Below, piece after piece: positions 1 through 64,000 of a DNA stretch of 64,000 nt. Both the position numbers and the translations under genes were made by a program. Each line of letters begins with the position of its first letter. Position 1 is the stretch's first letter. The notes below the pieces were generated by a model. That model was given only the letters and a program-made list of their open reading frames with translations. It was not told where the DNA came from and ran no database searches. This DNA is from Macrostomum lignano (Eukaryota), in the NCBI GenBank assembly GCA_002269645.1, contig NIVC01001754.1, forward strand, positions 1 to 64,000, given 5' to 3'.

Positions 1-1463
1 CCACAATTTTACAAAGCTGCATCGGCTGTCTGACATCGACCAGACAGACCCCGGTGTCGGCGGTTGCCGCCATCACCAGGTGCTCGTCAGTTGGATGATA
101 GGCTACACAGGTGGCCATCAGGCAGTCGGTGAGAATAGGCATAGCCGGAGGTCGCTCAGCAGCTCTGTGTCGTACTGAATGACCCGGCCGTCGCTAAAAG
201 CGGCAGCAAGCACAGCCGGGTTGCAGGGATGCGAGGACAGTCCCAGCACGGACCGGGTTCGAACCATGCCCCTGATCAGCTGGCCAGTGCAGAGGTCGTG
301 CAGGAAAATTATCCATCATTTCCGGCTGAGATCAGCGAGCGAGATTGGCAGTCGAACTGCAGAGCGAATATGTTCGACATGTGTCGCTCCGACATGCGAG
401 TTGGCGACGACTGGCTGCTGCTGCTGCTGTCGGCCACCAGAATGTCGCGCTCGATGTTCCACAGAATGATTGAGGTGTCATCTCCGCCTGGGGGAAGTTG
501 GGGATGTAGGAATGAGGTGCAGGGTGGGGATGTAGGGATGAGGTGCAGGGTGGGGATGTAGGGATAGGGTGCAGGGTGGGGATGTAGGGATAGGGTGCAG
601 GGTGGGGATGTAGGGATAGGGTGCAGGGTGGGGATGTAGGGATGAGGTGCAGGGTGGGGATGTAGGGATGAGGTGCAGGGTGGGGATGTAGGGATAGGGT
701 GCAGGGTGGGGATGTAGGGATAGGGTGCAGGGTGGGGATGTAGGGATAGGTGCAGGGTGGGGATGTAGGGATAGGGTGCAGGGTGGGGATGTAGGGATAG
801 GGTGCAGGTGGGGATGTAGGGATAGGGTGCAGGGTGGGGATGTAGGGATGAGGTGCAGGTGGGGATGTAGGGATAGGGTGCAGGGTGGGGATGTAGGGAT
901 GAGGTGCAGGGTGGGGATGTAGGGATGAGGTGCAGGGTGGGGATGTAGGGATAGGGTGCAGGGTGGGGATGTAGGGATAGGGTGCAGGTGGGGATGTAGG
1001 GATAGGGTGCAGGGTGGGGATGTAGGGATAGGGTGCAGGGTGGGGATGTAGGATAGGGTGCAGGGTGGGGATGTAGGGATGAGGTGCAGGGTGGGGATGT
1101 AGGGATAGGGTGCAGGGTGGGGATGTAGGGATAGGCTTAGTCACTGTGTAGTAAGATGAAGGTTTAGTATTTGTGCGAGATCAAGATTAAATTCTAGACT
1201 AAGACAAGAGTTAAGAATTAAAGCTTGTACTGTAGGGTTGGGGTGAAGGGTCATTAAAAATATTATAAGCACTTACCACTAGCAAGAAATTCATTTTTGC
1301 TGTCAAACTCGATAGCATTGACTGAACCAGTGTGCTGACTAAGTGATTTGACATATAAATGGCTGCTGGATCGTAGCTTGTTTCTAAGAAATATTTTGCC
1401 GTATTGACTTGGCTCATATTTTCTTAGATCTTTATTGAATTGCAAGTCCTTTGGTGTCAACAT
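1..1463 (-). CDS. DCAF5: DCAF5/WDR22-like WD40 protein, 5' part (exon 1 1463-1277, exon 2 487 to <1); exon 2 carries two apparent 1-bp deletions
   Basis: Exon 1 reads ...LYVKSLSQHTGSVNAIEFDSKNEFLAS-G|gtaagt. After cag| at 487 it continues GGDDTSIILWNIE...HMSNIFALQFD...SAGNDG / IIFLHDLCT...SVLGLSSHP...FSDGRVIQYDT / RAAE...VAYHPTDEHLV...DTGVCLVDVRQP. This follows the DCAF5 WD repeats (VNAIEFS..SGGDD; SNIFCL..GGND; DGRV..D.R). Frame must shift at about 312 and about 166. Confidence 0.7.
505..1135 (+). repeat. 26-bp G-rich minisatellite (GGGATAGGGTGCAGGGTGGGGATGTA)n, about 24 copies, in DCAF5-like intron 1
   Basis: Tandem unit read directly, with four G-runs per unit. Confidence 0.95.
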
Positions 1464-1719
1464 GTTGCAAAATCAAAGCATGAATTATAAGATTATATGA
1501 TATCCTTCAGTTTTGATGCAATTATTTAACTAATAAAGCTATATATTCTATACTTGAGGTAGTGCACCTTTGCTATAACACCCGGGTGCGCTACATACCA
1601 GGGAACTGGTATGACAAAACGTTGTGTATTTAAGAATGTGTTACAGTTAGTCACTTAGAACTAAATTATCTTATAGTTCATTGTATTATTATACTTCACT
1701 ACCAGCTTCAATAACTGTT

Positions 1720-2150
1720 CAGACGACTTCTGAATGCAGAGCATATGCACTAGACAAAGTCTCAAGGCATTGCCTGCCACTTCTGCTGAACAAAGCATCG
1801 CAGAACCGCAACATTTTCATGGCGTCTAGCATAGGCCCTGGCTTTGAGGTGCAGCCATATGCCATGGTCCAGTGGTAAGAGGTCTGGTGAGTGTGGTGGC
1901 CACAAATCCTTTGGCCAGAAGTCTGGTGCCTCAGCTCTTAAGAACTCTTGGGTCGCGCACGCAGTGTGAGCCGGAGCTCCATCCTGATGCCAGATGGAGC
2001 CCATGGAAGGATGTGCCAATGCAAAATATCCACATACTTAGCAGCATTGAATCGTTTACCTTGATCGAGGAAGATTGGTGGAGCAACTTGACCGTCGATG
2101 GCAACCACACTAAGAAGTTGCAGCCCATTGCATTGCTGTACTTTGTTTTC
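1720..2150 (-). mobile_element. Degenerate Tc1/mariner (IS630-Tc1-mariner DDE/D) transposase fragment
   Basis: Minus strand reads VAIDGQVAPPIFLDQGKRFNAAKYVDILHWHILPW, then in another frame HQDGAPAHTACATQEFL...WPKDLWPPHSPDLLPLDHGIWLHLK. These are the QDGAPAH and WPPxSPDLNP.D..W motifs of the Tc1/mariner catalytic domain. Stops and frameshifts are present. Confidence 0.85.
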
Positions 2151-3060
2151 TCAACAGCTTTGATACTCTAGCCAGCTTTAACCACTTTGTAGCATAAACA
2201 GTTTTTTTTTAGACTCCAAGAGATTTTGAAATTTGAGTTGGTGTTTCCACAGTTGATAAGTTCAACTATAGCAATACATTTGTGTTCCATTGTTAAATTG
2301 CAAGTGAATAGGAAGTTGTTTATGAACTATAAGCAGAAAAAATCTGGCAAAATTTAGATTATTTTGAATTTTTTATTAGCTTTTAGTTTTTCTGTTTTAG
2401 TATGTTAATTACATAGATTTTAAATATTTTTCCCTGGTAACTGATGCACTCAGTAGTAATACGGTACTTGTTTTATATTCTTTTTATAGTGCCACATTTA
2501 TAGCCTGCTATTTTGTAGAAAATACTGTATTTGAATTATTGCTAAAATTATAAATATCTTGAAAAATCAAGATAAATATCTTGAAATAACATGGTATATC
2601 TATTGTTCTTTGGAAAGTTAATCAAATTCACTACTTGCAGTTTTCAAAGATTGTTCATTTCCTTAGAAACCCATTGGGAGAACTAAGAACAGTTAAAAAA
2701 ACAAGATATATCTTAGTATTCTGAAGTAATTTGCCTTAGAGCAGTATAAATTGCCTTAACACAATATGAGCAGTATGATCCCAGGAATGCCTAGTCTAAG
2801 ATAAATCCCTTTAAAGGAATATATTAGAGCTATAGCAATAGGGTAAACAGTGACAATGACTGCTCTGACCAGGAAATAGTACATATGCTACCAGTAGATA
2901 AGTATACATTACCAGTACTACATTAATGCACTACTAATAGGCCTACCTAATATCTGTATATATATGAAACACCAATAAAAATACATAAGTAGTAAGAATG
3001 TTACTTAGTAACCATTGTAATAGCATGGTGCAGCAGTAAAATTAAATCATAATAGAAGAG

Positions 3061-3110
3061 AAACGGAGCAACATGGAAACGGAGCAACATGGAAACGGAG
3101 CAACATTGTA
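3061..3110 (+). repeat. 16-bp tandem repeat (AAACGGAGCAACATGG) x3
   Basis: Read directly. Confidence 0.8.
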
Positions 3111-3682
3111 ACAGGTAACATTTGAAGACGTATGTTCTTAGAAAACTAGACAATTGAATAGACACTTAGTTAAAACAAAAGTAGGCATAGCACGATGATT
3201 TTAAAAGCGATAAAATTGTTTTTTCGGTTACTAATATAGGTTTTTTAATGCCATAAAAATTTTTATTTTTTATTTTTATTTTGTTGTTTATTTGTTTTTG
3301 TTTAGTGCAGCTGGTTTTTTAGTTAATTTTATGCAAGGTTAATTTCAGTGATGTGTACAGTGTATGTACAGTTACCGTTGCTACCGTTGAATTAACCTTG
3401 TTTTGTTTCCTATTTTCTATATTCGAGGGTATAATCCTACGTGTAACTCGCTCGACTCTTACTTATATTTCGATGACACCTTAACGCATTTTTTCGCTTG
3501 GCAAGTTGTGTCGTCCGACCGGACGTAGCTTGGTTGGGTGTTAAACCAGTGGGGTGTGGCTCTTGGGCGTTGGTGCGGGGGTGGTGGGCCGGGCCTTGGT
3601 CACGTGCCCGCGGCTTGAGTGGCATTTATTTAATGCGATGCGGGCTGTCGCTGACCCGCCAAGCGCGTATTGATTTTTTGCA

Positions 3683-4815
3683 ATGGCTGACCGTGACAAA
3701 CTTATGCACCTGAGCAAGGTGGCTCTGCAAGCCTTGTGTGCCCACGCTAACATAAGCAGTCGGGGCAAAAAGGCCGACCTAGTCAGCGCTTTGCTCGCAG
3801 CCCCAGACCAGTCGTGGACAGATTCGCTATTGCAGAACATGGAGCAATATGAGCAAGAAGCCGATGCAGACAACATCAGTACGGAGGCGGCTCGGGAGTC
3901 GGCGGCGGGCCTGGACGAGAACATCGCGAAGGCAGAAAAGGAGATCATGCAGACTGTTGCAACTACGCAAGGAAGCCGCTCAACTCAAGAGGAAGATCGG
4001 AGATCTGCAGCGCAAGTGTCCATGATCCACGCGTCCTATGAATCGCGGTGAGTGTGCCAAGCCTGCTGGCCCCAGTTACTTTCCTGATGGGTGCGATGAT
4101 GCTGGATTAGACCAGGAAGATAATGGCAATGAGCTGCTCGATAGATTTTTGTCATGGAACAGAGCCAATGAACGGATGGAGTGTTCTGGTACGAGCCGTA
4201 GACGTAAGGCTCTCCTGATTCGTGATTTCCTCGACGGCTTTGAGCAGGAAGAGGTGCTGGCTAATGGTTCTGGTGGCCGAATCACTTACAAGAGCAGAAA
4301 ACCTAATCCAGATAGCATCACAGCAGCGCAGTATTTGGTAGGCAATTGCAGGCTGATGATGCAGATGATCAAGGATGGTGCCCTGGTGACTAGTAGAAAT
4401 GGAACCGTCGACACGACTGATTTGATGAATTACCTACGCTACTCAATACAGAGTGGCGAGCTGTTTAATGCGGGCTTCGGCCTTGCGCAGGTGAACCGTT
4501 TTGACGAGGACTACCGCACTAGGCAAGCTGAAACTGGCATGCGATGGGGCAAGGAGTCTTTCCAACTCGTTGCTAAGCACTTAATCAGAACTGGAACTCC
4601 AGCAAACCATGGAAGTCAGCAAGTCATTGCCCCAGCCACGGCAGCAGCGTTTTCAAAAACCAATAGACCCCAAGAGCCTCAGAACGCCAGACGGGGAAGA
4701 GATCTGCTTGCACTTTAATCGCCGGGGGTGCTTCCGGTCGAGCTGCAAATTCCGGCACGTCTGCCGCATCTGTTTTGAGGCCCACCCTGAGGCCAACCAT
4801 TCAACAAAAAACTGA
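3683..4815 (+). mobile_element. DIRS/Ngaro-type retrotransposon ORF1 (gag-like), frameshifted into three pieces; N-terminal SAP/HeH-like motif, C-terminal CCCH plus CCHx zinc-finger cluster
   Basis: ORFs 3683-4051, 4038-4718 and 4609-4815 overlap in successive frames. The last ends EEICLHFNRRGCFRSSCKFRHVCRICFEAHPEANH, the C-x7-C-x4-C-x3-H plus C-x2-C-x3-H pattern seen in ORF1 of tyrosine-recombinase retroelements. It lies directly upstream of a DIRS-like RT. Confidence 0.7.
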
Positions 4816-4823
4816 ACTCTGCG

Positions 4824-5770
4824 ATGCTCTGTTTTAATCCTAAATGTTTGCCTAATGCTCAGCCTGTTTTAAATTTTAACAATCCTGTCGTTGGCAGTGC
4901 AGGGGTCACCTGCGTCTTTGATCGTGGGATTCTGAACTTGAGAAATGACCCTGATCGGGATTTTATCCTAGACGGCATCGCAAATGGTTTTCGCATTACT
5001 GATGGAAAATGGCTTTATGAGACTTTTAATGCCAATTACATGTCTACTTCTGCTTTTCATCGCGCTGTTGAGCTGCAAATTAAGGAAGAGATTGAGAATG
5101 GCAGGTACTTGGTTGTGCATAAGAAGCCTACGATGATCAGCCCTCTGGGAGCTATTCCCAAGGATAACGGGAAGATTAGACTTATTCATGACTGCAGCAC
5201 GCCTCCGGGCTACTAGGTAAATGACAATTATACGAAGAAGCTGAGCCCCAGGTTTGAGTCCGTCAAGAAGGTTGCAGCCTCTATTGGCAAGGGCTGGTTC
5301 ATGGCGAAGCTTGATTTGTCGCAAGCTTACAGAAGTGTGGCGATCCATCCGGATGATTACCAGGCGACCGGCATTGGTTGGTGCTTTAAAGGCAACCGTG
5401 ATCTGACATGGCTTGTCGACACCCGGCTACCCTTTGGTAGCTGCGCCTCGGTCGAGATCTTCTACCGGCTTACTCAAGCGGTCAAGAGGATGATGGTGCG
5501 ACGCGGCGTGGCTACTATTTCGGTTTACCTGGATGATTTTCTGGTTGCGGCCGAGAGCGAGGAAGAGTGCATGGGTGCTCTAAAAGAGCTGATGAAGCTG
5601 GTTCGCCAGTTAGGTTTTGGTGTCAATTGGAACAAAGTGGTTGAACCTACGCAATGCTTGGTGTATCTCGGTGTGCAGATTGATACTGTCCGTGGAGTTC
5701 TTAGTGTGCCGGCGGAAGTGTGAGGAAATGCGCACCACACTGCTTAATTTTTTGCAGCGCAGGCGTCTCT
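4824..5770 (+). mobile_element. DIRS/Ngaro-type reverse transcriptase, inactivated (in-frame TAG at 5214-5216) and 3'-truncated before RNase H and tyrosine recombinase
   Basis: LRNDPDRDFILDGIANGFRI, ISPLGAIPKDNGKIRLIHDCS, AKLDLSQAYRSV, DTRLPFG, YLDDFL and YLGVQIDT are RT motifs of the DIRS/Ngaro type. PPGY*VND corresponds to the usual P.G.SVND. Similarity stops near 5770. Confidence 0.85.
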
Positions 5771-6329
5771 AGAACTAGCGCAGGCGAAACTAGAACAGTA
5801 AAAGTTCTAGTTTGATTTTACGAGCACTGCGTACTTTTAGTAAATCGCGTATACTTAATATTAAGACAATGACATCGAGTCGTCGGCATGCTTTTTTACT
5901 TCGTGTTACACTGTATGCTGTTATATAGAAGTTACCATCATCATCGGATAAATGTGCACAAGATAAAAAATTAAAAACCGGTATTCATTTACAATAGTGA
6001 TGAACTTAACATCAGCTACAAATTTTGCTACATGTAATTATGGATATGTGTAATTGTAAATTCACTTAAGTCTTAGTGTTTTTACCCAAAGCTTCGCACA
6101 CCTTATCGAGGCTCACCCATATGACTTGGCGTTGGAAATTGATCACAATAAAACAAAAAATATTTCTTTTAAATACGAAAGAAGTGTAATATTTTAGCGG
6201 CCATGAAATTGTGTGGAACAACAAGAATCGAGGCAAAACGATCAAAGCTATACAATATACATAGACGCGTTGATTTATGATCAGGAATATCCGCATTTTG
6301 AGAAAACGTAAAGAAATTTTAAGATGTTA

Positions 6330-6590
6330 CATTATTTTCAGAATCAGAGTGTTGTCAGCGATCATTTTAGATCCACAGGCACTCATTCTAGCGCCGCAGG
6401 CACCATTTTGGTCCGCAGGCGCTATGTTTTGTCGCCCTGAAGCAAATTTTTTGTTTTCCATAAGAGGTCAACAACAAAGAGGTCAACAAAGGTGGGGTGG
6501 GGGGACAAAGCATTGGCATGTCCCCCCATAACTTTTACTGGGGGGGGGGGACATGTCCCCTCTGTCCCCCCGGTGGCGACGCCCCTGGTA
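6330..6590 (-). repeat. Short non-autonomous interspersed element with a CCAGGGGCGTCGCCACCGGGGGG head and degenerate 21-mer units
   Basis: Reverse complement of 6340-6420 matches the 21-bp unit and 3' flank of the array at 49300-49660 (AAAATGAGTGCCTGCGGCGCC; GACAACAC..GATTCT.AAAATA). Confidence 0.45.
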
Positions 6591-7476
6591 GCTAATTAAT
6601 GGAGGATTAAGGGCGTATTAAACAATCGTGTATGAGCGTTGCAACGTTGCTATATACATGTCGCACGTACGCTCGTAATTTCCTGAGAGCTAGCTACATT
6701 ACATCATGAGGTTTGCCCTATGTTCCGTGACAAAAAGCTGGTTCATATAAAGTTTATTAATCCATTGTAAATGAAATACAATTGATTAAAGAAGGCTGAA
6801 TACGAATACAGAATTTAATTTTTTGCAAAATTATTATCTGTTACGGGCGCGTAAGTAAAGTCATTTCGTACTTTACGAGTATGAGGCATACACTGAAAAT
6901 ATTTAAACTCGATCAGCTCAACCCAACCTAAGACGCCAGCATAAACCAAGCACTTCAAAACGTCAGAGACAAAGAAGATTCACCTAAAAGACAAAAACGG
7001 CACAGAGAACAAAAACGATTTACAAACTAATCATCTTGAGATTGACATAACAGGAACAGGAAACAATAAAAAACATTCCCGCTGGAAAACATCTAGCACC
7101 CTGTCGTCACCATTGCCATCTCGACCAATCAATTTTTTCACTGTTGGTCGAAAAAAAGAAATTCTTTTTTAGACAAAATTCAAGTGTTACGATTACTTTG
7201 CATTTACAGGTATTCTCCGCCAATAAAAGCGATTCAATGTTTATATAGATTGATGTTGCACGATCCAGTCTTAATCGACAACAAGGCTGTCGCTCTCTTC
7301 CTGTCGTAGCGAAACGTCACCGTGTCGACGCTGCCAAATATTTTCCAGCGGGACATGGGATGTCAATGGTAGGCATTTAAAAATTGATTTCCACAACACA
7401 ACAATGCAAAATATTATATTAACTTGCTTAAAATCTCACAATAAACGTTGTATCTTTTGTCAAAATGTCTTTAAGT

Positions 7477-10400
7477 TCACCACTTCCCAGTTCTTGTCAA
7501 GAATCTCTTGTCCCCCGTCTTATTTGGGAAGTCAGCGGCAGATTTCGGAATGCAGCCTCGCTCCTTGAGATCGTGCAACAGGTAAGACCAATTTGGATCG
7601 CGACGCAACAGCTTGCGGTTACCTGAGCAGCGGCGTCAAAGGTTTGCTCAGGGCATGAAAATATTGAAAGATTATGAGCACACACGAACGGTCACGTGTC
7701 ATGTATAAACATTGGCTAAGATCCTCACCAACAATGACGAGGCCTCGCTGAGCTCTCGTCAGCGCTACGTTGGTCTGGTTCTCGTCAGTGATGAAGCCCA
7801 GGAACTTCCTCTCCCAGCCGGGCAGCGGGTTCGCCTCGATGTCATAGTCCGGCATAGAGCGGACCAGACTCAGCAGCACGTACGCGAACTCGCTGCCCTG
7901 ACAGGCGATCACCGTGTTCACCGTTGGCATCGCCAGGTTTTCCTCCTTCAAGCGCCGCGTGATCTCGGACACCTGGTACTTGTACTGGGACATCACCGCG
8001 ATGCACCTGCGAGGATCCTTCTTGTCGTCTCCACTGAGCCGATTGTGAATCTCCTTGTAGACTCGAACCTACACACCAAACACAGAAATTCTACTGGTAA
8101 GTATAAATATTCAAGAGTTCGATCACTAGAGTTCTTCGGTCTGTCATCAACGAAACTCACCACAGTGTCGATCTCCAGCTCGTTCTTGTATGAGTCTTCG
8201 CGACCGTCCTCGGTGGCCACGAGTGTTCTCTCCTCGTGGCCCTGGATGTGCAGGAAGACGATTCTCTCCTCCTCTCCCATGGGGTGAAAATCCTTAGCTG
8301 GAACATCAGGCAATGTGTCAAAATGCTTATTGCGTCTTACACCAGGCCAACATCCGTGAAGGACGTTCGCGTTGCGCTGAGTCAAGAGACCGTGCCTTCT
8401 GACTCCGTTGGCACCGCGACTGTCGAACAAGTCATGCTTAGCCAGTCGATGCCAGTTCAGCCCAGTCCAACTAGCGTTGCCTTGAGTTCGGGTCTCGGCA
8501 TCCAAGACACCCGTCCAGGACTTGGACGGCTGGGTGCGCAGACCTCCGGAGTCTTTCACGGTGTAGAAACGCTTCGACGGAAAGTCCGCTAAGCTCGGAT
8601 GCTGAAAATACATGCATTGGACATGAAGGCAATAAAGGTATTAGCTACACTACTTCACGCAGAGTTTATGTAATGTGACTGCTTTTTACATGCGACTCAC
8701 CATTCTGTACTGCTGATTGAGCATGACCGAGTCGAGGCAGTGCATCTCGAGAAACGTCCTGCTCAGACCCAACTCTGCCGCCGTCTTGTTCTGAATGATT
8801 GGAGCGAGCTGCTTGTGGTCGCCGATCAGCACGACTCTCTCCGCATACTGGGATGCTGGCTTTCTACTGAAAGCTTGATTGCTGGCTCCCAAGCTAGATG
8901 GAACGGATATTTCAGTAGATAATCTACCAACAATAGGAACAAGAAGCTCAGGCTGAGTGCACATTCCAGCTTCGTCGATGATGATCTGAACGAATCGACA
9001 AGCGCGCTGCAGCACAGAAGAGCAGCTGACGGAAGTCGTGCAAAGTACGACGTCGAAGTTTTGCAGCACCCGCTCTTTCGATTTTTGCACTTTGTCTTTG
9101 TACAGCTTCACGCATCCCTGGACGAGTGCGTCTTCTCCCGCCTCCTCCTCGGCGAGCTCCAACGCGCCTCGACGTCTCGATCGCAGTCGATTGTTTCGAA
9201 TGAACCTATCGAACCGAGGGTTTCTTCCGGCTGCGGTTTTGATTGCTGCTTCCATGGTAACCGGAGCCTCAGTCTTGCTACCAATAAACAGTTTGAACGC
9301 GTCATCGAACCCGCCAATGATGTAGGCGTCGTCGCTGTTCTCGCTGCGAATGAGCTCGTGCAGTGCGAAGCGCTTCATTGCAGGCGACACTTCATCGGCC
9401 GTCGAAATCTCTCCGGGCACGGGGTAGTGCATTCGCTCTACCTGCTCGCTGTAAACTCGAACCATTGAGGGACACTTGTCGGCCAGCAAGTCCCGAGACG
9501 CCTCGATGATGACGTCGACCGATCGATTCGACGGTCCGCAGCACAGGATCTGGCGTCGACTTTGACATTTGCGGATCGGTTGCGGATTCCATCTGCGGCT
9601 ATCCGATAAAGTCTTAGCTGAAGTCGAGCATGACAATCGACGCCTACTTTTCCGGCGATAAACTACTTCTTCGAAGCCATCTCTGTTAGCTCTGGTTAAT
9701 TCAGCATCAACGGCATCTTTCCTATCTTCAAACTCAGGTAGAAGACCTTCCGTTTCTTCAAATACGTCCTGAACATCTTGTTCCTCATCTTCCTCATCAT
9801 CGCTGTACTGTGTGTCTTCGAATTCGTTATATTCTTCGTCGTCATCGTTCGGGAGAATAATATCTGGGGCAGGCATAGCATCCTTCCGGTTACGATTGAT
9901 GAAAACGAACCAGAAGATGAGCATTACACCTGTTGTTGTTTTCCCAGTGCCTAAAAGTGTTTAAAGGTAAACCATCAGTGAGAGAACAGCTTCTGTTTTC
10001 CGGACACAAACAAATGTTTGCCGGAAAATCTGTCTCTCAAAGTGTCTACCCTTGATGTACATTAGCTTGTTGTGATTAGCTAGGCATTTAATTGTTTTAT
10101 TTACAAGTGGCTTTTACTTGATGAACGTTTGAAATGCGTACTGCAACTGCAAGTATGCGATGCAATTTCACGCTAGCTGGATATGAAATTTAGTTGCACT
10201 TAAATTTACAAAAGTGATACATCTACTGAGTACTTTTTAATTTGTGCAACCAGCGAGAATCTTGAGTATAATAGCAAACGCACCTCACAAAATAATTTTC
10301 AGAATTGTTTCTATGCTCACCAGGAGGTCCCCAGATAAGAGAAATACGCTTTTTGATTGCGGTTTCCAGAGCTTGTCTTTGGCAATCATTGCAGGGAACC

Positions 10401-13400
10401 AATCGAAGATTCTGCCCTGCGTTCTCATTCCCGACGCGAATATCGTAGGACCTGATGCTGTTTTCCACTAAAGTATTTTTGTAGATCAAGAAGTCGACTG
10501 AAAGGCAAAAATGACTGACTATAAACGTGATTCTATAGATTACACTCAGAAGACCCTTTCTTAAAATGTCAAAAAATATTAATACGGGATCAAAATGTAA
10601 AACAATTGAACCGATGTATAAAAGAAAGGGGACACAGATCAATTGGTATTTGTTGTTTGAATAATTCCTTAAGTAACCTGCGAATCTCATTTCATTTCCT
10701 TACCTCCTTCGGCATTTTTCTGCTCGTCCCAACGGACCAGGGCGTCTGCAGCGTTGATTCCGCGCTGATGCCGCATCGCCTGCAGCACCAACTCGTGTCG
10801 CCTTATTGGTAAGAACTTCATCACGATTTCAATGGTAGCGTTGGTCAGAGTCTCCTGTGGAGCGCTGTCACCTGGGCTGACCTCGTTGAGGTGGAACACT
10901 ACGAAGTTGCAGAAGTGCACGGACTTGTCGTTGCACCGGTTAGATCGGCAGTGGAGGCCATCAAATACGAGTAGGACTCCACCATGGCCAATCCAAGTGT
11001 ACTCGTTGCGGATATTGGCTCGGAGACAGATGTACTCGGAGTATCGAGTAATGCGTTGTGCGGCAGTAAAAACAGCGTCTGTAACATCCTTCACGCGCTT
11101 TTCAGAATTTTTCCTTGTCTTTTCGAGCTTCTTTCTCCATGATTTCAGTTCCTCAGTAACAACCGAGTCGGTGAAGCTCAAGTTGTTCGCGCTGCAAAAG
11201 TTGGAAGTCAAGTTGAACATTCCCAGCCATCTGTTATTCCGTTTGTCCTGTCTCCACACAATTGGCACTTCGCAAAGAACAAACGCTTCGTTGTTGCTGA
11301 CTGAAACTGTAGCTGCTTCCATAGCAACAATGTTTTGCCAGATTTTAACGTACTCGTCAATATCCTGGTAAACTACTTTAATGTAGTGACGCAACAACTG
11401 CTCAAAACTGTCCACAGGACGGCGCCGATGCGCAAGGCAGATAGCAAAGGTATCGCAAATTTCGATAAGCTTCAGCGTCGGTACCAGCATTCCGTGATTG
11501 CTCATGGCGCCAATCTGACCATTTACTTCGTCGCCAAGATGGATGTCTCGGTAAAACCTCACGACGCTTCCGTGTCCATCCGGTGTAGAATAAACATTCG
11601 TTACACCTCTTCTGTCGCCTAAATCAGCTTCTAGAAAACTGCTACTCGACAATTCGCACTTTGAATAATCCCACTTGTGACGCTGAAGCTCATTCTTGGC
11701 CCGCAGCAGCTCCGTGGGTCTAAAACTTGTAACGGACGAAAAACTTGCAACCTTTATTGGATCACACCACGTCTGCGCCCCAGTGCGTCCTACTCTGTCG
11801 TTCGGAGACCGTTCAGCCGCTACAGTAGTATGTAGCAGGATTCGAGCTTTCCATTTGCAGCATACAGCCATGCTTGGTTCCTTCTCTTCGGGTTTTTCGC
11901 AAAGGTTTAAGAATCGATACTGTACAAGTTTGGCAAGTCTTGGTTCACTGTCCAGGTACTCGTGTCTGAACATAATCCCGTCTTCATCAAGTTGCGACAC
12001 TTGGATGACAACCCTTTGCGGCACCTCTTTAAGCTGAAGTGCCGTTTCGGAACCTTTACTACGACGACTAAAGCGTTTATTTCGAATAGTAGCGGCAGTT
12101 AAAAATCTGCAGATTTCATCAGATCCATAAGAGCATTCGACTGATTGAATGGATTTTAGACAAACCCGCAGTGCTCGGTGGACCATGATATCTGCATAAC
12201 GACGCATCGGACTTGTGAAGTGAACGTAGTCTTCCTTTTCCAAACTGAAATGAAGCCTGTTCTCTGAAGTGCTCTCACTGTACTGCGCCAGCTCACACAG
12301 TCCGTGCCAGTCCCGAATCGCCAGTTTCAAATGCGGAAACCGCCTCTCGTCGTACAAAAGCGACAATGCACCTTTGTTGTCGCCTCGTTGACAGAGCGCC
12401 CTAAGATTTTTTGCGTCCTCGTTGTGCATCTGGAACGGAATGTTCGAGCCCGGGACCTCCTTACCGACGAGTTTCAATGCGCGACTCAGCTCAGCAGAAT
12501 GTGTCGTCTTCGGTCCGTGCCGCATAATCCAACGGGTCACGTCGATCTCTCGAGGTCGCTGTTGCACTCGAATCGGGTAAGCTGGAACAGAATCCCGTTG
12601 CTTGTGTAGGAAGTCTCCGACTGCCGAGTTCGCAGCTAGCATCAGCTCCTCTACAAGTGCGCTCGTCTCGGGGTACGACTCGTTCTCCTGCCGAACAAAT
12701 GCAGCCTGACCGAGTCTTGCCAGTCTCCAATCTCGAGTCACCGACCATAGCCGGAGCAGCATCTGCTCGATTCGAGGCTCCAAGGCGCCTGTCTCGCCGT
12801 CAAGGACTCGCTGAACGTCCTCTTTGTTTAGACGCTTGTCAGATCGGATCACAGTCAGACAGATTCGGGAACTCTCTACAAGTCCATTGGCGTTCAAGCT
12901 AAACACGACTGACATGCATCGTCTGTCCTGTCCTTCGACCAGACTGATCGATTTTTCAGCGAGCTGTCGCGGCAGCATGTGATTAGTGAGGGCGCCCATT
13001 TGTTGGGCTCCTTTATTGGGATAGTATGTCGTGCCTCGACGTCTAGCCTCTTGATCGATTGGTGTGTTCTCACCTACAAACTCGGTCAAATCGGTAATGT
13101 GTACACCGACAATAAGCTTGCCGTTCTTTGCCACAGCCAGACTAATTGCATCATCCATGTCCTTCGTGTCCGGGCCGTCAATAGTCACAGTCAAATTATT
13201 TCTGAAGTCTTCTCTTTTTTCCGACTTTAGGTCCACCTTTTGCTGTACTCTTCTTTCGATAGCCATTACCTGTCGGGTCATCAGACTGCATGTCAGTTTG
13301 ATGTGCGGTGGCACCGAGAGGCTGACCTGAATCAGATCAAGGGTCTTTAAAAAGGACGGCTCCTTTAAAACGACATGCACGACTTTGCCTCTCGGGTACC

Positions 13401-14412
13401 ATCGGTCGACTGGCCAATCTTCAAAGCAAACAATGAACAGTTTATCGCAATCATGCTTTAGAATTCTTTCGCACCTTTTCTCAACAAACTCAATTTCCTC
13501 GCTGCTGTCATCCTCCACTGGACTGTACACAGACACAAAAGTTTTATTAGCGAAATCATGAGGACTCATACTAAGGATCTGAGAAGAGGAAAGCATTCCT
13601 TTAGCCTGTCTTTCAAGCATGGCTGGTGTCATGATTTTGTTGATTCTTCTCTGCTGCTTCCAAATAGCGAATCGGTTGTCGTATCCAATTTTCGGCACGC
13701 TCGCACACAGCGGCCTCATGAGAGTTCCGTAGTCTTCAATGACTTCGCACACGAACAGCTTGTACTTTAGCTTCTCATTCTGACGCCACATGCCGACAAC
13801 GGTGCCATGAGCTTCAACTCCGTTCTCATCGACCTCCAACACTTTGACGATTACCTCGTCGTCTTCGCAAGCTCTACCACTGTTGCTGCGCCCTTTCAGC
13901 TGAATCTTCTGTATCGGATCCTCGGCTGACAGCGGATAGGCCCAGGCGAGTTGCGGTCCGTCCAGGTGCAGTCGGCAGACCTTGTACTTGTCAGGCTTAT
14001 TCTGCAGTCGCTGCATAAGTTGCGCTTTAGTTTTCATGTTATAAGCTGGCTTGTCCATCAATCTGCCCCTGAAAATGCCTCTAGTGATGCTTAATTTGCT
14101 TGACTCAATGATTTCTACCACAAAGCGAGTACCATACGCCATCGTGATCTTCTTGTTCATGTAAATGTTCTTTGGACTGGCGTCATTGTCAGAACTGTCG
14201 ATTGGCACTGCAACTTGAGCAAAGTTGGAATCTACTCCAAGTGTGCAGATTTTGAAAATTTGTGGCTTTTCCTTTGCCAAGTCTTTTAGGCGGTTGACTG
14301 GATTCAAAATTCCGCTCTCGAAGTCGTCCAACTGTTGACGGTCTTGGAAGAAACGAACCAGCTCGAGCATCCTTTGGTCTCTGAATCTATCTGGGTCAGG
14401 TGGTTCCGCCAT
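7477..14412 (-). CDS. HELZ2: HELZ2-like RNB exoribonuclease fused to a UPF1-like SF1B helicase, copy A (about 2020 aa; exons 14412-10704, 10497-10321, 9950-8701, 8601-8161, 8068-7729, 7622-7477)
   Basis: RNB motifs: VTIDGPDTKDMDDAI, VEELMLAANSAVG, HFTSPMRRYADIMVHR. CSD-like IQLKGRSNSGRACEDDEVIVKVL. Helicase motifs: LIWGPPG|TGKT, ILCCGPSNRSVD, IIDEAG, LIGDHKQLAP, LNQQYRM|HP, TVIACQGSEFAYV, QTNVALTRAQRGLVIVG|N. All introns are GT-AG and phase-consistent. Start placed at GCCATGG (14412) by alignment with copy B; the ORF is open to 14505. Confidence 0.88.
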
Positions 14413-15199
14413 GGCTCTGACGGATGGACAAAGTAAAAGTGATTTTTGAGCATTATGTTCTACAGGACAAAGCAGGCCGGCTTGATTGGCACGGGTTTTC
14501 ACCATAGACTAAAATTTTTAATGGTTTTCAAGATTGTTTTCAATCTCTGATTAAATTAAAAGCTGCTAAGGTTGCATTTTGCTGAAACAACGTCTGCAAA
14601 CGGATGGCATTGGCACTAAATTCAGTGAAACGAATCAAACAGACTAAAACCCACAGATAAAATCGGTTATTGGAGAAGGACATTGTGGCCTTGTTACGAG
14701 TTACATGGATTTATATATATATATTAAGTATATATTACTTACCCTGATGCCTCTGACTTATCGGATCATGCAGTGGAGTTAAAAATTTGGTGATTAAAAG
14801 CAGCCAAAGCAGAGATGTCAAAGTTTTCACAACACGGGAAAATAAACGGCTTGCCTAGGCCCTTGCCTACGAGCAGATTATAAAGCGCTTCGTCGAAGCA
14901 GCTCACGGTTTTTCCAGTAAATTTCTTGAATCAGCTAGAAACAAAAGCTCACAGTACACTCCGAAGTACATTATTGAAAAGTTACACTTTCTCTCCTTAG
15001 CCTCAGTACACTTCTAGCTCACGTAGCTGTTACTGTTTTAAGTCTCCTGGAATTTCTGTCCGCAATGATAGCTATGCAGAAAGCAGGCAAATGTACGCAA
15101 CAATGTACGCGACCTTGCATTTGGACGCTTGCGAAAAGAGAAAAGCATTACGACAATTCAGTTTTCTGTCTCCGAATAACATCGCGGTGTGAGACTTAA

Positions 15200-15870
<671 letters not shown>

Positions 15871-16489
15871 TATTATTATTATTATTAATATTATCAGTAT
15901 CATCAATACATTGCTCATGCCAGCCATCCCGATAAAAGCTTGCATTGTGATTTAGCGGGACCGTGGTTGCAGTCGCGTGTTTCTCATTTTGCCATGCAAC
16001 CACAGTTGTGGAAAGTGCAACCGGTACGGTTAATCTACGAAGCTAAATATAGGCTTGACGCTTGGTTGCCAGACAGGGAGTATCAAGGGCTAGAGAGAGA
16101 AGAGAAGAGCAATTCACCTCCCCCTCTACCCCTTCTTCTGCGCTGTCCAGTAAAACGAAGCCATCTGCTATAATGCAGGGTATTTTTGTTTTGTAGCGTA
16201 CTTGCTTTTTAAGCGTACAGTCTGCATGTCTTGTACGCTCCGAAGCGTACACTAATAATAAATATTATACCTATAATACCTTGTATACAGCCGAAGTCTG
16301 ACCGTTGAAATTCCAGGAAATTTCAGGCAAACTACAAGCATAAGACGGCTATAATATTGGGAGCAGAGGCAGAAAAATTTTCTTTTTCGATAACTACAAG
16401 GCTTATCTAATTTTTTTCGAAACAGTTTGCTAGACTACAGGTATTGTAGCAAACGTGTTTAATAAAAAATTCTTGGTCCCTTAACAGCA

Positions 16490-19400
16490 ATGTCCCAACG
16501 AGTTGCCAACCGAGAGGAATTGCTTTCTATAATCCGGCTATTTGAAGACCGGCAACAAGAAGACGAATTTGAAGCCAGCATTTTGAGACCGAGGAATAAA
16601 TTGGAGGACCTGCTCAGGAACCAGCCCGATGTGTTCTACCGCTGCGTCCTGGGCAGTGATGCCAGTCGCTGTAGCTTCGCGGTGCCAGTGGATCGGGCTT
16701 TCCCAGAGAAAATCCAACTTGACGAGGAGATTTCGCTCACCCAAGGCTCGCAGTTTGTTGTGAAAGTCATCGATTTCAGTAGCGGACCCTTCCCAGTCGG
16801 GAGATTCTTCGGCAAGCTCACGGACAAGCCGCCATACGAGGCAATGCAGACACGAGCGCAGCTGCTTGAGCGAATGGCTGAACAGCCAGCCAAATATAAA
16901 ATCTGCCATCTTCACTTGGACGGTCCTCAGCTCGGTTGGGCCTTTCCGGTCTCGCCAGACGATCAAGTTTCTAAGATCCAGCTCAAAGGTCGCAGCAACT
17001 GCGGCAGGGCCTGCGAAGACGATCAGGTAATCGTTGAGTTGATGAATGCCGAGGAATTACAAGCCAACAATGGTCCTGGCGGACAGAGCAGTCAAACCAG
17101 CTTGGAGCCATCCGGTAGGGTTGTCGGGGTCTACAAGCAGCGCGTTAAGCTGCGCTACAAACTATTGGTATGCGAAATGCTCGACGCTCTCGGCACCTGC
17201 ATGCGACCTCTGTGCGGCACCGTGCCGAAGATCTCGTACGACAACTCGTTTGCTAGAAGAGAACACGAAAGGAGACAGAGAAGAAAGCCGCATGAGAAGA
17301 GACAGCTTCGCAAAAAATTCGGTTTGATTACTGAAAGAGAACGATTAAAAGAAATTTCCTACGATTATGCCAACAAAAATTTAGTCTCCATTTACCGACC
17401 TGTGCTCGATGAGGCTGAAAATCGATTTATATTCGTTGAAGATTCTGTTTTCAAAGTTATCAAACACGACTGTGAGCATCTCTTTGTGGTCTGCATCACT
17501 GAGTGGCCTGTACAGAATTACTATCCGAAAGGTAATGTGATTTGCGTGATTTCCAAGGCACATTCATTTAGTCAAGACGTTGAACTGCTGCAACTAATTC
17601 ATGGGATTCCACTCCCATACAGCGAAGATGATAAATTTCGAGACGTTGAAAGAATACGCGAAGTTGCCGGAAACGACTTCGTCCCGGAACGCAGAAATGA
17701 CTTCAGAAGTCACATTACCGTGACTATTGACGGTCCGGACACGAAGGACATGGATGATGCGATTAGTCTTAAGAAGCACAAAAATGGGAAGCTTACTGTA
17801 GGCGTGCACATCACGGATTTGGCTGAGTTTGTGGGTGAGGACACACCAATCGATCGAGAGGCCAGACGTCGAGGCGTAACATATTATCCAAGCGAAGGTG
17901 CCAAGCAAAAAGGAGCAACTGCAAACCACATGCTGCCGCGACAACTTGCCGAGTCTCTGATCAGTCTTGTCGAAGGACAGGACAGACGATGCGTGTCAGT
18001 CGTGTTTAACTTGAACGCCAATGGACTTGTAGAGAGTTCCCGAGTCTGTCTGACTGTGATCCGATCTGACAAGCGACTAAACAAAGAGGACGTTCAGCGA
18101 GTGCTTGACCGCGAGACAGGCGCCTTGAAGCCTCGAATCGAGCAGATGCTGCTCCGGCTATGGTCGGTCACTCGTGATTGGAGACTGGCAAGACTCGGTC
18201 AGGCTGCATTTGTTCGGCAGGAGAACGAGTCGTACCCCGAGACGAGCGCACTTGTAGAGGAGCTGATGCTAGCTGCGAACTCAGCGGTCGGAGACTTCCT
18301 GCACAGGCATGGGGATTCGGTTCCAGCTTACCCAATTCGAGTACAACAGCGACCTCGAGAGATCGACGTGACCCGTTGGATTGTGCGTCACGGACCGAAG
18401 GCGACACATTCTGCTGAGCTGAGTCGCGCATTGAAGCTCGTCGGTAAGGAGGTCCTGAGCTCGAACATTCCGTTCCAGATGCACAACGAGGACGCAGAAA
18501 ATCTTAGGGCGCTCTGTCAACGAGGCGACAACAAAGGCGCATTGTCGCTTCTGTACGACGAGAGACGGTTTCCGCATTTGAAACTGGCGATTCGGGACTG
18601 GCACGGACTGTGTGAGCTGGCGCAGTACAGTGAGAGCACTTCGGAGAACAGGCTTCATTTCAGTTTGGAAAAGGAAGACTACGTTCACTTCACGAGTCCA
18701 ATGCGTCGCTATGCAGATCTGATGGTCCATAGAGCGGTAAGATTCGTTCTTAACCAAGGAGAAAAGTATCTTGGGCCAACATCTGACATCAGTAAAGTCT
18801 GTGAACATTTGTCTGCCGTTCAGAAGAAGACTAGGCGGTTTGAATCCAGCTGTGAGTGTGCAGATTTTGGTGAGGATTTAGCAAAAAAGCCCGTTAGAGA
18901 TGTTGTACAGATTTCTTCAGTTGATAAGGATGGTCTTTCAGTGCAGCATAAGATGCTCGATCAGTCACCAAAAGTGGCTCGAACTGTCCAGTTTCGGTCG
19001 CTGAGTCTCAGCGCAGTGCCCAGCGTGATTGAGGAGGAAAAAATAGTTCGCTGCAACTGGACAGCCAGAATTCTTCGGCACACTGCCGCTGAAGTCGTTA
19101 CGAGCAGTGATACGGAAAAGTCTCGAAAAAGTCACCGAAGTGATATCAAAGTGGCGAACAGCAGCAATAACACATTTTTCCGGTCACGTGAGCTGCTGTC
19201 TATGAAGAAAGAGCTTTTAAGCAAAAATGGAGACTTTGAACAGTGCGGCGTTTCGAGTTTGGATTTGATCGAAGCAGACTTGACTGAAAGGCGCGGCGTT
19301 GCTAAGATTTATGCTTTGTCTGACACGGCCGGGAGCATCGTGAATTTTTATCGAGACTTTTTGCTTGGCGACGAAGTGCGAGCGCAAATTGGAGCAGTCA

Positions 19401-22400
19401 GGAATCACGGAATGCTCATTCCCACCGTTCAGCTGTTGGAAATCTGCGACACATTTTCAGTTTGCCTCGCGCATCGACGCCGACCAGCTGACAATTTCGA
19501 GCAGGTGGCTCAACGCCGCAGCAAGCGTTCATACGATGACGTGGTTGAGTATGCCGACATTTGGCAGGGCATTGTAGCGATGGAGTCTGCTTCAGTATCC
19601 ATCAGCAATAATGAAACTTTTGTACTCTGTGACGTGCCGCTTACGTGGAAATGGGACGACGAAAACAACCGCTGGTTGGGAATGTTCAATCTAACCGAGT
19701 CTCTGTGCCAGCGCAGAAACATCTGCTTTACAGACTCTGTACTGATTGAGAGTAATAAATCCTGGCAAAAAAAGTTGAACCAAAGCACTGAGACTAAGAA
19801 AGGTAAAAAGAGAGGCGTACCGGACGTTACCAATGCTGTTTTCAAGGCCGCGAAAAGCGTTAAACGCTATGCCGAATACATTTGCCTTCGTGCTGTGCAA
19901 GACGAGTACACGTGGGTTGGCCACGGTGGCATCCTGCTCGTGTTTGACGGCATCCATTGTCGGTCAGACCGGTGCAATGACAAGTCTGCGCACTTTTGCA
20001 ACTTTGTTGTCTTCCATTTGAACGAAGTCAGTCCCGTCGGCAGTGCTTCCCAAGAGACCCTCCGCCATGCTACCGTGGAGTTGATAATGAAGTTTCTGCC
20101 CATCAGAAGGCATGAATTAGTGTTGCAGACGTTGCGGGGCCAGAGCGAGCATCGAATCGCAGGAAGACTTGTACGATGGGATCAGAACGAGGATATCAGG
20201 GGTGGTAAGACAAATTACTTTGCTACTTGCTAAATAAATTACGTTTTCATCATTTTTTAAATTTGCATAAAAATCATAACTATATTTCAGTTGACGAAAT
20301 GTTGTACCGCAATGCTCTAGCTAAAAGCAAAACGCTGCCATTCCAAATTAGAGTTTCGGACAGACTCGTTCCCTGCAACAAGCAACAAGCAGAAGCTCTA
20401 AATGCAGCAGTGCAAAGACAGGTCTCCCTCATCTGGGGACCACCAGGTTAGAAAACACACTAAATGCCTATAAGTTCTTACAGCTTCTCAATTTATCCTT
20501 TGTCAATTTATCAAAAAATCTAAAACGCTGACACAGGAACAGGCAAGACAACAACAGGAGTAATGCTGATCTACTGGTTCGTATTCATCAACCATCACAG
20601 AAGCGATGGCTTCATGAATCTCGAGGACAGCAGTGAAGACGAGGATGAGGACGACAACGAAAGCGAAACCGAAGATACCTCTGCTGAGACTTCTAAGGAA
20701 AGTCAGGACGACGGCTTTCAGGTGGTTCAATACCCACATCGCAGAGGACATAAAATTCCCGGTCGAATGCCAGTCAGAACTTCTTCTTCTGACAGGTACA
20801 TGGGCAAGAGGCCGGAGAATCGAAAGCGTCAGAGTCGACGCCAGATCCTGTGCTGCGGACCGTCGAATCGCTCGGTCGACGTCATCATCGAGGCGTCTCG
20901 GGACTTGCTGGCTGACAAGTGTCCTTCAATGGTTCGAGTCTACAGCGAGCAGGTAGAGCGAATGCACTACCCCGTGCCCGGAGAGATTTCGACGGCCGAT
21001 GAAGTGTCGCCTGCAATGAAGCGCTTCGCACTGCACGAGCTCATTCGCAGCGAGAACAGCGACGACGCCTACATCATTGGCGGGTTCGATGACGCGTTCA
21101 AACTGCTTATTGGAAGCAAGACTGAGGCTCCAGTTCCCATGGAAGCAGCAATCAAAACCGCAGCCGGAAGAAACCCTCGGTTCGATAGGTTCATTCGAAA
21201 CAATCGACTGCGATCGAGACGTCGAGGCGCGTTGGAGCTCGCCGAGGAAGAGGCGGGAGAAGACGCACTCGTCCAGGGATGCGTGAAGCTTTACAAGGAC
21301 AAACTGCTAAAATCGAAAGAGCGGGTGCTGCAAAACTTCGATGTCGTACTTTGCACGACATCTGTCAGCTGCTCTTCTGTGCTGCAGCGAGCTTGTCGAT
21401 TCGTTCAGATCATCATCGACGAAGCTGGAATGTGCACTCAGCCTGAGCTGCTCGTTCCGATAGTTGGTCGACTAAACGTCGAAAAAGAAGTGCCTTCCTG
21501 TCTGGGAGTACAAAAAGCAAATCTCATAGGAACACCCGCATCTCAGTATGCGGAGAGAGTCGTGCTGATCGGCGACCACAAGCAGCTCGCTCCAATCATT
21601 CAGAGCAAGACGGCGGCAGAGTTGGGTCTGAGCAAGACGTTTCTCGAGATGCACTGCCTCGATTCGGTCATGCTCAACCAGCAGTACAGAATGGTGAGTT
21701 GCATTTAAAAAGCAGTCCCATTGCATAAACTCGACTTAAGACACTATGGCTACAGTCTTTATTGCCTCCATGTCCAATGCATGTACTTTCAGCATCCGAG
21801 CTTAGCGGACTTTCCGTCGAAGCGTTTCTACACCGTGAAAGGCTCCGGAGGTCTGTGCACCCAGCCGTCCAAGTCCTGGACGGGTGTCTTGGATGTCGAG
21901 ACCCGAACTCAAGGCAACGCTAGATGGACTGGGCTGAACTGGCATCGACTGGCTAAGCATGACTTGTTCGACAGTCGCGGTGCCAACGGAGTCAGAAGGC
22001 ACGGTCTCTTGACTCAGCGCAACGCGAACGTCCTTCACGGATGTTGGCCTGGTGTAAGACGCAATCAGCCTTTTGACACATTGCCCGATGTTCCAGCTAA
22101 GGATTTTCACCCCATGGGAGAGGAGGAGAGAATCGTCTTCCTGCATATCCAGGGTCAGGAGGAGCGAACACTCGTGGCCACCGAGGACGGTCGCGAAGAC
22201 TCATACAAGAACGAGCTGGAGATCAAGACTGTGGTGAGTTTCGTTGATGCCATGGTGAAGAACTCTAGATAGTGATGTAACCGCCCTTGTCGCCCGTCCG
22301 CTTCGTTGACGGGCGACAAGGGGCAATGACCGTAGGCTGCCTATGACCGGGCAATTACCTGACAGACCTCCAGCACTAGAATGTCCCACCCACATGATTG

Positions 22401-25212
22401 ATAGCTTTGGTAGCGCTTTCGTGACCAGAGGGCCAAGGACCCACATGGACCCAACCTGTAGCCAAGGTGCAATAGTTGTTCACTCGGCCATAGCATGACC
22501 GAGTGGCTGCCACTACTCTATGTGACCTGGCGCACCTAGATCTTACTACCAGACCTCTCGAGGCTAGAGCCCTGCCTGGATTGGTTACCAGGGGATTTAG
22601 GCTAACAGGGGAGACACATGCAGCCGAGTACAGGGACTCTGCTTGGGGCATGATCGGGAACTCTGGGCTCAATCTGGAGGATTTCTCAGCAGGGGATCCT
22701 TTGTGGCTGTGAGCGAGGCGGACTTGCGTATTCAATTACTAAGAGTAGTGTGAGATGAACATGTACTGTCTGTACATGTACTGAGTACAATCTCTGTACA
22801 TGTACTGAGATTGCTCAGGGCGAAGGGACGCGTCAGCATGGGGTTGCAACCTTCCTACTGCCATTCTGTGCCTAGACTCACTAATTCCCTCTACTGCCCT
22901 CACACACGGACCCGCAGCACGCACACACAGGCGGGCTTGCACGGGGAGAGGCCATTAGCTTACCCAAACTTCCTTATGCTTTGCCACCCAGGGAGAAAGG
23001 CTTAGCAAGCCATGAATGAAATGATGGTGAAAGTGTGAATAATGAGGAGTTTAGTAATAGTTAACGATTAGGCCCTTAGGCAAAATAATCAGACAATTAG
23101 GCGCCTTCACTATTAAATAAAATACAGCAAAAGATACGGTATCACAATTGGCTCAGCTCTCTAATCAAGCAATGGGAAATAAGCAAACCCCGGATAAGCA
23201 AAAGCAATTAGAGCACAAATTAGTAACAGGAACTTACCGGCGGCTGCACAGGGAGAGAGAGAGAGAGCGATGGAGTGACCATGGGCGGCTGCTGGCTGCA
23301 GACAGGCAGACTGTGAAGCGGCGATGCGCTGAAGTGACGAGGCGCTGATTTAGTTCAGGCGATGCTGAAGATGCTGGGCGGTAACAGACCGCGGGACGGC
23401 AGATAAGCTCACTTGGGGAGCTGAGGTAACTTGGCGGTAACAGACCGCGGACCGGCAGAGATTCGTCCTATAGACGAATGGGTCAGATCAACGTCTGACA
23501 GCAAGTCCAAAGAAGGACAAGAGGAGTGCCGAAGTTAAGGTTCTCACGCCGAAAACCGCTTCCTTAAATAGTCTTCCCAGCCGCCGCTCCAAGGTCGTTT
23601 CCATGACTCCCTCTCTCTGATTGGCTGCCGGCGAAATGACGTCAGAATGAGTCATGATGAGAATCATGAGAACGGCATAGCAACATGAGAATGGCGCAAT
23701 CCAGAGGTGGGGTGGGGGCTAATTGGCGCAGCGGGAGGTCGAGAAAGTGTTGTGCAAGCAAACATTGAGAACAATGGGGCTGGGGTCGAGAAAAAAGGAA
23801 ATGGAAATCGGAGATTGGGGAGAATCGAGAACAATAGAAAAGTAAACATTGGAGAAAAGGTGCTAATTAGGTGCGAAAACGAGAACAAAAGAAAGATAAA
23901 ATCCGGGAAAATGTGAAAATCGGGTGTGAAAAGAACAAAAGAATAAAAAAACGAGAACAATAGAAGCAGAGGTGGGGTGGGTGTCGCATGAGAAATTTGG
24001 GAAGGAGAACAATAGCATGAGAAAAGGCAGTGCAAGAGGGGGTGGTGAGTCATCGATGAGTCATCGAGGGGAAAGAGGGGTCACAAGGCTTGCTTCACCG
24101 TTTGGGAGTTTACTAAGGGGTGGGGCGACGCTGAGCGCACAAAGTACTGTGAGTAGGCACGGGAAGAGAGGGGAAAGCGCAGGTAAAACAGTCCAAAAAG
24201 AAAAAAAAGAGGGAAAGTGGGAAAAATACATGATAGATAGGGTAGAGCGCATGGGAAATAGAGTAGCGGGGGAGGTGCAGAAAGAGATAGGGGCTCCGGA
24301 AAGGCTCGTGTGGTGGGGTGGGAGACGGAGCGAGGCAGCAGGGGGCGCAGCAGAGCGGGAGTCAGCAGGCCTGGTCAAAGACCTGGCCCAGTCTCGACGG
24401 CTCTGCTCAGGGAGTGCACGGAGATCGGAGGTACTTTTGAAAAATTTCCCTTGCTATATCCCACGACCAGAGCGTGGTTACATCAATAGCTCTTTTAGTA
24501 TTTAGACTGATCCGTACAAGTTCTGTGTTCGGTGTTCAGGTTCGAGTCTACAAGGAGATTCACAATCGGCTCAGCGGAGACGACAAGAAGGATCCTCGCA
24601 GGTGCATCGCGGTGATGTCCCAGTACAAGTACCAGGTGTCCGAGATCACGCGGCGCCTGAAGGAGGAGAACCTGGCGATGCCAACGGTGAACACGGTGAT
24701 CGCCTGTCAGGGCAGCGAGTTCGCGTACGTGCTGCTGAGTCTGGTCCGCTCCATGCCGGACTATGACATCGAGGCGAACCCGCTGCCCGGCTGGGAGAAG
24801 AAGTTCCTGGGCTTCATCACTGACGAGAACCAGACCAACGTAGCGCTGACGAGAGCTCAGCGAGGCCTCGTCATTGTTGGTGCGTCTTTTGACTCTTTTG
24901 AAGAAGGTTGTGAAACATTGAACATGTGGTAGCATTTAGGATCTTTATGAGCATATTCAACTGCGGAATAATGTTCGCACGCAGGTAGACTAGTGCATTG
25001 TCCGCTAATGACTAATTGCTTAGCCATTGTGTAACTGGATTTTTGAACTTGAAAAATGTCTCACTTCAGGAAACAAGAGTCTATTGAGACGCGATCCGAA
25101 CTGGTCTCATCTCATTTTCGATCTTGAGCAGCGCGGCTGCGTTCCCAAGAATCCGGCGGATTTTCCAAACAGAACGGGCGACCGGCGGGCCATGACGGCT
25201 TCTGGAAAGTAA
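16490..25212 (+). CDS. HELZ2: HELZ2-like RNB exoribonuclease fused to a UPF1-like SF1B helicase, copy B (about 1983 aa; exons 16490-20204, 20291-20446, 20537-21693, 21793-22233, 24540-24879, 25070-25212)
   Basis: Same motif set as copy A (VTIDGPDTKDMDDAI, HFTSPMRRYADLMVHR, WGPPG|TGKT, DEAG, GDHKQL, QYRM, CQGSEF, NVALTRAQ). Five introns sit at the same positions and phases as in copy A. Confidence 0.88.
22273..24485 (-). mobile_element. 2213-bp solo-LTR-like insertion in intron 4 of copy B, with 10-bp terminal inverted repeats and a 4-bp target-site duplication
   Basis: Starts TGATGTAACC (22273) and ends GGTTACATCA (24485), giving TG...CA ends and a perfect 10-bp IR. Flanked by ATAG at 22269-22272 and 24486-24489. 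The paralogous intron in copy A (8160-8069) is only 92 bp. No coding capacity recognised. Confidence 0.75.
23564..23644 (-). promoter_or_regulatory. Pol II promoter-like cluster in the LTR: CRE (TGACGTCA 23637-23644), CCAAT (23620-23624) and TATTTAA (23570-23564)
   Basis: The three motifs occur in canonical upstream-to-downstream order on the minus strand. Confidence 0.45.
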
Positions 25213-25327
25213 CCAACGACTGTCGCGAACTGTGTTGGGATACTTATTAACTGCTGTAACCTATTTTTGTTGTCTACAGTTTTATTCCAGAATAATCATT
25301 TTGACGCTGTAAAAAAGTATTGCCTTG

Positions 25328-25685
25328 TTGGATGGGTGTCGTAGCCTAGTGGTTTATCGCGACGGTCTTCCCTATGTGCCAGCAGCCCATTCTCGACCTC
25401 AAGTACAGTCGCACATTAATTTGGGACTAAGTTGGAGTCTCGGCTTGGGTGTACTCGTGCATTTAACGCCCAGCTTGAGGGCAACCCTAGCGAAGTGACG
25501 GCATAGTAAAATGTATATACGTACCTTTAGGTGTATGTATTACGAGAAATAAAGTTAGGGCTGCTATACACTCCTGTGTGAGTGTGCGCCTGCTCAGGGG
25601 AGTCGGTGGAATGGGCAGTAATGCCTCTCACTGGTTAAGTGACAATGTCGCTTCAAGTGCGCCAGGGTGCACACAGTCCGCTGCG
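25328..25685 (+). mobile_element. tRNA-headed SINE-like element, family 2
   Basis: A-box-like GTAGCCTAGTGG head. The 3' part (25530-25685) matches the reverse complement of 44915-45050 (AAATAAAGT...TACACTCCTGTGTGAGTGTG.GCCTGCTCAGGGGAGTC...ATGGGCAG.AATGCCTCTC...AAGTGCGCCAGGGTGC.CACA). Confidence 0.6.
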
Positions 25686-26540
25686 ACCAAAAGTTTTCTA
25701 GCTAAGCGAAAGACTTTGCTCAATTTTGATTTTGCTCTCTGGTTCTGCTAAACTTTATGTTTAGGTAAAATTGGTCAGTTTGACTGAAACCAAATCATTT
25801 TTGATTGACATTTTGATTGACAAAATGGGGGAGCAATGTGCGAGGGTTGGACGGATTAAAGCTACCCCGATCAGTTTTCTCGTATCTTTTAATTCCGAAC
25901 AGTCCCAGAGAAATTGCTCACTGGCGCATAGAGTGGCCACTTTTCAATGTTGCTGAGTATGTGTCCCTTGGATTAATTATCCTGTCATCTTTATTTTTGT
26001 CTCTTTTGGTCTCAAATTGTTAAGAACTTGTTAAGTTATTCAGCAGAAGCTTTTAAGACTTGCTTCTTCATGTTCCGTGGCGTGTTATTAAAAGAAATAT
26101 TACGGTTTTTTACTTCAGTTACCACCGCTAGCACAAGCCAACGACACTTAAAATTTATTGTGTATTTCTCAATTTTTTGTCCTTTTTTACTGTATGGAAT
26201 ATTGGGTTCGCTATAATTACAAAATAATCAGCTCTAAAAGTTTGAGAATAACAAACAATCATGGGATCAAAAACACCTTTGTTGAGTAAAATATCATCAA
26301 GTTTCTCCACCATCGTTGGGTTCTTCAAACAAAACAAATCCGAAAGAGCTCTATAGCCAATATTGTCAGCAAATTCAGTGGCAAAACTTTAAGCGATCAA
26401 AGAACAACTTCCGCAAATTTCTATCAAAACGTGAAGAGCTAGCTGCAGTACACATGCAGGCTATATAAAAAGTCAAACATACTCGTAATTATTAATTAAC
26501 AAAAAGTGACAAATTTTCTCGATTCTCGGTTCAGAACCGC

Positions 26541-47172
<20,632 letters not shown>

Positions 47173-47288
47173 TCCGTATGGAATTTAGCCCAATAATTAG
47201 TATATTGGATAACGGAATGAAAAAATCAGGGCAATTCAATAAATGTGTGTCTAATGAAAGTTAAAATTGAGAGTAGCTACTCGTAGTT

Positions 47289-47302
47289 GTTACCATGATG
47301 AC
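47289..47302. promoter_or_regulatory. RFX X-box upstream of SPAG17
   Basis: GTTACC AT GATGAC fits the X-box consensus RTHNYY-WT-RRNRAC and lies about 117 bp upstream of the SPAG17 ATG, the typical position for ciliary genes. Confidence 0.55.
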
Positions 47303-48548
47303 AGCAAATTATGATAATAATTTTTTAGAATATTTTTTTTTAAAATTTTTACATAGACGCAATTGAAATTTATTTTTGTATTTATGCTCTAGATGGTACT
47401 ATTCTTACAATTATTTGTTATAACTTACAATCCCGGTTTTATCGAGAAAATAATAATTATGAGTTGTACCAATCATTAAAAATTTATACAGATCATTCTA
47501 CTCAATAAAATTTCTGAATAACAGCGAAGTAACTACTTATTTGCAAGCGTCTATCTACATCTCATCAATTGCATGTGCATGCACATGTAACAAGTGTCGC
47601 CGTAAAACTGATCTACGAGCTGTATGCAACACATTAGACGATATGTTACATGTTTAGAACCAAATATTTGTAAACGTAATATTTAACGCACAGAGCACGT
47701 TTTATTTATCTGGAAGAACTTTAATCATTAGAACTGTAGCGAGTAGGCTGACAAATCCATGGCCGTAGAATAACTAATGAAGGAACACCATCATAAAATT
47801 CACACGAGCTGTTCACATGACCTAAAGTATACATATGCGTAAATGTACTTTCAAATGTTTGGATAAATCATGGGTATGTCTTTTTATACACGTACATTAA
47901 AAAATAGTTCTAATTTCTAATATTGCCTATAGTCTAAGGTCGAAAAGCAAAAACAGAACTTTACATGTAGTTTTGCATTGCTTTGAAAGTTGCATGATAT
48001 ACATTTGTGTACATCTACATGTAAGCTAGGTGTTATAGATTATGAGCATATTTGTAAGAGTTGCTCATGTGCAGTAAACATGTACATAATAAAACTACTT
48101 GATTGTGGTACATGGAAGAGAACAAATTTATAAATGTGCGCAACTGATTTAAATCGAAATTCAACGTTTAATTTAATCGATAATGTGACTTGCTAAACTG
48201 CATGCACAAATAACGCAACTTGATCCATTAAAATAAATGCAAGCAGGTATTAACCGTATAATATTCCTTTAATCAATTAATTCTCGTCAACTTTGGACTG
48301 GAATGAGCCATCTATACATGTCTAAGCTAGAATGAGCATTAATTACTTAGATATATAGCTATATTGACTTAATAGGTACACGAGGCTCACCTATTAGTTT
48401 TGCTCAAATATTTGCTCAACACAGCGTAGCGTTGTAGTGAGTGTTTTACTTTATTTGCCAAGCGTTGCTTTAAAAATTTAAGAAGCTGCAGATTCGTTGC
48501 CTGACGCAGAATCTCAGCTCGCTGACTATAGAATCGTCGGAGATCCAC

Positions 48549-49271
48549 ATGCCGCACATCCGCGACCCCGTGACGCATCGTTGCGTCGTCTGCCAGCTGG
48601 GCCGCCACCCGTCGCCGTTTCCCATCGGCTGGCGCAGCGGCGGCCTGCCGCACAAGTGTCGCCAGTGGGAAAAATTCGAACGACGGCGTCGAGCAGAGGC
48701 TCGCGACCGGCACCTGCGCCAGATTAACAGCACCGAGTACTCTGGGCCGGTGCTGATGGAGTTCAACCCGCCGCAGGTCGCCTATCCCAGCTTGGAGTAC
48801 GATGACAATTTTAGTCCGATTCAGACGGACCGCTCCGAGGTGCAGCAGTCGCAGCAGGAGGCGCCAAGGCGTCGACGAGGTGGCCTGCGTCAGTCTGAGC
48901 AGGGCACGGCCTCACTGGACCAGTATCACTTCTTCAACGACCCGATGATCAGTCGGTCTAGACGTGGCTACGCCATCGTAGCAGTGCAGCAGGCGCCAGC
49001 GCCGTCTCCAGACGATGACCGAGAGCTGCCTGGGCAGCCGCTCAACGCTGCCGGCAATCGCAACGTCACTTTCAGCGAACCGCCAGCGATTGCCGTCAGT
49101 GGTGGCGAGGCTGACGCCGTGATCGAAGACGATGAAGCTGGATTCATTGCTGACAACCGAGGAGCTGATGGCGGACTCAACGCCAGGTTTCAGAGGCGGC
49201 AGACGCGCGGAGCATTCAGTAGGGAGGAGTTCGGCAGAGCTGCTGCTGATAGCCAGGAGAATAGGAGGTGA
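48549..49271 (+). CDS. Uncharacterised ORF (240 aa), divergent from SPAG17; possibly a first exon (GAG|gtgagg donor at 49268)
   Basis: GC-rich, exon-like island in AT-rich DNA. ATG start, N-terminal HRCVVCQLGRH...HKC Cys/His cluster. No family recognised. Confidence 0.45.
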   Translation: MPHIRDPVTHRCVVCQLGRHPSPFPIGWRSGGLPHKCRQWEKFERRRRAEARDRHLRQINSTEYSGPVLMEFNPPQVAYPSLEYDDNFSPIQTDRSEVQQSQQEAPRRRRGGLRQSEQGTASLDQYHFFNDPMISRSRRGYAIVAVQQAPAPSPDDDRELPGQPLNAAGNRNVTFSEPPAIAVSGGEADAVIEDDEAGFIADNRGADGGLNARFQRRQTRGAFSREEFGRAAADSQENRR

Positions 49272-49294
49272 GGCTGGGGTTACTGGGCACCTGG

Positions 49295-49640
49295 CTAAGT
49301 GCCTGCGGCGCCAAAATGAGTGCCTGCGGCGCCAAAATGAGTGCCTGCGGCGCCAAAATGAGTGCCTGTGGCGCCAAAATGAGTACTTGCGGCGCCAAAT
49401 GAGCGCCTGCAGCACCAAAATGAGTGCCTGCGGCGCCAAAATGAGTGCCTGCAGCGCCGAAATGAGTGCCAGTGGCGCCAAAATGAGTGCCTGCGGCGCC
49501 AAAATGAGTGCCAGTGGCGCCAAAATGAGTGCCTGCGGCGCCAAAATTCATGAGTGCCAGTGGCGCCAAAATGAGTGCCTGCGGCGCCAAAATTCATGAG
49601 TGCCAGTGGCGCCAAAATGAGTGCCTGCGGCGCCAAAGAC
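49295..49640 (+). repeat. 21-bp minisatellite (AAAATGAGTGCCTGCGGCGCC)n, about 16 copies
   Basis: Read directly. Confidence 0.93.
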
Positions 49641-50918
49641 AACACGATTCTCAAAATATCAATAATGGAAATGTAGGAATTTAGTCACGTACATGTACAT
49701 GTTGAATTCTTGGCTTTGCCCCCACCCCACAATAAAATCCCCTGGTTGAATCTACAGTTGTCTACGAACCTATACCCGAGGTTTACAATTTGGAGGTCTG
49801 CTTCCAATACTATTACTAAGCTTCGGCTAAACTAAACTGATTCACCTCTGACAGAGTCCAGTCTCATCAGCAAGCAAAAAAGGCTCAACGAACTGACCAG
49901 GAGCTGGGCGAAGAGGCTGGCGAAAGTGGCGGAGCTTCATCTTCAACTTGCGAAATACTTTGACGAAAGATTTGTTAAACTTCAAAAAGACTTTATAATA
50001 CTTATCAATATATATTTTTATTAGCCATGCTTGTACACCAGGGGTTGGCAAACTTTTCCCTATCTAAAGGGCCAGATGAGAGAGATGAGATGAGATATGA
50101 AGCCTTGATCGGGTAGGATTTCTATTGATCTAGGGCTGTCTTTGCACCCGCTTGTGTCTCAGCCATGTTGACTCATCAATGAGTCTTTTAGAGTAAAAAC
50201 AGACAAACAAAAACATGAAGCCAGATTATCTGGGCGATGAACAATCAGTACTGCAGCACAAGTGTTTTTTATTTTTGAGAAAATATATTTGTTCATGACA
50301 GAACGATTGGTGCGCGTTTATAAAGTTTGTTCAGTTCGATAAAAAACACCGCATCATTGAACAGACTCGAGACTCGATGAGCTTTGAGAAAGAAAAATTG
50401 TAAGCAAAATGGATTTGATAAGCTATGGCTATAATGAGCAGGCGTGCGGTCAGCGCCTTCAACTGTGGGTCAGCTAAAACAAGTCAAAACAGATTAACAC
50501 AACATCCATTGGTTTGGTAATAGCTGTAACAAGATCCTTTGGTTGAAACCCTCGAATTCCTCATGTCATTCTCATCCACTACACTGAAAATTGTTGGTCT
50601 CTAACTATAGGTACCATTTACTCTCTAATACCAAATATTGTGTTATTTTTTATTAAAACAGGTAACTAATATGGCTTCTTTAAGTTTCAAAAAAGATCTT
50701 GAGACTAAAGATAGTGCATCATAGAAAGTACTTACAAACACGTTGTAAATTACAACATGACAGCCGAATATGCATGGATACAACAACAAAATAGCCTTTG
50801 ATGACACCCGTTCTCCATCGACTCCACACCAATTTTCTGTATAAAATCCTTGCCTCGCTACTTATCTACTAATCTAGCAGTAGTAGTAATGCTTAGAAAT
50901 GTACTGAACGAGTTCAGG

Positions 50919-54882
<3,964 letters not shown>

Positions 54883-55504
54883 TCTGAGCGGCAGATTTTG
54901 GGGTATAAATTTTTATAGCAACAACAGAAGCCGAGCAGAAGCTGCCCTCGAAACTGCACGGGGTTGGTCAGGGGGTTGCAGGGCGGGGGCTGTGCCGGTC
55001 CGTTAGTTGCGAGCTTCTCTTTCTTTGCGCACAGACGCGGCTTGTGCCAAGCCCAGGCGTCAGTCACAGGGTGCAGGCGATCCCACAGGGGGAGCAGGGG
55101 GGAGGTTGCGTGCGGCAGGGACCCCTCCACGCTAAGGCCGACACGGTATCGACCATTATTGAGAACAGGGCCAGTAGAGCCAGGCTTTGATCCCACTGGA
55201 AGCTTTATTTCTCTTCTCTCAATGGGAAACATTATCTAGCTCGTAGGGATCGTGGGGAATCGATCCCTCACAGGGGGTGGACTGGGGTGAGGTTGGAGAC
55301 TGCCGGTGCGAACCTCCGACACTTCTGAGCGCTTCATCATATTGACCTCAAGCTTTCTGCTGCTCTGCTAGGCTCCGGTAATTTATGTTTGACACTGTTA
55401 TTAGAGAATTTTGACCAGTACAGAGCAGCATTATTAGATTATCCTGTGTGTTTTCTAGGGCACTGTTTATGCGGCTTTTATGACAAACTTCCTATAACAG
55501 AGGA

Positions 55505-55969
<465 letters not shown>

Positions 55970-56355
55970 TATTAGCAGCGTTACCTTTTTAAGAATTCCT
56001 GCAGCATAGCAAATATAAAGTGCAAGCTATGGTAGAAAATAATGGGTATAAGCCAGGTCCCAGGAGCAGGAGAGAGAAGGAGTTCTCAAATATGCCTGCC
56101 GTCGCCTCTCACCACCCCCGAGAGAGGTGAGAATCGATCCGCACTGAAGGGTTGGGCGGAGGGTGCGTGGGCGAGTCCTGACGAAATCGCTGGCTTTAAG
56201 ACACTTTTTTCGTCTGCTTGCTGCTCCCTGATCGGTGTTCTCCCCCCCTTCCCCTATCCCGTATGTTAACTTTTTTATTTTACCATCACTCGGATATTCT
56301 TTGCAATAGTTCATAGGTGCAGCCTCTGCATTTTGGTTACTCTATTCTACTGTCT

Positions 56356-56630
56356 GTCACTCTCATATTGTCACTAATCTCATATTGTCACTAATCTCAT
56401 ATTGTCACTAGTCTCATATTGTCACTAATCTCATATTGTCACTAGTCTCATATTGTCACTAATCTCATATTGTCACTAATCTCATATTGTCACTTATCTC
56501 ATATTGTCACTTATCTCATATTGTCACTAATCTCATATTGTCACTAATCTCATATTGTCACTAGTCTCATATTGTCACTAATTTCATATTGTCACTAATC
56601 TCATATTGTCACTAATCTCATATTGTCATG
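56356..56630 (+). repeat. 17-bp minisatellite (TCTCATATTGTCACTAA)n, about 16 copies
   Basis: Read directly. Confidence 0.93.
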
Positions 56631-59600
56631 TAGTCATTTTCATACTCGTACTGTCCACAGACTACTTAAGTGTCGCTTAAGTAGTCCGCGGCATAGTCAC
56701 TCTCGTATTTTCACTCTTGTGTAATTGTCACTCTCGTATTTTCACTCTTGTATAATTGTCACTCTCACGTTTTCACTGCTGCGATTGTCACTTCTATTAC
56801 ACCACTCTCATACGTACAGATCTCTCAATAAGTTTTGGTAATGTTTTTCTAACCTATTGTAATTTTTTACGATCTAATATTTTAAGTTAACAAATCTTGT
56901 AGGTAATTATTTAAACAAATTAAGATTGTTTGTCGCGAAACTATTTTCATACAAATTTAATTGTAATTTGAGAAAACAATGGTAAATTTTTGCAACCCGA
57001 TCTCTAATTCACGTAAAATAAACGTATTGCACTACTGCCCAGAGGTGTAATAAGTACTAGTAGCAAGTAAGATTTCTAATTTCGGCGGTTTTTAGCTACT
57101 AAGTCAAACAAAGCAAAAATAAGATTATTGACATTTCTCTGCGTCGATCAAACGTGTTTATGGCTTCATGGCTCAGTTGAGTCCATAGTTTCTGGATAGG
57201 CAGCTCTGAGCACACTGATATATTCACGTTACTAACCAGTATGAAGTAACATCATCTATCCAAAGCTGAGCTGATGCGAGTTATACACTGCATCTTTTTG
57301 ATGGCATGCAGAAAAGTACAGTACTTTTCAGATGATGAATAGAAGTCTTTATTCTTATTCTGAATAATCGACTGAACGTCTGAACTAGCTCGTAACTCAT
57401 CATATGCTTAAGTTGGGTAACCTGACTGTCAAGCAAAATGATTGTCATGCATCGATGGCGTGCAATATTCTGGTAATTTTAGAGCAGAGAACATATGCAG
57501 GTGGTGAGAGTAACATTAGTTAATAACAATTTAATTTCGTATACTTTTATATACGACTCGTAGAATTGATCTACTCGATTTTATATAAATATTACAGCTA
57601 TAGAATTTAGTTACAGTAGTTTTCGTGTGTCCTTGATTAAAATAACTCCAGGGACAACTACTAAGACGACTGTGTTTTATTTGTCCCTAAATAACTCTTT
57701 TTTTAAATAAAATACTCGTAGCCAAATAAAAGCTAAATTATCTTAAAGAAATGTAGTTGTTCATTTTAGATAATTTGTTAATTTCATTGGTAGTATGAAT
57801 GAAAAGACGCGGTTAATCAAATAATAAAAATAAACATAGTTATTTATTAAATTCCTATAGTGGAAATTAGAAGAAAATACAAAATATTATATGAGAATAC
57901 TTACGTAAATTATGTATGGGTAACAGCTGACTAAAACAAATACAAATTAAGGTAATATAAAATTACTTAGTTTTTTATCTACCTAAAAATAGGTTTTTAG
58001 TCACCTCACCGCTAATTTTAAGCTAGATTCTGCGCAATTTTAATTTCACTAATTTGACTTTCGACATCGAGAGAAAGTCGAACTCTAGAATAATTAAAAC
58101 AACTAAGATAAAAAATTATTAGAAAATTCTAAAAAAATCCATCCTTCAATTAGTGACAACTTTAAAAAAGAGGATAAATTTCTATTCCTGAAAAATTTTC
58201 TGCAGCAGCCCAAATTCGATGACTGAAGGATTCCTTGTTGAAGATTCTAGTTTGTTTTGGCACTCTGAGAAAAATAAGTGGGTGGAGCGAAACAGAAAAA
58301 TGAAATTGTCTGCACACAAACGCAGCGGAGTTCAAGCAAACAGTCAAAGACAAAAATGCTTCATTCAGAAAGCAGTTTGCCCACTCGAATAGAAGCTAAA
58401 AATAGACAAAAAATGATGTTTTTCAAGACTTTGGCTAAAATCTCGAAAATACATGCTTTAGAGAATTCACATAGCGTCTGCAAAATCTCTTTTTTAATTC
58501 TTTCTATTCTTTTTATATTTTATTCTTTGTAATTCAGAATTTTCTAGTATTCTAGCTGGTTGTCTAATTTCTCGATTTCAAATTTCAGAATTTCTTTTTT
58601 CTAATTGCTGATTTAAGATTTCTTATTTTCTGATGTCATATCTGAGTTTCGATTTACGATATCTGATTTAACATTTCCGGTTAAGGATTTCCGATTAAAG
58701 ATTTCCGACTAGTGATTTCCAATTTATGATTTCCGATTCCTGATTTCTAATTAGAAGTTAATTTTTTTAACTTTTTATTTTGCCGTTTGCGCGATTCGGT
58801 CTAAATTTATAAATTACTACTCACTTAGTCTCCCTTACTTTGCCAATGAACTCATCGCTCTCACTGGAGCAGTTTGAGATGCAATATACCACCTGCCACT
58901 GAATATTGACGGACAAACACAAGCTAATGGGCTGCAAACAAGCTGCACAGGTGTTTGGCAATAAAACTCATACGAACTAACCCATAGAAATGCGCCTGAC
59001 TTCCTTCACTTTCTGTGGGATCTATAGTGGGAAGGGAGAAAAGAATTCTTTGACTGACAAACTGGGAGATTCGCAGGCAATAGTAGCCCGGTAGGGTCAA
59101 TATTTTCTATCAGACTTATCCCAAAGCCCCCATTGCGTCCCTTATCCCCGCGGCGGTTTCGGCAAACATGGGATTTCCGCTAAACCTGAAGCTGCGATGC
59201 GACCTCTCTTCCTCTCTCTCTCTCATATCGCCCCTGGATCCCTCTCCCATATGCCTGCATAAAAATAACCCCCATAAGTTCACGACCCCGCCCGTCAGGT
59301 CCAGCGCCTTCGCTAAGCAGTTACCTGAAACTATAAATAAAAATATTTCCATACCCCCACTAGCAGAAACATTATACTGTCACAAAATCTCCTTAGCTCG
59401 GATCCCAAGTATACTAAACTGACACTCCACTCCCGTTATTTTCTCCCCCCCCCTTGGCTAGAGAATGCACACTTCCCATAAAAAGAAGCCCAGGGTTCAT
59501 TGTGCGTTACTTAACTGGGGTAAAAGGGAAACCCAGAAAGTCAAGCTCCATGCTTATCCATCAAAAGGTTCTGTCTCGCCCTTCCCCCCTCTCGCCCTTC

Positions 59601-59869
59601 CCCCCCTCTCTCTCTCTCTCTCTCTGGAGCCCTGATGTTTCTATTTGTGCTCTGCATCCAGATGCCCGCGTGGCTGCTACTGGGTCTCGTTTGGTCACAC
59701 TTCGATGACGACTTTTTTTATAAATAACTGATCAAGCTTGACTACTCCGCGAACTGCATGGCTGGCAGTTGTGTCTGATGGTTCACATCGAGACACGACT
59801 GCCACTCTTCTAAGCTACCGCTCCATCCTCTCCCTTCTCTGTCTTGTGTCCCTTCTCTTGAATCTCTTC

Positions 59870-60265
59870 CTTCAGAATTCTCAGGTCCCTGTCCCATCTC
59901 ACCTCTATACAATATCACCTCACGGAGATACTCCAGAATTCTCAGGTCCCTATACAATATCACCTCACGTAGATACTCCAGAATTCTCAGGTCCCTATAC
60001 AATATCACCTCACAGAGATACTCCAGTATTATCAGGTCCCTATACAATATCACCTCACAGAGATACTCCAGAATTCTCAGGTCCCTATACAATATCACCT
60101 CACGTAGATACTCCAGAATTCTCAGGTCCCTATACAATATCACCTCACAGAGATACTCCAGTATTATCAGGTCCCTATACAATATCACCTCACAGAGATA
60201 CTCCAGTATTATCAGGTCCTTATGCGATCTCATCTCACGGAGACACTCCAGAATTCTCCCATGTC
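59870..60265 (+). repeat. 45-bp minisatellite (CTCCAGAATTCTCAGGTCCCTATACAATATCACCTCAC..AGATA)n, about 8 copies
   Basis: Read directly; variants GAATTC/GTATTA and CGTAG/CAGAG recur in a 135-bp higher-order pattern. Confidence 0.92.
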
Positions 60266-61387
60266 GCTTCCTCAGTCTCATACAACTCTCAGACAAGAAC
60301 TTGATTCACTGCTCAACTAATATTTAAAGGCGATAAGAGAGCCCGAACTGCGAGAGCCCACTCCAGTTACATTTAGCTCTTAAGAGCTTAGTAAAGCAAT
60401 TGAGCAATTTAAATTGCTGACCTCGTGTGACCCCAGTGTTACTCAAAAATAGCTATTTAGCTGGGCTTAGTGCGTTGGTTCTAATTCCCAGCTTGGAGGT
60501 AGATTGCAATCGTGTTTCTTCGAAGTTGTTTTTAGCGCGCTACGTTTTGAGCGAAAGAAAGTACATTAGAGTAGAAGCTAACACTGTATATGCCTAGTCT
60601 TACTTGCAGTCACGACCAGCCTTCGTTAGCGAAGACAAAGTTAAGGAAGTTGATTTGGGTTGAAGAGCCTGCAGCCTCTGCTAAAGGGGGTCCTCGAAGT
60701 ATGCACGCATCTCCTTTAGCTGGGATTTGAAGATCCTCTTGAAGCTTCATCCTCATCAGTTTGACCGATGAGGATGAAGGGAAAATTAAGGAAGCAAAGC
60801 TATCCAAAGGGAAGTCACCAAAGCAGGCCAGCAACCAGATCTTCACTTACCTTGTATCGAGCTGCAGTTAGTAGGTAGGGTTACTGACTTAGGAATTAGA
60901 ATAAATTCGGTGTGTACGAAATGAGTTCTGAACTGCCCTGACATCGGCCTGGGTATTTATGCTCCAGTTATTCACTCTGTCACTGTACGCCTATTTTTAT
61001 CTGGCCAATCCCGTTCGTGCAGAAATCCCACTGACTGAGTCATTTGTAGGATCGACCCAGTGCCAAAGCTCTCTTCCAGACAACGGGAGTTGGGATATGA
61101 GCTGCCGGAGAGGGAGAATATTACATGTAGGATGCAGCAGCAAGTCTGGAGGGGATAAAAGGTATTAGGATAAGGGGGGACGCTTTTAGCTAGCGTTCCC
61201 AACTCAGCTGAGTTGCCTTTGATGATCTTCAACAGTGCGCATGGACTGGATTAGCAGTTTTTTTTATTTGCTTCCCTGAATTCCCGACAGCTGAGTTGAC
61301 CTTTGCTGCCCTGATGCTTGCTGACAATGCCTGACGCGGAGTTAACTCTGTTGACAGGTGTCTGAGCTAATAAGCTCGGAAAAGTAC

Positions 61388-64000
61388 TCAGTCTAGTCTC
61401 AGTGTCTGGTCTCAGTGTCTGGTCTCAGTGTCCAGTCTCAGTGTCTGGTCTCAGTGTCCAGTCTTAGTGTCTGGTCTCAGTGTCCAGTCTCAGTGTCTGG
61501 TCTCAGTGTCCAGTCTCAGTGTCTGATCTCAGTGTCTGGTCTCAGTGTCTGGTCTCAGTGTCCAGTCTCAGTGTCCAGTCTCAGTGTCTGGTCTCAGTGT
61601 CTGGTCTCAGTGTCTGGTCTCAGTGTCCAGTCTCAGTGTCCAGTCTCAGTGTCTGGTCTCAGTGTCTGGTCTCAGTGTCTGGTCTCAGTGTCTGGTCTCA
61701 GTGTCTGATCTCAGTGTCTGGTCTCAGTGTCTGATCTCAGTGTCTGATCTCAGTGTCTGATCTCAGTGTCTGGTCTCAGTGTCCAGTCTCAGTGTCCAGT
61801 CTCAGTGTCCAGTCTCAGTGTCTGGTCTCAGTGTCTGGTCTCAGTGTCTGGTCTCAGTGTCTGGTCTCAGTGTCTGGTCTCAGTGTCTGATCTCAGTGTC
61901 CAGTGTCTGGTCTCAGTGTCTGGTCTCAGTGTCTGGTCTCAGTATCTGGTCTCAGTGTCTGGTCTCAGTGTCTGATCTCAGTGTCCAGTGTCTGTGACTC
62001 AGTGTCTGGTCTCAGTGTCCAGTCTCAGTGTCTGGTCTCAGTGTCTGGTCTCAGTGTCTGGTCTCAGTGTCCAGTCTCAGTGTCTGGTCTCAGTGTCTGG
62101 TCTCAGTGTCTGGTCTCAGTGTCTGATCTCAGTGTCTGGTCTCAGTGTCTGATCTCAGTGTCTGGTCTCAGTGTCCAGTCTCAGTGTCCAGTCTCAGTGT
62201 CCAGTCTCAGTGTCCAGTCTCAGTGTCCAGTCTCAGTGTCTGTGTCTCAGTGTCTGGTCTCAGTGTCCAGTCTCAGTGTCCAGTCTCAGTGTCTGTGACT
62301 CAGTGTCTGGTCTCAGTGTCTGGTCTCAGTGTCTGGTCTCAGTGTCTGGTCTCAGTGTCCAGTCTCAGTGTCCAGTCTCAGTGTCTGGTCTCAGTGTCCA
62401 GTCTGAGTGTCCAGTCTCAGTGTCCAGTCTCAGTGTCCAGTCTCAGTGTCCAGTCTCAGTGTCTGATCTCAGTGTCTGGTCTCAGTGTCTGTGTCTCAGT
62501 GTCCAGTCTGAGTGTCCAGTCTCAGTGTCTAGTCTCAGTGTCCAGTCTCAGTGTCTGGTCTCAGTGTCTGGTCTCAGTGTCCAGTCTCAGTGTCTGGTCT
62601 CAGTGTCCAGTCTCAGTGTCCAGTCTCAGTGTCTGGTCTCAGTGTCTGGTCTCAGTGTCCAGTCTCAGTGTCTGGTCTCAGTGTCCAGTCTCAGTGTCCA
62701 GTCTCAGTGTCTGGTCTCAGTGTCCAGTCTCAGTATCTGGTCTCAGTGTCCAGTCTCAATGTCCAGTCTCAGTGTCCAGTCTCAGTGTCCAGTCTCAGTG
62801 TCCAGTCTCAGTGTCCAGTCTCAGTGTCCAGTCTCAGTGTCCAGTCTCAGTGTCCAGTCTCAGTGTCCAGTCTCAGTGTCCAGTCTCAGTGTCCAGTCTC
62901 AGTGTCCAGTCTCAGTGTCCAGTCTCAGTGTCTGGTCACAGTGTCCAGTCTCAGTGTCCAGTCTCAGTGTCCAGTCTCAGTGTCCAGTCTCAGTGTCCAG
63001 TCTCAGTGTCTGGTCTCAGTGTCCAGTCTCAGTGTCCAGTCTCAGTGTCCAGTCTCAGTGTCTGGTCTCAGTGTCTGTGACTCAGTGTCTAGTCTCAGTA
63101 TCTGTGACTCAGTGTCTAGTCTCAGTGTCCAGTCTCAGTGTCTGGTCTCAGTGTCTGGTCTCAGTGTCTGGTCTCAGTGTCTGGTCTTAGTGTCTGTGTC
63201 TCAGTGTCTGGTCTCAGTGTCCAGTCTCAATGTCCAGTCTCAGTGTCCAGTCTTAGTATCTGGTCTCAGTGTCTGGTCTCAGTGTCCAGTCTCAGTGTCT
63301 GTGACTCAGTGTCTAGTCTCAGTGTCTGTGACTCAGTGTCTAGTCTCAGTGTCCAGTCTCAGTGTCCAGTCTCAGTGTCTGGTCTCAGTGTCTGGTCTCA
63401 GTGTCTGGTCTTAGTGTCTGTGTCTCAGTGTCTGGTCTCAGTGTCCAGTCTCAGTGTCCAGTCTCAGTGTCCAGTCTCAGTGTCTGGTCTCAGTGTCTGG
63501 TCTCAGTGTCCAGTCTCAGTGTCTGGTCTCAGTGTCCAGTCTCAGTGTCTGTGTCTCAGTGTCTGGTCTCAGTGTCCAGTCTCAGTGTCCAGTCTCAGTG
63601 TCTGGTCTCAGTGTCCAGTCTCAGTGTCCAGTCTCAGTGTCCAGTCTCAGTGTCTGGTCTCAGTGTCCAGTCTCAGTGTCCAGTCTCAGTGTCCAGTCTC
63701 AGTGTCTGGTCTCAGTGTCCAGTCTTAGTGTCTGGTCTCAGTGTCCAGTCTCAGTGTCTGGTCTCAGTGTCCAGTCTCAGTGTCTGATCTCAGTGTCTGG
63801 TCTCAGTGTCTGGTCTCAGTGTCCAGTCTCAGTGTCCAGTCTCAGTGTCTGGTCTCAGTGTCTGGTCTCAGTGTCTGGTCTCAGTGTCCAGTCTCAGTGT
63901 CCAGTCTCAGTGTCTGGTCTCAGTGTCTGGTCTCAGTGTCTGGTCTCAGTGTCTGGTCTCAGTGTCTGATCTCAGTGTCTGGTCTCAGTGTCTGATCTCA
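61388..64000 (+). repeat. 13-bp satellite (CAGTGTC[TG/CA]GTCT)n, about 200 copies, runs off the window end
   Basis: Read directly; two dominant variants CAGTGTCTGGTCT and CAGTGTCCAGTCT. Confidence 0.98.

Follow-up and report, generated by a model that had tools for sequence, protein, structure and literature searches.

In the primate red/green opsin genes and the RHD/RHCE pair, shared sequence is for the most part homogenised by conversion, a few segments remain different, and selection has been demonstrated at known functional sites. The pair of genes described here, A and B, resembles them in its partial concerted evolution with islands of divergence. Conversion is also known between adjacent inverted paralogues, where tracts can take in introns and divergence acts as a barrier (PMC3966223). 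The C. elegans pairs hsp16-1/hsp16-48 and hsp70-7/hsp70-8, like A and B, stand head-to-head within a few kb and have highly identical coding segments beside unalignable flanks (PMC3966223). Ectopic conversion in Drosophila is a further interlocus example (PMC3924832), and these cases share with A/B the limitation by divergence and the mode of detection, in which over-long identical fragments are sought as in GENECONV. A/B differs from those inverted paralogues in its very large genes (about 7-9 kb, six exons), in strongly patchy conversion with at least four separate tracts, three ages and an internal unconverted island, and in an A-to-B donor/acceptor asymmetry that the homeologous copies of this neopolyploid make measurable. 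Sex-chromosome and autosomal palindromes likewise have inverted arms around a unique spacer and undergo intrachromosomal, non-reciprocal exchange (PMC3403216). However, classical palindromes exceed 99% identity over whole arms, intergenic DNA included (PMC3403216), whereas in A/B the homogenised sequence amounts to only about 35-40% of each gene, and alignment fails at the spacer-proximal ends, at the 3' ends and in most introns. A/B is a converted paralogue pair, not a true palindrome.

The window, a stretch of 64,000 nt of a Macrostomum lignano contig (NIVC01001754.1), contains the two intact, divergently transcribed HELZ2-like genes (Table 1). The first-pass annotation had described two complete head-to-head genes across a spacer of about 2 kb, and the inverted repeats were found where it had placed them. 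The modelled products match exactly UniProt A0A1I8HZ95 (A) and PAA64396.1 (B); each gene is complete, and its introns, all canonical GT..AG, occupy positions common to the two, and A has a further in-frame ATG upstream, at 14505. The arms differ in length because of a 2.2-kb insertion in intron 4 of B. The sole shared word in the spacer is the 12-mer GAAATTCCAGGA (15045-15056 on the minus strand, 16307-16318 on the plus strand); 3.8% of shuffles produce a shared word of at least 12 nt, and we would regard this 12-mer as a weak lead only.

Table 1. Features of the A/B locus, in window positions; identities and 4-fold-site distances (d4) are between A and B.
Feature	Position	Strand	Partner	Details
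Gene A (Mlig031546 g1)	7477..14412	-		2020 aa; splice-aware modelling guided by annotated proteins
Gene A exons	14412-10704, 10497-10321, 9950-8701, 8601-8161, 8068-7729, 7622-7477	-		
Gene B (Mlig018244 g1)	16490..25212	+		1983 aa; splice-aware modelling guided by annotated proteins
Gene B exons	16490-20204, 20291-20446, 20537-21693, 21793-22233, 24540-24879, 25070-25212	+		
Spacer between start codons	14413..16489	.		2077 nt; non-homologous, not palindromic
(CTAT)166 microsatellite	15207-15870			within spacer
Inverted repeat	12173-13128		17780-18735	91%
Inverted repeat	8886-9573		20821-21508	94%
Inverted repeat	8126-8864		21530-22268	94%
Inverted repeat	7726-8114		24494-24882	96%
RNB-core tract, arm A	12193..12908	-	B 18000-18715	95.7%; d4 0.144
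RNB-core tract, arm B	18000..18715	+		19 fixed A/B differences; 9 B-private, 13 B'-private sites
Older intermediate conversion zone	17685..17999	+	A 13223-12909	78%; d4 0.46; start of RNB domain, catalytic motif I included
Helicase tract a	20845..21449	+	A 9549-8945	97.2%; d4 0.113; motif Ia to motif II
Unconverted island in helicase tract	21450..21545	+	A 8944-8849	58%; 39 fixed differences
Helicase tract b	21546..22255	+	A 8848-8139	exons 97%, d4 0.023; exon 3 end, intron 3, exon 4, first ~22 nt of intron 4
Intron 3 of B	21694-21792			79.8%
Insertion in B intron 4	22268..24494	.		2227 nt; imperfect 21-nt terminal inverted repeats 22267-22287 / 24471-24491
Exon-5 tract	24500..24879	+	A 8108-7729	exon 98.5%; d4 0.037

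Both proteins match two OB_HELZ2 domains, RNB (4e-62 in A) and AAA_11/AAA_12 (UPF1-like SF1 helicase) in Pfam, and their best named database matches are HELZ2 or HELZ2-like proteins. Both carry the RNB catalytic motifs TIDGPDTKDMDDA and HFTSPMRRYAD and the helicase motifs GPPGTGKT, DEAG, GDHKQL, QYRMHP and VALTRAQRG, the latter placed by alignment with UPF1; the block following the RNB domain has Ssd1-like, then UPF1/SETX-like accessory folds. Vertebrate HELZ2 similarly has two HELZ2-type OB/cold-shock domains, RNB, an S1-like region and a C-terminal UPF1-like SF1 helicase (PMC10516660). The earlier label "HELZ2-like" holds for this CSD-CSD-RNB-S1-like-helicase 2 part, but the N-terminal zinc fingers and helicase 1 of the vertebrate protein (PMC10516660) are absent, and A/B would represent a short form of HELZ2. 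Moreover, A and B have all four motif-I aspartates, whereas human HELZ2 has an Asp-to-Asn substitution (PMC10516660). By homology, each protein is predicted to combine a 3'-5' RNB exoribonuclease with a 5'-3' UPF1-like helicase, the latter feeding or unwinding structured RNA. Vertebrate HELZ2 degrades structured RNA, restricts LINE-1 and is interferon-induced (PMC10516660; 10.1101/2022.03.26.485892); no interferon system is involved for the flatworm pair.

Identity between the arms is a mosaic, as had been noticed at first reading. By exon it is 66% (exon 1), 59% (exon 2), 84% (exon 3, itself a mosaic), 97.1% (exon 4), 98.5% (exon 5) and 65% (exon 6), and introns 1, 2 and 5 are unalignable (44-52%), with intron 3 intermediate as previously proposed. 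The 4-fold-site distance is 0.02-0.14 in the RNB core, the helicase body and exons 4-5, and reaches saturation (0.55-0.69) in the N-terminus, the post-RNB region, exon 2 with the acidic insert, the 96-nt island and exon 6. Matching 4-fold sites form an uninterrupted run of up to 66, whereas no run in 20,000 permutations exceeded 37, and sliding Nei-Gojobori pS is 0.00-0.15 within tracts and 0.7-0.9 elsewhere. One could suppose that the cores are similar simply as the most constrained parts of the protein, since the tracts do fall on its catalytic domains, RNB and RecA. Nevertheless, conserved segments beyond the tracts have saturated silent sites: alignment windows 1140-1170 combine an amino acid identity of 0.81-0.82 with a pS of 0.78-0.94, and the Walker-A region (alignment column 1290) an identity of 0.68 with a pS of 0.62, so the low dS in the tracts does not result from constraint. 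Constraint alone, to which we give next to no credence, is refuted as the cause of core identity by these silent-site data (4-fold divergence of 2-14% in tracts against 55-69% elsewhere) and by the introns: introns 1, 2 and 5 cannot be aligned, yet non-coding intron 3 is 99% identical between the arms of a second copy of the locus. Silent sites are saturated across about 60% of the coding sequence (1234-1271 of approximately 2000 codons lie outside tracts), which supports the earlier view that the duplication is old. GC3 is also higher inside tracts (0.67 versus 0.51-0.52), but this excess cannot be credited to biased conversion, as the lone paralogue is GC3-rich across its entire helicase half.

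The tracts are sharp-edged and fall into at least three ages by 4-fold distance (0.02-0.04, 0.11-0.14 and 0.46). The description of the cores as nearly base-identical does not hold for the RNB core, and the claim that they are kept identical was overstated, with tracts at 95.7-98.5% and of several ages. Four features go beyond the first-pass annotation: the island, the intermediate zone, the saturated exon 6 and the insertion in intron 4 of B. The island encodes a loop between helicase motifs II and III, and the Mlig_3_7 models annotate 69 nt of it in A (8925-8857) as an in-frame GT..AG intron; it may be a facultative intron in A. The insertion divides the helicase tract, has an empty site in A (intron 4 of 92 nt) and no further copy within the window, and gave no Pfam or Rfam match. 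It is also present in B', the B gene of the second locus copy, and is most likely a DNA transposon of the non-autonomous kind.

Oddly, the youngest block of the window follows exon outlines, as exons 3b, 4 and 5 have 2-4% silent divergence and the introns between them about 20%, and its 3' edge lies 3-4 nt beyond the exon-5 splice donor. Such a pattern would be expected had breaks in B been repaired exon by exon from A mRNA or cDNA. However, conversion from cDNA normally deletes introns, and all five are kept; the RNB tract lies inside an exon, as does the helicase tract at its 5' edge; intron 3 is converted in the second locus copy, which shows a DNA template; and the 2.2-kb insertion and the diverged introns suffice as barriers. 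Repair from cDNA is thus very unlikely. Barriers of heterology account for the exon shape only qualitatively.

The M. lignano assembly holds S/L1/L2 homeologues with 1.9-2.4% SNP divergence (PMC10733133), and a homeologous second copy of the entire locus, L001, carries the same head-to-head pair (A' and B'), collinear at 96.6-98.8%. It has the same mosaic, in which the tract boundaries coincide and the fixed differences are shared, plus lineage-specific patches; its intron 3 is 99.0% identical between A' and B', against 79.8% between A and B. In four-sequence site patterns, all informative sites outside tracts group AA'|BB', and fixed differences are nearly gone inside. B and B' differ at 2.58% of sites in tracts versus 0.84% outside (p = 2e-7), and A and A' at 0.49% versus 0.87%. 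Private changes in tracts number 52 in B, 22 in B', 5 in A and 1 in A' (p = 5e-16), and this 74:6 ratio on the B copies identifies B as the acceptor; A was the donor after the locus copies split. The comparison reveals conversion postdating that split (AB|A'B' at 5 sites, AB'|A'B at 1), and most tracts date back at least to the subgenome split. Concerted evolution is shown here at the homeologue level only, within M. lignano.

With three subgenomes and 36% of reference scaffolds reported as chimeric between them (PMC10733133), the fine detail of the g1/g2 comparison could be affected, and the high-identity blocks might be products of homeologous or paralogous reads that were collapsed, mis-polished or chimerically joined. 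This is very improbable, because the window and L001, assembled separately, agree in boundaries and fixed differences, tract identity stays below 100%, all four ORFs are intact, and the B/B' excess occurs only in several distinct pieces homologous to tracts, with 99-100% identity in the sequence between these pieces, so that an artefact would need multiple precise chimeric switches. The mosaic alone carries no polarity, and a recent inverted duplication, with most of one copy later replaced from a distant third paralogue, would also produce it. We consider this extremely unlikely: the protein search gave only A-like or B-like copies (96% and 59%) and one 34% family, with no candidate donor; the diverged parts, about 60% of the coding sequence, are collinear with the same intron positions, unalignable introns included; and nested tracts of several ages suit repeated conversion better.

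Overall, an old inverted duplication of a HELZ2-like gene, segments of which were repeatedly overwritten by DNA-level, non-allelic gene conversion between the arms, is very probably the correct explanation; homogenisation of the cores by conversion had been proposed before, and uniform dS along the gene is decisively rejected. Both copies remain intact. Conversion would persist where protein constraint leaves the arms similar enough for pairing and halt at heterology (the diverged introns, the insertion and the island), and the concerted evolution of the cores would then be a by-product, with the remainder free to diverge. In the adaptive form of the earlier suggestion, selection would separate the RNA-recognition or partner-binding modules of A and B (CSD/OB, S1-like, 1B/stalk-like, acidic insert and C-tail), and the enzymatic cores would stay matched through conversion. 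In agreement with this, both genes are intact, with full catalytic motifs and purifying selection, the diverged blocks are accessory RNA-path domains (OB_HELZ2; Ssd1-like and UPF1/SETX-like folds), the island survives within a 1.4-kb converted block, and vertebrate HELZ2 is, as noted, interferon-induced and restricts LINE-1 (PMC10516660; 10.1101/2022.03.26.485892). Still, selection holding the modules apart is not borne out and the adaptive reading is unlikely: recent changes in all four copies show purifying selection (pN/pS 0.15-0.43, older dN/dS being masked by saturated dS) and no diversifying selection in the diverged parts, heterology that blocks heteroduplex predicts the sharp boundaries and the island equally well, and the island may be the facultative intron mentioned above. 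Moreover, the neighbour of the pair is a PapD-like ciliary-type gene, the other HELZ2-like paralogue stands alone, and no defence genes were found among the locus neighbours, which places the locus outside any defence cluster. The hypothesis of a two-specificity RNA-defence locus draws on homology to vertebrate HELZ2; if the adaptive mosaic were true, the two genes would degrade RNA with separate specificities in a role against viruses or transposons. As it stands, A/B is a clear instance of gene conversion, if a fairly ordinary one.

Genes A and B, the minus- and plus-strand members of the head-to-head pair, are transcribed divergently from either side of a 2077-nt spacer, and each consists of six coding exons separated by GT..AG introns whose positions are identical between the two genes. 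The gene B model agrees at every residue with PAA64396.1 (BOX15_Mlig018244g1), and the gene A model with UniProt A0A1I8HZ95; in the Mlig_3_7 annotation, gene A (Mlig031546g1) lacks 23 residues but is otherwise the same. The nearest database proteins to both were all from M. lignano, and a literature search on the gene identifier found no paper.

Pfam identified an RNB domain (PF00773; E = 4e-62 in A and 1e-61 in B), preceded in each protein by two OB_HELZ2 domains (PF25049; E = 1e-26 to 3e-26), and AAA_11/AAA_12 helicase domains in both. The motif I aspartates of the RNB domain (TIDGPDTKDMDDA) and its motif IV (HFTSPMRRYAD) are kept in A and B, and PDB relatives of the nuclease part include RNase R, DIS3L1/2 and RRP44. 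Moreover, the helicase half aligns with UPF1/NAM7 (E ~1e-31), with motifs I, II, III, IV and VI conserved. Human HELZ2, an interferon-induced protein whose family also occurs in some invertebrates (e.g., corals and molluscs), is composed of zinc fingers, helicase 1, CSD1/2, RNB, an S1-like domain and helicase 2 (PMC10516660). The flatworm proteins share the CSD, RNB and helicase 2 parts, but are without zinc fingers and helicase 1. No zinc finger was matched by Pfam in A or B, where the N-terminus is too short, the first OB domain starting only ~120-160 aa into the protein; therefore, HELZ2 architecture as defined in that work is present only in part. In addition, no helicase 1 was found upstream of the CSDs, and the spacer, in which no coding ORF was found besides a microsatellite reading frame, leaves no room for extra 5' exons. 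By architecture, A and B are HELZ2-type short forms and not full HELZ2 orthologues, and, judging by homology, they probably function as that protein's C-terminal two-thirds does, coupling an ATP-driven helicase to a 3'-5' exonuclease. A third HELZ2-like paralogue, Mlig017669 (34% identical), stands alone, with unrelated RING-finger, Tctex-1 and RRM genes on its flanks.

A repeat search of the window returned four long inverted pairs of 91-96% identity, located where the first-pass annotation had placed the near-identical blocks of the two arms. Classical genomic palindromes are more than 99% identical along entire arms, non-genic DNA included, whereas here identity forms a mosaic of 45-98% over the whole arm, with intron 3 and the intron-4 flanks at about 78-82% in the window. 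No A/B homology was found in the spacer-proximal or the 3' flanks of the arms.

Features of the locus and its surroundings; tract limits (B coordinates) come from a column-by-column alignment map, and 4-fold sites were counted only in codons whose first two bases are shared by A and B
Feature	Position	A-B identity	4-fold p-distance	Remark
Gene A	ATG 14412, stop 7477 (minus)			2020 aa, frame intact
Gene B	ATG 16490, stop 25212 (plus)			1983 aa, frame intact
N-terminus			0.69	
Exon 1		66%		
Exon 2		59%		
Exon 2 + acidic insert			0.55	
Exon 3		84%		itself mosaic
Exon 4		97.1%		
Exon 5		98.5%	0.037	
Exon 6		65%	0.69	
Introns 1, 2, 5		44-52%		unalignable
Intron 3		79.8% (window)		
Older intermediate zone, RNB 5'	B 17685-17999	78%	0.46	
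Young RNB tract	B 18000-18715	95.7%	0.14	
Post-RNB			0.67	
Helicase tract a	B 20845-21449	97.2%	0.11	
Unconverted island	B 21450-21545	58%	0.62	39 fixed differences/96 nt
Helicase tract b	B 21546-22255		0.023	
Exon-5 tract	B 24500-24879			end 3-4 nt past splice donor
Intron-4 insertion	B 22268-24494			2227 nt
Segment spliced out in gene A models	8857-8925 (minus)			69 nt
Segment dropped in older gene B model	B 21463-21546			84 nt
(CTAT)166 microsatellite	15207-15870			in spacer
12-mer GAAATTCCAGGA	15045-15056 (-), 16307-16318 (+)			
Downstream neighbour	~26500-35100 (minus); second locus copy 20037-28708			
Micro-/minisatellites	499-1135, 26888-27310, 36135-37436, 39759-44382, 51221-52667, 55505-55969, 61391-64000			
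22-mer x112 array	40809-43271			extreme strand skew
Mlig017669	NIVC01000542.1, 10001-25111			15-kb span

The likeness of the cores had been attributed to arm-to-arm conversion, the alternative being that purifying selection alone maintains it, with uniform dS along the gene. Uniformity is ruled out, as sliding Nei-Gojobori pS was 0.7-0.9 (saturated) off the tracts, i.e., the segments taken to be homogenised by conversion, and 0.00-0.15 within them. Furthermore, strong constraint does not lower dS in this pair, since two conserved controls retained high pS: alignment windows 1140-1170 (amino acid identity 0.81-0.82, pS 0.78-0.94) and the Walker-A region in exon 2 (0.68 and 0.62, respectively). 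The longest run of matching 4-fold sites was 66, against a mean maximum of 14 and a largest value of 37 in 20,000 permutations. Non-coding sequence was homogenised as well: intron 3 is 99.0% identical between A' and B', the genes of a second copy of the locus, as compared to 44-52% between A and B for introns 1, 2 and 5, which excludes protein-level constraint. Silent-site heterogeneity, the over-long identical run and the co-homogenised intron thus strongly support conversion. The cores are indeed homogenised, but "kept identical" overstates the case, as the tracts lie below 100% and belong to several epochs. GC-biased conversion was also considered, given that GC3 is 0.67 in the tracts and 0.51-0.52 outside, and higher in the younger tracts; this signal was not counted because the unpaired Mlig017669 is itself rich in GC3 (0.73-0.92) throughout its helicase half.

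The second copy was identified through protein P0002 (Mlig018244g2), whose gene lies head-to-head with Mlig031546g2 on another contig of this assembly, NIVC01000591.1. Its alignment to the window is collinear, at 98.8% on the A side and 96.6% on the B side. As the assembly is known to hold three homeologous subgenomes, whose SNP divergence is 1.9-2.4% (PMC10733133), the two contigs are best read as homeologous or haplotypic copies. When the four-way alignment of A, A', B and B' was compared piecewise (B intron 4 being ~2.3 kb), every informative site off the tracts grouped A with A' and B with B'. Tract boundaries were common to both copies, so that the mosaic must be older than the locus split. 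The identical blocks could also be artefacts of assembly, collapsed or chimeric products of two haplotypes or loci; judged from the two assembled contigs, the fact that the mosaic was assembled independently on both, in tracts that fall short of 100% identity, argues strongly against this.

Comparison of the copies also revealed a direction. B and B' differ by 2.58% in the tracts and 0.84% outside (Fisher p = 2e-7), and A and A' by 0.49% and 0.87%, respectively. Private changes in the tracts numbered 52 in B, 22 in B', five in A and one in A' (binomial p = 5e-16). In general, the B copies are the acceptors, with conversion running from A to B. Sites joining A with B and A' with B' numbered five, against one of the opposite pattern, a likeness within lineages that is local and judged at the homeologue level only, most tracts being older than the split of the two copies (g1 and g2). 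In intron 3, where 20 differences are private to B, B' groups with A and A' and not with B, and the simplest reading is an A'-to-B' conversion after the split. Moreover, 4-fold divergence of the youngest tracts (0.02-0.04) is comparable to homeologue pS off the tracts (0.012-0.025). The RNB tract and helicase tract a are several times as old, and the intermediate zone at the 5' end of the RNB region is older yet; these differing ages imply at least three conversion epochs on a saturated background.

We then considered what bounds the tracts. Their edges meet heterology, namely unalignable intron 5, the insertion in B intron 4, the diverged core of intron 3 (in the window copy) and the island, a 96-nt unconverted stretch in the helicase tract. 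Intron 4 measures 2306 nt in B and 92 nt in A, the latter corresponding to both ends of the former; the extra sequence is bounded by imperfect 21-nt terminal inverted repeats, and its site is empty in A and filled in B'. Neither Pfam nor Rfam matched the insertion, the window contains no second copy of it, and Rfam and Pfam scans of the locus found nothing further; the insertion is probably a non-autonomous DNA transposon. Today, it breaks arm-to-arm homology. As in M. lignano, conversion operates between adjacent inverted paralogues in Caenorhabditis, where tracts can take in introns and diverged sequence may hinder conversion once similarity falls below the requirement (PMC3966223). We favour, by inference, a mechanical feedback in which constrained catalytic exons would stay pairable and be converted again and again, silent sites along with them, while less constrained segments would drift beyond the pairing threshold and then escape conversion. 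Such feedback explains the exon-shaped pattern of the youngest block only in part. It is also possible that a spliced RNA served as template for that block, but this is disfavoured, as every intron is still present in A and B, and the conversion event in the second locus copy took in an intron.

Divergence is found in the two OB/CSD modules, in a post-RNB block of ~450 aa and in the C-terminal tail; within the helicase, it affects the acidic, low-complexity insert that separates motifs I and Ia, and the island, which forms a loop between motifs II and III. It is plausible that these parts bind substrates or partners. For the post-RNB block, an AlphaFold model of moderate quality (pLDDT 69, pTM 0.68), whose fold matches have TM-scores of 0.14-0.26 and serve for qualitative domain assignment only, weakly suggests a likeness to the C-terminal part of Ssd1, a member of the RNB family, followed by a UPF1/SETX accessory region. 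The 23 residues skipped in gene A (RLSTEISVPSSLGASNQAFSRKP) correspond to an in-frame GT..AG segment that overlaps the island: it is spliced out in the Mlig_3_7 models PAA64395.1 and PAA80284.1, called an intron by the transcript-based annotation and coding in other models, and an older gene B model drops a segment at the homologous place. The gene A segment may represent a facultative in-frame intron ("exitron").

The first-pass annotation had gone further, proposing an RNA-defence locus with two specificities. On such a reading, selection, and not pairing mechanics alone, would maintain the mosaic, and A and B would form an RNA surveillance pair of two receptors and one engine in an animal that lacks interferon. 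A-to-B conversion would co-adapt the engines, i.e., nuclease and helicase, and selection would purge convertants of the CSD/OB, S1-like/1B-like, acidic insert, island and C-tail modules, through which A and B would each recognise their own viral or transposon RNAs, or their own partners. We regard this as unlikely. Frames are intact in all four genes, and pN/pS across them is 0.15-0.43, so that recent selection is purifying, with no sign of selection for divergence; with dS saturated, the older dN/dS of these modules is beyond estimation. The neighbours of the pair, moreover, are not defence genes.

The middle of the divergent-promoter region, where the arms are non-homologous, is occupied by the (CTAT)166 microsatellite. 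The matching unaligned gap is about 1.7 kb in the second locus copy (about 7690-9383) and about 0.7 kb in the window; hence, the array length probably differs between the copies. The sole word common to both upstream regions, GAAATTCCAGGA, lies 644 nt from the start codon of A and 183 nt from that of B, has no other occurrences in the 64 kb, and in its B copy holds TTCCAGGAA, a GAS-like TTCN3GAA motif. It was the only candidate for a shared regulatory sequence, and is only a weak lead, since 3.8% of shuffled spacers share a word that long. The downstream neighbour encodes a product of 2208 aa or more, with one exon carrying a flagellar-associated PapD-like domain (PF14874, E = 3e-10), and is of ciliary and not defence type. 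Micro- and minisatellites abound in the window, including several (ACAG)n, (CAGA)n and (TTGA)n arrays, each of more than 100 copies, and a 13-mer x200 array that reaches the window end.

Conversion between adjacent inverted paralogues is already well known, and the A/B pair is a new, rather instructive instance. The conversion reading is strongly supported, and is refined over the first-pass annotation by several epochs, the island, the transposon barrier, A-to-B polarity and homeologue-specific events. Altogether, the pair offers a clean, quantifiable case of two very large animal genes evolving partly in concert, in which the neopolyploid second locus copy works as an internal time-stamp, making tract ages, post-split conversion and donor/acceptor polarity visible without population data. 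It also calls for caution in using the catalytic domains to date these paralogues or to infer HELZ2 family trees. Flatworms are shown to carry a short HELZ2-type nuclease-helicase, probably active by homology, and M. lignano has three such paralogues, A, B and the lone Mlig017669. If the diverged modules do give different RNA specificities, the pair would provide an accessible system, amenable to RNAi by soaking, for HELZ2-type roles beyond interferon.
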